A DNA stretch of 55,491 nucleotides from assembly GCA_021845825.1 (NCBI GenBank), contig JAJZVF010000001.1, forward strand, positions 1 to 55,491. Reading direction: 5' to 3'. Under the pieces are notes generated by a model. It saw only the letters and a program-made list of their open reading frames with translations. It did no database searches and was not told the origin of the DNA. This stretch comes from Pseudomonadota bacterium. GTDB lineage: Bacteria; Pseudomonadota; Gammaproteobacteria; Steroidobacterales; Steroidobacteraceae. Position 1 is the stretch's first letter. Every line of letters starts with the position of its first letter. A program made the position numbers and the translations under genes. Of this stretch, positions 1 to 55,491 are shown piece by piece.

Positions 1-113
1 CCGAGGATATGACCGCGCTCGACGCCGCGAGCGCACTGCCGCCGGAGTATCCGGGGTGGATGATCGAGTTCCAGCACGCCCGCTCGCGGGTACCGGAGCC
101 GCCGAAGCCGTAG
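1..113 (+). CDS. 3' end of an unidentified CDS (partial, start left of window)
   Basis: Open frame from the window edge (...EDMTALDAASALPPEYPGWMIEFQHARSRVPEPPKP) ending at TAG 111-113. Third positions are GC-rich. 36 aa is too short to assign a family. Confidence 0.35.
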   Translation, partial: EDMTALDAASALPPEYPGWMIEFQHARSRVPEPPKP

Positions 114-147
114 CAGCGGTCCCAGCCCCCACGACCTCACGACGATC

Positions 148-290
148 TGTGGGTTGACGCATGAAGTGAGATCTCCACACATTTAAAATCAATGGCTTAT
201 GCGCGCAGATGCAGCGTAAGCTGAGGCCAATTCACCCCATAAGATGAGATTTTCGACATTAGATTTACGCATAAGGTGAGATTTTCCACC
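148..290. repeat. Left-end repeat array of the Tn7-like element (tip + 4 spaced motif copies)
   Basis: Motif copies: ATGAAGTGAGATCT 161-174, GTAAGCTGAGGCC 216-228, CATAAGATGAGATTTT 238-253, CATAAGGTGAGATTTT 270-285. All are in the same orientation, spaced about 55/22/32 bp. Confidence 0.6.
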
Positions 291-302
291 CTGCTGGCGC
301 CC

Positions 303-333
303 ATATCCCACAAAATCGGATATTGTGGGATAT
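303..333. promoter_or_regulatory. Operator-like 31-bp palindrome 1 upstream of the cargo gene
   Basis: ATATCCCACAAAAT-CGG-ATATTGTGGGATAT: 14-nt arms with one mismatch. Confidence 0.5.
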
Positions 334-356
334 GACCTCGGAAGCGGGTATATTCC

Positions 357-387
357 GTATCCCACAATCATGGACATTGTGGGATAC
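357..387. promoter_or_regulatory. Operator-like 31-bp palindrome 2, abutting the start codon of the cargo gene
   Basis: GTATCCCACAAT-CATGGAC-ATTGTGGGATAC: perfect 12-nt arms with the same half-site as palindrome 1. Centres are 54 bp apart. A TATATT -10-like hexamer (349-354) lies between them, and the ATG at 393 is 6 nt downstream. Confidence 0.5.
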
Positions 388-392
388 GCGAG

Positions 393-1439
393 ATGTCCAC
401 GCTTTCCGTGCCTCACGAACGGGCGCTCTCTTTGCTGCTCACCGAGCTGCAAAACTCTGCCGAGCAGCAGCCAGAGGCATTGCTTGGCTCACCCGGGACC
501 CTGGCTGAGCGCACCAATGCGACCGGCACCCGCTTCTGGGTCCACCGGTATTCAGACGCTGCCGGTCGACGCCAGGAAGTCTATCTGGGCAAGGCCGATG
601 AACCGGCGGTGATCGCTCGTGTTGCCAACCTGAGCGAGCGGATTAGGCGGGCAAATGACGCCATCGCCAGCGTCAGATTGCTCGCGCGGGCGGGATTCGC
701 CACCGTTGATCGCAAAGCATTTGCCACCTTGGTGAGTTTACACAACCATGGCCTGTTCCGAGCGGGAGCGCTATTGGTTGGATCTCACGCCTACGGCGCG
801 TTGCTCAACGTGCTTGGAGTGCGCGCAGTGGCATATTCAACCGAAGACGTGGACATAGCACGTCGTGAGCAGCTCGCCATCTCTCGTGTTCCGCCTTTCA
901 TTGACATGCTTCGCGAGACGGGTCTCGATTTCTTTCCCGTCCCTGCGCTTCATCGGCGCGCCCCGTCTACGTCCTTCGCGGAGCGAGGCGGCTCTCGTCT
1001 GCGGGTCGATCTGCTCGTACCGTCACCGAATAGCGATTATCCGACAATTCCGGTTCCTGAGCTCGGGGCGCACGCAAAAGGACTGCCATACTTAGCCTAT
1101 CTGCTCGGCGTATCTCAGGAGGTTCCTATTCTCAGCCCTCACGGAGTCGTGATGGTGCGGGTACCTGTGCCGGAACGTTTCGCGGTACACAAGCTCATCG
1201 TCTCGCAGCTCAGGGCCGGGGTAAGCACTAAGCCCGAAAAGGACTTGAGGCAAGCGGGAACGATGGTCGAAGCCGTCACTGAGCGCTTTCCGAACGCGGT
1301 GGCTGACGCGCTTGCTGCGGTTCCGAAAAGCGCGAATCGCTATGTGACCCGAGCCATCAAAGCACTGGAACGTCACCTCCCGTTTTCGGCCGAAAGTGCC
1401 TGGGACGAGTTACGAACGGCGCAGATTCGCAAAGCATGA
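393..1439 (+). CDS. Nucleotidyltransferase-fold protein (GSU2403-family / AbiEii-like, possible toxin-type NTase)
   Basis: 348-aa ORF. Pol-beta-type NTase signature G-S...D-x-D in LLVGSHAYGALLNVLGVRAVAYSTEDVDIA. Size fits GSU2403-family NTase-fold proteins; the family call is from memory, not searched. Confidence 0.75.
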   Translation: MSTLSVPHERALSLLLTELQNSAEQQPEALLGSPGTLAERTNATGTRFWVHRYSDAAGRRQEVYLGKADEPAVIARVANLSERIRRANDAIASVRLLARAGFATVDRKAFATLVSLHNHGLFRAGALLVGSHAYGALLNVLGVRAVAYSTEDVDIARREQLAISRVPPFIDMLRETGLDFFPVPALHRRAPSTSFAERGGSRLRVDLLVPSPNSDYPTIPVPELGAHAKGLPYLAYLLGVSQEVPILSPHGVVMVRVPVPERFAVHKLIVSQLRAGVSTKPEKDLRQAGTMVEAVTERFPNAVADALAAVPKSANRYVTRAIKALERHLPFSAESAWDELRTAQIRKA

Positions 1440-1592
1440 TGCATTTGCGCTCCTTCGGACAAAACTTGTTGGGCACCGTCAACCACGAGCACAACGGGCG
1501 CTGCGCATCAATGGGCATATTGGACCCAGCCAAAACTGGCGGGAGCTTTCGCCCCGCCACAATATGCTCAATCAAGTGCCCTAATCAGTCAG

Positions 1593-1676
1593 ACAGATCT
1601 CACCCCGAAACTCCATTTCGCCTGAAGTCTCAGCTTATGGGGTCAAAATCTCACCTTATGGTGTCACCCACACACA
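1593..1676. repeat. Right-end repeat array of the Tn7-like element (3 inverted motif copies + tip)
   Basis: AGATCTCACCCC 1596-1607, GAAGTCTCAGCTTATGG 1624-1640 and AAAATCTCACCTTATGG 1645-1661 are reverse complements of the left-end motif. The outer two copies are only 21 bp apart. The tip GTCACCCACA ends at 1672. Confidence 0.6.
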
Positions 1677-1703
1677 ATCCCCCTGATGGCATCGCCCACA
1701 CCG

Positions 1704-2477
1704 TCAGCCGCACTTGGAGTCGCCGCAATTCAGACAGGTCATGCAGCCATCCATCATGACGACCGCGGCGGTGCTGCATTTGGCGCAGAGCTGCGCGCCC
1801 TCGGGGAAGCTCGACTTAGCGAACGCATCGGTCTGGCGGGCACGCGCCTCGTATTCCGCCCGCTTCTCGTCCACCAGGCGCTGCTGATGCTCGTCGAGCT
1901 GCGGCTTGCGCAGCAGGCCGATCGTCTGCAGGTGCCGCTCGATGACGTAGCCGAGCTCCGCGATGATGGAAGGCATGAACTTCCCGCCCGGCTGCCAGTA
2001 GCCGCCGCGGGGATCGAACACTGCCTTGAGCTCATCGACCAGGAAAGTGACATCACCGCCCTTGCGGAATACGGCGGAGATGATGCGCGTCAGCGCCACG
2101 ATCCACTGGAAGTGATCGAGGTTCTTGGAATTGATGAAGATCTCGAACGGCCGGCGCTGCTCGAACTCCGTGTCCTCGTTGAGCACGATGTCGTTGATGG
2201 TGACGTACATCGCGTGATCGGAGATCGGAGTCTTGATCTTGTAGGTCGAGCCGACCAGCACCTCCGGACGCTCGAGCTTCTCGTGCATGCGTATGACCTG
2301 CGCCAGGTGGCCGTGCTTGTCGCGCACCGTCTGTCCGACTGCGGCCGGTGGCGCAGGCGGCGGTGAAGCAGGCGGGACGGCCGCCGGCACCGCGGCGCTC
2401 TTGGCGCTTGCAGCGGGTTTGTCCTCGGGTTTCTGCACATCGTACTTGACGATCTTGCGTTCGATCTTGATGGTCAT
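1704..2477 (-). CDS. nrdJb: Class II (adenosylcobalamin-dependent) ribonucleotide reductase, small C-terminal piece NrdJb
   Basis: ...TYKIKTPISDHAMYVTINDIV...PFEIFINSKN... with a Cys-rich tail CAKCSTAAVVMMDGCMTCLNCGDSKCG. Start taken at MTIKIERK (ATG 2477, GGAG upstream) rather than 2507. The gene follows nrdJa by 48 nt, as in the split NrdJa/NrdJb of Pseudomonas. Confidence 0.88.
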   Translation of the reverse strand: MTIKIERKIVKYDVQKPEDKPAASAKSAAVPAAVPPASPPPAPPAAVGQTVRDKHGHLAQVIRMHEKLERPEVLVGSTYKIKTPISDHAMYVTINDIVLNEDTEFEQRRPFEIFINSKNLDHFQWIVALTRIISAVFRKGGDVTFLVDELKAVFDPRGGYWQPGGKFMPSIIAELGYVIERHLQTIGLLRKPQLDEHQQRLVDEKRAEYEARARQTDAFAKSSFPEGAQLCAKCSTAAVVMMDGCMTCLNCGDSKCG

Positions 2478-2524
2478 GATGCGGCTCTCCTGAAGCTGAT
2501 GGCGCAAGTGCTCTCTACGGCGCT

Positions 2525-4672
2525 TCAGTAACGCCCATAGTATCCGTCGCGCAGCGCATCGAACAAATTCGCGGCCGTGTGCATCTCGCCGTCATATTCA
2601 ATTTCCTCGTCGCCGCGCGCCTCGACCACCGTGCCGTCATCCAGGGTGAATTTGTAGACCGTGTTCTTCAGGTCCTGCTCCTTGACCAGCACGCCCTGGA
2701 AGGCCTCGGGATTGAAGCGGAAGGTGGTGCAGCCTTTCAGGCCCTGCTCGTGTGCATACAGGTATATGTCCTTGAACTTCTCGAACGGGAAATCCGTCGG
2801 CACGTTCGCAGTCTTGGAGATCGACGAATCCACCCACTTCTGCGCCGCCGCCTGCACGTCGACATGCTCTTTCGGCGTGATTTGGTCGGAAGCGACGAAG
2901 TATTCCGGCAGTCTGTCCGATTCGTCCGTGCCGCCGGGCTCGGCCCGGGGATTCACCAGCTCCCGATAGGCGAGCAGCTCGAAGGAATAGACGTCGATCT
3001 TTTCCTTGGTCTTGCGACCCGGCCTGATCACGTTGCGGAAATAATGGTGCGCGAACGAGGGCTCGATGCCGTTGGACGCGTTGTTCGCCAAAGACAGCGA
3101 GATAGTGCCCGTGGGCGCGATGGAGGTGTGATGCGTAAACCGGGCGCCTGTCTCGGCGAGTTTTTCCACGAGCTCCGGTGCCGCCTCGGCCACCCGCTGC
3201 ATGTATCGACTGTAGCGGGCGTGCAACAGCCGGCCCGGGATCCGCGCCCCGGCCCGCCAGCCGTCGCGCGCCATCTCCGGGCGTTTGCGCAGCATTTCGG
3301 CGGTGACCGTGAATTCCTCGGTCATGATGGGTGCCGGGCCCTTCTCGCGGGCGAGTTCCAGCGCCTCCTCCCAGCCGGCGATCGCCATCTCGCGTGAAAC
3401 GTCCTCGGTGAACTTCAGCGACTGCGGGGAGCCGTACTTCATGCCGAGCAAAGTCATGGCGCTACCCAGGCCGAGGAAGCCCATCCCGTGACGGCGCTTG
3501 CGCCGGATCTCCTCGCGCTGCTTCTCGAGCGGCAACCCGTTTATCTCCACCACGTTGTCGAGCATGCGGGTGAAGATCTTCACCACCTCGCGGTATTCGG
3601 CCCAGTCGAATTCCGCCGCAGCCGAAAATGGCCGATGCACGAACCGGGTCAGATTGATCGACCCCAGCAGGCATGCACCATAAGGAGGCAGGCACTGCTC
3701 GCCGCACGGATTGGTGGCGCGGATGTTCTCGCACCACCAGTTGTTGTTCATCTCGTTGGCACGATCGATGAGAACGAAGCCCGGCTCGGCGAAATCGTAG
3801 GTGGAGGTCATGATGACATCCCACATGCGCCGCGCCGGCAATGTCTTGTAGACCTTGCAGGCCACCAGACCCTGCTCGTTGACGACGTAGTTCTCGTGCA
3901 CCGGCCATTCACGCCAGATGAATCTGGCCGGATCGCTCAGCGCGGGCTTTTCCTCTTCGTACTCCTTGCGCGACAGTGGAAATGCGAGCTTCCAGTCACG
4001 GTTCTCCCGCACCGCCTGCATGAATTCGTCGGTGATCAGCAGCGACAGGTTGAATTGGCGCAGGCGGCCGCTCTCGCGCTTGGCACGGATGAATTCCATT
4101 ACATCGGGATGGCCGACGTCGAAGGTGCCCATCTGCGCCCCCCGCCGGCCGCCAGCGGACGAAACGGTAAAACACATCTTGTCGAAGATATCCATGAAGG
4201 AAAGCGGACCCGAAGTGTAGGCACCTGCACCTGACACGTAGGCGCCGCGCGGACGAAGCGTCGAATGCTCATATCCGATGCCACAGCCCGCCTTGAGCGT
4301 GAGCCCGGCCTCGTGCACTTTGCTCAGGATGTCATCCATGGAGTCATGAATCGTTCCTGACACCGTACAGTTGATCGTCGAGGTCGCCGGCTTGTGCTCC
4401 AGCGCTCCGGCATTGGAGGTGATGCGGCCGGCGGGGATGGCGCCGCGGCGCAGCGCCCACAGAAAGCGCTCGTACCAGTGGTCGCGCACCTCTTCGCGCT
4501 CTACGTCGGCGAGGGCACGAGCGACCCGCTTGTACGTATCGTCCATCGTCTTGTCGATGGGCGTGCCGTCTTTCGCGGTGAGCCGGTATTTCTTATCCCA
4601 GATGTCCAAAGACGCTTCCTGGAACGGAATGGCGTCGATGTCCTTCGGTTCGATCTTCACGACAGTATTCAT
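2525..4672 (-). CDS. nrdJa: Class II ribonucleotide reductase, large piece NrdJa
   Basis: 715 aa. Typical RNR strings: TSTINCTVSG, ATNPCGEQCLPPYGACLLGSINL, SISKTANVP. Start taken at MNTVVKIEPK (ATG 4672). Confidence 0.93.
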   Translation of the reverse strand: MNTVVKIEPKDIDAIPFQEASLDIWDKKYRLTAKDGTPIDKTMDDTYKRVARALADVEREEVRDHWYERFLWALRRGAIPAGRITSNAGALEHKPATSTINCTVSGTIHDSMDDILSKVHEAGLTLKAGCGIGYEHSTLRPRGAYVSGAGAYTSGPLSFMDIFDKMCFTVSSAGGRRGAQMGTFDVGHPDVMEFIRAKRESGRLRQFNLSLLITDEFMQAVRENRDWKLAFPLSRKEYEEEKPALSDPARFIWREWPVHENYVVNEQGLVACKVYKTLPARRMWDVIMTSTYDFAEPGFVLIDRANEMNNNWWCENIRATNPCGEQCLPPYGACLLGSINLTRFVHRPFSAAAEFDWAEYREVVKIFTRMLDNVVEINGLPLEKQREEIRRKRRHGMGFLGLGSAMTLLGMKYGSPQSLKFTEDVSREMAIAGWEEALELAREKGPAPIMTEEFTVTAEMLRKRPEMARDGWRAGARIPGRLLHARYSRYMQRVAEAAPELVEKLAETGARFTHHTSIAPTGTISLSLANNASNGIEPSFAHHYFRNVIRPGRKTKEKIDVYSFELLAYRELVNPRAEPGGTDESDRLPEYFVASDQITPKEHVDVQAAAQKWVDSSISKTANVPTDFPFEKFKDIYLYAHEQGLKGCTTFRFNPEAFQGVLVKEQDLKNTVYKFTLDDGTVVEARGDEEIEYDGEMHTAANLFDALRDGYYGRY

Positions 4673-4831
4673 TGTCCGCGGTGCTCCAAGTGCTTGCACA
4701 CCGGATCACAGGGGATACGGGCGATGCGGGAAACGCCGAGCAAAGCGGCCGGGTGCACCGGAACGTCGCCACAGCCTGTATCCCCCCTGAGCCTCCCCGA
4801 CCGCGCGATCCGTTACCGCCTTCTCGGCGAG

Positions 4832-4846
4832 CACAAGATCTTGTGT
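4832..4846 (-). promoter_or_regulatory. Candidate NrdR box upstream of nrdJa
   Basis: Perfect 14-bp palindrome CACAAGATCTTGTG (4832-4845) fits the NrdR-box consensus acaCwAtATaTwGtgt. It lies about 11 nt downstream of a -10-like hexamer. No convincing second box was found at the usual spacing of about 31 bp. Confidence 0.45.
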
Positions 4847-4856
4847 CGGGGTAAAG

Positions 4857-4885
4857 AGCCTAATGAGCGCCCCGGCAAGCGTCAA
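4857..4885 (-). promoter_or_regulatory. Candidate sigma70 promoter of nrdJab
   Basis: On the minus strand: TTGACG (rc of 4880-4885), 17-nt spacer, TAGGCT (rc of 4857-4862). Confidence 0.35.
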
Positions 4886-5219
4886 GATGTCGCACAGTGG
4901 ATGCTCGAACTATAAAATATCCTTTAAAACAATGTCTTAGGTAAATACCAGCCGTGACATGCGGATGATTTTTTTTCGTTTCTGGATTCCTTGTTGTGAC
5001 GACCGATCGCAATATCTTGTAGTAGGGCACAGGTTATGCACAAAACACCCCCAGGCAGCGCCCACGGCCGAGCCAGGCGAGGCTATGCATGGGTCGGCGT
5101 GCCCTGGTCCCGGGTTGGCGAGGCAACAGGCCGGCCTCCCTTAAGAGATCTGTCCCGGAGACGCCTGACGGGACCTTCAGGATGAAGAGCATCTGCGTCG
5201 GCCTCTCGCGGCGCCGGCG

Positions 5220-5247
5220 CTTGAAATCTTCCAGGACGCCCACAAAT
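5220..5247 (+). promoter_or_regulatory. Candidate sigma32 (heat-shock) promoter of hsp20
   Basis: CTTGAAA (5220-5226), spacer, CCCACAAAT (5239-5247). Compare the consensus CTTGAA-N13/14-CCCCATnT. It lies about 60 nt upstream of the hsp20 ATG. Confidence 0.5.
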
Positions 5248-5308
5248 GTCATTCGACAACATTAGTGGGCGGCAACGCCTGGCACTATGGCAGACTGGAG
5301 GTTAGATC

Positions 5309-5746
5309 ATGACTGTCGTTCGCTATCAGCCCTGGACTCTCTTCGATCGCCTGCAACGCCAACTCGATCAGGCTCTTTCGGTGGAGGCCGGCGAGACAGC
5401 TGATGGGGCGGAAATTTCCTGGATTCCGCAGGTCGATATCCGCGAGGAGCCTGAGCGTTTCGTCGTGCTGGCCGACGTGCCCGGTGTCGAGCCCAAGGAC
5501 ATTCATATCACGGTCGACAAGGGTGTGCTGACGATCCGCGGGGAGAAGCACGCGCGCGAGACACAGCAGCCCAACGGCTGGCAGCGCCTGGAGCGCCGTA
5601 GCGGCTCGTTCCTGCGCCGCTTCACGCTCCCGGAGGGTGCCAATCCGGATGCGATCGCGGCCAAGCACGTCCATGGCGTGCTGGAAGTAACCATTCCCAA
5701 GCAACCTCAGGTGCGGACGAGGCGGATCGAGGTCGAGGCAGCCTGA
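5309..5746 (+). CDS. Hsp20/alpha-crystallin family small heat-shock protein
   Basis: Alpha-crystallin domain (FVVLADVPGVEPKDIHITVDKGVLTIRGEK...FLRRFTLPEGANPDAIAAKHVHGVLEVTIPK). GGAGG lies 8 nt upstream. Confidence 0.93.
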   Translation: MTVVRYQPWTLFDRLQRQLDQALSVEAGETADGAEISWIPQVDIREEPERFVVLADVPGVEPKDIHITVDKGVLTIRGEKHARETQQPNGWQRLERRSGSFLRRFTLPEGANPDAIAAKHVHGVLEVTIPKQPQVRTRRIEVEAA

Positions 5747-5934
5747 CGCCCCTCGGATGTTCGCGGAACCCCGTTTCCGGACCCGGGCCGGCGGACCTTG
5801 CCGGTCCGGGGTAAAATTCGGGGGCCGATACGCCGCGCCTGCCCCAGGTTGACGTAGATGCGGCGGCCGGATTCCTGAGCCGATTGACTCAGGCGCCGGA
5901 TAGACCTCAACCTGCGTGGCGGGGAGGACTGTGA

Positions 5935-6876
5935 ATGGTCGGTGAGCCGATGAACATCTGCGTGTTGGGCGGAACCGGCTTCGTCGGAACCGCCCTCGTC
6001 AACCGGCTGGCACGGGACGGACACTGGGTCGTGGTGCCGACCCGCAATCCTGAGCATGGCCAGCATCTGCGCGTGCTGCCCACTGTGGAGTTGGCAACGG
6101 CCAACGTGCACGACCCGAGCGCGCTCGACCGCCTGGTCACCGGCATGGACGCGGTCATCAACCTGGTCGGCATTCTCAACGAGCACGGCCGTTGCACTTT
6201 CCAGCTGGTGCACGCGGCGCTCGCGCAGAAGCTGGTCGCCGCTCTGAAGGCCGCGCGGGTGCGGCGGCTGCTGCAGATGAGCGCGCTGGGTGCCGATACC
6301 GGCGCCCCCAGCCGCTATCTGCGCTCCAAGGGCGAAGCCGAGGCGCATATCCGCGCAGCCGCCGCACACCTGGATTTCACCATCCTGCGTCCGTCGGTCA
6401 TCTTCGGTCCCGGCGATTCGCTCACCAACCGGTTCGCGAATCTGCTGCGCCTTTCCGGCGGTTTTCTGCCGCTCGCCCGCCCCCAGGCGCGCTTTTCGCC
6501 GGTGTACGTGCACGACGTCACGGAAGCTTTCGCTCGCGCGCTGAGCGACCGCAAGACCCACGGCCAGAGCTATGAGCTCTGCGGCCCGCAGGTGATGACT
6601 CTCGAGCAGCTCGTGCGCACCACCGCGCAGGCGGCGGGCCTGCGCTGCCTGCTCTTGGGGCTCCCCGACCCGATCGGCCGGCTGCAGGCGGCGCTGCTCG
6701 GCGCGTTGCCCGGCAAGCCGCTGACACTGGACAATTTCCGCTCGCTTACCCTTGACAGTGTCTGCGCCGACTCCGGATGCGAGCGCCTCGGCATCGCCCC
6801 GCGCACGATGGCGCAGATCCTGCCCGGCTATCTTCCTTCGCCGGCGACCCCGGGAAATTCACGAGCAATGGCGTGA
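5935..6876 (+). CDS. NAD(P)H-binding SDR, complex I NDUFA9-subunit-like family
   Basis: N-terminal Rossmann motif VLGGTGFVG and the overall NDUFA9/epimerase-like pattern. GGAGGA lies 6 nt upstream of ATG 5935. Confidence 0.85.
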   Translation: MVGEPMNICVLGGTGFVGTALVNRLARDGHWVVVPTRNPEHGQHLRVLPTVELATANVHDPSALDRLVTGMDAVINLVGILNEHGRCTFQLVHAALAQKLVAALKAARVRRLLQMSALGADTGAPSRYLRSKGEAEAHIRAAAAHLDFTILRPSVIFGPGDSLTNRFANLLRLSGGFLPLARPQARFSPVYVHDVTEAFARALSDRKTHGQSYELCGPQVMTLEQLVRTTAQAAGLRCLLLGLPDPIGRLQAALLGALPGKPLTLDNFRSLTLDSVCADSGCERLGIAPRTMAQILPGYLPSPATPGNSRAMA

Positions 6877-6938
6877 CCATTCCCTTCCCCCGCGCCGCGT
6901 TCGTCCGCTTCATGAGCCGCCGGTAAACCGCCGGCCCC

Positions 6939-8153
6939 TCAGGTAAGCGCCTGGATGGCCGCCAAGCGCTTCTCGCGCAGCTTCTCGCCGATCGCGGCGC
7001 CCGCAAGCCCCTGACGCTCCGCTCCCGAGAGGCTGACCGCCGCCGCCGCCGAGCGCATGCGCCGCAGGTATCGGCCCTGGGGGTAGGGTTGGGCCTCGAG
7101 GCCAGCGCGTCCGCGGGCATCGGCTTCGCACGCCCAAAGCAGCTCATCGAAGCGCTCGGGCCGCCGGAAAGCGTCGGTCACCTCAAGCAGCCTGAGCGCC
7201 GCGGCCGGCCGCAGCTCCTGCGCCCGATGTACCAGCGTGTGATGACGCGCGGTGAGCAGCGCGAGGTCACGATATTCGTTCGGCACCTTAAGCCGCGCAC
7301 ATAGCGCTTCGATCGCGGGCACGCCTCCTTCCTCGTGACCATGGTGGCTCGGCCAGCGCTCGGGCGCGGTGAGTGCCTTGCCCAGATCGTGCGTCAGGAC
7401 CGCAAACCGGACGGTCGAGGGCAGACCGGCCCGGGCCGCCCAGCGAAGCGCCAGCATGACGTGCATGCCCGTATCGACTTCCGGATGCCACTTCGGCGGC
7501 TGCGGGACCCCGAAGAGAGCGTCCACCTCGGGAAAAATAAGCCGCAGCGCACCGCATTCGCGCAGGGTCTCGAAGAACACCTCGGGACGGGCTTCCCCGA
7601 GCGCACGCTCGGTCTCCTGCCAGACCCTCTCCGGCACCAGCGCTGCGAGTTCCCCGGATTCGGCCATCCGGCGCATCAGCGCAATGGTCTCCTCCGCCAC
7701 GGTGAAGCCGAGTTCCGCGTATCGGGCAGCGAAACGCGCCACACGCAGCACCCGCACCGGATCTTCGATGAAGGCCTCCGACACGTGGCGCAGCAGGCGG
7801 ACTTCGAGGTCCCGCCGTCCCCCGTAAGGGTCGATGATCTCGCCCGAGGCACTTTCGGCCATCGCGTTGATGGTCAGATCGCGCCGCCGCAGGTCCTCTT
7901 CCAGCGTCACCTCCGGAGAGAATCGGGTCTCGAACCCCCGGTAGCCCGGCGCCACCTTGCGCTCCAGGCGAGCGAGCGCGTATTCCTCGCGGGTTTTCGG
8001 ATGCAGAAACACGGGGAACTCCCTGCCCACGGGCACATAGCCCTGGCGCTCGAGATCCTCCGGGCGCGCCCCGACCACCACCCAGTCGCGCTCCTTGACC
8101 GGCCGCCCGAGCAGCCGGTCCCGCACCGCACCGCCGACCAAGTACACTTGCAT
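6939..8153 (-). CDS. cca: Multifunctional CCA tRNA nucleotidyltransferase (with HD domain)
   Basis: [16 protein letters not shown]...RDLTINAMA head domain plus a C-terminal HD region (LTHDLGK). Confidence 0.93.
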
Positions 8154-8159
8154 ACACGC

Positions 8160-9269
8160 ATGGTAACTCAGTCGCCCTCATCCCCTCCCGGGAATGCTCG
8201 CCGCACTCAGCCGCCTCGCGCGAGGCCGCGAACCGCGCGGCTGGCCGTCGTGCTCACAGCGCTCGCCGCGCTGTCCGGCTGCGCGAGCACGACGTACCTG
8301 TGGCAGGCGGCGAGCGGTGAATGGCATGTCCTGCACGGACGCAAACCCATCATAGACGTGATCGACGAGCCGCAAGCGTCCGAGGCGCTGATCCGAGAGC
8401 TGGCCTACGTCCGGGAAGCCCGCCGCTTCGCCTCGCAGCAGCTGGGATTGCCCAACAACGACAGCTACCGCACCTATGTCAACCTCCACCGCCGATACGT
8501 GGTCTGGAACGTCGTTGCCGCACCCGAGTTCTCCGTCAAACCGAAGCAGTGGTGCTTCCCGTTCGCGGGCTGTGTGGCCTACCGGGGGTACTTCCATGAG
8601 CGCAGCGCGCGGAATTTCGCCAAGACATTGAAGCATCAGGGCTATGACGTCGTGGTCGAGGGAGTGCCCGCCTATTCGACCCTTGGGAAGCTTCCCGATC
8701 CGGTCATGAGCACAATGATGCGCTACGGGCGCGAAGAGCTGGCGGCAATGATCTTCCACGAGCTGGCCCACCAGCTGCTGTACGTGGAGAACGATTCCCG
8801 GTTCGACGAAGCATTTGCCATGACCGTCGAGAATACCGGAATGAAACGTTGGCTCGAGTACCTCCACCAGCCGCAGCGCTTCGTGCAGTTCGAGCGTGAA
8901 AGCGACGCCGCCCGGCAATTCGCCGCGCTGCTCAGATACACGCGCAACCGGCTGGCGAAAGTGTATGCCTCGGGAATTCCGCCACGGCAGATGCTGCGGA
9001 AAAAGCAAGCGTATTTCGCGCGCCTGGCGCAGCACATCCGCTCGCTCGAGCGCCGCCTGGGGTTCGATTCGCCCGTCTACGACAAATGGATCGCCGAGGG
9101 AATGAACAACGCCGACTTGGCCTCCGTGGGCACGTACTACGACTGCCTGCCGGGTTTCGAGCGGCTGCTCCGCAGGGAAGACGGCAACTTACCGCGCTTC
9201 TACGCGGCGGCGCGCCGCCTGGCGCACGAGCCTAAGGCCGAGCGGGATCGGCGGCTGTGCAGGTCATGA
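8160..9269 (+). CDS. Putative lipoprotein zinc aminopeptidase (DUF2265-type 'putative aminopeptidase' family)
   Basis: Lipobox-like ALSGC after a basic N-terminus; HExxH ([10 protein letters not shown]). The start was moved to the in-frame ATG 8160 because the upstream part of track ORF 7335-9269 is antisense to cca. GTG 8250 is an alternative start. Confidence 0.8.
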
Positions 9270-9381
9270 GTGACGGCGCCTCTATACCCTGCGCCCGCTG
9301 GTTGAAACGGGGGCTTTGCGAGGCGACGGCTCCGCACCCGCACGCTTCGATGTCCGGATGAAGGCCGGACCCACGGAAGAT

Positions 9382-10536
9382 CTACAGCGACCCTCGCAGG
9401 TCCTGCAGCGCAAAGCCGGAAAGCGACTCGTCGAGGTCCCGCGTCAGCGCCATCACCTTGAACGCCTCGCCCATCTCGCCGGGCAGCAGCAGCCGGCGCG
9501 CCTCGCCGGCCAGGCGTGCATGTCGTATCGGGTCGACGTTCTCGCCCACGAGCCGCTCGATCCCCGTGCCCAACAGAAACGCCGCCTGGGTTACAAAGCC
9601 GCTCACGTCGAGCCCGCACTCCGTAGCCGCCTCAGCCACCCGTGTGAAATCAACCCACGCAGTGATGTCCTGGACGCCGATGTTGACGTAAGGATCGTCG
9701 TGAACCCGCTGCTTGAAGTGGCATCGCAACGTGCCGGTCGCCCGTTGGGGGTGGTAATAATGAGAGCGCGGCAGACCGTAATCGAACAACAGCATGAGGC
9801 CACGTTCCAGACAGTCAGCCACGCCCGCCAGCCAGGTCCCCGCGCGCAGGCAGATTTCGGACACATAACCTGCAGGCAGCGCGCTTGGCAAACCGCTCAT
9901 CGCGGTAGCGCAGGCGCCGGCGAGCGCCGCATCCGCCGCTCCCTCGCGCTCTACGATGGTCTCACCCTCCACGGCCACACCCATTTCCCGCACGCCTTCC
10001 TCCGCGACCACGAACCGCCGGCACGGCAAGGCATCCAGCACCTCGTTGGCCAGGATGACGCCGGACAGGGGCCTGGCCGGCAGCCGGTCCAGCCACTGCA
10101 CCCGGTCGCACAGCTCGGCCGGCAGTCGGCTGAGCGCTGCACGTTGCCGGTCTCTCAGGTCCGCGCTGACCTCCAAGATGGCGTAGCGTTCCGGAAGTAC
10201 CCCCTGTGCCGACAACGCCGTCAGGACGTCGGCGGCCATGCGGCCGGTACCGGCCCCAAGCTCCAGTATCTCGCCACCGCCCGTGAGCACCTGGGCGCAC
10301 TGCCTCGCCACGCAGCGGCTGAAGAGATCAGAGACCTCCGGCGCGGTGACGAAGTCTCCGCCTCGACCGATCTTGAGGCTACCGGCGCTGTAATAGCCCA
10401 GCCCGGGCGCATACAGCGCGAGCGCCATGAATTCCTCGAACGACAGCCAGCCGCCGGCGGCTCGGATGCGCTCGCGGATCAGCTCGGCCACGTTGCGCGA
10501 GTGCTCGGCCTCCTCGGGCGAGAGTTCAGGGATCAT
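9382..10536 (-). CDS. Class I SAM-dependent methyltransferase, DUF185 / NDUFAF7 (MidA) family
   Basis: ...YYSAGSLKIGRGGDFVTAPEVS...ILELGAGTGRMA... Start at MIPELSPEE (ATG 10536). Confidence 0.85.
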   Translation of the reverse strand: MIPELSPEEAEHSRNVAELIRERIRAAGGWLSFEEFMALALYAPGLGYYSAGSLKIGRGGDFVTAPEVSDLFSRCVARQCAQVLTGGGEILELGAGTGRMAADVLTALSAQGVLPERYAILEVSADLRDRQRAALSRLPAELCDRVQWLDRLPARPLSGVILANEVLDALPCRRFVVAEEGVREMGVAVEGETIVEREGAADAALAGACATAMSGLPSALPAGYVSEICLRAGTWLAGVADCLERGLMLLFDYGLPRSHYYHPQRATGTLRCHFKQRVHDDPYVNIGVQDITAWVDFTRVAEAATECGLDVSGFVTQAAFLLGTGIERLVGENVDPIRHARLAGEARRLLLPGEMGEAFKVMALTRDLDESLSGFALQDLRGSL

Positions 10537-10571
10537 AATGTCCGTATGCTCCGGCCTCACGCAGTAGCCCA

Positions 10572-11342
10572 ATGACCGATTCCGCAGACGCACCTTCCCG
10601 CAAGCCCCTCGTCGGCAAAGCGGCCCTGATCACCGGCGGCGCACGCCGCCTGGGCGCTGTGCTCACGCGCGCCTTGCACGAAGCGGGCGCCAATGTCGTG
10701 CTTCACTACCGCACCTCCGCCGAGGCGGCAACAACCCTGGCAAGAGAGCTGAACGAGACTCGCGCCGGCTCCGTGGTACTCGCGCAATGCGATCTGCTCG
10801 ACACCGCCTCGCTGGAACAATTGGCCCGTACCGCCACGGCGGCGTTCGCCCGCCTCGACATCCTGGTGAACAACGCCTCGACCTTCTATCCCACCCCGAT
10901 GGGCGAGATCAGCGCGCGAGCGTGGGACGATCTGATCGGCACAAACCTCAAGGCACCGCTGTTTCTCGCCCAGGCGGCAGCGGCCGAGCTGCACGAGAAC
11001 CGCGGGCTGATCCTCAATCTGGTGGACATTCACGGCATGCGGCCTCTGCGGCGCCATCCGGTCTACAGCGTCGCCAAGGCGGGTCTGATCATGCTCACCA
11101 AGTCGCTCGCCCGCGAACTGGGTCCGCAGGTGCGGGTCAACGCGGTCGCGCCCGGTCCGGTCATGTGGCCGGAGGCGGGTATGGACGAAGTGCTGCGCAA
11201 GCACGTCATCGACCGCACGGCGCTCAAGCGCGGCGGCTCGCCGGAAGATGTCGCACGCGCAGCGCTCTATTTCGCCTGCGATGCGCCATTCGTCACGGGA
11301 CAGGTTCTGGCGGTCGATGGCGGCCGAAGCATCGGCTGGTAA
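10572..11342 (+). CDS. Pteridine reductase (FolM-like SDR)
   Basis: SDR motifs TGGARRLG and YSVAKAG. It lies adjacent to and convergent with folK-folB. Confidence 0.8.
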   Translation: MTDSADAPSRKPLVGKAALITGGARRLGAVLTRALHEAGANVVLHYRTSAEAATTLARELNETRAGSVVLAQCDLLDTASLEQLARTATAAFARLDILVNNASTFYPTPMGEISARAWDDLIGTNLKAPLFLAQAAAAELHENRGLILNLVDIHGMRPLRRHPVYSVAKAGLIMLTKSLARELGPQVRVNAVAPGPVMWPEAGMDEVLRKHVIDRTALKRGGSPEDVARAALYFACDAPFVTGQVLAVDGGRSIGW

Positions 11343-11347
11343 CGGGG

Positions 11348-11848
11348 TCAATCGTCGCCTTTCCCGCCCGGGCGCACCCGGACCAGCGGGTGCGCGGCGC
11401 GGTCGAATCGCCGCCACAGCTCCCCGATAGTGATTTTTTCCGTCGGATGAACGAGCCCAGGAGCCAGGTCAGCGAGCGGCCCGAGCATGTAGGCGCGCGT
11501 CAGCAGGTCGGGACGCGGCAAATTCAGTAACGCTGTCTGGCGGACCAGATCCCCGTACAGCAATACGTCTAGATCCATGGTCCGCGGCGCCCACCGCGGC
11601 GCCTCGCGCGTGCGGCCGCACAACGCCTCGATGAAGTGCAGCCTCTCGACCACGCCCTCGACCGCCAGGTCCGTGGAGAATCCGGCCACGAAGTTGATGA
11701 AGTCATCGCCCTGGAAGCCGACCGCGCGATTGCGATACCACGCGGAAAATTGCACGCCCGGGAAGTGCTGCTCGAGCTCTCTGGACGCCATCGCAAGATG
11801 ATGCTCAGGCTCGACGTTGCTGCCGGCAGCAATGTAGACATGTGGCAT
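11348..11848 (-). CDS. folK: 2-amino-4-hydroxy-6-hydroxymethyldihydropteridine diphosphokinase
   Basis: VYIAAGSNVEP...PRTMDLDVLLYG...LPRPDL... is the typical HPPK pattern. Confidence 0.9.
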   Translation of the reverse strand: MPHVYIAAGSNVEPEHHLAMASRELEQHFPGVQFSAWYRNRAVGFQGDDFINFVAGFSTDLAVEGVVERLHFIEALCGRTREAPRWAPRTMDLDVLLYGDLVRQTALLNLPRPDLLTRAYMLGPLADLAPGLVHPTEKITIGELWRRFDRAAHPLVRVRPGGKGDD

Positions 11849-11854
11849 GGCTGC

Positions 11855-12259
11855 TCAGAGCCGCGCCGCCGCTGCGGCGGTCAGGTCCGCCCGGCTGCGC
11901 TCGATCACTACGCCCACGTCGCGCGAGTTGCGGATGGCACCCGGCTTGTTGAGCGACACGCGTACCCATTCGACCGCGAACTCTTCCAGGAGCAGTAACG
12001 CCAGGCGGTGCGCCAGCGTCTCGACGAGCTTGAACTCGGAGGCCTCGATGTAGGCCAACACGCGCTTGGCGACCCGCTTGTAGTCCACGGTATCGGCCAC
12101 ATCGTCGGAAGCTGCAGCGCGACGGCAGTCCACCGGCAGCTCGAGGTCCACCACGACGGTCTGCTTGACGCGCCGCTCCCAATCGATGAAGCCGATGATG
12201 CACTCGGCGGCAAGTCCCCGCAGGAAGATCCGATCGCCGGAAATGAGCGCGCTGGTCAT
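11855..12259 (-). CDS. folB: Dihydroneopterin aldolase
   Basis: DRIFLRGLAAECIIGFIDWERRVKQTVVVDLEL...DYKRVAKRV...KLVETLA. Start at MTSALISGDR (ATG 12259); the upstream part of the track ORF looks non-coding. Confidence 0.88.
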   Translation of the reverse strand: MTSALISGDRIFLRGLAAECIIGFIDWERRVKQTVVVDLELPVDCRRAAASDDVADTVDYKRVAKRVLAYIEASEFKLVETLAHRLALLLLEEFAVEWVRVSLNKPGAIRNSRDVGVVIERSRADLTAAAAARL

Positions 12260-12450
12260 GCTGTCTCTGTCACCGTATGAAGAAGCGCTGGATCCGGGCA
12301 TCGTACCCGGCCCGGCTCGGCGGCGCTCAATAAAGGATGGGTTCGTGCCCCGCCGCTCTGCGCCTACGGCGGCGGGTGCGCCCCTGTGCCGCGCCTGCGG
12401 TTCATCGCACGGGGGACCTCGGGCCCCACCGGATGTGGAAAATTGTCGAC

Positions 12451-13467
12451 TTAATTCACCGCCGCCAGCGATTCGAGGGGCCACTGCGCGCGCGCCTCGA
12501 TGGCGAGCCCGCTTCGCTCGCCCGCTTTCAGGCGCGCCAGCCCGGCTACCGCGATCATCGCCGCATTGTCGGTGCAGAACTCAATCCGTGGATAGTACAC
12601 ACGCCCCCCAAGACGGCCGACGGCCTCGGCCAGCCGGGCGCGCAAGCGCTGATTGGCGCTCACCCCACCTGAGACCACTAGTGTGTCGAGGCCGGTGACC
12701 TCGAGCGCCCGCATGGCCTTGGCGGCCAGGGTGTCCACGATAGCTTCTTCGACGGCGCGCGCGACATCCGCCTTCAGCTGCTCCGTGAGGTCGCGGCCGC
12801 GCAGCGCATGCAGCACCGCGGTTTTCAGACCGGAGAAGCTGAACTCCAATCCCGGCTGATCGAGCATGGGGCGAGGGAAATGGAACTCACCGCCCACGCC
12901 GGCGCGCGCCAGCCTTGCAAGCTCCGGCCCACCGGGGTACGGCAGGCCAAGGAGCTTGGCGGTCTTGTCGAACGCCTCCCCGGCCGCATCGTCGCGGGTG
13001 TCGCCGAGAATCCGGTAACGGCCGATGGCGCTCACTTCGATGAGCTGCGTATGCCCTCCTGAGACCAGCAGCGCCAGATGAGGGAACGGCGGCGGGTTCG
13101 GCTCGAGCAGGGGGGCGAGAAGGTGTCCTTCGAGGTGGTGCACAGCGACGGCCGGTCGCCCCCAGGCATAGGCCAGGCTGCGCGCGAGCGCCGCCCCGGT
13201 GAGCAAGGCCCCGATCAACCCGGGTCCGGCGGTATAAGCCACTCCCGAAAGCTCCCCGGGGGCCGTGGGGGCGCGCTCCAGCGCCCGCCTCACGAGAGGC
13301 AGGAGCTTGCGCACATGGTCTCGGGAAGCCAGCTCCGGCACGACGCCTCCGTAGGCGCGGTGCAGCTCGATCTGGCTATGGAGTTCGTGCGCGAGCAGCC
13401 CGCGAGCCTCATCGAGCACCGCGGCCGCACTCTCGTCACAGGAGGACTCGATCGCCAGTATCCGCAT
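12451..13467 (-). CDS. tsaD: tRNA N6-adenosine threonylcarbamoyltransferase
   Basis: [17 protein letters not shown]...[12 protein letters not shown]...[10 protein letters not shown]...VSGGVSAN. Confidence 0.95.
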
Positions 13468-13470
13468 GTT

Positions 13471-13499
13471 TTGCCTTTACCATCCGCCTCTACTAGAAT
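13471..13499 (+). promoter_or_regulatory. Candidate sigma70 promoter of the rpsU-yqeY-dnaG-rpoD operon
   Basis: TTGCCT (13471-76), 17-nt spacer, TAGAAT (13494-99), about 95 nt upstream of rpsU. Confidence 0.5.
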
Positions 13500-13596
13500 T
13501 GCCGGCCCGCTTGTCCAGGCCGTTTGCCGTCCCGGGGGCGTATTCGAATCTGCCCAGGGGCCCATGTGGGGCCGGCCGTATTTTTCAGAGGTTTCG

Positions 13597-13806
13597 ATGC
13601 CGAGCGTCCGTATCCGTGAGAACGAGTATTTCGATGCCGCCTTGCGGCGTTTCAAACGCGCCTGCGAGAAGGCCGGCATTCTCACCGAGCTGCGCCGGCG
13701 CGAATTCTACGAGAAGCCGACCCAGGAGCGGAAACGCAAGAAGGCGGCGGCCATCAAGCGCCACATGAAGCGTATCTCCCGCGAGAGCTTGCGCCCGGCC
13801 CGCTAG
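13597..13806 (+). CDS. rpsU: 30S ribosomal protein S21
   Basis: [59 protein letters not shown]... The track embeds this in a longer spurious ORF. Confidence 0.95.
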
Positions 13807-13819
13807 GGATTGCAGACTC

Positions 13820-14266
13820 ATGACGCTCAAGGAACGTATCACCGAGGACATGAAAAGCGCGATGCGCTCCGGTGACAAGGAGCGTCTCGCCACTGTCCGC
13901 TTGGCCTTAGCTGCCGTCAAGCAGCGGGAAGTGGACGAGCGCATCACGCTCGATGACGGCCAAGTCCTCGCAGTGCTGGAGAAGATGATCAAGCAGCGCA
14001 AGGAGGCTATCACTCAGTTCGAGGCTGGAGGCCGCGCCGATCTGGTAGCCAAGGAAGGCGCCGAGATCGCCGTTCTTCAGGCCTATCTGCCGGCGCAGAT
14101 GAGCGATACCGATCTGGACGCACTCATCGCCCAGGCGATCGGCCAGACCGGGGCGACCTCGGTAAAAGACATGGGGAAGGTCATGGCCGCGGTCAAAGCG
14201 CAGGCCCAGGGGCGCGCCGACATGGGCGTGGTGAGCGCGCGCGTGCGCGCCAAGCTGGGCCAGTAA
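13820..14266 (+). CDS. GatB/YqeY domain-containing protein
   Basis: MTLKERITEDMKSAMRSGDKERLATVRLALAAVKQREVDE... and the conserved position between rpsU and dnaG. Confidence 0.9.
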   Translation: MTLKERITEDMKSAMRSGDKERLATVRLALAAVKQREVDERITLDDGQVLAVLEKMIKQRKEAITQFEAGGRADLVAKEGAEIAVLQAYLPAQMSDTDLDALIAQAIGQTGATSVKDMGKVMAAVKAQAQGRADMGVVSARVRAKLGQ

Positions 14267-14294
14267 CAAGCCGGCAACGGGGGCCATCCCACCC

Positions 14295-16070
14295 ATCATC
14301 CCGCAGAGCTTCATCGACGAACTGATCGCCCGCACGGACATCGTGGAGGTGGTTGCCTCGCGCGTGCAATTGATCAAAGCCGGCCGCGAATACAAGGCCC
14401 GCTGTCCCTTCCACAACGAGAAGACCGCTTCGTTCTGGGTAAGCCCCGACAAGCAGTTCTATCACTGCTTCGGCTGCGGAGCGCATGGCACGGCACTCAG
14501 GTTCTTGATGGAGCACGACCACATGGCCTTTCCCGAGGCCGTGGAAGAGCTGGCCGGCCGCCTGGGCCTGCCCGTGCCGCACGAGGGAGGCGGCGGCGCT
14601 CCGAGACCGCAGGACGCTTCGCTCTTTGATCTCATGGCCCGCGTGACGCAGTTCTATGCCGAGACGCTGCAGCGGGATGAGCGTGCGAAGCATTATCTTA
14701 CGCAGCGCGGACTGACGGCCGAGATCCTGCAGCGTTTCGCCATCGGCTATGCGCCCGATGCCTGGAATACTCTCCTCAGGCGCTTCGGAGCCGACGAGCC
14801 CGACCGGCGGACCCTCGGGGAGCTGGGCCTGATCATCGAGCGGGAGGGAGCTCAGGTGCGCCACGGTGAGCGCCATTACGACCGTTTCCGCGATCGCATC
14901 ATGTTTCCCATCCGCGATAGCCGCGGCCGGGCCATCGCCTTCGGCGGTCGGATCATCGACCGCGGCGAGCCCAAGTACCTGAACTCCCCGCAGACCGCCC
15001 TTTTCCACAAGGGGCGCGAACTCTACGGCCTGTATGAGGCGCGCCTTGCGCGCTCGAGCCTCAAACGGCTGCTGGTGGTCGAGGGTTACATGGATGTGGT
15101 GCGGCTGCACCAGGCGGGAATCACCTATGCGGTGGCCACGCTCGGCACCGCCACCACAGCGGAGCATCTGACGCGCGTCTTCCGTCTGGTTGCGGAAGTG
15201 GTGTTCGCCTTCGATGGCGACCGGGCCGGCCGAGGGGCGGCCTGGCGGGCTCTGCAGCATGCGCTGCCCGAAGCTCGCGAGGGCCGAGAGATCCGTTTCC
15301 TGTTCCTGCCCGAGGGACATGACCCGGATACCCTGGTGGGCACGGAAGGGAGGGAGGCGTTCGAGAAACGCCTCGACGGCGCTTTGCCCCTGTCCGAGTA
15401 CCTCGTCAGGGAGTTGTCCGCGCAGTGCGATATCGTCCATGCTGACGGGCGCGCGCGCTTTGCCGAGGCCGCACGTCCGTTCGTGCATAAAGTTCCGGAA
15501 GGCGTCTATCGGGAACTGCTGTTGGCACGGGTGGCCGAAGTGGTGGGACTCGCGCCGCAGCGGCTGCAAGCCTTGTGGGCGGGCGGGGAGCTGCCGGCCC
15601 CGGCCCCGGCTTCGGTTGCCCCGCGCGCCGGCCGCAGCGTCGGCCGAGGCAGCCTGGTGCGCCAGGCCATCGTGCGCTTGGTGCGATTTCCAGCTACGGC
15701 CGGCTCGGTCACGGATGCCGAGCGTGCGGGAATCGACGATTGCAGCGAGCCGGGTATCGATTTGCTGCGCGCGCTGCTCGATGATTTGCGCGAGCGGCCG
15801 TTAAAGATCTCGGCGCAGGTGCTGGAGCGCTGGGCGGCAAGGCCCGGCGGGGAGCACCTGGGGAGCCTGCTGAAGCGGGAAGCAGTGCTGGAGGATGAGC
15901 TAGCGGCTGCGGTGGAGCTGCGCGCGGTACTCGTGAAGCTCGCGGATTCAGTGCAGGATCGGCGGCTGGATGCCCTGCTTGCCAAGCAGGCTGCCACCGG
16001 CGAACTCAGCGAAACAGAATTGACGGAATTTCAAAGACTTATGAACATAAAAGCCGGTCGATCGAGATGA
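14295..16070 (+). CDS. dnaG: DNA primase
   Basis: Zn-finger CPFHNEKTASFWVSPDKQFYHCFGCGAHG and TOPRIM (VVEGYMDV, FDGDRAG). The conserved N-terminus IPQSFIDELIARTDIV lies upstream of the first canonical start (GTG 14343). The start is tentatively placed at ATC 14295/14298 (see finding). Confidence 0.9.
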   Translation: MIPQSFIDELIARTDIVEVVASRVQLIKAGREYKARCPFHNEKTASFWVSPDKQFYHCFGCGAHGTALRFLMEHDHMAFPEAVEELAGRLGLPVPHEGGGGAPRPQDASLFDLMARVTQFYAETLQRDERAKHYLTQRGLTAEILQRFAIGYAPDAWNTLLRRFGADEPDRRTLGELGLIIEREGAQVRHGERHYDRFRDRIMFPIRDSRGRAIAFGGRIIDRGEPKYLNSPQTALFHKGRELYGLYEARLARSSLKRLLVVEGYMDVVRLHQAGITYAVATLGTATTAEHLTRVFRLVAEVVFAFDGDRAGRGAAWRALQHALPEAREGREIRFLFLPEGHDPDTLVGTEGREAFEKRLDGALPLSEYLVRELSAQCDIVHADGRARFAEAARPFVHKVPEGVYRELLLARVAEVVGLAPQRLQALWAGGELPAPAPASVAPRAGRSVGRGSLVRQAIVRLVRFPATAGSVTDAERAGIDDCSEPGIDLLRALLDDLRERPLKISAQVLERWAARPGGEHLGSLLKREAVLEDELAAAVELRAVLVKLADSVQDRRLDALLAKQAATGELSETELTEFQRLMNIKAGRSR

Positions 16071-16209
16071 ATGGATTATTTTAAGGTGAACTTGTGATAC
16101 CGCTGTCAGACTAATACACTTCCCGGATTTACTTTGGCGCCCCTTGAGTTGGCCCATGCCCGCCAACAGATAGGACCTTGAGTTCCCGGCCAAACCCCTT
16201 CGAGACTCA

Positions 16210-18303
<2,094 letters not shown>

Positions 18304-18381
18304 CCGGCCCCGACCGCCACCAGCAGATACACGGGCGAGCCGGGCAATCAGGCCATGAGCGCGGCGCCACGCGCTGCGCAA

Positions 18382-18663
18382 TTAGATCCCGAACTTTCCC
18401 AGCGCGTCGACAACCTGCTGCAGGAGTTCGGCGAGGCCCGGGTGATCGGCCTGGAAGCGCACGGCCAGGGATTCGAGGCGCGGAACGTGGCTCCTCACCG
18501 GGCCCGCGCCTTCCCCACCACCGAGCGCGCGATCGATGTCCCGCACCAGCGCCGCCAGGATCTTGCGCGACTCCGGATCGACCGAGCCTGCCTGGCTCAG
18601 CCGCTCATGCACCCGCGCCAGCAGCTCGCGCAGGCTTTCCTCGCTCATCCGCTCTTCGCCCAT
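18382..18663 (-). CDS. DUF4404 family protein
   Basis: SEESLRELLARVHERLSQAGSVDPESRKILAALVRDIDRAL...HPGLAELLQQVVDALGKFGI matches the DUF4404 pattern. Start at ATG 18663, with GGGAG 6 nt upstream. Confidence 0.75.
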   Translation of the reverse strand: MGEERMSEESLRELLARVHERLSQAGSVDPESRKILAALVRDIDRALGGGEGAGPVRSHVPRLESLAVRFQADHPGLAELLQQVVDALGKFGI

Positions 18664-19026
18664 CGGCGGCTCCCGCAACTTTACCTTACCGGAGTGGTCT
18701 GCGGATTCTAAACGAGAACCGCCCGAGACAAGTGGACTCATTACCACCGCCGGCCAGGCGGACTACCTGATGAACGTGCTGGTCGGAAAAATCGCCCGGC
18801 TCGATGAGCTGCTGCGCATGGAGCGCAACCGCATGCTCGGGGTGCAGAGGATCGAGACCACGGTGTGCATGAAGACCATCAAGGCACGCTCATCGCTCAC
18901 GGGGTGCCTGCGCAGCATATCCCGGAACCCTGCGGATGGCCGGCACACCCCGTCGCGCAAGTTGGTGCTTACTGCGGCGCAGGCGGGCTGGCAGTGTCGC
19001 CACCTCGTATCGATGTGTTTTTCCAA

Positions 19027-19425
19027 TCAGGCCAGGCAAATTCCCACAGCCAAGTCAGGGCGGGGAAGCTCGGCATGGCAATTCGAGCATAGCAGCTCGC
19101 ACTGCTTCGCTGCCGCGAGCACCGCCTCCCACGATCGATCGGCGATGGCACGCATGTCAAGCTGGAATTCCTTGGCTCCGGTTGCCTGATGAGAGTCGAT
19201 CGCGCCGAGATTTGCATGACAGCCGCACCGGCTACAACATCCCCCGAACGGCTGGATCAGTTGCCACTTTCTGCCGGCGCCACGCCGCTTCCGGGCTACG
19301 CAGCTCCGAGGGCGGAAATCAGTGCGCTTGTTCCTGGAGCGCCGGCTGCAATAGAGCATTTGGCGCCTGCGCAACGCCTGCTTGCATTGGACGCATTTCC
19401 GTCCGTTCGAGAGCCAGATCGACAA
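19027..19425 (-). CDS. HNH-endonuclease-like protein, with a degenerate first His pair (possibly decaying)
   Basis: KCVQCKQ...YCSRRSR N-terminal Cys motif, then CSRCGCHANLGAIDSHQ...KEFQLD...RSWEAVLAAAKQCELLCSNCHAE. This fits the small phage-type HNH pattern C-x2-C...LDFHH...K-F...SWE...KC-LLC-NCH, but with SHQ in place of FHH. TTG start. Confidence 0.55.
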   Translation of the reverse strand: MSIWLSNGRKCVQCKQALRRRQMLYCSRRSRNKRTDFRPRSCVARKRRGAGRKWQLIQPFGGCCSRCGCHANLGAIDSHQATGAKEFQLDMRAIADRSWEAVLAAAKQCELLCSNCHAELPRPDLAVGICLA

Positions 19426-19473
19426 ATGAGCGAGCCGCAGGCGAGCGCAAAATTCGGCGCAATTGGGCGCGAT

Positions 19474-19482
19474 TGGTATACT
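19474..19482 (+). promoter_or_regulatory. Extended -10 element of the tRNA-Ile promoter
   Basis: TGgTATACT ends 10 nt before the first tRNA nucleotide. The -35 region (TTCGGC, about 19453) is weak. Confidence 0.45.
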
Positions 19483-19492
19483 CTTGCGCTCT

Positions 19493-19845
19493 GGGCCTGT
19501 AGCACAGCGGTCAGTGCAGGGGACTCATCGAGAGAAGGTGCCTGTGCGCGGAAACGCGCACAGTGGACGGGATGAATTCAGGGGAACCGTCGAGCCGGGG
19601 ATTGCGCCCCGGCTCACGGCAATCCTGAGCCGAGCCGGCGGTACACCGCCGGAAGGTGCAGAGACTACCTGAGGGCTTGAGCGCCCTTGATGACAGGCAG
19701 GAGCATCCCGCACCCACACGGATGGAGTGAGTCGCTGAGATCGGGCGGCACATTCCGTTCGCGGGTGAAGAGATAGTCCACTCCCGGCGGAAACGTCGGG
19801 GCAGAGTGAATCCCTTGGTCGTAGGTTCGAATCCTACCGGGCCCA
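19493..19845 (+). tRNA. tRNA-Ile(CAU) (lysidine-type Ile2; Met not fully excluded) interrupted by a group I intron: exon 1 19493-19528, exon 2 19809-19845
   Basis: The joined exons give a 73-nt cloverleaf: acceptor GGGCCTG/CGGGCCC, D arm GCAC-AGCGGTCA-GTGC, anticodon arm GGGGA-CTCATAA-TCCCT, variable loop TGGTC, T arm GTAGG-TTCGAAT-CCTAC, discriminator A. G1:C72 rules out an initiator. C4:G69 and C5:G68, and an anticodon/variable region like E. coli ileX, are present. Confidence 0.85.
19529..19808 (+). ncRNA. Group I intron (IC3-like) in the tRNA anticodon loop
   Basis: P1 has a U19528:G19538 wobble. P2 is CTGTGCGCG-GAAA-CGCGCACAG. P3 pairs CGGGATG with CATCCCG. Core strings: GGCAATCCTGAGCCGAGCC, GGAAGGTGCAGAGACTA, GGGTGAAGAGATAGTCCA. 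P7 pairs GACTA with TAGTC. P9 is CCCGGCG-GAAA-CGTCGGG. The terminal nucleotide is G19808. Confidence 0.85.
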
Positions 19846-19981
19846 TGACCGGACCTGGCGTCCCGATGGCCGAACGGACAGCCGATATTCGTCGATACCG
19901 TACTGCCTTATAGGCCGCAAGCGCCGGTGTTGCTGTATCCCCGGAATTGCGGCTTATCCGGGCCGGCCAGGCGTGGCGAGC

Positions 19982-20143
19982 GTGCGGCACAACAGGTTCG
20001 GTGTCTTGGTTTTCATCGCGCCGAGCAGCGTGCTTGCGGGTTTCATCGGCGCGCTCCCCGGCCTCGGTGGCGGCGTGTTCATCGTGCCGATGATCGTGCT
20101 GGTGGGGCTCGGCATGCCGGCTCGAGGCCTGGGCTCGCGGTAG
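19982..20143 (+). pseudogene. Truncated N-terminal fragment of a TauE/SafE-family sulfite-exporter-like membrane protein
   Basis: 53 codons, VRHNRFGVLVFIAPSSVLAGFIGALPGLGGGVFIVPMIVLVGLGMP..., then TAG. Full-length family members are about 250 aa. It lies between the tRNA and the usp gene. Confidence 0.5.
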
Positions 20144-20187
20144 CGGCACAGCCTGGCTTTCAAGGCGCTGTATCTTGCGGGAGCGCT

Positions 20188-20994
20188 TCAGGAGTGCATC
20201 AGCAGCGGCAGAGAGCTTGACTGGATCAGCTGGGTAGAGGTGCCTCGCGCCAGCCAGTTGAGGATCTCGCCGCGACGGAAAGCGCCCATGAGGAGTCCGT
20301 CGGCCCCGTAGGCGGTCGCCGCGTCGAGCAGCACTTCCGCCGTCCGCCGTCCTTCGGAGGCAACCGCCCGGTAGCTGGCTACGGCGGCGACCGGCGCAAG
20401 GGCGGCGCGCGCCCCTTCCAGCACACTCTCGTCTTGGCTGACCGTCACCGCCTCCACCTGCTCGGCCGTGGCGAGGAGCGGCTGGAACGCGCCGAGGGCG
20501 CGACGCAGCGGCGGCACATCCCACCAGCCGATCATCAGCCGCCGGCCGAAGCCGCCTTCCCAGGCGGGCGGCACCATCACCACAGGATGGCGGGTCCGCA
20601 CCAACGCCGCTCTAAGCGCCTCGCGATGCCCGGGGGGCTGAGCATATGGCGCCGCGAGCACGACCATGCTTGCCGTCTTGCGGTAGTGCCGCATCACCCG
20701 CCATTCGTCGCCCTTGTAGAGATCGAATTCGGCGGACATGCCGCTCGCCCGTGTCCATTCGGAAACGATGCCGTGCAGCTTCTCGGTTTCCAGCCGCTCA
20801 CGATCGGCCAGCTGCTCGACCTCGTCTTCCGAAAGATGCTCTTGCGGAGTGAAAACAATCGAGCGCGGGCCGACCTCGACATGCGCGAGCCGCAGCTTCT
20901 GGCCGAGACGCTCGCTCATCACCGAAGCGATGCGCAGGCACTGCGTCGCGCCGGTTGTGGACGCAAGCAGCACCAGGATGAATTTCGATTCCAT
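20188..20994 (-). CDS. Universal stress protein (tandem UspA domains)
   Basis: Two Usp-like halves ending in ...ADGLLMGAFRRGEILNWLARGTSTQLIQSSSLPLLMHS. Start at MESKFILVLL (ATG 20994). Confidence 0.85.
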   Translation of the reverse strand: MESKFILVLLASTTGATQCLRIASVMSERLGQKLRLAHVEVGPRSIVFTPQEHLSEDEVEQLADRERLETEKLHGIVSEWTRASGMSAEFDLYKGDEWRVMRHYRKTASMVVLAAPYAQPPGHREALRAALVRTRHPVVMVPPAWEGGFGRRLMIGWWDVPPLRRALGAFQPLLATAEQVEAVTVSQDESVLEGARAALAPVAAVASYRAVASEGRRTAEVLLDAATAYGADGLLMGAFRRGEILNWLARGTSTQLIQSSSLPLLMHS

Positions 20995-21173
20995 GGTCGG
21001 CACCTCGGGGGCTCGGGCACAATCTCTTGAGGGACTGCACACTGTCGATCTTACCGCGAGGAAGGCTGCGCTGCGCACCGATGCCGCCGACGCCCGTAAC
21101 GTCGGGAGGTGCCCGGGGCATCGGCCCGCGCGTGCTGCTAAGCTGTCCAGCCATCATCGGGGGACTGGCCGTC

Positions 21174-21602
21174 ATGACAATGCGCAAAACGCTCGATCAT
21201 TGGCTGGCGGAGTACTCGCAGTGCCATCGGCACCCGGTCAATCGCGCGATTCACACTGTGTGCGTGCCGGCGATCCTGTTCGCGATCGTCGCGATGCTAT
21301 GGGACTTGCGCCTGTTCGGCCTGCGCGCCGCCTACCTGCTGATGGTCCTGGTCGCACCGTTCTATGTATGGCTCGGCCCGAAGGCCGTCGCCGTGGTGGC
21401 CGCGCAGCTTCTCGCCTGCGTGCTGCTGCTCAGTTTCTGGCCGCGCGCACTGCCGCTCATCGCAGTCTCGATCGGGATCTTCGTGCTCGCCTGGATCGGC
21501 CAGTTCGTCGGCCATGCGATCGAGGGCAGGCGGCCAAAGTTCTTCCAAGACCTGACTTTCCTCCTGATCGGCCCGCTGTGGGTGGTGCTCAAGCCACGCT
21601 GA
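21174..21602 (+). CDS. DUF962 / Mpo1-like membrane protein
   Basis: MRKTLDHWLAEYSQCHRHPVNRAIHTVCVP...GHAIEGRRPKFFQDLTFLLIGPLW. Confidence 0.8.
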   Translation: MTMRKTLDHWLAEYSQCHRHPVNRAIHTVCVPAILFAIVAMLWDLRLFGLRAAYLLMVLVAPFYVWLGPKAVAVVAAQLLACVLLLSFWPRALPLIAVSIGIFVLAWIGQFVGHAIEGRRPKFFQDLTFLLIGPLWVVLKPR

Positions 21603-21832
21603 CTGAACGTCGCCTTCCGCACGGTGCCCGGAAGCCCCCGCTTCCAGGCTCCGCGGTGCCGGCGCGGCGAATTTCGCTCAGTCGCTCTGCGTGTTCGACG
21701 AAGCGGGTGCGCCCGGCACGGGCGGAGGCGTAGGCTTGCTGGTAACGCCCCGCCCCGGCGTCGATTGCTGCGCGGCTTGCCCTGCAACTTCTCGGCGCGC
21801 GTCGTGTTCTTGCATGAAACGATGAAATACCC

Positions 21833-22417
21833 GTGCACTTGGCAAGCTCAAGGTCCGATTCGCAAGAATTCGCAGCGTTTATGCGCGCCTATCAAGATAT
21901 GGTCTTCTCGACGACCGTGCGCCTGACTGGCAATGCCGCGCAGGCCGAGGACATCAGCCAGGACGTGTTTCTCAAGGCGTATGAGCACTTCGATCGCCTG
22001 AGGTCAAGCCCTACGGCCGGCGGGTGGCTGAAGACCGTCGCTACCAATCTGACGCTGAACCATCTGACCCGCCATCGCAAGCGCTGGCGGCTGTTCTCGG
22101 AGGTCTTCACCCGGGACGAGCAGGAAGCAGAAGACATCGAATCTGCGGCCACCGCCTTCGAGGACGCCCTGCTCCAGATAGACGATGAGCAGCGCCGCGA
22201 TCGCATCGGGCAAGCCTTGCAAGGCCTGCCCGAGCATCAGCGCGTACCGTTGGTGCTCTACCATTTCGAGGACATGCCGTACCAGGAGATCGCCACTCGC
22301 CTGGGCCATTCGCTCGCGAAAATCAAGACCGACATCCTGCGCGGCCGACTGGCCATGGCCAAAGCCCTCACGCGCAGCGGTCTCGCGCCGGAACCCGGCT
22401 GCGGCCGTGCACCATGA
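21833..22417 (+). CDS. ECF-type RNA polymerase sigma factor
   Basis: Region 2 (AEDISQDVFLKAYEHFDRL, GWLKTVATNLTLNHLTRHRKR) and region 4 (LPEHQRVPLVLYHFEDMPYQEIATRLGHSLAKIKTDILRGR). Confidence 0.9.
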   Translation: MHLASSRSDSQEFAAFMRAYQDMVFSTTVRLTGNAAQAEDISQDVFLKAYEHFDRLRSSPTAGGWLKTVATNLTLNHLTRHRKRWRLFSEVFTRDEQEAEDIESAATAFEDALLQIDDEQRRDRIGQALQGLPEHQRVPLVLYHFEDMPYQEIATRLGHSLAKIKTDILRGRLAMAKALTRSGLAPEPGCGRAP

Positions 22418-22899
22418 GAGACCACGATCCCCATGGAAAGAGCCTGGAGCGCCTGACACACCAGGTGCTGCGGCGCCTGCCGGCGCACCGAGCGCCCGCC
22501 TCGCTCGAAGCGCGCGTTCTGCGAGAGATCGAGCGGCGCGCCGCGCTGCCGCGCGGGCGAGCGGGAATCGCGCAGTGGCCGGCGGCCGCCCGCGTGGCGC
22601 TGATCGGCGCGTGCGCGGCGTGCGCGCCGCTGGTGTGGGTGCTGGGCAGAAGTCTGTGGCCCCACTTGGCGGCGGCTCTGGCCGCTGCGGGCGTCGCGCC
22701 CTGGGTAGCCGATGCTCACAACACCGGTCGCACCCTGCTGTCGCTCGCCGAGCTCACCGCGCATCTGGTGCGGCTGATTCCGCACGAGTGGCTGTTCGCC
22801 GGCCTGATCGTCGCCGGCGCCGTGTATGCGGCGCTGGCGGCCGTGACCTACCTCCTCCTCTCCCTCACCTTGCCGCATCTGAAGGCGCATCAGGTATGA
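22414..22899 (+). CDS. Putative membrane anti-sigma factor (no zinc-binding HxxxCxxC motif)
   Basis: ATGA overlap with the sigma gene. A short cytoplasmic N-terminus is followed by hydrophobic segments. The function is inferred from position only. Confidence 0.6.
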   Translation: MRDHDPHGKSLERLTHQVLRRLPAHRAPASLEARVLREIERRAALPRGRAGIAQWPAAARVALIGACAACAPLVWVLGRSLWPHLAAALAAAGVAPWVADAHNTGRTLLSLAELTAHLVRLIPHEWLFAGLIVAGAVYAALAAVTYLLLSLTLPHLKAHQV

Positions 22900-24647
22900 A
22901 CCCTACCTTCGGCTTCCTGTCCGGCGGGCTGCTCGCCTGCCTGAGCCTCGCCTGCGCGCCCGCCCAGGCCGGGCAGGCTACCCGGGCCCTTGCCGCGCCG
23001 GCAGCGACGGTGAACGCCGCTATCGACCTGAGCAACGGCTTCAGACCGCTCCATATCGGCAACGGCGGCATGAGTATCACCAGTGGCTCGAAGTCGGCCC
23101 GGTTCGATGTGCCCATCCCGCCGATTCCGTCCATCCACGTCCGGGTCGGGCACATGAGGCACATTCCCTGCCGTGGCCGCAGCGAGGTCGTCGCCATCGG
23201 CCATAACGTCCTTCTGCCGGAGGACCGGAACGTTTGCGATGTCGTGGCGATTTTCGGCAATGCCGTGGTTCATGGCACCGTGTCCGATTCGGTAGTCACC
23301 ATATTCGGCAGCTCACGCGTGGATGGCAATGTGGGCAACAGCGTGGTGTCCGTTCTGGGCAATACTCACATCGATAGCTTTGTCGCCCAGAGCGCGGTTG
23401 CAGTACTCGGCAACGTGCATCTCGGACCGCAGGCGGTGGTCGGCGGCCAAGTCGTGAACATCCTGGGCAAGGCCATCATCACGCCCACCACCGTGATCCA
23501 GGGCGGCACCGTCAACCTGTTGTCGGGATTTGCGCACGCCCTGCCGGGCTTGCAGACTTGGAGCGATCATTGCCTGATCTTCGGCCGGCTGCTCGCGCCG
23601 CGCCTCGACGTGGTGTGGGCCTGGGAAGTGGCGCTCGCGCTGCTGGCGTTCTACCTGCTGCTGGCGGCGCTGTTTCACGAAGGACTGCAGCGCTGCGTCC
23701 TCACTCTCGAAGAGCACCCGGGTCAGTCGATCCTCGCAGCGCTCGCCATGGTGCTGCTGACGCCGATGCTGATGTTGGCGCTGGTGATGACCGTCATCGG
23801 CATCGCCGTCGTTCCTCTGCTCTGGTTCGCCCTGCTCTGCGCGGGGATTTTCGGGCGTGTGGTGACGCTAGGCTGGCTGGGTAGGCGGTTGCTGCGGGCC
23901 GCCCGAGCGGGCGCCGTGCCGCCCGTGGTCGAGGTGCTGGTTGGCGGCATCGTGGTGCTGTTGCTGTACATGGTACCGCTGCTCGGCTTGATCGTCTGGG
24001 CATTGGTCGGTCTGCTCGGCTTCGGTGCGCTGAGCTACGCCGGGCTGCTCGCCGTCCGCAATGCCCGGGGCGACCGCCCGGGACCTCAGCCGGCTGCGGC
24101 GGCTCAGACGGGCTGCGGACCCGGGCCGGAGGCATCCGCCGGCCCCGCGGCGCCCGCTGCGGGTTGCGCCGCATCGCCCACCGGGGCGCAGGGCGCCGCA
24201 GCCGACGGGGCCAACGGCTCCACCGCAAACCCGCCGGCCGCCACGGCAAGCGCGCAGGATCTGATGACATTGCCGCGGGCGGGATTCTGGCTGCGCATGG
24301 CCGCTTTGCTGATCGACCTCGTGCTCGTCGGGTTTGCGCTCGCCGTGATCGGCCACCACGGCGCCGACGGCGTGCTGTTGGTCCTGGCCGGCTACGGGGC
24401 GGTGATGTGGAGACTCAACGGCACCACCGTCGGCGGCATCATCTGCAACCTCAAAGTGGTGCGCCTCGACGGCCGGCCGATAGGCTGGGAAACGGCGATC
24501 CTGCGTGCCCTGGGATGCTTTCTGTCGCTCGTGGCCGCGGGTCTCGGCTTCTTCTGGATCGCCTTCGACCGCGAGCATCAGGGCTGGCACGACAAAATCG
24601 CCGGCACCGTCGTGGTGCTGGTCCCGAGATCAAAGGGGCTGGTGTAG
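22896..24647 (+). CDS. Multidomain membrane protein: signal peptide + bactofilin-like beta-helical repeat region + TM block + Ala/Pro/Gly linker + C-terminal RDD domain
   Basis: 583 aa. ATGA overlap with the upstream gene. V/G/N-rich repeats (VVAIFGNAVVHGTVSDSVVTIFGSSRVDGNVGNSVVSVLGNTHID...). RDD-like C-terminus (RAGFWLRMAALLIDLVL...FDREHQGWHDKIAGTVVV). Confidence 0.8.
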   Translation: MNPTFGFLSGGLLACLSLACAPAQAGQATRALAAPAATVNAAIDLSNGFRPLHIGNGGMSITSGSKSARFDVPIPPIPSIHVRVGHMRHIPCRGRSEVVAIGHNVLLPEDRNVCDVVAIFGNAVVHGTVSDSVVTIFGSSRVDGNVGNSVVSVLGNTHIDSFVAQSAVAVLGNVHLGPQAVVGGQVVNILGKAIITPTTVIQGGTVNLLSGFAHALPGLQTWSDHCLIFGRLLAPRLDVVWAWEVALALLAFYLLLAALFHEGLQRCVLTLEEHPGQSILAALAMVLLTPMLMLALVMTVIGIAVVPLLWFALLCAGIFGRVVTLGWLGRRLLRAARAGAVPPVVEVLVGGIVVLLLYMVPLLGLIVWALVGLLGFGALSYAGLLAVRNARGDRPGPQPAAAAQTGCGPGPEASAGPAAPAAGCAASPTGAQGAAADGANGSTANPPAATASAQDLMTLPRAGFWLRMAALLIDLVLVGFALAVIGHHGADGVLLVLAGYGAVMWRLNGTTVGGIICNLKVVRLDGRPIGWETAILRALGCFLSLVAAGLGFFWIAFDREHQGWHDKIAGTVVVLVPRSKGLV

Positions 24648-24649
24648 CC

Positions 24650-25816
24650 ATGGGTCCCAATTCGGAACACCGGGCTGACACCGGGCCGGCGGCCGGTCCG
24701 CGGCGCAAGCAGCGGTGGCTCGCGGCTGCAGGGTTGGCCGCCGTGGCGCTCGGCACGGCCGTGTGGAGGGACCTCTCACCGAAAACGCCAGCCCCCCTCC
24801 CGCTCGCGGATCAGCGCAACGTACCGCTGGTCTCGACGCTGGTCCCGGGCCTGCGGCCGGTGAATACCCAGGTCCTGGTGACCGGATCGATCTCCGCGCG
24901 CCACGCTCTGCCGATCGGCGACGGCGGGCAGGCCGGACGCATCGTCGCGGTTTACGCCCAGGTGGGCGATCGAGTGAGAGAGGGCCAGATCCTCGCCCGG
25001 CTCGACGATTCGGTGCTCAAGCCACAGGTGGCGGAGCTGCGCGCCTCCCTTGCCAAGGCACGCGCCCAAGCCAAGCTCGCGGCGGCCGACTATCGCCGGG
25101 CGCTGGCGATCGGTCCGGACGGCGGGTTGTCGAGGCAGAATATCGAGCAGAGCCAGGCGACGGCTGCCATGGACGCCGCCAACGTAAAAATGGCGGCGGC
25201 GCAACTGCAGCAAAAGCGCGCCGAGCTGGCGCTGACCCGCATCATCGCGCCCGTCGCCGGCACAGTGCTCACTCGCGATGCCGAGGTCGGCCAGGTGGCA
25301 AGCCCCGGCGGCCCGCCATTGTTCACCCTGGAGGACGAGAGTCGGGTGGAGCTCATCGGGCAGGTAGCCGAGCAGGATCTCGCCTCGCTCAAGGTCGGCC
25401 AACCGGCCAAGGTCTATCTGATCGGGTATCGGCAACCATTCTCCGGACATATCTGGCTGCTCGGAGCGACCGTCAACCCGCAAAACCGGCTCGGCGAAGT
25501 GCGCATTGCGCTTTCGCCCAATCCTGCTCTGCGCCCCGGAGCGTTTGCGCGCGCCGTGATCACCGAAAGACGGGCCGAGCGTCCCGTGCTGCCGCAGACC
25601 GCGATCATGACCGACTCTGCCGGCTCGTATGTGTTCGTCGTCAGCCGCAAAGGCATCGCGCTGCGCCGTCGGGTGCGACTCGGCGGCGTGATCGCCTCAG
25701 GCGTGGTCATCGCGCGCGGACTGACGGGCCGGGAGCAAATCGTCACGCTGGCGGGCGGTTTCCTGCAAAACGGCGAGCGGGTACGGATCGCTCCCGTACA
25801 CGGAATGGGCTCATGA
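24650..25816 (+). CDS. Efflux RND transporter periplasmic adaptor (MFP) subunit
   Basis: Lipoyl/hairpin pattern (GRIVAVYAQVGDRVREGQILARLDD...TRIIAPVAGTVLTRDAEVGQ). Starts 2 nt after the upstream stop. Confidence 0.9.
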   Translation: MGPNSEHRADTGPAAGPRRKQRWLAAAGLAAVALGTAVWRDLSPKTPAPLPLADQRNVPLVSTLVPGLRPVNTQVLVTGSISARHALPIGDGGQAGRIVAVYAQVGDRVREGQILARLDDSVLKPQVAELRASLAKARAQAKLAAADYRRALAIGPDGGLSRQNIEQSQATAAMDAANVKMAAAQLQQKRAELALTRIIAPVAGTVLTRDAEVGQVASPGGPPLFTLEDESRVELIGQVAEQDLASLKVGQPAKVYLIGYRQPFSGHIWLLGATVNPQNRLGEVRIALSPNPALRPGAFARAVITERRAERPVLPQTAIMTDSAGSYVFVVSRKGIALRRRVRLGGVIASGVVIARGLTGREQIVTLAGGFLQNGERVRIAPVHGMGS

Positions 25817-28800
25817 GGCGCTTGTCGGCCTGGGCGATCCGCCACCCCCTGCCGCCGCTCGTGCTGTTCGTGGTGCTGCTGTTCGCCGGCGTTGTGTCAT
25901 TCGTACGCCTGCCGGTGACACTTCACCCCCACCTCTCCTATCCCATCGTCTCGGTCGTGGTCACGGAGCCGGGCGCCGCGCCGGAGGAAGTCCAAATCGA
26001 GATCGTCCGCCGGATCGAGGGGGCGGTGGCCGGCATCAGCAATATCCACCGCATCTACTCCGACGCCTATCAAGGCGGGGAGCGGACCTACGTCGAATTC
26101 CGGATCGGCACGCCGATCGATCGCGCCCTGACCGACGTCCGCGACGCCGTCACCCAGGTCCAACCGGACCTGCCCGGCGATATCCTGCCGCCTGTGGTGC
26201 AACGGGTCAAAGTAGATGGCGGTCCGATCGCGTACTACGCCGTCAGCTCCACTGACATGAGCGACCGGGCGATATCATGGTTCATCGACAACACCATCAC
26301 CAAGGCGCTGCTCAGGGTTCCCGGAGTGGCGCGGGTCGCCCGTTACGGCGGCGTCAACCGCGAAATTCGCGTCGAGCTCGATCCGGCACGCATGCAGGCG
26401 CTCGGCCTCACCGCGGCACAGGTCAACCAGCAGCTGGCCGACCTCAACACCGATCTACCCGGCGGCCGTGCCGATCTCGGCGACGGCGAGCAGACCATCC
26501 GCGTGCTCGGGGGCGCGCACACCGCGTGGCAGCTGTCGCAGACGCAGATCGCACTGCCCGGCGGACGCTTCGCAAAGCTCGGCAACATCGCCACGGTCCG
26601 CGACGGTGCCGCGCAAGTGCGCAGCATCGAGCTGTTCAACGGACGGCCTGCCATCTCGTTCGGCGTGCAGCGTGCTGCGGACACCTCGGACATCACGGTG
26701 CTGCGGGGCGTGCGGCGAGCGCTCGCCAAGGTGCGCGCGGAATACCCCGACATCCACATCAATCAGACCTTCACGACGGTCGCCTATACCGAGCAACAGT
26801 ACCGTTCGGCCCTCGAGGCGCTGATCGAGGGCGCGCTCCTCTCCGTGCTGGTGGTTTGGCTGTTCCTGCGCGATACACGCGCGACGCTGATCTCGGCTCT
26901 GGCGATCCCGCTGGCCGCGATCCCGACGTTCGCGTTCATGAAATTGATGGGGTTCACGCTGAACCAGGTGAGCCTGCTCGCGCTCTCGATGGTATCGGGC
27001 GTGCTCGTCGATGACGCCATCGTCGAAATCGAGAACATCGTGCGGCACAAGCACATGGGCAAAAGCGCCTTCCGGGCGGCGCTCGATGCGGCCGATCAGA
27101 TCGCGCTCGCGGTCGTCGCGACCTCCTGCACCATTATTGCAGTGTTCGTTCCGGTGAGCTTCATGGGCGGCATCATCGGCCAGTACTTCCGGCAGTTCGG
27201 CCTGACGGTTGCCGCCGCCGTATTCTTCTCGCTGTTGGTAGCCCGATTGCTGACGCCGGTGATCGCCGCCTACACCTTGAGGTCCGGGCCGCAGCCCGCG
27301 CGCGGCGACGGACCGGTCATGACGTGGTACATGCGCATCTTGAGGTGGTGCGTGCATCATCGCTGGCAGACCATCGGGCTGGGGACGCTGTTCTTCGCGG
27401 CCTCGGTGGCCGGGCTGGCGGCGATGCCCAAGACTTTCATCCAGCAGTCCGATACCAGCAGCGCGGCGCTCGCGATCGAGCTGCCGCCCGGCGTGCAGCT
27501 CGCCGATACCGAGGCGGCCGCGAACGCCGCCTACCGCATCCTCGCCCGCCAGCCCGAGGTGACCGCAATAGACGAGTCGGTCGGCGGCAGCGGCGGTGTA
27601 CGCACGGCGAATCTGTACATTACTCTGGTACCGCCCGGGCGGCGCACGTTGAGCCAGAAGCAGTGGCAGAACCTGATGCTCGCCAAGCTGAGCTCGATAC
27701 CCAACGCGCAGATGTATTTCCAGAACTTCAACGGCGACAGCGACGGCCACGACATCACCATCGATCTCACCGGGGACGACCTGCGGCTGCTCGAGCGTAC
27801 GGCCCGCAGGGTGATGCGCCAGATGGCGGCCCTGCCGGGTCTGCGCGATGTCAGCTCCGCGGACGGACTGCCGCGGCCGCAGATTCGCATCCGGCCGCGG
27901 TTCGACCTGGCCGCCGAGCTCGGCGTGACGGTTGCCGACATCGGCCGGACGATCCGCGTCGCCACGATCGGCGATCTGCTGCAGAACGATGCCAAATTCA
28001 CCCTCCCCGACCGGCAGGTGCCCATTGTGGTCAATCTGCAGCGCTCGGCGCGCGGCAACTTGACGGCGCTGGAGAATCTGCCGGTGCCGACCCGGGACGG
28101 CGGCACCGTGCCGCTGCAGGCGGTCGCCGCCTTCGGCTTCGGCGAGGGCCCGACGCAGATCCGCAGCCGCGATCAACGCCTGCGCATCGCCATCAATGCC
28201 GATCTCAACGGCATACAGCTCGGCAAGGCGATGCAGGAGATTCATGCGCTGCCGACGCTCAGGCACCTGCCGCCCGGGGTGCATCTTGCCGACACCGGCA
28301 ATGCGCGCCTGATGTCGGAATTGTTCTCCGACTTCGCGATCGCCATGGGCACCGGCATCCTGATGGTGTTCGCGGTGTTGGTGCTGTTGTTCGCCCGAGT
28401 GCTGCAGCCGGTCACGATTCTGTCGGCGCTGCCGCTGTCACTCGGCGGAGCGGTGGCGGCCCTGTTCCTCACCCATAAGCCGCTGTCGCTCGGTGTGATG
28501 ATCGGCTTTCTGATGCTCATGGGCATCGTGGCGAAGAATTCCATCCTGCTCGTTGACTTCGCCATCGAGCAGATGCGCGCCGGCAAGGACCGGTTGAGCG
28601 CGCTCCTCGAGGCCGGTCACGAGCGTGCGCGCCCGATCGTCATGACGACCATCGCCATGGTAGCGGGCATGCTGCCCGTGGCGCTTACGATAGGCGGCGG
28701 ATTCCGTGCCCCCATGGCGATCTCGGTGATCGGCGGCCTGATCGCCTCCACCGCACTGACGCTCGTGGTCGTCCCGGCAGGGTTTACCGTGATCGACGAC

Positions 28801-28914
28801 ATCGAGCGCTCGATCGGGCCGATGATCGCGCGGGTGATCATCGCCGAGCCCGTGGTGCCGGGATCGGCAGCCGAGCCGGCGCCACCCAGGGCTCCGGCCG
28901 GGCAGCCGGTGTGA
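25813..28914 (+). CDS. Efflux RND transporter permease (AcrB/HAE family)
   Basis: 1033 aa with 12-TM RND architecture (MRRLSAWAIRHPLPPLVLFVV...GVLVDDAIVEIENI...KNSILLVDFA). ATGA overlap with the MFP gene. No outer-membrane factor gene follows. Confidence 0.93.
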   Translation: MRRLSAWAIRHPLPPLVLFVVLLFAGVVSFVRLPVTLHPHLSYPIVSVVVTEPGAAPEEVQIEIVRRIEGAVAGISNIHRIYSDAYQGGERTYVEFRIGTPIDRALTDVRDAVTQVQPDLPGDILPPVVQRVKVDGGPIAYYAVSSTDMSDRAISWFIDNTITKALLRVPGVARVARYGGVNREIRVELDPARMQALGLTAAQVNQQLADLNTDLPGGRADLGDGEQTIRVLGGAHTAWQLSQTQIALPGGRFAKLGNIATVRDGAAQVRSIELFNGRPAISFGVQRAADTSDITVLRGVRRALAKVRAEYPDIHINQTFTTVAYTEQQYRSALEALIEGALLSVLVVWLFLRDTRATLISALAIPLAAIPTFAFMKLMGFTLNQVSLLALSMVSGVLVDDAIVEIENIVRHKHMGKSAFRAALDAADQIALAVVATSCTIIAVFVPVSFMGGIIGQYFRQFGLTVAAAVFFSLLVARLLTPVIAAYTLRSGPQPARGDGPVMTWYMRILRWCVHHRWQTIGLGTLFFAASVAGLAAMPKTFIQQSDTSSAALAIELPPGVQLADTEAAANAAYRILARQPEVTAIDESVGGSGGVRTANLYITLVPPGRRTLSQKQWQNLMLAKLSSIPNAQMYFQNFNGDSDGHDITIDLTGDDLRLLERTARRVMRQMAALPGLRDVSSADGLPRPQIRIRPRFDLAAELGVTVADIGRTIRVATIGDLLQNDAKFTLPDRQVPIVVNLQRSARGNLTALENLPVPTRDGGTVPLQAVAAFGFGEGPTQIRSRDQRLRIAINADLNGIQLGKAMQEIHALPTLRHLPPGVHLADTGNARLMSELFSDFAIAMGTGILMVFAVLVLLFARVLQPVTILSALPLSLGGAVAALFLTHKPLSLGVMIGFLMLMGIVAKNSILLVDFAIEQMRAGKDRLSALLEAGHERARPIVMTTIAMVAGMLPVALTIGGGFRAPMAISVIGGLIASTALTLVVVPAGFTVIDDIERSIGPMIARVIIAEPVVPGSAAEPAPPRAPAGQPV

Positions 28915-29204
28915 GGCGGGCCCGCGGGCCGGGCGGCCCCTGGCGACGGACAGTCGGGCGCCGGCATTCAAGGGGGCGGTGCCTTGACCCCGGGCGCAGT
29001 TTGATACGCTCGCGATCGCCGCACCGCCGGCGCGCGGGGGAGACGGTCCGGGCGGGCCTGGACATCCGGATGGCGGAAGGCGATGTTCCAAATCGGTCTG
29101 ATCCGTAACGGTACAGCGCCCGGTCACGCGTGTATGCTGATTGTGCCCCCTGCGCATAACCGCTACCTTTTCGGTCTTCCTTTGCCTTATGGATTGCCGC
29201 ACCC

Positions 29205-29852
29205 ATGACGAGCTTAGTTCAGAACGAGAACCTTTCGCGGTTCGATACCATCGCGTCCCAATGGGACGATTCGCCGATGCGCACAGAGATGGCCAAGGCG
29301 GTGGCCGATGCGATCGCGGCAGCAGTGCCGCTGGAACCGCACTGGCGTGCGCTCGAGTACGGATGCGGTACCGGGCTCGTCGGGCTGCGGCTCCTGCCGC
29401 ATCTGGGCCATGTGCTCGAGACTGATCTCTCACCCGGCATGCTGGCCGTGCTCAGCGACAAGGCGCGTGCCGCCGGGCTGGACAAGGTCGAGACTCAGGT
29501 ACTTGATCTGACCAGAAGCCCGCCGCCCGCGGCGCGTTTCGATCTGATCTTCAGCAGCATGGCGCTTCACCATATCCCGGATGTCGCGGCGCTCGTGCGC
29601 AGCTTCTTCTCCATGCTGGTCCCCGGCGGCTGGGTGGCCCTGGCTGACCTTGACGCCGAGGACGGTAGCTTCCACAGCCCTGATGTGCCCGGGGTGGCGC
29701 ATCACGGATTCGATCGCAAGACCGTGGAAGGATGGCTAGGCGCAGCGGGGTTTACCGCGGTGAGCACTCGTACGGCGCACACGGTCGAACGGGCTCGGGA
29801 GGGACAGCAGCACCGCTATCCGATTTTTCTCGCGACGGGCCGTCGGCCTTAA
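29205..29852 (+). CDS. Class I SAM-dependent methyltransferase
   Basis: Motif I ALEYGCGTG and post-I/II motifs (DLIFSSMALHHI, LVPGGWVAL). Confidence 0.85.
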   Translation: MTSLVQNENLSRFDTIASQWDDSPMRTEMAKAVADAIAAAVPLEPHWRALEYGCGTGLVGLRLLPHLGHVLETDLSPGMLAVLSDKARAAGLDKVETQVLDLTRSPPPAARFDLIFSSMALHHIPDVAALVRSFFSMLVPGGWVALADLDAEDGSFHSPDVPGVAHHGFDRKTVEGWLGAAGFTAVSTRTAHTVERAREGQQHRYPIFLATGRRP

Positions 29853-30128
29853 CCGCAACCCTCGCCGGGCTCCGCGGGCAGGCTGCACGGCGGCTGACGG
29901 GACGGCGTCGACGCTCCACCGCAAAGCCAGAGCCGAAGCGTCCGCATGAGCGTCTATAGTGAGATCCAGGGCGTCGTCACGGTGGGTTGCCCTCGGGACA
30001 CCCCGTCGCTGCGCCTATCGATCGGCTGAAGCCGGCAGCTCGACCGCTACAGGTGGCGGCGGCGCGGAACCTGAGCCTACGCGCATCGGTCAATCCGGCT
30101 CTTGGGAAAACTTTGGAGAAGACCCGCG

Positions 30129-31154
30129 ATGACCGCCATCGGCCCGCTCGCCCAGACCTCTCCCGCCAACGCCGCCCGGCCGATCAACAGCGCCGCGCAC
30201 ATTGCCTTCACCGGGCTGCGGGATTACCTGCGCAGCCAGATCCTCGGGCAGGAAACCCTCGTCGAGCGATTGCTGATCGCCCTGCTCTCGGACGGTCACC
30301 TGCTGGTCGAGGGACCGCCCGGTCTTGCCAAGACGCGCGCAGTCAAAGCACTGGCGCACGCGCTCGAGGCCGACTTCCAGCGCGTGCAATTCACCCCCGA
30401 TCTTCTGCCTGCGGATCTTACGGGCTCGGACATCTATCGGCCCGAGGAGGGCACCTTCCGCTTCCAGCGCGGGCCTCTATTCCACAACCTGATCCTCGCC
30501 GACGAGGTGAACCGCGCGCCCGCCAAGGTGCAGTCGGCGCTGCTCGAGGCCATGGCCGAGCGCCAGATCAGTGTCGGCACGGCAACCTACCCGCTACCGC
30601 CGCTGTTCCTGGTGATGGCCACGCAGAACCCCATCGAGCAGGAGGGCACCTACCCTTTGCCCGAGGCGCAGCTCGATCGCTTCATGCTGCACACTCGCGT
30701 CGACTACCCGGACCGGGCGACGACGCTCAAGGTGATGGCGCTGGCGCGGAGCGAGGCGATCGCGCAGCGCGAGTTACTGCCTCCGGAGCGGCGCATGGCC
30801 CAGGAGACGGTGTTCGCGGCGCGCCGCGAGGTATTGGGACTCACGCTTGCGGAACCCGTGGCCGAGTACATCGCGGCGCTGGTCGATGCGACACGACGAC
30901 CGGAACCCTACAGTGCCCAGCTGCGCGAGTGGCTGCGTTGGGGAGCCAGCCCGCGCGCAGCGATCGCGATCGAGCGGGGAGCCCGCGCGCTTGCCTGGCT
31001 GGACGGACGCGACTTCGTCAGTCCCGAGGACGTGCAGGCCATTGCGCCCGATGCGTTGCGCCACCGCCTCCTGGTCGATTACACCGCCCAGGCCCGCGGG
31101 GTCACCGCCGAAGGCTGCGTCGACGAGCTGTTGCGCCGGGTACCGGCCCCATAG
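30129..31154 (+). CDS. MoxR-family AAA+ ATPase
   Basis: Walker A GPPGLAKT and Walker B LILADEVNRA, plus VMATQNPIEQEGTYPLPEAQLDRF. ATG 30129 with GGAGAA upstream. Confidence 0.93.
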   Translation: MTAIGPLAQTSPANAARPINSAAHIAFTGLRDYLRSQILGQETLVERLLIALLSDGHLLVEGPPGLAKTRAVKALAHALEADFQRVQFTPDLLPADLTGSDIYRPEEGTFRFQRGPLFHNLILADEVNRAPAKVQSALLEAMAERQISVGTATYPLPPLFLVMATQNPIEQEGTYPLPEAQLDRFMLHTRVDYPDRATTLKVMALARSEAIAQRELLPPERRMAQETVFAARREVLGLTLAEPVAEYIAALVDATRRPEPYSAQLREWLRWGASPRAAIAIERGARALAWLDGRDFVSPEDVQAIAPDALRHRLLVDYTAQARGVTAEGCVDELLRRVPAP

Positions 31155-31158
31155 CGAG

Positions 31159-32061
31159 ATGTCGATTCCCACGCTCGAGGAGCTGCTTGCCCTGCGCGGC
31201 GCAGCGCACGATCTGACGCTAAGGGGCCGCAGGCTCGCACGGGCGTCGCTTCTGGGCGTACATTCCAGCGCGCAGCGCGGGCGAGGCCTGGAGTTCCAGG
31301 AGGTGCGCCCGTACGTGGCGGGCGACGATCCCCGCACTATCGACTGGCGGGTCACGGCGAGGCGCGGCCGGCCGCACACCAAGCTGTTTCACGAAGAGCG
31401 TGAGCGTCCGGTATGGCTGCTCGTCGATCTGCAGCCCGGGCTGTTTTTCGGCAGCCGGCGCCAGCTGAAATCGGCCGCGGCGGTGCGCGCGGCGGCGCTG
31501 CTTGCCTGGACCGCTGCGCTCGGCGGCGATCGGGTCGGCGGGGTGATCGGCTCCGACGCCGGCCGGAGGCGCATCCTGCCGGCGCGCGCCAGGCTCGCCG
31601 GCGTGCTGCCGCTGATCGAGGCGCTGCTTGCCGCTCAACCGCGCGCGCCTGCGCAACCCGCTCCCGGTACGCTCGAAGCGGTCGTGCATGCGAGCGCGCC
31701 CCTGATCCGCCCCGGCAGCCTGGTCCTGGCGGTGAGCGATTTTGCCGCTCTCGGCGAACAGCAGGCGAGCTTGTGGGCGGGCCTCGCCGCGCACAGCGAC
31801 ATCCGGCTGTACTGGGTGACCGACCCGCTGGAAGCCCAGGGCCTGCCCGACGGGCGCTTTCGTGCCGGGCTGCCCGATCGCCTGAGCCTTCTCGATGGCG
31901 CGCGGATTCGCGCGCGCTGGCTTCAGACCTGGCGCGAGCGTGAGGCCCGGCTGATGCGCCTGGCGCAGCGCTGCTGCGCGCCGGTGGCTCGGCTCGACAC
32001 CGCGGATTCCGTGGAATCGGTGCTGCGCGCATTGTTGCTGCGCGGCCCGTCGGCGGCATGA
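31159..32061 (+). CDS. DUF58 domain-containing protein
   Basis: GLEFQEVRPYVAGDDPRTIDWRVTARRGRPHTKLFHEERE is the DUF58 signature. It follows moxR by 4 nt. Confidence 0.88.
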   Translation: MSIPTLEELLALRGAAHDLTLRGRRLARASLLGVHSSAQRGRGLEFQEVRPYVAGDDPRTIDWRVTARRGRPHTKLFHEERERPVWLLVDLQPGLFFGSRRQLKSAAAVRAAALLAWTAALGGDRVGGVIGSDAGRRRILPARARLAGVLPLIEALLAAQPRAPAQPAPGTLEAVVHASAPLIRPGSLVLAVSDFAALGEQQASLWAGLAAHSDIRLYWVTDPLEAQGLPDGRFRAGLPDRLSLLDGARIRARWLQTWREREARLMRLAQRCCAPVARLDTADSVESVLRALLLRGPSAA

Positions 32062-32522
32062 CCTCCAGCTGGCTGAGACAACTCGCGCCCGCGCACGCGC
32101 CGCCGCCTCCGGGTTGGTGGCCGCCGGCTCCGGGTTGGTGGATATTGGCTGCGCTTGCGCTGCTCGCCGCCGCCGCCGCGGCATGGCGGTCGCTCGACCC
32201 GCACCGCGCGAGCCGGCGGGCGGCCCTGAGGGAGCTCAGACGCATCCGCGCGGAGCAGCCCGATGCGGGCACGAGCGCGCGTGCCATCGAGAGCGTGTTG
32301 CGCCGCTATGCCATGGCCGTGTTCGGCGGTGAGCGAGTGGCGCGCCTGACGGGCGAGGCATGGCTCGAGTTCGTAGCCGCAGAAGGCGGCACGCTGCCGA
32401 CGGAAGCCGGCCGCTCGATGCTGGCAGCGGCCTTCGGCGGCGGGGCGCGCGATGAGCGGGAAAGCTGGCTGGCGGGCGCGGATGCGTTCGTGCGGCATGC
32501 GCCAAGGAAGCGGAGGCGCTGA
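32058..32522 (+). CDS. DUF4381 domain-containing protein
   Basis: PPGWWPPAPGWWILAALALL single TM segment followed by an RRAALREL helix, typical of Bat-operon DUF4381. ATGA overlap. Confidence 0.8.
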   Translation: MTSSWLRQLAPAHAPPPPGWWPPAPGWWILAALALLAAAAAAWRSLDPHRASRRAALRELRRIRAEQPDAGTSARAIESVLRRYAMAVFGGERVARLTGEAWLEFVAAEGGTLPTEAGRSMLAAAFGGGARDERESWLAGADAFVRHAPRKRRR

Positions 32523-33493
32523 TGTTTCATTTCGCGTGGCCGTGGATGGCGCTGCTGCTGCCGCTCCCTTGGGTGCTCTACAGAGTGCGCCGTCCGGCCG
32601 AGCCGCGCGGCGCGGCGCTGTATCTGCCGTTCACCGCCGACGTGGCCGGCACGGGCGCCGGCGCTCCCACGGCCTCGCGGGCCAACATGGCGCTGCTCGG
32701 GTGCATCTGGGTGCTGTTGGTGCTCGCCGCCATGCGGCCTCAATGGCTGGGCGCGCCGCTGCCGCTTGCGACCAGCGGCCGGCAGATCATCCTGGCGATC
32801 GACTGCTCGGGCTCCATGGCCACCCGCGACATGGCCGGCGGCGAGAGCCGGCTGCAGGTGGTGCAGCGCGTGGCCGGTCAGTTCATTGACGCGCGCAAAG
32901 GCGATCAGATCGGTCTCATTCTGTTCGGTACCCGGCCCTACCTGCAGGCGCCGCTGACGACGGACCTGGCGACGGTGCATAGATTCCTGGACCAAGCCGT
33001 GGTGGGCATCGCCGGTCCCGAGACCGCCATCGGAGATGCCATCGGACTTGCGATCAAGACGTTACGGGAGAACGATCGGCACATCGGAGTGGGCCACCGC
33101 CGCCAGCCGGTGATGATTCTGCTCACCGACGGCGGTAACAACACCGGAGTCCTGCCGCCGATCGAGGCGGCCCGACTCGCGGCGCAAACCGGGCTGCGCA
33201 TCTTCACGATCGGCGTAGGCGCAGCCGTGCACCGGACCTTCTTCGGGGTGAGCGGCAACACGAGCCTGAACGTAAAGCTGCTGAAGCGTATCGCCCGGAT
33301 TACCGGCGGAGAATATTTCCGCGCCACCGATCCCGACGCCCTCTCGGCGGTCTACCGGAAGATCAACCGTCTCGAGCCGGTGGCGGGCGACAAGCAGTGG
33401 CTGCGGCCCGCCGCGGAATGGTTCGCCCTGCCGCTGTCGCTCGCGCTGCTGTTGAGCCTGCCGGCGGCCTGGCTGATGGCGCAGCGCGGGTGA
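32522..33493 (+). CDS. VWA domain-containing protein (BatA-like)
   Basis: N-terminal TM segment and a VWA MIDAS motif (LAIDCSGSM). TGATG overlap. Confidence 0.88.
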   Translation: MFHFAWPWMALLLPLPWVLYRVRRPAEPRGAALYLPFTADVAGTGAGAPTASRANMALLGCIWVLLVLAAMRPQWLGAPLPLATSGRQIILAIDCSGSMATRDMAGGESRLQVVQRVAGQFIDARKGDQIGLILFGTRPYLQAPLTTDLATVHRFLDQAVVGIAGPETAIGDAIGLAIKTLRENDRHIGVGHRRQPVMILLTDGGNNTGVLPPIEAARLAAQTGLRIFTIGVGAAVHRTFFGVSGNTSLNVKLLKRIARITGGEYFRATDPDALSAVYRKINRLEPVAGDKQWLRPAAEWFALPLSLALLLSLPAAWLMAQRG

Positions 33494-34491
33494 ATGCGAC
33501 GATGCTGAGCCACCTGCACTTTCTTCATCCCTTGCGGCTGCTGGCGCTGCCGCCGCTGCTTGCATTCGCGGCATGGCTCGCGCGCCGTCGTGCGCGCGAC
33601 GGCGCCTGGCCCCGCGTGGTGGACGGGGAATTGTTGACGGTGCTGCGCTTGAGCGAAGCGGGACGCGGCCGCTCGCCGTGGCCGCTGTTGGCTTGCGCCT
33701 GGACGCTGGCGGTGCTGGCGCTCGCCGGTCCCAGCTGGCAGCGACAGCTGACTGCGGCCTACCGGCTGCCGGCCGCCTGGGTGATCGCCCTCGAGCTCTC
33801 GCCGTCGATGAATGCGACCGACGTTCCGCCCAGCCGTGTCGCACGGGCACGCTTTGCAATCGATGACCTGCTGTCGGCGGCGCACGATGCACGTGTAGGG
33901 CTGATCGCCTTCGCCGGCGAGGCCTACACGGTCGCTCCCCTGACCAGCGACGTTGCCACCATCCACAATCTCAGCCGGGCGCTCTCGCCCGACCTGATGC
34001 CGGAGCACGGCAAGCGACTCGCGCCCGCGCTGCGGACCGCGGCGCGGCTGCTAAGCTCCTGGCGCGGCAGGGACCGGCAGGTCATCGTGCTGGCGGACGG
34101 GCTTACCGACCCGGCGCGGGCGCTGCTCGCGGCCGAGCGGCTGCGCAGCAAGGGCATGTCGGTCAACATCGTGGGCGTGGGTACGGCGGCCGGCGCGCCG
34201 GCACCCAACGGCAGGGGCGGCTTCCGGCGCAACGCGCAGGGTCGGATCGTGATGACGCGCCTGCAGAGCGGCATCCTGCGGCGCATCGCCGCCGCCGGCG
34301 GTGGAACCTTCGTCACGTTGGATCAACTGCCACAGTTGATCGCGGATCTGCATGCGCAAGGGTTGCGCTCGCTCGGCTCGGCCGCAGCCACGCCGGGGGT
34401 ACGCCTGGCGAGCTGGCTGGACGGCGGCATCTGGCTGCTGCCGCCGCTGCTGCTGTGCGCGGCGCTGCTCTCCCGCCGAGGGTGGATCTAG
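33490..34491 (+). CDS. VWA domain-containing protein (BatB-like)
   Basis: FLHPLRLLALPPLL TM segment; VWA region (VIALELSPSMNATD...GLIAFAGEAYTVAPLTSD). GTGA-coupled start at 33490, alternative ATG 33502. Confidence 0.85.
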   Translation: MNATMLSHLHFLHPLRLLALPPLLAFAAWLARRRARDGAWPRVVDGELLTVLRLSEAGRGRSPWPLLACAWTLAVLALAGPSWQRQLTAAYRLPAAWVIALELSPSMNATDVPPSRVARARFAIDDLLSAAHDARVGLIAFAGEAYTVAPLTSDVATIHNLSRALSPDLMPEHGKRLAPALRTAARLLSSWRGRDRQVIVLADGLTDPARALLAAERLRSKGMSVNIVGVGTAAGAPAPNGRGGFRRNAQGRIVMTRLQSGILRRIAAAGGGTFVTLDQLPQLIADLHAQGLRSLGSAAATPGVRLASWLDGGIWLLPPLLLCAALLSRRGWI

Positions 34492-35502
34492 ATGCGCGCG
34501 GTGGCTTGGCTTGTCCTCGGCTGCCTGGCGAGCGCCCCGGCGTTCGCCGGCACCTGGTCGAGCCTTTGGCACACACCCGATCAACAGGGCGAGGCACTGC
34601 TCGCGGCCGGCCATCCGGCCCGGGCGGCAGCCCGGTTCACCAACCCGCGCCTGAAGGCGTATGCGGATCTGCGGGCCGGCCACTATCGCCAGGCGGCAAA
34701 GCTGCTGGCGCCGTTCAAGGACCCTATCTCCGAATATAACCGCGGCAACGCACTGGCTCATACCGGGCATCTGCACGCGGCGCTTGCCGCTTACGACGCG
34801 GCGCTCAAACAGGCGCCACACGACAGGGACATCCGGCACAATCGGGACCTGGTCGCCCGGATGCTGGCGCGACAGCCGCCGAGGAGCCCGCCGCGGGGCA
34901 TGCATGGCCAACCGGGTGGAGGCACAGGCGCGCGCAAGAGTCGAGAAGGGTCATCCGGCAAGGGTGCGGCAGCCCGCCGGCCCGGCAAGGAGTCCCAGGC
35001 CCGCAGCGGTCATGCGGGAGGCGGCCCGGGCGGGAAGACCGGGCGCAAGCGCGGCCACGGGGGCTCCGCCAGGCCCGGGGCGGACACATCGGGAAGCGAG
35101 CCGGGCGGGGCAAGATCCGAGCGCAAGGGTACAGGCGCGAAAACGAAAACTCAGCCGGGATCCGGTACCGGCTCGCCTGGGCGAAGTGCGGGTCGGGCGC
35201 GGGCGGATGCGGCAATGGCCGCCGCAATCGCGCGTGGCAAGGCCCAGCATGACCGCAGGGGACATTCGACGGCCGCGGCGGCGCAAACGGCGCCGCCGGC
35301 CGGCGGCAAGCCGTCTTCCGGCGCTCCCGCGAGCCCCACTCTTCTCGGTGGCCGCACCAATATCCACCGGCACAAGCCCGTGAGCGAGAAGACACTGGCG
35401 CTCGAGCAGTGGCTGCGGCAGATTCCGGACAACCCCGCGGGTCTGCTGCGCCGCAAATTCCTCATCGAGTACATGATGCGACACCGGGGAGAGAACCCTT
35501 GA
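34492..35502 (+). CDS. TPR-repeat protein (BatC-like) with a long Gly/Arg/Lys/Ser-rich low-complexity linker
   Basis: Signal peptide, TPR (YNRGNALAHTGHLHAALAAYDAALKQAP) and a conserved C-terminus (EQWLRQIPDNPAGLLRRKFLIEY). Confidence 0.8.
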   Translation: MRAVAWLVLGCLASAPAFAGTWSSLWHTPDQQGEALLAAGHPARAAARFTNPRLKAYADLRAGHYRQAAKLLAPFKDPISEYNRGNALAHTGHLHAALAAYDAALKQAPHDRDIRHNRDLVARMLARQPPRSPPRGMHGQPGGGTGARKSREGSSGKGAAARRPGKESQARSGHAGGGPGGKTGRKRGHGGSARPGADTSGSEPGGARSERKGTGAKTKTQPGSGTGSPGRSAGRARADAAMAAAIARGKAQHDRRGHSTAAAAQTAPPAGGKPSSGAPASPTLLGGRTNIHRHKPVSEKTLALEQWLRQIPDNPAGLLRRKFLIEYMMRHRGENP

Positions 35503-37274
35503 GCGCGCGCTTCCCGAGCGTACTGCTTGCGCTTTGGCTGGGCGCCGCGACGGTCCCGGCTCACGCTGCCGTCCGGGCATGGCTCGATCACAGGCAAGTC
35601 GGGGCGGGGAACTCCGTTCAACTGACGCTGGAATACAACGGCATTACCACCAGCGAGCCCGACCTCAGGCCGCTGGAGCGGAATTTCGCCATCCTCGGCA
35701 CCAGCAGCAGCACCAGCATTCAGATCGGCACCGGCGGCTCGTCGGAGAGCACGGTGATGGTGTTGACACTCTCGCCGAAACGCACGGGACAGTTGACGAT
35801 CCCCTCCATCGAGTGGGATGGAGAACACAGCGCGCCGCTCTCGCTCACGGTCGCCGGAGCAGGGGCGCCGCCGCCGGCCCGCGGGTCTGGAACGGTCACA
35901 TCCGCCCGCAGGGTGTTCATCCAGACGAGCGTCAAGCCAAGAGACCCTTACGTGCAGCAAGCCGTGCAGGTGGCCGTCAGGATCTACACGTCTGAGCAGC
36001 TCTATCACGGCAGTCTCAGCTTCTCCGGCAACGGTGCAGCTCTCGTGCGGAAACTCGGCTCCGATACCTATAGCAGCGTAGTCCGCAACGGCGAGCCTTA
36101 CCAGGTCATCACACGCCGCTACATATTGTTTCCCATGCAGAGCGGCAGGCTTTCACTGCCCGGCCCCGAGCTCGATGCCGAGGTCGCCGCTCAGCGCCAG
36201 TCCTCCTGGAATCCTTTCGGCAATTTCTTCGGCGGACTGGTGCAGACCACCCGGCCCATCCGCGTGTACGGCAATCCGCTCGCCCTGTCGGTGCGGCCGC
36301 GGCCGGCCGGCGCCCGGGGTCGCTACTGGCTGCCGGCGCAGAACGTGACGCTCAGCGCGCAATGGACTCCAGGCAGGCAGGCAGGCGCCGGCGATCCGCT
36401 CGCCCTCGAGCTTGATCTGCGGGCAGTCGGGCTCACGGCCGCTCAGTTGCCGAACCTCTCGGCGCTGCTGCGCCTGCCCGCGGGCCTTACGGCCTACCCG
36501 GATCGGGCGAAGCTCCACAATACGACTCAGGGAAGTCTCATCGTCGGCAGCCGCGAGCAGACTATCGCGCTCATCGCCGATCGGCCCGGACGTTACACCC
36601 TGGCGGCACTCGGGGTGAATTGGTGGGATACTCAAACCGACCAGCCGCGCGTGGCCACTCTGCCGCCGCAGACACTCACCGTCCTGCCCCCCATCGGCGG
36701 CATGAGCGCCTCGGTCGCCTCGCCCGCCGGGCCGACACCCCAGGCACCGCCGGTGCCGGCAAAGAGCTCGCCGGGCGCTGCGCCGCCTCCGGCGGCAGTC
36801 CGCTCCGCGACCGGGGGGAAGGCAGGCGCGCGCTCCCGGTGGGAGTGGCTCAGTGGGGGACTTGCAGCCCTGTGGGTAGCCACGCTCGGCGGCTGGCTCT
36901 GGTCGCGGCGGCGCACGCGTGTGCGCACCGCTCGCCCGCTCCCGGCGCCACCGAGGCAGCAGCGCGCTCCGCTGGACCCGTCAACAGCACAGGCGGCGTT
37001 CCGGGCCGCTTGCGCCACTGATGACGCCGTGGGCGCGCGGCGTCATCTGCTCGCCTGGGCACAAGCGGTGTGGGGCACGCCGCCTGCGGGGCTCAACGCG
37101 CTCGCCGCCGTGCTCGGGGAGAGCAGTGCGGCGGGTCTGGTGCGCGAGCTCGATCGGGCGTGTTATGGCGGGGGCAAGTGGCACGGGCAGCCGCTCGCCG
37201 CGGCGCTTACCGAGCTTCCTCCTCGCAACCCCAAACCACCCCGCGATCGCGGTCTGGCGCCGCTTTACCCATAG
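35499..37274 (+). CDS. BatD-family protein
   Basis: TTGA-coupled TTG start with GGGGAGAG upstream. Signal peptide SVLLALWLGAATVPAHA, BatD-like beta-rich body and a C-terminal TM segment (LSGGLAALWVATLGGWLW). Confidence 0.8.
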   Translation: MSARFPSVLLALWLGAATVPAHAAVRAWLDHRQVGAGNSVQLTLEYNGITTSEPDLRPLERNFAILGTSSSTSIQIGTGGSSESTVMVLTLSPKRTGQLTIPSIEWDGEHSAPLSLTVAGAGAPPPARGSGTVTSARRVFIQTSVKPRDPYVQQAVQVAVRIYTSEQLYHGSLSFSGNGAALVRKLGSDTYSSVVRNGEPYQVITRRYILFPMQSGRLSLPGPELDAEVAAQRQSSWNPFGNFFGGLVQTTRPIRVYGNPLALSVRPRPAGARGRYWLPAQNVTLSAQWTPGRQAGAGDPLALELDLRAVGLTAAQLPNLSALLRLPAGLTAYPDRAKLHNTTQGSLIVGSREQTIALIADRPGRYTLAALGVNWWDTQTDQPRVATLPPQTLTVLPPIGGMSASVASPAGPTPQAPPVPAKSSPGAAPPPAAVRSATGGKAGARSRWEWLSGGLAALWVATLGGWLWSRRRTRVRTARPLPAPPRQQRAPLDPSTAQAAFRAACATDDAVGARRHLLAWAQAVWGTPPAGLNALAAVLGESSAAGLVRELDRACYGGGKWHGQPLAAALTELPPRNPKPPRDRGLAPLYP

Positions 37275-37293
37275 GCACGCCCGGGCCCCGGCT

Positions 37294-37833
37294 TTACGTG
37301 GTGCTGTGTCCGCCTTCCTCGCTTGCCACGGCCGCATCGACCGCGCCTGTAGCCGCGCCGGCCGCGGGCGAGGGGTCGGCGAGGGCGCCACTCGCGGCCG
37401 CCTCGGACTGTTCCGACGCCCGCGCATCGGCGCGCCGACTCTCCTCTGTCGGCTGGCGGCCCGCGGCCATCTCTTCCGGCAGCGCATCGTGCTGCCTCTG
37501 CAGGAACAGCGTGCCTTCGAGGACCATGGTGATGCCGTCCTGGGCGACGCTGACGCTCTTGCTGGCGTTCTTCGGGACAGGCACCCGCATCTTGGCGCAG
37601 TAATGGATGATGGCTGCGGCGACGATCGCCAGCGAATAGGTTCGCTCGATGGGCGCCTCTTGTCCGGATTGCCTCACCGAGATCACGACACCGCTCGGGC
37701 CGAGCCGGGCGCCGTGCAACGTAACGCGCTCGGGCCAGCGCCTGTGTGCGCGGTCGAACTCGATGAGCGCATCGACCGTCGTGTCGAGCGGCAGGACCAG
37801 ACGCCGCGAATCATGCATCAGCAAGTTCGTCAT
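37294..37833 (-). CDS. Hypothetical protein with a disordered acidic/Ala-rich C-terminus
   Basis: 179-aa ORF with a protein-like N-terminal 125 aa. No family was recognised. Confidence 0.6.
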   Translation of the reverse strand: MTNLLMHDSRRLVLPLDTTVDALIEFDRAHRRWPERVTLHGARLGPSGVVISVRQSGQEAPIERTYSLAIVAAAIIHYCAKMRVPVPKNASKSVSVAQDGITMVLEGTLFLQRQHDALPEEMAAGRQPTEESRRADARASEQSEAAASGALADPSPAAGAATGAVDAAVASEEGGHSTT

Positions 37834-37969
37834 TCGAGCTTACTCCATGACCGCCAGTCAGTCCGGCGCGAAGCGACTCTAAACAGCGGGCAAGCACCCC
37901 GGGTTGGTGGCAGTGGCCGCGGACGCCGCGGCCAGATATTCGATGGCGGCCATGATGACATATTTCGAG

Positions 37970-38623
37970 TCACGCCACGCCGTAGCGCTCGCGGTAGACG
38001 CGCAGCGCGGCAAGCTGCGCCTCCGAGATGACAGGCCCTCCGGGCCGGGAAAGCGCCTCGATGAGGTCCGCGAGGGTGAGCACGCTCACGGTCTTCACAC
38101 CGTGCTCGCGCTCGAGCTCCTGCGTGGCACTGAGCGTGCCCTGGCCTCTTTCCTGGCGGTCGAGCGCGAACACGCAGCCCACCGGCTCAGCGCCCGCGTC
38201 CCGGATCAAAGACAACGACTCGCGCACCGCCGTGCCCGCCGTGACCACATCATCGATCACCAGCACGCGCCCGGCGAGCGGCGCACCGATCAGCCTGCCG
38301 CCCTCGCCATGGGCCTTGGCCTCCTTGCGATTGAAGGCGTAGGGCACACTACGGCCGTAGTGCTCGAACAGCGCTGCTGCCGTCGCCGCCGCCAGCGGTA
38401 TGCCCTTGTACGCAGGCCCGAACAGCATGTCGAAACCGATGGCGGAGTGCATGATCGCGGCGGCGTAGGAGCGGCCGAGGACCGCAATCGCCTCGCCATC
38501 GCTGAACAGGCCGGCATTGAAGAAATACGGACTTTCGCGGCCGGACTTGAGCGTGAACCGCCCAAAGCGCAGCGCCGCGCGCGACAGCGCCAATTCGATG
38601 AAACCAAGCTGATAATCCTGCAT
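37970..38623 (-). CDS. pyrE: Orotate phosphoribosyltransferase
   Basis: FGRFTLKSGRESPYFFNAGLF...VLVIDDVVTAGTA (PRPP-binding loop). Confidence 0.95.
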   Translation of the reverse strand: MQDYQLGFIELALSRAALRFGRFTLKSGRESPYFFNAGLFSDGEAIAVLGRSYAAAIMHSAIGFDMLFGPAYKGIPLAAATAAALFEHYGRSVPYAFNRKEAKAHGEGGRLIGAPLAGRVLVIDDVVTAGTAVRESLSLIRDAGAEPVGCVFALDRQERGQGTLSATQELEREHGVKTVSVLTLADLIEALSRPGGPVISEAQLAALRVYRERYGVA

Positions 38624-38735
38624 GGCACTATCATTGCCCGATGCATACCCGGCGCGTCAATCTCTGTCTCGGTCACCCGGCACAGCGCAGGGCGCGCAGG
38701 CCGTGACCCCGGGCTCGCGCCCCGAGGCTGCCGGT

Positions 38736-40130
38736 ATGCTCGCCAAGTGGCGGGCCGCGCTCGCCGTGTACCGCCAGAGGAACATGATCGCGATGCTGTT
38801 CCTCGGCTTCTCGAGCGGACTGCCCTTCCTGCTGGTGTTCTCGACGCTGTCGGTCTGGCTGCGTCAGGCCGGCATCGAGCGCTCGACCATCGGCATGCTT
38901 GCCTGGGTCGGCTTTGCCTATTCGTTCGAGTTCGTGTTCTCGCCGCTCATCGACCGATTGCAGCTGCCGCTGCTGCACCGGCTCCTCGGCCGGCGCCGCT
39001 CGTGGATGCTGCTGGCGCAAATCGGCATCGCGGTCGGCTTGGCTCGGCTCGCGACGATCGATCCCGCCACGGGCATGGGCCCGATCGCGCTCGCGGCGCT
39101 GTTCGTGGCGTGCTGCTCGGCGGCGCAGGATGTCGCCATGAATGCCTGGCGCATCGAATCCGCCCCGGCGCAGATGCAGGGTGCCATGGCGGCAGCCTAC
39201 TCGGTCGGCTACCGCATCGCGATGATCGCCGCCAGCGCCGGCGCCCTCACGGTTGCCTCGGGCTTCGGCTGGCGCATGAGCTACGGCGCGATGGCCGCCC
39301 TGATGGGAGTCGGCCTGCTCACTACCCTGTTGGTCAAAGAGCCGACCGCAACCGCCACACGGGAGGAACAGGCGCGCGAAACGCGGGTGATCGACTGGCT
39401 GGAGCGCCGCGCCCACTGGCCCGCGGCGCTGAGGAAGGTCGGCGAATGGTTCATCGGCGCAGTGGTCTGCCCGCTGACGGATTTCTTCGGCCGATACGGC
39501 GTGCGTTTCGCGCTGGCCTGCCTGGCGTTCATCGGTTTGTATCAGATTACCGAGTTCACCATGGGCTCGATGGCCAATCCCTTCTATATCGACCATCGCT
39601 ATACCCTGGACCAGATTGCCATGGTGGTGAAGGTCTACGGCTTCTCCCTGTCGATCGCCGGCGTGTTCCTCGCCGGCATGCTGGTGGCGCGGATCGGGCT
39701 GGCGCGCGCGCTTGCAGTCGGCATTGCCCTGGCGATCTGCTCGAACCTGAGCTACTCGCTGCTCGCCACCACGCACACGCCCACCCTGCTCGGCCTGGGA
39801 CTGGTCAACGCGCTCGACAATCTCGCGCTCTCGGTCCAGGGCGTGGCGCTGATCGCCTTCATGTCGAGTCTCACCAGTCCCAAATACACTGCCACTCAAT
39901 ACGCGCTGTTTGCCTCGTTCTACGCGTTACCCGGGAAGCTTCTCGAGGGCACCTCCGGCTTCGTGGTCGAGCGCATCGGCTATCCCCATTTCTTTCTGTA
40001 CACCGCGAGCTTGAGCATCCCGGGCGTGCTGCTGCTGACATGGCTGTGGCTCAGGATTCCGGCTGACGCGGGCTCACCGGACGAGGCGTGCATGTTGGAG
40101 TCGGAGCGGATCGATGCCGGCGCCGGTTGA
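38736..40130 (+). CDS. ampG: AmpG-family muropeptide MFS transporter
   Basis: MLFLGFSSGLPFLLVFSTLSVWLRQAGIERSTIG...RRRSWMLLAQI. Start at ATG 38736. Confidence 0.88.
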   Translation: MLAKWRAALAVYRQRNMIAMLFLGFSSGLPFLLVFSTLSVWLRQAGIERSTIGMLAWVGFAYSFEFVFSPLIDRLQLPLLHRLLGRRRSWMLLAQIGIAVGLARLATIDPATGMGPIALAALFVACCSAAQDVAMNAWRIESAPAQMQGAMAAAYSVGYRIAMIAASAGALTVASGFGWRMSYGAMAALMGVGLLTTLLVKEPTATATREEQARETRVIDWLERRAHWPAALRKVGEWFIGAVVCPLTDFFGRYGVRFALACLAFIGLYQITEFTMGSMANPFYIDHRYTLDQIAMVVKVYGFSLSIAGVFLAGMLVARIGLARALAVGIALAICSNLSYSLLATTHTPTLLGLGLVNALDNLALSVQGVALIAFMSSLTSPKYTATQYALFASFYALPGKLLEGTSGFVVERIGYPHFFLYTASLSIPGVLLLTWLWLRIPADAGSPDEACMLESERIDAGAG

Positions 40131-40515
40131 AATCGACCTCGAGCGGGTGATCTGCCGGCTCGCCGATCTCGCAGAGCACGGTGCACGCGCGTTCACGCTC
40201 GGCGGCGGCGACTGGCCGATGCGCGGATTCGTCGTGCGTGCCGGGAACGGAGTGCGCGGCTACCTCAACCGCTGCCCGCATGCAGGCCATCCGCTGAACC
40301 TGCTTCCGCACCGCTTCTTGACGCCGGACCACGCCCTGATCCTGTGCACCTCGCACGGAGCGCTGTTCGAGAAAGAAAGCGGCCGGTGCCTGGCGGGCCC
40401 CTGCAGCGGGCAGGCGCTCGTCGCAATCCCTCTGCTCGTGGTGGCTGACTTGGTGCTGTTGGCTGATCCCGTCCCGCCGGCCGCGACAACGGCCGCCGCA
40501 AGGCGCACGCGATGA
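40114..40515 (+). CDS. Rieske (2Fe-2S) domain protein
   Basis: CPHAGHPL ... CTSHGALF Rieske ligand boxes. It overlaps the ampG 3' end by 17 nt. Confidence 0.85.
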   Translation: MPAPVEIDLERVICRLADLAEHGARAFTLGGGDWPMRGFVVRAGNGVRGYLNRCPHAGHPLNLLPHRFLTPDHALILCTSHGALFEKESGRCLAGPCSGQALVAIPLLVVADLVLLADPVPPAATTAAARRTR

Positions 40516-40616
40516 CGAGGGACTTGGCGTACGTCGACGGTCGGCATTCCCGCACGGAATGCATCCCTGGATGCGGCTATAATGAATGGAGTTTCGTCAC
40601 CGCAAGGACGGAGCCG

Positions 40617-41009
40617 ATGATCCGCAATTTCTCCGATCACGCAGCGAATGAGCGCACCTTCCTTGCCTGGGTACGGACCGCGATAGCCGTGATGGCGTTC
40701 GGTTTCCTGGTGGCCAAGTTCAATCTGTTCCTCAAGATCGCCGCACAGACCCTCGCCGGCGCCCATGGGCATGTCATCGCCGTACGCGGCGGCCGGTTCG
40801 GCGATGTAGCCGGATTGGCGCTGATCGTGGCCGGTACCGCCATGGTGGCGATGGCGGCGATCCGATTCATCCGCACCGGACGCGCGATCGACAGCCCGGA
40901 ACAATGCGCCGACAATGCGCGTGCGGACCTCACCTTGTCGGCGCTCATCCTGGTGCTAGGGATCTCGCTCGTGCTGTACGTATCTCACGTGCTGTGGAGC
41001 GGCTTGTGA
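40617..41009 (+). CDS. DUF202 (YidH-like) membrane protein
   Basis: ANERTFLAWVRTAIAVMAFGF is the DUF202 signature. Start at ATG 40617. Confidence 0.8.
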   Translation: MIRNFSDHAANERTFLAWVRTAIAVMAFGFLVAKFNLFLKIAAQTLAGAHGHVIAVRGGRFGDVAGLALIVAGTAMVAMAAIRFIRTGRAIDSPEQCADNARADLTLSALILVLGISLVLYVSHVLWSGL

Positions 41010-41137
41010 GCCACCGAGGCATCCGGCAGTTGCACTCGCGGCACGCGGGCCAATGAGTCGCACGGTGGCGGGCAATCCGTCATCCCACATCCGAGGCGGC
41101 CTAAGGACCGAACGGTCGGGCCGTCGCTCACAGCGAT

Positions 41138-41452
41138 TCATTCAAACAGATCGAGGCCATCGAGCGTACCTGCCTGCGGGGCGGTGTCCTCGGTGAATGG
41201 CTCCCCGCCCCGGGACTCCTCGTCGCCGGACTCCACATCCACGGAGCCGCTCCAGTCCTCCGGAGGCTCGGCGGCCTCGATCAGGCCCTCTTCCGACTGC
41301 GCCTCCCAGTCCTCGCGGTCCATCTCCTCGACCGTACCGTCGAAGTACTGGATGTCGATGGTGCCATCGTCGTCGTCGACCGCGACCACTTCGAACAGCT
41401 CGCCGCCATTCGAGCGATACCAGTCACCGATTCTTGGTTGTGGAGCCACCAT
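41138..41452 (-). CDS. Small highly acidic hypothetical protein
   Basis: 104 aa, IGDWYRSNGGELFEVVAVDDDDGTIDIQYFDGTVEEMDREDWE... It resembles a conserved proteobacterial family of small acidic proteins; the name is uncertain. Confidence 0.65.
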   Translation of the reverse strand: MVAPQPRIGDWYRSNGGELFEVVAVDDDDGTIDIQYFDGTVEEMDREDWEAQSEEGLIEAAEPPEDWSGSVDVESGDEESRGGEPFTEDTAPQAGTLDGLDLFE

Positions 41453-41622
41453 GGTGAGTTCTCTCCGCGAAGCCGTCCCCGACGCCTCGGATCACGCGTC
41501 CCGGCGGTGGCGCATGGCAGCGCCCGAAGAGTCGCGGAGCTGATATCCTGCGCCCGCCGGGCGAGAGACGTACGTGCATGTTGCGCCTCGCCTGCGCCGC
41601 TTTCAAGAACGGGAAGTTCCGA

Positions 41623-42267
41623 ATGCCATCCACGCTCGAGCAGCCCCTGAAGTTCTTCGTGGTCTTTATCGCTGTGGTCGAGCCCATCTCGCTGCTGCCG
41701 GTGTTCAGCAGCCTCACCCAGGGAGCTACCAGCGAATACCGTCACCGCATGGCCCTTAAGGCCACGGTCGTCGCGGCAGTGATCCTCGCGCTGTTCGCCC
41801 TCGGCGGGGCGCCGTTCCTCGCCCTCATGGGCATCAGTATCGGGGCGTTCCGGATCTTCGGAGGGGTGCTGCTGTTCCTGCTGGCGCTCGAAATGGTGTT
41901 CGCCCGCGAATCCGGCAGCCGAACCTCGAGGGACGAGCAGGCCGAGAGCCACCGGCGCGCGGACATCTCGGTGGTTCCGCTGGCCTTCCCGTTCATTACC
42001 GGACCCGGAGCGCTCGCCACCGTGTTGTTGTGGTTCGGGCCGCTGCATCTGCTGCAGGAGCCGTTGCAATTCCTGCTCCTGTTCCTCGCGGCGCTGATCG
42101 TGCTGGCGATCGCGCTGATCATCATGTGGCTTGCCGAGCCGCTGATGCGGATCATCGGGGTGACCGGGGTCAACGTGGCCGGCCGACTCTTTGGTGTGGT
42201 GCTCGGCGCGCTCGCCGTTCAGTTCGTGGTCGACGGCTTGCGGTCCGCATTCCTACATGGAAGCTGA
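41623..42267 (+). CDS. MarC-family (UPF0056) integral membrane protein
   Basis: FVVFIAVVEPISLLPVF...VPLAFPFITGPGALATV. Start at ATG 41623. Confidence 0.85.
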   Translation: MPSTLEQPLKFFVVFIAVVEPISLLPVFSSLTQGATSEYRHRMALKATVVAAVILALFALGGAPFLALMGISIGAFRIFGGVLLFLLALEMVFARESGSRTSRDEQAESHRRADISVVPLAFPFITGPGALATVLLWFGPLHLLQEPLQFLLLFLAALIVLAIALIIMWLAEPLMRIIGVTGVNVAGRLFGVVLGALAVQFVVDGLRSAFLHGS

Positions 42268-42270
42268 CGC

Positions 42271-42954
42271 TTAGACTCTGCTAAAGGCCAAGTCCCACAC
42301 CGCGTACCCCAGGCGCTCGCCCCGCCGCTCGAAACGGGTCGCCTGGCGCTCACCGGGACGAGGGACGTACCCCCCATCCGGCGCCAGGTTGCGCAGGCGC
42401 GGCTCGGCCGACAGATGGGCGAGCATCTCCTCGGCGTAGGGCGCCCAGTCCGTCGCCAGGCGCACCGTGCCGCCGCTTTTCAGCCGCTCGGCCAGGATGC
42501 CGACAAAGGCCGGCTGAATCAGGCGCCGCTTGTGATGGCGTTTCTTCGGCCAGGGGTCCGGGAAAAGGACCAGGATCTCGTCCAGGCACGGTCCTGGCAG
42601 GTACCGCTCGAGCACCTCCACTGCGTCATGGCGGATCACCCGGACATTGCTCGATCCCCGCTCCTCGAGCCGCAGCAGCAGCCGCCCCACCCCGGGCCGA
42701 TGCACCTCGATGCCGAGAAAATCCTGCTCCGGATGGGCCTGCGCCAGAGCAAGCAGGTGGTCGCCGTTGCCGAAGCCGATCTCGGCCACGCGGGTCGCCT
42801 CTCGGCCGAACAGCACACCGAGGTCGATCGGGCCATCCAGGTCGAGGCCGTATTTCGGCCACAGTGTCTGCAGCGCCCGCTCCTGCGCGGGCGTGATACG
42901 TCCGGCGCGGGTCACGAACGAGCGGACGCCACGGGAATGGTCTGCGTGATTCAA
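42271..42954 (-). CDS. trmB: tRNA (guanosine(46)-N7)-methyltransferase
   Basis: RSFVTRAGRITPAQERAL...EIGFGNGDHL...LFPDPWPKKRHHKRRL. Confidence 0.93.
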   Translation of the reverse strand: MNHADHSRGVRSFVTRAGRITPAQERALQTLWPKYGLDLDGPIDLGVLFGREATRVAEIGFGNGDHLLALAQAHPEQDFLGIEVHRPGVGRLLLRLEERGSSNVRVIRHDAVEVLERYLPGPCLDEILVLFPDPWPKKRHHKRRLIQPAFVGILAERLKSGGTVRLATDWAPYAEEMLAHLSAEPRLRNLAPDGGYVPRPGERQATRFERRGERLGYAVWDLAFSRV

Positions 42955-42963
42955 CCCTGATAC

Positions 42964-43293
42964 CTAACTGACGGTGGGCAGGCCGAGGGCCTTCCAGGCC
43001 GTGATGCCGCCGGCCATGTGCGCAGCCGGCTGACCTGCGGCCTTGCGCAATCGCGCGGCAGTGAGCGAACGGCCGCCAACGGCGCAATGGAACACCACCA
43101 TGCGCCGGCCGTCGGCCGGCAGGTGCTCGACATCGAACGTGGATAGCGGATAGAGCAACGCGCCGGGGATGCGCTCCATGGAGTACTCGCCAGGCTCGCG
43201 CACATCGACCAGCAGAATGCGCCCCTCGGCAAGCAGCGTCTGCACGGCGTGGGGACCATATTCGATGACCCCGTCGGTGGCGAGTCGATTCAT
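42964..43293 (-). CDS. Rhodanese-like domain protein
   Basis: 109 aa. LLVDVREPGEYSMERIPGALL and the active-site loop FHCAVGGRS. Start at ATG 43293. Confidence 0.85.
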   Translation of the reverse strand: MNRLATDGVIEYGPHAVQTLLAEGRILLVDVREPGEYSMERIPGALLYPLSTFDVEHLPADGRRMVVFHCAVGGRSLTAARLRKAAGQPAAHMAGGITAWKALGLPTVS

Positions 43294-43352
43294 AGGACCG
43301 ATTCTAGCTTGAGCCGTCGATAGTGCGGCAAGTCCGCGTGCTGCTGCCGATG

Positions 43353-44717
43353 TCATGCACCGGGCGGCGACTTCAGCGCCGGGAGCTGCTCGTACACCAG
43401 CGTTTGCGCGAGCTCGAAGTCGATCGCGCCCGAAGGGGCGCGCCGGCGGTCGAGCTCTGCAACGATCGCGAGCTGTCGCTGTCCGCGCCGCAGTGCCTCC
43501 AGGTAGGAGATCTCCGGGTGGAACATCACCATCGAATAGCGCGGAATGAACCGGTCCGGGAAGCGCCTCTCCAACGCGAATGCGAGCTGCTTGTGCCGCA
43601 GAAAGGCAGGATCGCGCACCCCATCGCGCATCTCGAGGTAGTTCTCGAGTGCCATTTGCGCGATGGCCTCGGTGTCCGGCCGGCGCAGCCGCTCGAACTC
43701 GCCGAACAGCTCTTGCCAGCCACCGCAGCGCACGAGCAGGTCGTCGAACACCGTGCAGTCCTCGAAGCCCGCGTTCATCCCCTGGCCGTGGAACGGAACA
43801 ATGGCATGCGCGGCATCTCCGAGCAGCAACGCCTGGCCGCCGAGGTGCCAGCCGGTGGTGCGCACCGTGGCAAGCGTCCCTTGCGGGTTGCGGCGAAAGT
43901 CGCCGAGCAGGTGCGGCAGGTACGGCTGCAAATCCGGGAATTGCGCTGCGAAAAACCGCTCGGCGGCGCAAGGCTCCGTCAATGCGGCGAAGCTCGGCAC
44001 GCCAGCGCGTGCCAGAAACAGCGTCACTGTGAAACTGCCGTCCGGGTTCGGGAGCGCGATCAGCATGAATCCGCCCCGGGGCCAGATGTGCAGCGCGCCC
44101 GGATCGAGCACGTGCCGGCCGGCCACAGCCGGCAGAGTCATCTCTTTGTAGTCGTGATCGAGCGGTTCGATCCGCACGGCAGCGACGCCGGCGGCGGCGA
44201 GCGCACCGCGCAGCGCCGAGCCGGCGCCGTCGGCTGCGATGATCGCACCGGGCACCTCCTCGTATCTGCGCCCGGATTGCTCATCCTGCAACAGCAACCG
44301 TCCGCCGGCAGGATCGAGGCCGACGCACCGCTGGCCAAAGCGCAATTCCACCCCGGCCCTCCCGGCCGCCTCGATGAGGACACGATTGAGCGCCGCGCGC
44401 CCGACCGAGTAGTTGACCTCCCCGGACCATTGTCCGTACGGCTGGAACGTAGGCTCAGCCATGCACTCGTGCACCAGGCGACCGCGCATCGGAATCAGCA
44501 GGGGCGCGACTTCACCGTACACTCCGGCGCGCTCGAGCGGCCGGATACCGCGGGCGGACAACGCCAGATTGATCGACCGGCCCGCTTCCATGCGGCCGAT
44601 GCGCGGGTCCGGCCGGCGCTCGTAAAGCGTCACCGAAAATCCTCGCCGCGCCAGCATCAGCGCCAGCAGCGGCCCGGTGAGGCCCGCCCCGACGATCGTC
44701 GCCTGCGGCGGTGTCAT
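43353..44717 (-). CDS. kmo: Kynurenine 3-monooxygenase (FAD-dependent)
   Basis: IVGAGLTGPLLALMLARRGFSVTLYERRPD...SINLALSARG...LLGDAAHAIVPFHGQGMNAGFED. ATGA overlap with kynU. Confidence 0.88.
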   Translation of the reverse strand: MTPPQATIVGAGLTGPLLALMLARRGFSVTLYERRPDPRIGRMEAGRSINLALSARGIRPLERAGVYGEVAPLLIPMRGRLVHECMAEPTFQPYGQWSGEVNYSVGRAALNRVLIEAAGRAGVELRFGQRCVGLDPAGGRLLLQDEQSGRRYEEVPGAIIAADGAGSALRGALAAAGVAAVRIEPLDHDYKEMTLPAVAGRHVLDPGALHIWPRGGFMLIALPNPDGSFTVTLFLARAGVPSFAALTEPCAAERFFAAQFPDLQPYLPHLLGDFRRNPQGTLATVRTTGWHLGGQALLLGDAAHAIVPFHGQGMNAGFEDCTVFDDLLVRCGGWQELFGEFERLRRPDTEAIAQMALENYLEMRDGVRDPAFLRHKQLAFALERRFPDRFIPRYSMVMFHPEISYLEALRRGQRQLAIVAELDRRRAPSGAIDFELAQTLVYEQLPALKSPPGA

Positions 44718-45988
44718 CGGCCGTTTGACCGCAGTGCTTCTTCGAGACGCACGACGAAGCTGAATACGTCCTCGAACCCATTGTAAAGCGGTACGGGAGC
44801 GGCCCGGATGATGTCCGGTTTCCTCCAGTCGCATATCGCGCCGTGCGCGGCGAGCCATTCAAACACCCGCCGGCTGCGCTCGGGCCCTCCGTCGAGGCGC
44901 AACGAGAGCTGTGCGCCGCGCGCGGCGCCGGCGCGGGGCGTGATCACGCGCACCTGCGGGGTGCGCTCGCCAATGAGCTGCTCGAGAAACGCAGTAAGCG
45001 CGACCGACTTCTCACGCAGACGCTGCATGCCGGCCTCCCGAAACAGCTCCAGAGAGGCAACCAGCGGCGCCGCGCCCAGCACCGACTGATTGCTCAACTG
45101 AAAGCCGGCCGCGCCGGCAGCGGCGCGAAAGTCATGCGGCATTTCGAAGCGGGTGGCGAGTTCGTGGGCCCACCAGCCGGCGAGCCGCGGCCGCGCCGGA
45201 TCGCAGTGCCGCCGGTGCACGAAGCAGCCGCCAATCGCACCGGGTCCGGCGTTGAGATATTTGTAGCTGCACCAGACGGCGAAGTCCGCCGCGCTGTCAC
45301 GCAGCGGGAACGGCATGTTGCCCACGGAGTGCGCAAGATCGAACCCGACGAGGGCACCGGCGGCGTGCGCGGCGCGCGCAACGCGCGCCAGGTCGAACGC
45401 CTGGCCGGTAAGGTACTGCACCCCGGGCCAGAGCACGAGCGCGATTTCCTCGCCGCGCCTCTCGAGCAGCGCCTCAACGTCTTCCTCGCGCAGGCACTCC
45501 TCCCCGGCTCGGGGCGCGATCTCGATCAGCGCCTCGGCAGGCGCCACGCCATGCCACTGCAGGTGCGTCGCGGCCGCGTACCGGTCGGATGGGAAGGCTC
45601 CCGCCTCGATCACGATACAGCGACGCCGCCCCGATGGACGGTAAAAGCTGGCCAGCATCAACTGCAGATTGACACTGAGGGAGTTCATGATCGCGATCTC
45701 GTCGGTCCGGCAGCCCAGCAGCTCGGCGGTCGGCGCTGCGAGCGCATCGTGATAGGTGATCCACGGCCGCCGCGCGCCTTCGTGTCCGAGCACCGCGAGG
45801 CGCGCCCAATCATCGACTGCCGCGGCAAGCTCGGCGCGCGCCGCAAGTGGCATCAGCCCCAGAGAATGCCCGCACAGGTAGATGGCCGGCCGGCCGTCGG
45901 CCGCGAGCGGCAGCGCGAAACGCCCGCGCAGCCGCTGCAGAGGATCGACGGCGTCGCGCTGCAGCGCCTCTTCTCGGGTCAGCGCCAT
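44714..45988 (-). CDS. kynU: Kynureninase
   Basis: IYLCGHSLGLMP...VGFDLAHSVGNMP...WCSYKYLNAGPG (PLP-Lys region). Confidence 0.92.
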   Translation of the reverse strand: MALTREEALQRDAVDPLQRLRGRFALPLAADGRPAIYLCGHSLGLMPLAARAELAAAVDDWARLAVLGHEGARRPWITYHDALAAPTAELLGCRTDEIAIMNSLSVNLQLMLASFYRPSGRRRCIVIEAGAFPSDRYAAATHLQWHGVAPAEALIEIAPRAGEECLREEDVEALLERRGEEIALVLWPGVQYLTGQAFDLARVARAAHAAGALVGFDLAHSVGNMPFPLRDSAADFAVWCSYKYLNAGPGAIGGCFVHRRHCDPARPRLAGWWAHELATRFEMPHDFRAAAGAAGFQLSNQSVLGAAPLVASLELFREAGMQRLREKSVALTAFLEQLIGERTPQVRVITPRAGAARGAQLSLRLDGGPERSRRVFEWLAAHGAICDWRKPDIIRAAPVPLYNGFEDVFSFVVRLEEALRSNGR

Positions 45989-47628
45989 CAGCCGATCACT
46001 TCCCCCGCAGCCGCTGCGCCGCTGCGGTGTTCGCTCGCACCGCGCTTCAGCAGCAGAACGATGGGCGAAATGACCAGCGTGAACAGCAACAGAGCGCGAA
46101 AGACATCGGCGAAGGACATCATCAGCACCTGCCGCTGCATGAGCGCGTAGATCTCACCCACGGCCACGTGCCGCGCCGCGGCGGGCGCCACCCCACGGGT
46201 GACGAGCACATGCGCCAGCACCCCGACCGTGTGCTCATAAACGGGATTGAGCCGCTGCAGTCCGCTCACCATGCGCACCTGGTGAAACTGTTCCCGGCGC
46301 GCGAGCAGCGCCTGCACCATGCCGATACCGATGCTGCCGCCGAGGTTGCGGGCTACGTTGATGATCGCCGTCGCATTGCCGGTACGCTGCGGCGGCACAC
46401 CGATGTAGGCTGCAGTCATCAACGGGACGAACAGAAACGGAATACCGCCCGACTGCCATGCCCGGGCGATAGCGATATCGGTAAATGTCTCATCAACGGT
46501 GAAGCGGGACATCGTCCACAACGACATGGCGATCACCGCAAAGGCGATCAGCATGAGAATGCGCGGCTGCACCCGCCCGGTGAGCACGCCGGAGAGCGGC
46601 ATGGTCACCATCGTGATCATGCCGCCGAAGGTGAGCACCAGACCGGCCTCGGTCGCGGTATAGCCAAAAACCTGCTGCACCATCTGCGGCACAAACTGAG
46701 TCGTGCCGAAGAGGATGACCCCAATGACCATGACGATGAGCGTACCGGCGGCGAAATTCCGGTGTCTGAACAGATGCATGTCAAGCAGCGGCCGGTCGGT
46801 CCACAGCTCCCAGATCACGAAGCAGGCGATGCATACGCCGGCGATCAGCGCCGCGATACGAATCAATGGACTGGCGAACCAGTCGTCCTGCACGCCGCGA
46901 TCCGTCATCACTTCGAGAAACGCCAGGCCGAGGGCAATAAGCGCGGCGCCCGGGAAGTCGAAATGAATGCCGCGCTGCCACCGCGCGCGACGCTCCTCGA
47001 TCAACAGCGGCGGCTCGGCGACGAACGCCTGCACCAGCGCCAGGGACAGGATTCCGATCGGCACGTTGATGAGGAAGATCCAGTGCCAGGAGAAGCGGTC
47101 GGTAATCACGCCGCCGAGCAGCGGTCCCAACATGGGCGCCAGGATCACCGTGAAGCTGTAGACGGCCATCGCCTTGCCCCTGGAGGCCGGATGGAACGAG
47201 TCCACCAGCATCGCCTGCGTATTGGGCTGTAGCCCGCCGCCGCCCAATCCCTGCGCTACGCGCGACACGATCAGGAACGGCAGCGACGGGGCCAGACCAC
47301 AACACAGAGAGGATACTGTAAACAGGGCGACGCTCAACATGTAGTAGCGTTTGCGTCCAATCACATCGCTCAACCAGCTGCTCATGGGTATGACCACGGC
47401 ATTGGCCACCAGGTAGGTGGTAAGCACCCAGGTTGCCTCGTCGTAGCTCACCGCCAGAGAGCCGGCGATGTGGCGCAACGACACGTTGGCAATCGCGGTG
47501 TCCAGCACCTCCATGAACGCCGAGATGGATATGATGACGGCGATCAACCACGGGCTGTGCCGTCCGGCGGCGGAGCGCGCCGGCGTCCAGACATGGGCCG
47601 CCGGGCCGTCAGCGCTTGCTGCGGGCAC
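45988..47628 (-). CDS. DHA2-family MFS efflux permease (EmrB-like, 14 TMS)
   Basis: FMEVLDTAIANVSLRHIAGSL...WLSDVIGRKR...QGLGGGGL. GTG start at 47628, 2 nt after the emrA-like stop. The longer track ORF N-terminus overlaps the upstream gene. Confidence 0.9.
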   Translation of the reverse strand: MPAASADGPAAHVWTPARSAAGRHSPWLIAVIISISAFMEVLDTAIANVSLRHIAGSLAVSYDEATWVLTTYLVANAVVIPMSSWLSDVIGRKRYYMLSVALFTVSSLCCGLAPSLPFLIVSRVAQGLGGGGLQPNTQAMLVDSFHPASRGKAMAVYSFTVILAPMLGPLLGGVITDRFSWHWIFLINVPIGILSLALVQAFVAEPPLLIEERRARWQRGIHFDFPGAALIALGLAFLEVMTDRGVQDDWFASPLIRIAALIAGVCIACFVIWELWTDRPLLDMHLFRHRNFAAGTLIVMVIGVILFGTTQFVPQMVQQVFGYTATEAGLVLTFGGMITMVTMPLSGVLTGRVQPRILMLIAFAVIAMSLWTMSRFTVDETFTDIAIARAWQSGGIPFLFVPLMTAAYIGVPPQRTGNATAIINVARNLGGSIGIGMVQALLARREQFHQVRMVSGLQRLNPVYEHTVGVLAHVLVTRGVAPAAARHVAVGEIYALMQRQVLMMSFADVFRALLLFTLVISPIVLLLKRGASEHRSGAAAAGEVIG

Positions 47629-47629
47629 G

Positions 47630-48784
47630 TCAGTTGATCCTGATTGTCGGCTCGACCGACATGCCCGGTCCGAGCACGCACCCCTTCGGGATCGAGTCGA
47701 AGTCGATCCGCACCGGCACCCGCTGCACGATCTTGACGTAGTTGCCGGTGGCGTTCTGCGGCGGCAGCAGGTCGAACGCCTCCCCGGAGCCGCGCTGGAT
47801 CGAAGCGACGTGACCCTGGGCATCGGCCTGCGGACAGGCGTCGATGTGGATGCGCACGCGCTCCCCCGGGTGAATGAGGTCGAGTTCGGTTTCCTTGAAG
47901 TTCGCCGTGACCCAGAGTCTGAGCGGCACGAGCGCCATCATTTCCTGGCCGGGGGTGACGTAGTTGCCGATCGCCACGGATTTCTGGGTCACATGACCGG
48001 CCTCGGCTGCCATGATGGCCGTGTAGCCGAGGTTGAGTCTGGCTGCCGCGACTTGCGCACGGGCGCTCGCCACACGTGCAGCGGCGCCGGCCACGGCTGC
48101 CTCGGATGCCCCGATCTGCGCCTGCGCGCCGACCACCCTGGCGCGCGCGGCGCGCAGTTGTGCCCTCGCGCTGCGCGCGAGCGCCTCCACTTGATCGAGC
48201 TGCGTGCGGGCGAGGGCCTTGATGTTGCGGTGGCGCAGGAAAAGGTAACGGTGCAGGTTCGTCAATGCGTTCGCCGTCTGCGCTTGTGTACTCACGAGCG
48301 ATGCGCGCGCCTGCTGAAGCGCAGCGCGGGCCACCGCGACGTTCGCGCGTGCCTCTCCGAGGCCGGTGTGCGCAAGGCGCTCGGCCGCCAGGGCCTGCTG
48401 TAGGGCCACGCGGTAGGTGGCCGGATCGATCTTGACCAGGATCTGGCCTGCGGCCACTTTCTGATTGTCGGTCACAGGCACGGCGATCACTCGCCCAGGG
48501 ACACGGGGTGAGACTGCGGCGACGCGCGTGTCGATGAACGCGTCGTCGGTGCTGACGAAATGACTCTCGTACCACCAGAAGTAGACCACGCCGACCGCCG
48601 CCAGCGCCACCACCGCCAGCGCGATGAGCAACAGGCGCTTGGACGGCCGCCGCGCTGCGACCGGGCTCGTGCCGCCCGTGGCGGCGCCAGCAGCCGTTTC
48701 GGGATCGCCCGGCTTGCCGGGTTGGCCGCCGGATACCGGTGGGTCGGACCGCAAACTGCGGGCGTCGAGTGTATCCGATTCCAT
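47630..48784 (-). CDS. HlyD-family secretion / EmrA-like membrane fusion protein
   Basis: FVSTDDAFIDTRVAAVSPRVPGRVIAVPVTDNQKVAAGQILVKID...GNYVKIVQRVPVRI. Start at MESDTLDA (ATG 48784). Confidence 0.9.
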   Translation of the reverse strand: MESDTLDARSLRSDPPVSGGQPGKPGDPETAAGAATGGTSPVAARRPSKRLLLIALAVVALAAVGVVYFWWYESHFVSTDDAFIDTRVAAVSPRVPGRVIAVPVTDNQKVAAGQILVKIDPATYRVALQQALAAERLAHTGLGEARANVAVARAALQQARASLVSTQAQTANALTNLHRYLFLRHRNIKALARTQLDQVEALARSARAQLRAARARVVGAQAQIGASEAAVAGAAARVASARAQVAAARLNLGYTAIMAAEAGHVTQKSVAIGNYVTPGQEMMALVPLRLWVTANFKETELDLIHPGERVRIHIDACPQADAQGHVASIQRGSGEAFDLLPPQNATGNYVKIVQRVPVRIDFDSIPKGCVLGPGMSVEPTIRIN

Positions 48785-48922
48785 AGTCTGCAAGCATAAC
48801 GTACAAGCTGTGGCGGGATCTTGCCTCGGACGAGGGATCGGCGCCGGGCGTCGGCCGTCTTTTTTTTGCCGCTCGCCGCATTTCGGCTTTGTGACGTGGT
48901 TCAGCTCTGTGACGCAGAGTAC

Positions 48923-48951
48923 TTGACGGAACCATTGAGCAATCCTAGAGT
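48923..48951 (+). promoter_or_regulatory. Candidate sigma70 promoter for the membrane protein-wHTH-uppS unit (near-leaderless)
   Basis: TTGACG (48923-28), 17-nt spacer, TAGAGT (48946-51). The ATG at 48963 is only 12 nt after the -10. A 15-bp palindrome CTCTGTGACGCAGAG (48905-19) lies directly upstream of the -35, and TGTGACG is repeated at 48890 and 48908. Confidence 0.45.
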
Positions 48952-48962
48952 CCGTCCTCTCT

Positions 48963-49598
48963 ATGCATGGTCCGGCTCCATCGATACGGTCAAGCGCGCC
49001 GGTTGCGATCGACAGCCACGCGCTCGGCACGCTCAACTACATACGCTCCTCGATCGAAGCGGCAGGGGCCTTCGCGGTACCCGGCACCGCCGGTATCGCG
49101 ATGGGCGCGGTCGGGCTCGCCGCCGCCGGACTGGCCTCTGTGCCGGCCCTGTCCGGCCACTGGATCGGGATCTGGCTGACCGCCAGCGTGCTCGCCGCGG
49201 GGCTGGGCATCGTGCTCATTGCGCGCCACCGCGCGGGCCACGGACTGACGCTTTACCGGGGGCCGGCGCGGCGCTTCGTGCTGTGCCTGTGCCCGGCCCT
49301 GCTCGCCGGCGGGGTGCTCACCGCCGTGCTCTGGCAGGCCGGCGAGACCCGACTCCTGCCCGGCATGTGGCTGCTGCTCTACGGCAGCGCCGTGCTGTCG
49401 GCCACCCTGCTCACCGCTCCGGCGATGATGCGCCTGATCGGCGTCATGGGCGCGCTGTTCGTGGTCTGGGGCGCAACGGCTTGCGAGCTGCCCCTGCGCT
49501 GGCACAACTTCGTGCTCGGAGCCGGCTTCGGAGTGCTGCATCTGGCGTTTGGCCTGCTCATCGGGCGCATCGATGCGCGGGCGCGGATCCGCGTGTGA
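48963..49598 (+). CDS. Hypothetical integral membrane protein (about 6 TM)
   Basis: 211 aa of alternating hydrophobic helices. It is the typical upstream partner of HTH_34-type regulators. Confidence 0.65.
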   Translation: MHGPAPSIRSSAPVAIDSHALGTLNYIRSSIEAAGAFAVPGTAGIAMGAVGLAAAGLASVPALSGHWIGIWLTASVLAAGLGIVLIARHRAGHGLTLYRGPARRFVLCLCPALLAGGVLTAVLWQAGETRLLPGMWLLLYGSAVLSATLLTAPAMMRLIGVMGALFVVWGATACELPLRWHNFVLGAGFGVLHLAFGLLIGRIDARARIRV

Positions 49599-49627
49599 AA
49601 ACCAACACCAGGAGGCATGAGGCGCCG

Positions 49628-49981
49628 ATGCGCTCACCCGATACCGTGAGGACGGTCCGCCGGATCCCGGCGCGCGCCGGCACCGAGGATTCGAAGTTCG
49701 ACCGCCTGGTGTACGAGCGGGTGCGCCTCGGGATCATGAGCGCGCTGGCGGTCAACGAGCCGCTTACGTTCAATGAGCTCAAGGCGCTGTTCGAGGTGAG
49801 CGACGGCAATCTGAGCGCGCATGCCCGCAAGCTGGAGGAGGCCGGCTACATCGCCTGCGAGAAATCCTTCGCCGACCGGCGACCGAAGTCCGAGTACCGG
49901 CTCACCGCGGCCGGCCGCCAGGCGCTTTTCCGCTACCTGGATCACATCGAGGCGGTCATCAAGGCAACGAGGCGATCATGA
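49628..49981 (+). CDS. Winged-helix (HTH_34/ArsR-like) transcriptional regulator
   Basis: FDRLVYERVRLGIMSALAVNEPLTFNELKALFEVSDGNLSAHARKLEEAGYIACEKSFADRRPKSEYRLTAAGRQAL. Confidence 0.8.
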   Translation: MRSPDTVRTVRRIPARAGTEDSKFDRLVYERVRLGIMSALAVNEPLTFNELKALFEVSDGNLSAHARKLEEAGYIACEKSFADRRPKSEYRLTAAGRQALFRYLDHIEAVIKATRRS

Positions 49982-50685
49982 GCGCGGGCGGGGGCCTGCA
50001 TATTGCCATCATCATGGACGGCAACGGCCGCTGGGCGCAGCGGCGCGGCATGCCGCGCAGCGCCGGGCACATCCAGGGCGTCAAGGCGGTACGACGCATC
50101 GTCGAGGCGTGCGCACACGCCGGCATCCGCACGCTCACGCTGTACGCGTTCTCATCGGACAACTGGCACCGTCCCGGACCGGAAGTGGAGTCGCTCCTGA
50201 AGCTGCTGCGGTGCTATCTCAGCACCGAGACCCGCCGCTGCCGCCGGCACTCCATCCGGATCAACATCATCGGCCGCCGCGACCGCCTGCCGGCCGCGCT
50301 GGTGAGCGCCATAGACGACAGTGAGCGGCTCACGGCAGGCTGCGCGCGCATGCGCCTGCGGATCGCGGTGGATTATTCCTCCAAACACAGCATCCTGGAG
50401 GCGGCCCGCCGCGCACCGCGCGCCGACCTCTCCGCGCAGGGCTTCCAGGATCTGCTCGCCCAGGTCGATCACTCGCTGCCAGAGTGCGGCCCCGTCGATC
50501 TGCTGATCCGCACCGGCGGGGAACAGCGCCTGTCGGACTTTCTGCTGTGGGATTGCGCGTACGCGGAGCTGTATTTCACCGACCACCTGTGGCCGGACTT
50601 CGGCGAAACCGAGCTGCGCGAGGCGCTCGCCGATTTCTCGCGGCGCCAGCGACGCTTCGGCCGGGTTCTCGCCGAGACGGCCTGA
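49978..50685 (+). CDS. uppS: Isoprenyl transferase (undecaprenyl-diphosphate synthase family cis-prenyltransferase)
   Basis: [24 protein letters not shown]...[14 protein letters not shown]...[39 protein letters not shown] overlap with the regulator gene. The context is atypical, so this may be a paralogue. Confidence 0.88.
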
Positions 50686-50791
50686 CAGACTCCCGAGCCG
50701 CCGCGGCCGCGCCCTCCCTCAAACGAGGGATGACAAACATCAGCCGATGCGTTATCAGTCATCGCATGATACGCACCGGGGAGGGTCTGTG

Positions 50792-51265
50792 ATGAGCATC
50801 GAGCTCACCGTAAACGGGCAGTCCCGCAGCCTTGAAGTCGCGCCGGACACGCCCCTGCTGTGGGCGCTGCGCGATCACCTGGCGCTGACCGGCACGAAGT
50901 TCGGCTGCGGGATGTCGCTGTGCGGCGCCTGCACCGTGCATGTCGATGGCCAGCCCATCAGGTCCTGTATCACGCCGGTTGCCGCAGTCATCGGGACACA
51001 CATCACGACGATCGAAGGGCTGTCGACGCCGGCCGGCAGGGCTGTACAACAGGCCTGGGTCGAGCTGAACGTGCCTCAATGCGGCTACTGCCAGTCCGGC
51101 CAGATCATGTCCGCCGCGGCGCTGCTCGCGACCAACCCCCGTCCGACCGATGCCGACATCGATGGCGCGATGGCCGGCAATATCTGCCGCTGCGCCACTT
51201 ACGTACGCATCCGCAAAGCCATCCACCGGGCGGCGGCCAGCTTGACCGCGTCCGGCGCCCGCTGA
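50792..51265 (+). CDS. (2Fe-2S)-binding small subunit of an IorAB/aldehyde-oxidase-type molybdoenzyme
   Basis: [12 protein letters not shown] and [11 protein letters not shown]...NICRCATY cluster motifs. ATG 50792 follows GGGGAGGG. Confidence 0.9.
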
Positions 51266-51294
51266 CACGTCCTTGCCACGAGCCGGAGGGCATC

Positions 51295-53523
51295 ATGGAC
51301 TTCCGTGACATAGAGCCATTGACCGTGCTGCGCCGCGCACTGCCGGCGCCCGAGATCACCCGGCGTCAGTTCGTGAAGCTGACGACGCTCGCCGGAACCG
51401 GACTGACGCTCGGCGCGGTGCTGCCCGGCTGCAGCGCGCAATCAGGCGCCACGGCGAGCGATGGACTCGTCATGCCTTTCGTGCACATCGACCCTGACGA
51501 TACGGTCACTGTCATCTGCAAACAGCTGGAGGCCGGCCAGGGCGTGTGGACCGGCCTGCCGGCGATAGTGGCCGAGGAGCTCGATGCGGCCTGGAGCCAG
51601 ATGCGCGTGCTCGATGCGCCCGCCAAGGTTCCGATGTACGGCAACCTCGCCTTCAACCCCAAAGGTCTCATCCAGGGCACCGGCGGCTCGACCTCGGTCG
51701 CCAACTCCTGGATGCAGCTGCGCCACGCCGGGGCGACCGCTCGCGCGATGCTGGTGGCGGCGGCCACCCGCCGCTGGGGGGTGCCCCGGAACGAGATCAC
51801 GGTCAGCAAGGGCGTGGTGCTCCATCAGCCCTCGGGCCGCACGGCCTCCTTCGGCGCGCTGGCCGGCAGCGCCGCGCAGCTGCCGGTGCCTTCGCGGGTC
51901 AGCCTGAAGGATCCGAGTCAATTCACTCTCATCGGCCGTAAACACCTGCCGCGCCTCGATGCCCGCGCCAAATCCTACGGCAAGGAGCGCTACGCGATCG
52001 ACGTCATGCTGCCGGGCATGATGACCGCAGTGGTGCTGCGGCCGCGGCGCTTCGGCGCGAAGGTGGCCGCGTTCGATGCGTCCAGGGCCAAAGCGCATCC
52101 CGGCGTCGTGGATGTCGTCGAAATTCCAAGCGGCGTGGCGGTCGTCGCCCGTGACACGTGGTCCGCATGGAAGGGGCGGGACCTGCTGAAAGTCGACTGG
52201 GACGAGTCAGACGCCGAGAAGCGCGGCACCGCGCAACTCCTTGAGTACTTCCGGCGGTTGGCGGGCAGTAAGGATGCGCTGACGGCCGTCGCCCGCGGCG
52301 ATGTGGACGCGGCGCTCGCGGGTGCACGCCAGCGGATCGATGCGGATTTCGAGTTTCCGTATCTGGCGCATGCGCCCATGGAGACGCTCACGGCGGTGTG
52401 CCGCTTGAGCCCGGATCATTGCGAAATTTGGGCCGGCTGCCAGTTCCAGACCATCGACCAGGCGAATGCCGCCAAGGCGACGGGCCTGAAGCCCCGGCAG
52501 GTTGCGATCAACACCCTGGCGGCCGGCGGCACCTTCGGCCGCCGTGCCAATTTCCCGTCCGACTATATCGTCGAGGTCGCCTCGATCGCCAAGGCCACCG
52601 GCGGCCGTTATCCCGTACGCCTCATCTGGACGCGGGAGGACGATATCGAGCACGGTAGATATCGCCCGCTCAATGTGCACCGCATCAGCGCGGGCGTCAG
52701 CACCGATGGCAAGGTCGCGCTCCGCCAGCGCGTGGTCGGCCAGTCCATCATGGCCGGCGCCCCCTGGGGCGCCCCGCGCGGCGTCGATCCTACGGCGGTG
52801 GAGGGCAATGCCGCCGACGAATACGATCTGGAGAACGTCAGCATCAGCTGGAGCGACCCCAAGGTGGGTATTCCCGTGCTCTGGTGGCGTTCCGTCGGCC
52901 ACTCGCATATGGCGTTCTCCAAGGAAGTCATCATCGATGAGCTCGCCGAGGCGGCAGGTCGGGATCCGGTGGAATTCAGGCTGGCGCTGCTCGGCACGCA
53001 TCCGCGACAGGCGGCGGTGCTCAGGCTGGCGGCGGAAAAGGCCGGCTGGGGGCGTCCGTTTCCGCGCGGGAACGGGCGCGGGCGCGGCGTGGCCGTGCAC
53101 AAATCCTTCAATTCCGTGGTTGCGCAAGTGGCCGAGGTGACCGTATCCGGAAACGACATCACCGTCGAGCGGGTGGTGTGCGCGGTCGACTGCGGGATCG
53201 CGGTGACGCCCGGGGTGATCGAGGCGCAGATGCAAAGCGGCATAGGCTACGGGCTTTCGGCGGCGCTCTGGGGCGCCATCACGCTCACCGATGGCCGCGT
53301 CGATCAATCAAACTTCGACAACTATCGGGTCGTGCGGATAAACGAGATGCCGAAGATTGAAGTCTACATCGTGCCCTCCATGGAGGCGCCGACTGGTGTG
53401 GGCGAGCCGGGCACGCCGCCGATTGCCCCAGCTGTCGCCAATGCGGTGCGCGCGGCGACCGGCATACGGCTGCGCAGGCTGCCGTTCGATCTCGCGGCAG
53501 CGCGGCGCGAGCAGAAGACCTGA
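51295..53523 (+). CDS. Xanthine-dehydrogenase-family molybdopterin-binding subunit (IorB-like), Tat-exported
   Basis: Twin-arginine signal [18 protein letters not shown], and the IorB-like body ([18 protein letters not shown]...[18 protein letters not shown]). Confidence 0.9.
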
Positions 53524-53538
53524 CGGGCGGCGCGGGCG

Positions 53539-54144
53539 CTATGTCGCCGCGAAGCTGCGGAATGCCTCGCTCCAGGCGGGCGCGCTCTCGAGCGCGGCGG
53601 GGACTTCCTCGGGCTGTGCGACCACCTGCCACATCGCACGGTGCCGCTCGTCCATGAAACGTTCCGCCACCGCGTGCTCAAGCAGCGCCAGCAGAGGCTC
53701 GAAATAGCCGCGGGTGTTCACCAGTACGATGGGCCCGAGGTACAGCCCCAGCCGCTTCAGGGTGACGGCCTCCAGGAGCTCTTCCATGGTCCCGCTGCCG
53801 CCGGGCAGCGCGATCGCCGCCTGCGCGCCCGTGAGCATGAGGTGCTTGCGGCTGCGCATGTCCTCGACCAGCTTCAGCTCCGTGAGCCGCGGGTGGCCCC
53901 ATTCCAGATCGGCCATGAAGCGCGGCAGTATGCCGACCACGCGCCCGCCCCGGCTCAACGCCCCATCGGCCAACGCCCCCATGGAACCCACGGCCCCGCC
54001 GCCGTAGATGACGGCGATGCCGAGGGTGGCCAGAACCTCGCCGAGCCTGAACGCCGCCTGGCGATAGTCCGCGTGGGCGGAACGGCTCGAGGCACAGTAG
54101 ACGCACACTGACCGGGTGATGGCCTGCTCGGAGGTTACGCTCAT
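53539..54144 (-). CDS. LOG-family (TIGR00730) nucleotide phosphoribohydrolase
   Basis: [12 protein letters not shown] and [10 protein letters not shown] motifs. Start at MSVTSEQ (ATG 54144). Confidence 0.9.
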
Positions 54145-54244
54145 GTGCGGAATCATCCGCCGTCGGTGCACTGCGAGGCAAGTTCCACATCAGCCGCGAC
54201 CGCTCCGGCGCGCCGTGGCCCGGGAAAGGATGGGGGCGTGCCGC

Positions 54245-55447
54245 TCAGGCGCCGCGATACGCGAACACCTGGCGAAGGTAGGCGAGGAAGGTCTCATCGT
54301 CGCAGAGCGTCTTGCCCGGCGAGTCGGAGAGCTTCGCCACCGGCTGACCGTTGCATTCCGCGAGCTTCATCACGATGTCGATTGCCGGGATCCCCAAATC
54401 GTTGGTCAAGTTGGTGCCGATCCCGAAGGCGCAGGGTGCCCGGTCGGCGAAGTGCTCATACAGCGAGAACGCCTTGTGCAGGGTCAGGCCGTCGGAAAAC
54501 ACCAAACGTTTGGTGTGCGCGTCGATTCGTAAGCGCTCATAGTGCGCCAGGGCCTTCTCGCCCCACACGACCGGATCGCCGGAATCATGGCGCAACCCGT
54601 CGAAGAGCTTGGCAAAGTACAGATCGAAGTCGGCGAGGAACGCATCCATTCCCACGACGTCGGTGAGCGCAATGCCGAGATCGCCCCGGTACTCATGCAC
54701 CCAGTTCTCAAGTGCCGCCTGCTGGAAGTTCCTAAGCTGCACGCCCACCGCCTGAAAGGTCTGCAGATACTCGTGGGCCATGGTGCCGACGGCCGTCAAA
54801 CCGTGCCGCCTGGCGAGATGGACATTGGAAGTCCCCCGGAAGTACTGCGGCAGCTCGCGCGCCAGGGTGGCGACGACTTCCTCGTGCCAGAGGCGCGAGA
54901 AGCGCCGGCGCGTGCCGAAATCGAAGAACAGGAAGGGATGACGCCGCGCCGGACCGGTGCGCGCGAATGCCTTCAGCTGCTCGATCTTGCCCGCAAGGCG
55001 GATGCGTCCCTCCTCCAGAGTTGAGCGCTCCTCGAAGGCCCGAAAGTAAAGCTCATTCACGATCGAGAGCATGTGAATCTCGAAACCCATCACGTGGATC
55101 TGCGGACCCCGCGCCTCGATCGTCAGCTGATCCCCGTCGGCGCCCACACGCAGGTAGCGGGGCTGATACCGGAAGATGCGCAGAAAATCGATGAAGTCTG
55201 GCTTCAGATAGCGCAGGGTCGAAAGATACTGGAGTTCCTCTTCGCTGAAGGTAAGGCTGCAGAAGTGATCGAGTTGCTCCCTCACTGCACGTTCGAGCGA
55301 AGCGAGCGGATATCCGGGACGGTTGCGGCAGACGAAGCGATAGACGGCGTGGTTGCCCGGAAAGGAATGCAGAAAGGTCTGCCACATGGTGAACTTGTAA
55401 AGGTCGGTGTCGAGCAGCGTGCGGGCCACCGGGACGAACGTGCTCAT
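54245..55447 (-). CDS. pncB: Nicotinate phosphoribosyltransferase
   Basis: LLDTDLYKFTMWQTFLH...FFDFGTRRRFS...GTMAHEY...DSGDP. Confidence 0.95.
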   Translation of the reverse strand: MSTFVPVARTLLDTDLYKFTMWQTFLHSFPGNHAVYRFVCRNRPGYPLASLERAVREQLDHFCSLTFSEEELQYLSTLRYLKPDFIDFLRIFRYQPRYLRVGADGDQLTIEARGPQIHVMGFEIHMLSIVNELYFRAFEERSTLEEGRIRLAGKIEQLKAFARTGPARRHPFLFFDFGTRRRFSRLWHEEVVATLARELPQYFRGTSNVHLARRHGLTAVGTMAHEYLQTFQAVGVQLRNFQQAALENWVHEYRGDLGIALTDVVGMDAFLADFDLYFAKLFDGLRHDSGDPVVWGEKALAHYERLRIDAHTKRLVFSDGLTLHKAFSLYEHFADRAPCAFGIGTNLTNDLGIPAIDIVMKLAECNGQPVAKLSDSPGKTLCDDETFLAYLRQVFAYRGA

Positions 55448-55491
55448 CGGCTCAGCCTGTCCCGCTCGAGCCCGAGCGCGGCGAGCGCCTC
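55444..55491 (-). CDS. 3' end of an unidentified CDS (partial), translationally coupled to pncB
   Basis: Frame ...EALAALGLERDRLSR with its TGA overlapping the pncB ATG (ATGA at 55444-55447). Only 15 codons are visible. Confidence 0.3.
   Translation of the reverse strand, partial: EALAALGLERDRLSR

Follow-up and report, generated by a model that had tools for sequence, protein, structure and literature searches.

A probable transposase-less member of a Tn7-like family at the 3' end of nrdJb

Anatomy of the segment and its cargo

The window, meaning the whole 55,491-nt stretch of DNA analysed here, holds at positions 148-1672 a 1.5-kb segment that lies just downstream of nrdJb and encloses a single predicted cargo gene (Table 1). 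Its borders are inverted tips: TGTGGG occupies 148-153, and CCCACA, the reverse complement, 1667-1672, in keeping with the 5'-TGT...ACA-3' arrangement of Tn7-like elements. The terminal arms (148-172 and 1648-1672, 25 nt each) show 72% complementarity, and tips of the same TGT...ACA type are seen in the elements of relatives.

Table 1. Features of the element and of the adjoining nrdJ genes, in window coordinates.
Feature	Position	Strand	Description
Left end (L)	148..289	+	Tip TGTGGGTTGACG, then L1 160-175 (degenerate), L2 215-226 (degenerate), L3 238-253, L4 270-285
IHF-consensus box AATCAATGGCTTA (WATCAANNNNTTR)	187..199	+	Between L1 and L2
Two palindromic operators, TATCCCACAA-N-TTGTGGGATA	302-334, 356-388 (302..388)	.	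5' of the cargo gene, putative
Cargo gene, 348-aa GSU2403-family nucleotidyltransferase-fold protein	393..1439	+	PF12281 NTP_transf_8
GC-rich hairpin and T-run (TGGCGGGGCGAAAGCTCCCGCCA GTTTTGG)	1537..1559	-	Within the R-end module; faces transcripts arriving from nrdJab
Right end (R)	1590..1672	-	Tip TGTGGGTGACAC (1661-1672), R1 1645-1660, R2 1624-1639, conserved internal segment 1590-1623
Spacer from R tip to nrdJb stop, 31 nt	1673..1703	-	Holds a diverged end-like relic, 1677-1701, TGTGGGCGATGCCATCAGGGGGATT
nrdJb (TSCPD domain), attachment-site gene	1704..2507	-	Stop codon 1704-1706; C-terminal coding region Cys-rich, conserved (...MDGCMTCLNCGDSKCG*)
nrdJa, class II ribonucleotide reductase catalytic part (RNR barrel)	2525..4699	-	Co-oriented, upstream of nrdJb

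Subterminal repeats were sought by scanning both strands of the whole window with the motif CATAAGNTGAGATYT, allowing up to 3 mismatches and taking 100 shuffles as control. Five matches were obtained where 1.2 were expected, a number reached in none of the 100 shuffles, and all five lie within the two ends of the segment, at 160 (2 mismatches), 238 and 270 on the plus strand and at 1624 and 1645 on the minus strand; beyond these ends, the CATAAG-N-TGAGA repeat was not found anywhere in the 55-kb window. Since a scan with the 12-nt core added one degenerate copy at 215 to the three left matches, the left array comprises four copies over ~125 nt, with spacings of 55, 23 and 32 nt, and two of the four are degenerate. 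The initial annotation, made from the letters alone, had already described the inverted tips and the four spaced left repeats, and both hold. It had also counted three packed copies on the right, where we find only two clean ones, 21 nt apart: the supposed third (~1593-1604, GGGGTGAGATCT) falls outside the 21-22-nt phase and belongs to a conserved stretch in the interior of the R end. The resulting asymmetry, with widely placed repeats at the left end and inverted, tightly packed ones at the right, is in sequence that of Tn7-like ends.

Elements at other loci are designated here by L numbers. Both window ends align with those of full elements over ~150 nt each, IHF-consensus box and hairpin included. 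Homologous L ends are found in L108, L064, L103 and the autonomous L118, and over the first 15 nt, TGTGGGTTGACGCAT, the window end and the left tip of L118 do not differ; the terminal left repeat of the window, L1, carries two mismatches within the conserved core. The R end is homologous to those of the mini elements L103, L120 and L108 and of the autonomous L105, and has two repeats versus three in the autonomous relatives, with two to five copies packed at 21-22 nt across relatives. The IHF-consensus box is the single match in positions 1-2000 of the window, its AAAATCAA is invariant across the L-end alignment, and L118 also has a box between its first two left repeats; to judge from these sequences, the box may bind IHF. 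The hairpin recurs in seven elements as part of their R-end module. Because covariation is weak (one or two compensatory pairs in 7 sequences), we claim it as conserved only, and it may act as a terminator of transcripts from nrdJab.

No tns homologue was found inside the element, in the rest of the window or in the 10 kb to its left, confirming the initial impression that transposase and target selector are missing. Lacking tnsA, tnsB, tnsC and tniQ/tnsD, the element is non-autonomous. It is not flanked by a 5-bp target duplication either (CGATC at 143-147 versus CACAA at 1673-1677), as was noted at the outset.

The one ORF that had been assigned a nucleotidyltransferase (NTase) fold matches PF12281 with an E-value of 5.7e-39 (134.8 bits against a Pfam gathering cutoff of 26.3), and its homologues are named 'GSU2403 family nucleotidyltransferase fold protein' at NCBI. 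This cargo family is widespread and unstudied, with conserved paired operators; no publication treating GSU2403 or PF12281 as a family came to light. The protein had no match in PADLOC, NCBIfam or PDB sequences, and a Foldseek comparison of its predicted AlphaFold model (mean pLDDT 70, with core 146-231 below 50) against the PDB gave nothing better than E 0.7. The operator-like palindromes of the initial annotation do exist, and they contain TGTGGG. They are a component of the cargo cassette and not of the transposon, since the same paired palindromes also stand 5' of NTase homologues in non-Tn7 contexts (L112, L113 and L114), and a role as transposon sites was rejected on the same ground.

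The nrdJ attachment site and its occupants

The packed R end faces nrdJb, its tip at 1672 lying 31 nt from the stop codon. By analogy with TnsD and glmS, the Cys-rich C-terminal coding region of nrdJb is the probable recognition sequence of TniQ. A search of species-representative genomes with an exact two-repeat pattern of 22 fixed bases returned 92 loci versus ~2 expected by chance, the latter being an estimate from collection size and fixed bases. Directly 3' of nrdJ or nrdJb, a packed R-type array is present at no fewer than 14 loci, distributed over different species. The distance from the stop to the first repeat is 40-46 nt in the nine loci measured automatically, which places the tip 28-34 nt from the stop, and is similar by eye in five more; the outlier is L063, whose tip is ~11 nt away. 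Split and fused nrdJ genes share this fixed distance. The insertions are therefore specific in site and orientation and lie downstream of a conserved gene, as is typical of Tn7-like elements, and the proposed resemblance to the R end beside glmS in attTn7 extends across species. The collection of papers searched yielded none linking nrdJ to Tn7 or TniQ.

The end-like sequence in the spacer between R tip and stop codon was considered as a product of chance, and this was rejected: relatives carry a conserved 27-mer, TGTCGGGGCCCGCAAAAGATGGAATTT, in the same spacer, and in L119 it runs on as four packed repeats. Since it continues in this way, the L119 27-mer appears to be an older R end that begins 3 nt past the stop.

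Full-length elements with homologous ends and with tnsA, tnsB, tnsC and tniQ/tnsD occupy the same site in L105/L115, L118 and L117. The L105/L115 element has TGAGA-type ends and exceeds 19 kb, in the order nrdJb, R end, two DUF4238 genes, DUF6471, TnsA, TnsB, TniB, TniQ (763 aa) and a type I R-M cargo. L118 is a complete element of 7,154 bp (R end-DUF6471-TnsA-TnsB-TniB-TniQ-L end) that lacks a 5-bp duplication; its TniQ is only 44% identical to that of L105, yet it uses the same nrdJ site. A search of metagenome contigs for relatives of the L105 TniQ by exact 8-mer peptide patterns, a criterion that was too strict, found none; in all, 35 TniQ relatives were gathered. The nearest helper element found belongs to another species from the same metagenome sample, and none was seen in the window's own genome among the window and its flanking contigs.

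Smaller occupants are just as varied. L103 is a mini element of 890 bp with a perfect 5-bp duplication (TTTGT/TTTGT), L016 one of ~2 kb with a different cargo, and L107 a solo-end scar of ~100 bp. Within one species, defined by an identical NrdJb protein, a mini element is present in L103/L104/L106 versus a full element in L105. Elsewhere, L122 is possibly an empty site, and other elements fill the site in L119 and L120. The window species, for its part, shows one configuration at the locus in all of its 23 contigs. Comparison of the nrdJb downstream regions, as recommended by the initial annotation, thus revealed a variable site; the exact pre-insertion sequence and the duplication were not recovered, because none of the nearest NrdJb relatives searched for an empty site (P0002, P0005, P0006 and P0009) shares the window's left flank.

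The repeats also ride with unrelated cargo in many species (Abi_alpha, HipA, a UvrD-type helicase, type I R-M), as well as with tns genes. Since its fellow cargoes are Abi_alpha/PDC-S47, HipA, type I R-M and the UvrD-type helicase, the NTase-fold protein could plausibly belong to a defence or addiction module. As a separate observation, a sister repeat family was found after gyrB.

The segment is hence not ordinary conserved intergenic DNA, as relatives carry differing inserts after nrdJb, and full-length partners with matching ends and TnsA, TnsB, TniB/TnsC and TniQ, which remained to be sought when the segment was first described, do exist. With both of these objections removed, the sequence comparisons support the earlier Tn7-like reading.

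Origin and mobility of the window element

We consider it likely, with a probability of roughly 85%, that 148-1672 is a transposase-less member of a Tn7-like family attached at the 3' end of nrdJ/nrdJb, with the mechanism and origin that follow. The reading is carried by features that can be read directly from the sequences compared: the anatomy of the element, the homology of its ends to those of autonomous elements, the fixed distance to nrdJ, the polymorphism of the site and the presence of a recently shared copy in a second species. The autonomous relatives encode TnsA, TnsB, TnsC/TniB and a long selector of TniQ/TnsD type of ~720-800 aa. By analogy with TnsD of Tn7 and glmS, this TniQ would recognise the conserved coding sequence of the Cys-rich NrdJ C-terminus and then direct an orientation-specific insertion ~30 nt past the stop, with the packed R end beside the gene. 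TnsB would bind the CATAAG-N-TGAGA repeats. The window element retains the cis-acting parts only, namely both ends with four left and two right putative TnsB sites, the IHF box and the hairpin, around a single self-contained cassette made of the PF12281 NTase-fold gene and its own two palindromic operators. It would have arisen from a larger element that lost everything save its ends and one cargo gene, and the reduced unit would then have moved or been exchanged between species, most plausibly mobilised in trans by the Tns proteins of a full-length relative.

Evidence for movement comes from a sister copy, L108, in another species. The NTase genes of the two copies differ by a dS of 0.09 (96% nucleotide identity), versus a dS of 1.13-1.39 for the host nrdJ, which indicates that the window element was recently shared between species. 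An unlikely alternative is that both copies are immobile fossils, in which a full Tn7-like insertion decayed in place, the mini form never transposed, and the similarity of the cargo reflects homologous recombination or gene conversion of the NTase cassette, which exists outside Tn7 contexts too. In its favour, identity is lower in the non-coding parts of the element (77-88%) than at the synonymous sites of the NTase gene (~91%), a difference that leaves room for recombination within the element. Against it, the ends are 77-87% identical between the window and L108, whereas the neutral sequence adjoining each tip on the outside reaches 32-38%, the level of unrelated sequence: with a host dS above 1, unconstrained vertical descent would have erased the ends. 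Moreover, the resemblance breaks off 0-4 nt from either tip, and the composite arrangement, junctions included, is one and the same in the two species.

Signs that would fit decay are nevertheless present in both copies, in the degenerate L1 and the mere two R repeats of the window element and in the missing terminal TGT of L108, and the solo-end scar of L107 demonstrates that extreme deletion in situ does happen at this site. The absence of a 5-bp duplication from L108 as well as from the window copy also fits a fossil, as does the GATC that both have immediately beyond the L tip and that would not be expected from transposition. Against this stands the sibling mini element L103, whose perfect 5-bp duplication leads us to conclude that mini elements of the nrdJ family do transpose. 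The window copy itself is at best a candidate for present-day mobility, given the missing duplication, the degenerate L1 and the lack of a visible helper among the window and its flanking contigs. An rve-domain ORF to the left of L108 was considered as a TnsB remnant and rejected, having no similarity to the L105 TnsB.

Another reading would place the ends outside the Tn7 family proper. The transposase of the full-length relatives matches the rve and Mu-transpos_C models and their regulator and selector match the TniB and TniQ Pfam models, a combination that would also suit a TnsA-less element of Tn5053/Tn402 (TniA/TniB/TniQ) or Mu type, and in L091, where TnsB-TniB-TniQ adjoin a fused nrdJ, no tnsA is visible in the 8-kb piece. 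We regard this classification as highly improbable: in L105/L115, L117, L118 and L073, tnsB is immediately preceded by a gene for a TnsA-like endonuclease (PF08722), whose product also matches NCBIfam TnsA_like, at 64.7 bits and under that model's 110-bit cutoff; insertion is specific in site and orientation downstream of a housekeeping gene and not in res sites; and the selector is a long TnsD-like TniQ with an HTH domain (719-763 aa in elements with window-homologous ends, 719-799 aa overall). Finally, the idea that the repeats serve the regulation of host or cargo genes (as NTase or nrdJ operators) between coincidental inverted tips, which the TGTGGG-containing palindromes of the cargo might suggest, is effectively refuted, as NTase homologues outside Tn7 contexts retain the palindromes and lack the CATAAG-N-TGAGA repeats, which are found instead with unrelated cargo and tns genes in many species, and as a sister family of the repeats follows gyrB.

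Relation to known systems and significance

The family resembles Tn7 at attTn7 (TnsABC+TnsD; architecture of tips, asymmetric repeat arrays and R end by glmS as summarised in PMC8649781) in its TGT...ACA tips, in its subterminal repeats, spaced left and packed right, with the outermost ~12 nt in from the boundary, in the fixed distance of the R end past the stop of an essential conserved gene that is left intact, and in the TnsA, TnsB, TnsC and TniQ-family selector encoded by the relatives of the window element. It differs in attaching at nrdJ/nrdJb and not at glmS, in the sequence of its repeats and in their number (four left and two right in the window versus three and four in Tn7), and in the cargo and DUF6471 gene that full relatives carry between the R end and tnsA; the window copy, in addition, has neither tns genes nor a 5-bp duplication.

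Ribonucleotide reductase (RNR) genes are known as safe-harbour attachment sites of Tn7-like elements, nrdB in Acinetobacter and Guyparkeria (PMC11014353) and nrdD in archaea and some Firmicutes, and such targeting evolved independently several times (bioRxiv 10.1101/2025.07.27.667033). The window family likewise uses an RNR gene, but its target, nrdJ, is class II, B12-dependent and non-homologous to these. In the type I-F CAST VchCAST/Tn6677, a left-end IHF site is needed for efficient transposition (PMC10201428); the AATCAATGGCTTA box of the window occupies the equivalent position and is conserved in the family, which, unlike that CAST, has no CRISPR-Cas module and would rely on protein targeting by a long TniQ. 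Engineered mini-Tn7 and mini-Tn6022 donors, used in mating-out assays, show that ends and cargo suffice when Tns proteins come in trans (PMC11837452; PMC11014353), and degraded natural Tn7-like elements have been suggested to be trans-mobilised (PMC11837452). The window element shares with these donors the combination of ends and cargo free of transposition genes, and differs from them as a natural unit of both ends and a single gene that recurs in two species, where trans-mobilisation is suggested by comparative data.

A joint reading can be offered tentatively. The 3' end of nrdJ would be an undescribed Tn7-family attachment site used by at least two generations of elements, at offsets of 3 nt and ~30 nt past the stop. 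Among Steroidobacteraceae-like Gammaproteobacteria, the site may serve as a docking point where rare helpers (TnsABC and a TniQ of 720-800 aa) move mini elements with a single gene in trans, as natural 'mini-Tn7 cassettes', and the cargoes, including the autoregulated NTase, may be new defence or addiction genes.

nrdJ would join the safe-harbour attachment sites of Tn7-family transposons and, as targeting of nrdB and nrdD is already known, would be a third, independent RNR target; gyrB may be another attachment site, as the sister family suggests. The islands at such sites turn over through replacement, nesting and deletion, and natural ends-only elements of 0.9-2 kb indicate the extent to which the cis requirements can be trimmed. 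The compact TnsABC+TniQ systems with defined ends, the 7.15-kb L118 and the helper L105 with its three-repeat ends, could become a protein-guided tool for site-specific insertion in many bacteria with class II RNR.

Anatomy of the element

The segment next to nrdJb had been read from its sequence as a Tn7-like element lacking a transposase, about 30 bp downstream of the gene. The TGTGGG inverted tips are present, with 25-nt terminal arms that are 72% complementary, and a scan of the 55,491-nt window for the motif CATAAGNTGAGATYT gave five matches where 1.2 were expected, a count reached in none of 100 shuffles; all five lie in the two element ends. The asymmetry described for the arrays holds in its main lines: the left one is loose (spacings of 55, 23 and 32 nt) and has four copies, one degenerate and the first (L1) with two core mismatches, whereas the right one is packed (21 nt). 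However, the third right copy of the initial annotation is a half-match only, out of phase; relatives conserve the segment around it, though not in the form of a repeat. As proposed, the right end faces the 3′ end of nrdJb, its tip 31 nt from the stop. The reported lack of tns genes was borne out, with no homologue of TnsA, TnsB, TniB or TniQ in the window or the 10 kb to its left, and the element has no 5-bp target duplication, again as reported.

Features of the element and its surroundings (window coordinates)
Feature	Position	Strand	Remark
Left tip, TGTGGG	148-153		
Left repeats	160, 238, 270	+	CATAAGNTGAGATYT scan, up to 3 mismatches
Candidate IHF box, AATCAATGGCTTA	187-199		
Degenerate fourth left repeat	215		Left array; 12-nt core scan
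NTase-fold cargo ORF	393-1439		PF12281
GC-rich hairpin and T-run	1559-1537	-	
Right repeats	1624, 1645	-	CATAAGNTGAGATYT scan, up to 3 mismatches
Right tip, CCCACA	1667-1672		
End-like sequence between right tip and nrdJb stop	1677-1701		
nrdJb (TSCPD), nrdJa	Beyond right end	-	

Twenty-three metagenomic or MAG contigs, GCA_027456325.1 among them, encode the exact NTase protein, always in the arrangement aldo-keto reductase, element, nrdJb-nrdJa. NrdJb relatives are annotated as Steroidobacteraceae. L006-L010, from five assemblies made independently for the window species, have contigs that end at nearly the same spot inside nrdJb (locus ~11893-11929, window ~2285-2320); a likely cause is that related species with almost the same nrdJ sequence co-occur. 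A helper-bearing species (L105) and locus L005 come from the same sample.

A family of elements at nrdJ

One-genome-per-species contigs were searched for two exact copies of CATAAGNTGAGA separated by 5-35 nt, which returned 92 stretches against about 2 expected by chance, a figure that we estimated from the collection size and the 22 fixed bases of the pattern. One group, window-like with TGTGGG or TGTCGG tips, lies directly 3′ of nrdJb (L016, L034, L081, L084, L085) or of a fused nrdJ (L026, L063, L075, L077, L091), according to BLAST of the window NrdJa and NrdJb against the ORFs of the pattern loci. The first repeat follows the stop codon by 40-46 nt in nine automatically measured loci, which leaves 28-34 nt between stop and tip, a range that includes the window; L063 is an outlier (~11 nt).

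Full elements were found via the contexts of NrdJb and TniQ homologues. In L105/L115 (>19 kb; metagenome sample ERZ27237009, where the window species is also present), nrdJb is followed by a right end with three packed repeats, two DUF4238 genes and a DUF6471 gene, TnsA (PF08722), TnsB (rve and Mu-transpos_C), TniB, TniQ (763 aa, with HTH_17), a type I restriction-modification system and more. L118 is a complete element of 7,154 bp (5559-12712), with the order right end, DUF6471, TnsA, TnsB, TniB, TniQ (719 aa), a 140-aa HTH protein and left end; it shares its site with L105, although identity between the Tns proteins of the two is no higher than 44-55%. TnsB-TniB-TniQ also adjoin the fused nrdJ in L091. 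This TniQ clade is rare: among 5.8 billion clusters, 35 proteins matched at E <= 1e-20. The elements of L105/L115 and L118, at nrdJb and with ends homologous to those of the window, are full-length partners of the kind that the initial annotation proposed to look for and, together with the family at nrdJ, support its overall reading. A small DUF6471 gene divergent from tnsA is conserved across the three full elements L105, L117 and L118 (13624-13887, 5683-5955 and 5847-6125, respectively), and its product may be a family-specific regulator.

The window left end aligns with those of L118, L064, L103 and L108 in the common order tip-L1-box-L2-L3-L4, and its first 15 nt (TGTGGGTTGACGCAT) are identical in autonomous L118. 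The box fits the IHF consensus, as its sole match in the first 2 kb of the window, and this predicted site lies between the two terminal left-end repeats, exactly where type I-F CASTs have their functional IHF site (PMC10201428). The right end can be aligned with those of mini and autonomous elements over ~190 nt, including the hairpin, which is orientated such that it would terminate nrdJab transcripts and is conserved, but with little covariation.

In one species, whose copies of the locus agree fully in NrdJb protein and spacer, the site is occupied either by a mini element of 890 bp with a perfect TTTGT duplication on both sides (L103/L104/L106) or by a full element inserted 2 nt away (L105). 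Another proteobacterial MAG (L016, 5931 to beyond 8000) has a ~2-kb mini element after nrdJb with three packed right and three inverted left repeats, its left tip just beyond the piece examined; its single 303-aa cargo ORF is a different one from that of the window and has no Pfam, NCBIfam or PADLOC match. A ~100-bp remnant between nrdJb and a peptidase S46 gene (L107, 10795-10893), in which a right-tip-like TGTGTGGGG is fused to left-end pieces (repeat, IHF-like box, L1, tip-like CAACCCGCA), is an extreme deletion derivative at this site. In the closest relatives, nrdJa (L119 2342-5809; L120 2499-5966) encodes 1155 aa with an intein bearing a LAGLIDADG homing-endonuclease domain; that of the window encodes 724 aa without intein.

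Where the window has end-like sequence between the right tip and the nrdJb stop, relatives carry a conserved end-like 27-mer, TGTCGGGGCCCGCAAAAGATGGAATTT, starting 3 nt past the stop (L119 6771-6860, L103 10772-10798, and the equivalent place in L120 and L122). In L119 it runs on as four packed repeats, CAWAAGNNTGG at 21-22 nt. The 27-mer is apparently the right end left by nrdJ-targeting elements of an older generation with a shorter offset, and the present family looks to have inserted into it after the first repeat.

A sister copy and the cargo

A sister copy is found in another species (L034/L108). Window and sister are 96% identical in the NTase gene (dS 0.09, dN 0.02), 88% in the palindromes, 84-87% in the right end and 77% in the left end, against dS of 1.13 for nrdJb and 1.39 for nrdJa, so that the whole element is several-fold younger than the host split. 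The common unit stops at the tips, beyond which the sequences are unrelated (36-38% on the right, 32% on the left); such a young, tip-bounded unit is what transfer as a transposon would predict. Divergence of the non-coding parts is about twice that of NTase synonymous sites, which could reflect codon-usage constraint or, alternatively, recombination within the element.

Both copies lack a target duplication, as does L118, apparently intact and autonomous, so the missing duplication is not decisive. GATC stands immediately outside both left tips (window 143-147; L108 1699-1703) in otherwise unrelated flanks, which standard Tn7 transposition does not explain. L108 has lost its terminal TGT, and the window has two right-end repeats versus three in the helpers. 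We therefore have high confidence that the window element is a Tn7-like derivative that lacks a transposase and sits at an nrdJ attachment site, and much less that it is mobile today.

The palindromes noted as operator-like (GTATCCCACAA, 7-9 nt, TTGTGGGATAC) are indeed a conserved pair upstream of the NTase gene, but do not belong to the transposon: they also precede NTase homologues (72-79% identical) outside any Tn7 context, adjoining a CheX/response-regulator/Hpt-kinase operon (L112, L113/L114; 5905-6000), and the L112 homologue lies at the margin of a region that carries a T4SS. By this conservation they are operators of the NTase cassette, kept as a pair in the PF12281 gene family, and the NTase may autoregulate via its N-terminal domain. 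The NTase had no match among defence, NCBIfam or PDB entries, and its structure model, of moderate confidence only, no fold match. Other family elements carry Abi_alpha/PDC-S47, HipA, a UvrD-type helicase with PD-(D/E)XK and M78 domains, and type I R-M, in keeping with the wealth of defence genes known from Tn7-like cargo (PMC8649781).

Attachment sites

The 92 stretches also include a large Burkholderiales group, a sister family of Tn7-like ends whose tip, TGTAGGT, follows the stop of gyrB (identified by Pfam) by a few nt. These ends (L029 1746-1790 and ~37 more pattern loci, e.g. L027, L032, L045, L050, L058) have repeats CATAAGCTGAGAA and CATAAGTTGAGAA and are preceded by the gyrB end ...AATATCGACGTNTGA; in L039, TniB and TniQ adjoin a matching left-type end. 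A search of papers, the supplementary tables of large surveys apart, turned up none that names gyrB as a Tn7-like attachment site or links gyrB or nrdJ with Tn7 or TniQ, for nrdJ in agreement with the initial annotation; this amounts to no more than an absence of evidence. Ribonucleotide reductase genes do figure among the known attachment sites, with nrdB used in Acinetobacter (PMC11014353) and nrdD both in archaea and in some Firmicutes (bioRxiv 10.1101/2025.07.27.667033).

Mini-Tn7 assays rest on mobilisation in trans of ends-only constructs, and degraded elements in nature have been proposed to move in this way too (PMC11837452; PMC11014353). The architecture and logic of the nrdJ family are those of Tn7 at attTn7; the window element is a non-autonomous member of this family, whose attachment site, nrdJ, is apparently undescribed.

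Follow-up and report, generated by a model that had tools for sequence, protein, structure and literature searches.

An apparent chromosomal ileX orthologue, encoding tRNA-Ile2(CAU), split by an endonuclease-free group I intron in a relative of the Steroidobacteraceae

Gene layout and annotation

The window, by which we mean the whole 55,491-nt stretch of DNA that was analysed, comes from a metagenome contig. Its host is an uncultured gammaproteobacterium related to Steroidobacteraceae, and the sequence is that of an ordinary bacterial chromosome. Positions 19493–19845 of the + strand hold a tRNA gene that is interrupted between nucleotides 36 and 37. The parts of this gene and its upstream neighbour are given below, and all of the coordinates given in the original prediction agree with the sequence.

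16210–18303, + strand: rpoD, the upstream neighbour (Pfam; E. coli K-12 annotation)
19474–19482, + strand: TGgTATACT, a possible extended −10 promoter element 10 nt 5′ of the tRNA, read by eye
19493–19528, + strand: 5′ exon of tRNA-Ile2(CAU), comprising the acceptor 5′ strand, the D arm, the anticodon stem 5′ strand and the loop through U36
19529–19808, + strand: group I intron, 280 nt, with an IC3-like core
19809–19845, + strand: 3′ exon of tRNA-Ile2(CAU), from A37 on, comprising the variable loop, the T arm, the acceptor 3′ strand and the discriminator A73

The 5′ exon ends in ...CUCAU, and CCA is not encoded in the 3′ exon. The ribozyme helices fill the entire 280-nt intron, so that a homing endonuclease gene would not fit, and none was found within or beside the intron. 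The tRNA closes a conserved neighbourhood, tsaD(−)-rpsU-dnaG-rpoD-...-ileX, which has the same order in E. coli K-12, and the split tRNA adjoins rpoD in at least 12 intron-bearing relatives. A consensus scan around the gene gave no full match to a sigma-70 promoter, and no intrinsic terminator was detected on the + strand around it. The possibility that the window is a copy of a mobile element was rejected, since BLAST of the locus against plasmids gave no match and against phages the sole match was a 62-nt core stretch of Synechococcus phage S-SRM01.

Default bacterial scans had been predicted to miss the split tRNA, and ARAGORN with default settings does report 0 tRNAs in the window. Under default tRNA finders the AUA decoder would appear to be absent from the genome, despite the presence of AUA in rpoD, dnaG and tsaD. 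The intron mode of ARAGORN, which had been proposed as a check, finds the gene but misplaces the intron upstream by 2 nt and gives the product as tRNA-Gln(CUG). This mode is arguably worse for annotation, since it mislabels such genes as tRNA-Gln(CUG), Arg(CCG) or Ser(CGA), and at least about two dozen genomes are affected among the GTDB species genomes listed.

Identity of the tRNA

The joined exons form a cloverleaf with the anticodon CAT in ARAGORN, and natural intron-less alleles of identical sequence score 72.9 bits with the Rfam tRNA model (gathering threshold 29), so that the joined gene passes as a tRNA in the way that had been proposed. Published criteria for tRNA-Ile2 are G3 or A3 with C70 or U70, plus C4-G69 and C5-G68, while Met and fMet tRNAs have C3-G70; G3-C70 is described as excluding both, and the marks of an initiator are A11-U24 and a C1xA72 mismatch (PMC1635315). 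The acceptor stem at this locus, GGGCCUG...CGGGCCC-A, gives G3-C70, C4-G69 and C5-G68. The initiator features are absent: C11-G24 stands in place of A11-U24, and G1 is paired with C72, the pair on which the exclusion of an initiator was originally based. The closest E. coli match, at 80.8% over 73 nt, is a gene that PGAP annotates as tRNA-Ile with the anticodon CAT. When compared with the tRNAs of K-12 the gene is identical to ileX at 56/73 positions, ahead of metT (49), metV (49) and glnV (47). The published discriminators, the best E. coli match and the synteny with ileX all agree with a lysidine-type tRNA-Ile(CAU), as predicted.

We are confident, if not certain, that the locus is a chromosomal ileX orthologue, tRNA-Ile2(CAU), split between U36 and A37 by an endonuclease-free group I intron for which self-splicing is proposed. 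AUA makes up 10 of 182 isoleucine codons, and rpoD, dnaG and tsaD are among the genes that use it. Decoding of AUA would depend on splicing if there is no other such tRNA gene in the genome. There is no tilS gene within the window.

The splice junction and intron-less alleles

An uninterrupted gene with the predicted ligated sequence is carried by at least 120 metagenome contigs. Two such natural genes, L150 and L192, are identical to the joined exons at 73/73 positions, including the whole of the 5′ exon, where their BLAST HSPs stop at exactly 19528. The alignments of intron-less alleles to the window abut precisely at 19528|19809, and therefore the junction is fixed and the tRNA-Gln(CUG) call is wrong. 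The predicted ligated junction is CUCAU|AAUCC, that is ...GGGGACUCAU|AAUCCCUUGG....

Alleles with and without the intron are both known at one locus. L205 carries the gene without the intron at the same locus and encodes an RpoD that is 94.7% identical to that of the window (590 aa aligned); the intron is also absent at the same locus in L216, and RpoD identity to the window is ~95–96% for these contigs. One further contig, L007, encodes the same RpoD, but the 4 kb downstream of it contain neither the tRNA nor the intron, and this contig was treated as rearranged or chimeric. Among seven strain contigs the split gene is identical in six, and the seventh (L005) differs by a single SNP, 19727 G>T, which falls within P8. 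The intron is kept in every strain contig that has the locus. The intron lineage is sporadic among close relatives, and has therefore been gained or lost recently.

Structure of the ribozyme

The intron can be divided into the following elements.

19526–19540, + strand: P1, in which exon CAU and intron C19529 pair with the internal guide GGUG (19537–19540)
19542–19563, + strand: P2, 9 bp with a GAAA tetraloop, recovered by RNAalifold
19568–19574, + strand: P3 5′ strand, CGGGAUG, pairing with CAUCCCG in a pseudoknot with P7
19578–19628, + strand: P4, P5 and P5a, where P4 (19578–83/19623–28) encloses P5 (19587–90/19616–19) and P5a (19592–19615)
19629–19657, + strand: P6 (19629–31/19655–57) and P6a (19635–41/19646–52, loop UACA)
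19661–19667, + strand: P7 5′ strand, G, bulged A19662 and GACUA (19663–67)
19668–19697, + strand: extra hairpin at the P7.1 position, outer stem CCUG/CAGG and inner stem GGGC/GCCC
19704–19710, + strand: P3 3′ strand, CAUCCCG, 7 perfect bp with 19568–74
19713–19765, + strand: P8, 53 nt, basal CCC/GGG, then ACGGA/UCCGU and an apical GUCGC/GCGGC stem
19774–19779, + strand: P7 3′ strand, UAGUCC, partner of the 5′ strand (UAGUC at 19774–78)
19780–19782 with 19805–19807, + strand: P9.0, in which J7/9 ACU pairs with AGU and would position the terminal G
19783–19800, + strand: P9, 7 bp with a GAAA tetraloop
19808, + strand: terminal (omega) G, at the 3′ splice site

A search with Rfam gave a significant match to the group I intron model RF00028 over its full length (model positions 1–253), with a score of 52.7 bits against a gathering threshold of 50 and an E-value of 1.3e-10. 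This is the sole Rfam match across the 55-kb window. The penalties for two insertions leave the score only 2.7 bits over this threshold. Together with the intron-less alleles, the match substantiates the prediction of a 280-nt group I intron splitting the anticodon loop. The minimum free energy of the intron has a z-score of −7.2 relative to 200 shuffles.

To follow covariation we used 18 full-length gammaproteobacterial ileX introns from different species. Across these sequences pairing reaches 94.3% over the 73 pairs of P1–P9, P9.0 and the extra hairpin, while in a control with the partners slid, pairing drops to 35–45%. Compensatory changes occur at 29 pairs, the observed values being reached by 0/500 shuffles, and RNAalifold independently recovers the nested helices. 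The predicted P1–P9 structure thus has the backing of its homologues. The helices of the catalytic core, P1, P3, P4, P6 and P7, are essentially invariant, and so fit the model but give no covariation signal.

All four P1 pairs (C19526-G19540, A19527-U19539, U19528.G19538 and C19529-G19537) are invariant in 18/18 sequences, the U19528.G19538 wobble being the pair at the 5′ splice site. P2 has compensatory changes at 9/9 pairs. P3 is 100% paired in the 18 sequences, with one pair varying between U.G, C-G and U-A. P4 is 100% paired and P5a has compensatory changes, and the MFE fold concurs with both. P6a is 100% paired, with compensatory changes at 4/7 pairs. P7, which by analogy would be the guanosine-binding helix, is invariant and 100% paired in the 18 sequences and agrees with the Rfam consensus AGACUA / AUAGUC. 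P8 is unusually long, the corresponding element being ~14–60 nt in relatives; one compensatory change occurs among its otherwise conserved basal pairs, and the helix is seen in the MFE fold. The covariation of P9.0 is strong (ACU/AGU, ACG/CGU, GCG/CGC and GCA/UGU), and this helix was found unprompted by RNAalifold. In P9 6/7 pairs have compensatory changes and the GAAA loop is invariant in 18/18, as is the terminal G.

The 30-nt extra hairpin between P7 and the P3 3′ strand is an insertion relative to the Rfam model. It is found in 18/18 gammaproteobacterial ileX introns, with covariation in the inner stem, and its 3′ strand bears a conserved asymmetric loop, UUGAUGA. Its role is likely to be that of a peripheral tertiary stabiliser. 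A resemblance of CUGA ... UGAUGA to box D / box C led us to consider a kink-turn, which was rejected: in the homologues the G of the putative sheared G.A pair varies between G and A, and a second G may be replaced by any other base. L6a (URCA) and the internal loop of the hairpin were also inspected by eye for loop-loop pairing, and their variation is not correlated.

Proposed splicing pathway

The biology of group I introns suggests the following pathway for this gene. Transcription would give a precursor of ~353 nt, in which the intron would fold into P1–P9 and the guide GGUG would pair with exon CAU and C(+1), so that the 5′ splice site is marked by the U.G wobble. P7 would bind an exogenous guanosine, which would then attack after U19528. 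P9.0 would bring the terminal G19808 into the guanosine site, and the free 3′-OH of U36 would attack after G19808, so that ligation of ...CUCAU with AAUCC... restores the 73-nt tRNA. RNase P, 3′ trimming, CCA addition, TilS and IleRS would act afterwards, TilS converting C34 to lysidine to give a tRNA-Ile2 that reads AUA. By analogy with other group I introns, the window intron very probably excises itself.

Alternative explanations

The locus might instead be a tRNA pseudogene holding a decayed, non-splicing relic of an intron, with AUA read by another tRNA-Ile2 or by a tRNA-Ile(UAU). Such decay would sit well with an Rfam score that is barely over threshold, with a long P8 that is specific to the window and might be a disruptive expansion, and with neighbouring genes that show decay and indels (an Lrp/AsnC remnant). 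We nevertheless consider a relic very unlikely, as the core strings and helices of the window are all intact, being identical or compensated when compared with 17 homologues of different families, and the L9 GAAA, P9.0 and the terminal G are also intact. Moreover the exons match functional-looking uninterrupted genes at every position, and the seven strain contigs conserve the gene, with their single SNP in the apical region of P8. A different role for an intron that is spliced would be regulatory, with splicing efficiency limiting, in some conditions, how much of the AUA-decoding tRNA is available. The circumstantial points in its favour are the AUA codons in essential genes, the retention of the intron in all strain contigs with the locus and the residence of phage relatives in highly expressed genes such as psbA. 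We give this reading hardly any weight, since no sensor-like element was found and the absence of the intron at the same locus in L205 and L216 is better fitted by a neutral, selfish element.

It is extremely unlikely that the gene is not tRNA-Ile2 at all, but tRNA-Gln(CUG) or elongator tRNA-Met(CAU). The Gln reading comes from the output of ARAGORN -i, a tRNA-Gln(ctg) whose 280-nt intron lies at position 36, and the Met reading from the fact that ARAGORN labels any CAT anticodon Met. With a CUG junction, the base at the 5′ splice site would be C instead of U and the ligated sequence would read CUCUGAAUCC, whereas the natural intron-less alleles, with HSPs abutting at the U36/A37 boundary, read CUCAUAAUCC; the tRNA-Gln(CUG) call is ruled out by the splice-site rule and by these alleles. 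Introns at CAU|A are all misplaced by ARAGORN in this way, by 2 nt, and whether Gln, Arg or Ser is called follows the last two intron bases. The tRNA body is also closer to E. coli ileX than to glnV, metT or metV, and the locus is syntenic with ileX. As for the Met reading, G3-C70 is described as incompatible with either Met or fMet, while Ile2 typically has C4-G69 and C5-G68 (PMC1635315).

Relationship to known introns

The Azoarcus pre-tRNA-Ile intron is known to self-splice (PMC13168695), and its guide rule is that the IGS GUG pairs with CAU, the U that ends the exon forming a U.G wobble (PMC2241849). The window intron resembles it in host gene, in its site right after CAU, in the GUG/CAU guide and U.G wobble, in helix order, in the GAAA loops on P2 and P9 and in having no endonuclease gene, so that the predicted insertion at the Azoarcus site, directly after CAU and with the same GUG guide, holds (PMC2241849). 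Unlike the compact Azoarcus intron of ~205 nt, that of the window is 280 nt long, its P8 is extended and a conserved hairpin separates P7 from P3′. The ~75 extra nt that had been counted relative to Azoarcus do not form a single insert, being divided between the hairpin at 19668–19697 and the elongated P8 at 19713–19765.

Azoarcus-like loci (L013, L111, L032 and L053) read AGACUA-GACGGCACC, with P3′ right after P7. The label Azoarcus-like rests on the presumed sequence of the Azoarcus intron, plus its published length, site and guide. We take the 11-nt tetraloop receptors in P5 and P8 of the Azoarcus intron to consist of CCUAAG and UAUGG; both CCTAAG and TATGG are absent from the window intron and from all 18 introns of the gamma lineage. 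Core identity to the Azoarcus-like introns L013, L111 and L053 is ~50% in an approximate alignment, the lowest of the groups compared, while identity to the window's own gammaproteobacterial group in a similarly approximate alignment is 77%. The original prediction, which held the core strings to be nearly the same as those of Azoarcus, overstated this kinship. Judged by sequence, only the insertion site is common to the window intron and the Azoarcus intron.

In Acidovorax and Burkholderia a tRNA-Ile2 gene is apparently missing because it is split by a group I intron, as reported with tRNAscan-SE 2.0 (PMC8450103). Three Burkholderiales introns, L041, L050 and L054, share the CAU|A site and the GGUG guide with the window, but differ in having their own hairpin at P7/P3′ (GGGUG-UGAGGAGCCRAUCCRAUAAG-CACCC) and a core identity of ~58%. 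From their taxonomy we infer that these are the introns of the tRNAscan-SE 2.0 paper. Group I introns in tRNA-Ile2 genes have already been published from Azoarcus, Acidovorax and Burkholderia and the arrangement is known from many bacteria, so the weight first given to this locus was too high, introns that hide tRNA-Ile2 having been reported in several proteobacteria (PMC8450103). What the present analysis adds to the known tRNA-Ile2 introns is a well-supported gammaproteobacterial lineage, with 18 full-length sequences and a structure backed by covariation, and a peripheral hairpin that is now tied to the cyanophage psbA intron family; the understanding of how such introns work is unchanged.

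The pattern CCUGRG-stem-CUURAUNACAGG right 3′ of P7 is present in the window and throughout the gamma ileX introns, and viral contigs with it number at least 120, the S-PM2 psbA intron among them. The cyanophage S-PM2 psbA family shares the exact module of P7 plus hairpin, AGAGACUA-CCUGRG...CUURAUNACAGG, and has a similar P4-P6 core; P3′ after the hairpin is also similar, being GCGUCC or GCGCCC in this family and GCAUCC in the window. One contig, L374, matches the region of the S-PM2 psbA intron at 90.4% identity. Core identity to phage introns with the same hairpin is ~60%, with a best value of 72%, the alignment again being approximate. The phage introns differ in their AT-rich genomes, in their protein-coding hosts (psbA, terminase-, polymerase- and capsid-like genes) and in their guides and targets, and are reported to move with the help of a free-standing endonuclease (PMC6083498). 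We suggest tentatively, and with more doubt than conviction, that the gamma ileX intron arose by a separate colonisation of CAU|A by this S-PM2 psbA-like phage class and is not an Azoarcus derivative. If this were the case, at least three distinct sub-lineages would have invaded tRNA-Ile2 independently: the compact Azoarcus introns, those of Burkholderiales with the UGAGG...AUAAG hairpin and those of the gamma lineage with the CCUG...UURAUNACAGG hairpin. The hairpin would then be a transferable tertiary module in place of the 11-nt receptors of compact introns, and the presence or absence of the intron among near-identical loci would point to ongoing endonuclease-free mobility, for example by reverse splicing.

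The IC3 introns of cyanobacterial and alphaproteobacterial tRNA-Leu(UAA) and tRNA-Arg(CCU) also lie in the anticodon loop and have the same core strings as the window, GAGCCRAG...AAGGUGNAGAGACUA. They differ from the window intron in tRNA and in position, and most are compact, with P3′ following right after P7.

A group I intron in a tRNA-Ile(CAU) gene

The presence of a tRNA-Ile(CAU) gene split by a group I intron is confirmed, with the following parts.

19493-19528 (+): exon 1
19529-19808 (+): group I intron, 280 nt
19668-19697 (+): extra hairpin of the intron, 30 nt, between P7 and the 3' strand of P3
19809-19845 (+): exon 2

The sequence agrees exactly with the original prediction for 19493-19845, and the coordinates it gave for P1, P2, P3, P5a, P6a, P7, P9 and the terminal G19808 are all right. 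The Rfam search proposed with it (Intron_gpI, RF00028, full model) matches 19516-19800 (+) at 52.7 bits, above the gathering score of 50 (E = 1.3e-10), and this is the single Rfam match across the whole 55-kb window. The predicted fold of the 280-nt intron (-148.4 kcal/mol, z = -7.2 against shuffles) contains P2, P3, P4, P5/P5a, P6/P6a, the extra hairpin, P8 and P9. There is no room for an endonuclease gene inside the intron and none lies beside it.

Default tRNA scans had been expected to miss the gene, and ARAGORN in default mode returns zero tRNAs for the whole window. Joining 19493-19528 to 19809-19845 gives the predicted cloverleaf with anticodon CAT in ARAGORN, while the intron mode of the same program finds the split tRNA with the intron set 2 nt upstream and calls tRNA-Gln(CUG). 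To decide the junction we searched for the predicted exon-exon sequence in metagenome contigs. An uninterrupted gene with YAGTGCAGGGGACTCATAATCCCTTGGTC is found in at least 120 contigs; among the matches listed, two (L150 and L192) equal the joined exons at 73/73 positions and 19 further alleles differ at one D-loop base. The uninterrupted sequence identical to the joined exons scores 72.9 bits with the Rfam tRNA model (gathering score 29). BLAST alignments of the window with intron-less loci end at 19528 and restart at 19809 with exactly abutting subject coordinates, and since the first and last bases of the intron are unlike the adjacent exon bases, the indel cannot be shifted. A CUG junction, giving tRNA-Gln(CUG), predicts CUCUGAAUCC; the intron-less alleles instead read CUCAUAAUCC, and this junction was rejected.

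Loci that carry the window's hairpin and are called Gln(CUG), Arg(CCG) or Ser(CGA) by ARAGORN all read ...GACTCAT/C...GGTG...G/AATCC (slashes mark the junctions), and are tRNA-Ile(CAU) genes with an intron at the window's site. Which of the three is called is set by the last two bases of the intron; because helix P9.0 covaries, introns end in UG or CG, and the 2-nt error therefore yields Gln, Arg or Ser calls. The practical value of these results is mainly as an annotation warning. Every CAU/A group I intron was set 2 nt too far upstream in intron mode, in the window (19527-19808) as at L014, L035, L036, L044, L045, L073, L081, L089, L099-L102, L115, L117, L118, L120 and L122.

Identity and genomic context of the tRNA

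Among all complete E. coli genomes the best match of the joined exons is a tRNA-Ile annotated by PGAP with anticodon CAT (80.8% over 73 nt). Identity to K-12 ileX is 56/73, compared with 49 for metT and metU, 49 for metV, 47 for glnV and 48 for glnU. According to Silva et al. (PMC1635315), G3 or A3 with C70 or T70 indicates tRNA-Ile(CAT) and not Met or fMet, C4-G69 and C5-G68 are common among tRNA-Ile(CAT) and needed by E. coli TilS, and A11-T24 is a mark of fMet. The window tRNA has G3-C70, C4-G69, C5-G68 and C11-G24. Its gene order is tsaD(-), rpsU, yqeY, dnaG, rpoD, DUF4404(-), an Lrp/AsnC remnant and the split tRNA, that of E. coli K-12 is tsaD(-), rpsU, dnaG, rpoD, mug(-), ileX, and at least 12 related genomes also have rpoD next to the tRNA with the intron. 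Best match, ileX identity, acceptor-stem pairs and synteny all agree with the lysidine-type tRNA-Ile(CAU) first proposed; judged by these sequence features, the split gene is an ileX orthologue and the predicted lysidine-dependent decoder of AUA, a codon used for 10 of the 182 isoleucines encoded by five genes of confident identity (rpoD, dnaG and tsaD have one each).

The D stem, GCAC/GUGC (19502-19517), is uncommon, most relatives having GCUC/GAGC, and no CCA end is encoded (19845-19850). This pair of traits is common to L120, L081, L086 and more than 100 metagenome alleles that lack the intron, and marks a distinct clade. Between rpoD and the tRNA (approximately 18536-19502), the regulator gene of the Lrp/AsnC family looks degraded; the 188-aa gene-caller ORF at 18936-19502 has no Pfam match. 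Strains L004/L005 have approximately 247 bp more in this region (6499-6745), and the metagenome contig L007 has an intact 151-aa gene of the family (6678-7133).

Covariation among related introns

A pattern of two core strings, GAGCCRAG ... AAGGTGNAGAGACTA, found at least 120 loci in GTDB contigs (one genome per species), and among the matches listed most lie in tRNA genes (Leu-UAA, Arg-CCU, Ser, Asn, Phe, Thr) of many phyla. We aligned 18 gammaproteobacterial tRNA-Ile(CAU) introns, hereafter gamma ileX introns, including that of the window, from Steroidobacteraceae, Woeseiaceae, Lysobacter, Rhodanobacteraceae, Pseudomonadales and others, and projected onto them a structure derived by hand. 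In this alignment 94.3% of cells are paired, against 35-45% in a slid-partner control, and 29 pairs show changes on both sides, with 0/500 shuffles matching the observed values. Covariation is seen in P2, P5a, P6a, P9 and the extra hairpin's inner stem; P1, P3, P4, P6 and P7 are invariant, which fits the model and carries no covariation signal. Without the hand structure RNAalifold found the same nested helices and one more, a 3-bp P9.0 pairing J7/9 (19780-19782) with the three bases before the terminal G (19805-19807), with clear covariation (ACU/AGU, ACG/CGU, GCG/CGC, GCA/UGU).

RNAalifold also pairs GGACU-CAU of the 5' exon (19521-19528) with AUAGUCC in the region of the P7 3' strand (19771-19779), GACU being common to the anticodon stem and the P7 5' strand. 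This pairing is invariant and so carries no covariation evidence; it may be a coincidence or an alternative conformation of the precursor. Group I introns would be unusual in archaeal tRNA genes; the IC3-type core pattern was also seen in archaeal-labelled contigs, L021 and L052 (Pacearchaeota), where it appears to lie in tRNA-Asn(GUU), and L078 (a Methanosarcinaceae MAG). These labels are possibly binning errors.

The extra hairpin and P8

The approximately 75 extra nucleotides originally noted are present, but are not one element: they comprise the 30-nt hairpin and, separately, a long P8 of 53 nt (roughly 14-60 nt in relatives), in which the sole strain-level SNP of the split gene falls. 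The hairpin occupies the slot that in other subgroups is named P7.1. Its outer stem (CCUG/CAGG) is invariant, its inner stem covaries and its loop on the 3' side, UURAUNA, is conserved; it is present in 18/18 gamma ileX introns and absent from Leu-UAA introns, alphaproteobacterial Arg-CCU introns and the compact Azoarcus-like introns (L013, L111, L032, L053), a group putatively assigned from the Azoarcus sequence and published length, site and guide. A kink-turn, suggested by its CUGA/UGAUGA look, was rejected as the critical G varies.

In the Azoarcus intron the tetraloop receptors are formed by CCUAAG and UAUGG, and neither string is present in the window intron or its 17 relatives. L9 is GAAA in all 18 and presumably docks elsewhere; the conserved loop of the extra hairpin is, speculatively, one candidate.

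A different hairpin, with a conserved stem-UGAGGNNCCRAYCCRAUAAG-stem arrangement, takes the same place in tRNA-Ile(CAU) introns of Burkholderiales (L041, L050, L054) and Runella (L121). It was also seen at L049, L062, L069, L071 and L116, in introns of other tRNA-Ile(CAU) and of Leu, Phe and Ile(GAU) tRNAs from unrelated phyla. Patescibacteria tRNA introns have two hairpins there, UCCC....GGGAGUA and then a second, an arrangement which we take to resemble P7.1/P7.2 of the phage T4 td intron.

Relationship to phage and Azoarcus introns

The Azoarcus work already established that group I introns can lie in the anticodon loop of bacterial tRNA genes, tRNA-Ile(CAU) among them. With tRNAscan-SE 2.0, fMet or Ile2 tRNA genes seemed missing through such introns in 36 genomes, and tRNA-Ile2 introns were named in Acidovorax and Burkholderia (PMC8450103). 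A non-exhaustive search found no published description of the gammaproteobacterial lineage or its hairpin, which is weak evidence of novelty.

Searching IMG/VR viral contigs for P7 plus the hairpin (AGAGACTACCTGR...TTRATNACAGG) gave at least 120 loci (L373-L492), and among the matches listed some contigs carry two or three copies (e.g. three in L397, 32-2149). The loci are group I introns that interrupt protein-coding genes of phages: psbA unmistakably, with terminase-, DNA-polymerase- and capsid-like genes as further hosts. One locus (L374, 2760-3090) shares 90.4% identity with the psbA intron region annotated in Synechococcus phage S-PM2, an intron familiar from work on 'collaborative homing' (PMC6083498).

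Identity to the window intron, counted over approximately 150-190 core positions of a rough alignment
Gamma ileX introns: 77% mean, 87% to L081
Phage introns with the hairpin: approximately 60% mean, best 72%
Arg-CCU introns: 60%
Leu-UAA introns: 59%
Burkholderiales type: 58%
Azoarcus-like introns: approximately 50%

The likeness to Azoarcus first described holds for the insertion site, which is the same, but not for the core strings, which are not nearly the same (approximately 50% identity in the Azoarcus-like group). The window intron thus has its insertion site in common with Azoarcus but not close ancestry, for which a rough alignment suffices. Corrected on this kinship and on the extra sequence, the original interpretation is supported. 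The introns are also of value as a clean comparative data set for a tRNA intron lineage related to phage introns. Synechococcus phage S-SRM01 (MW015081.1, 209099-209734) matches both the window intron core and an S-PM2-type intron; the record annotates no feature there, and the region is probably an unannotated group I intron.

Proposed splicing pathway

Alongside the observed gene structure, junctions, fold, identity features and synteny, a pathway can be proposed from what is well established for group I introns and documented in Azoarcus pre-tRNA-Ile (PMC13168695, PMC2241849). After transcription of the precursor, CAU(+C) would pair with GGUG to form P1, and a guanosine bound in P7 would attack 3' of U19528. 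G19808 would then be docked by P9.0 and the exons ligated, after which the tRNA would be processed normally, receive lysidine and be charged.

Distribution

The window's RpoD protein is found on 22 metagenome contigs, and seven of the eight examined carry the split gene, identical apart from the one SNP. Uninterrupted genes occupy the same locus in L205 (RpoD 94.7% identical over 590 aa) and L216 (96% over 181 aa), whereas the intron is present in the more distant L081 and L086, the latter a Steroidobacteraceae MAG and the nearest GTDB relative (RpoD 79% identical). The intron is therefore sporadic at fine scale, indicating recent gain or loss. In L007 (ERZ27233562 k141_1801030) an identical RpoD is followed by other genes and a DDE transposase, with no tRNA or intron within 4 kb downstream of rpoD; this contig either comes from a strain with a rearrangement or is an assembly chimera.
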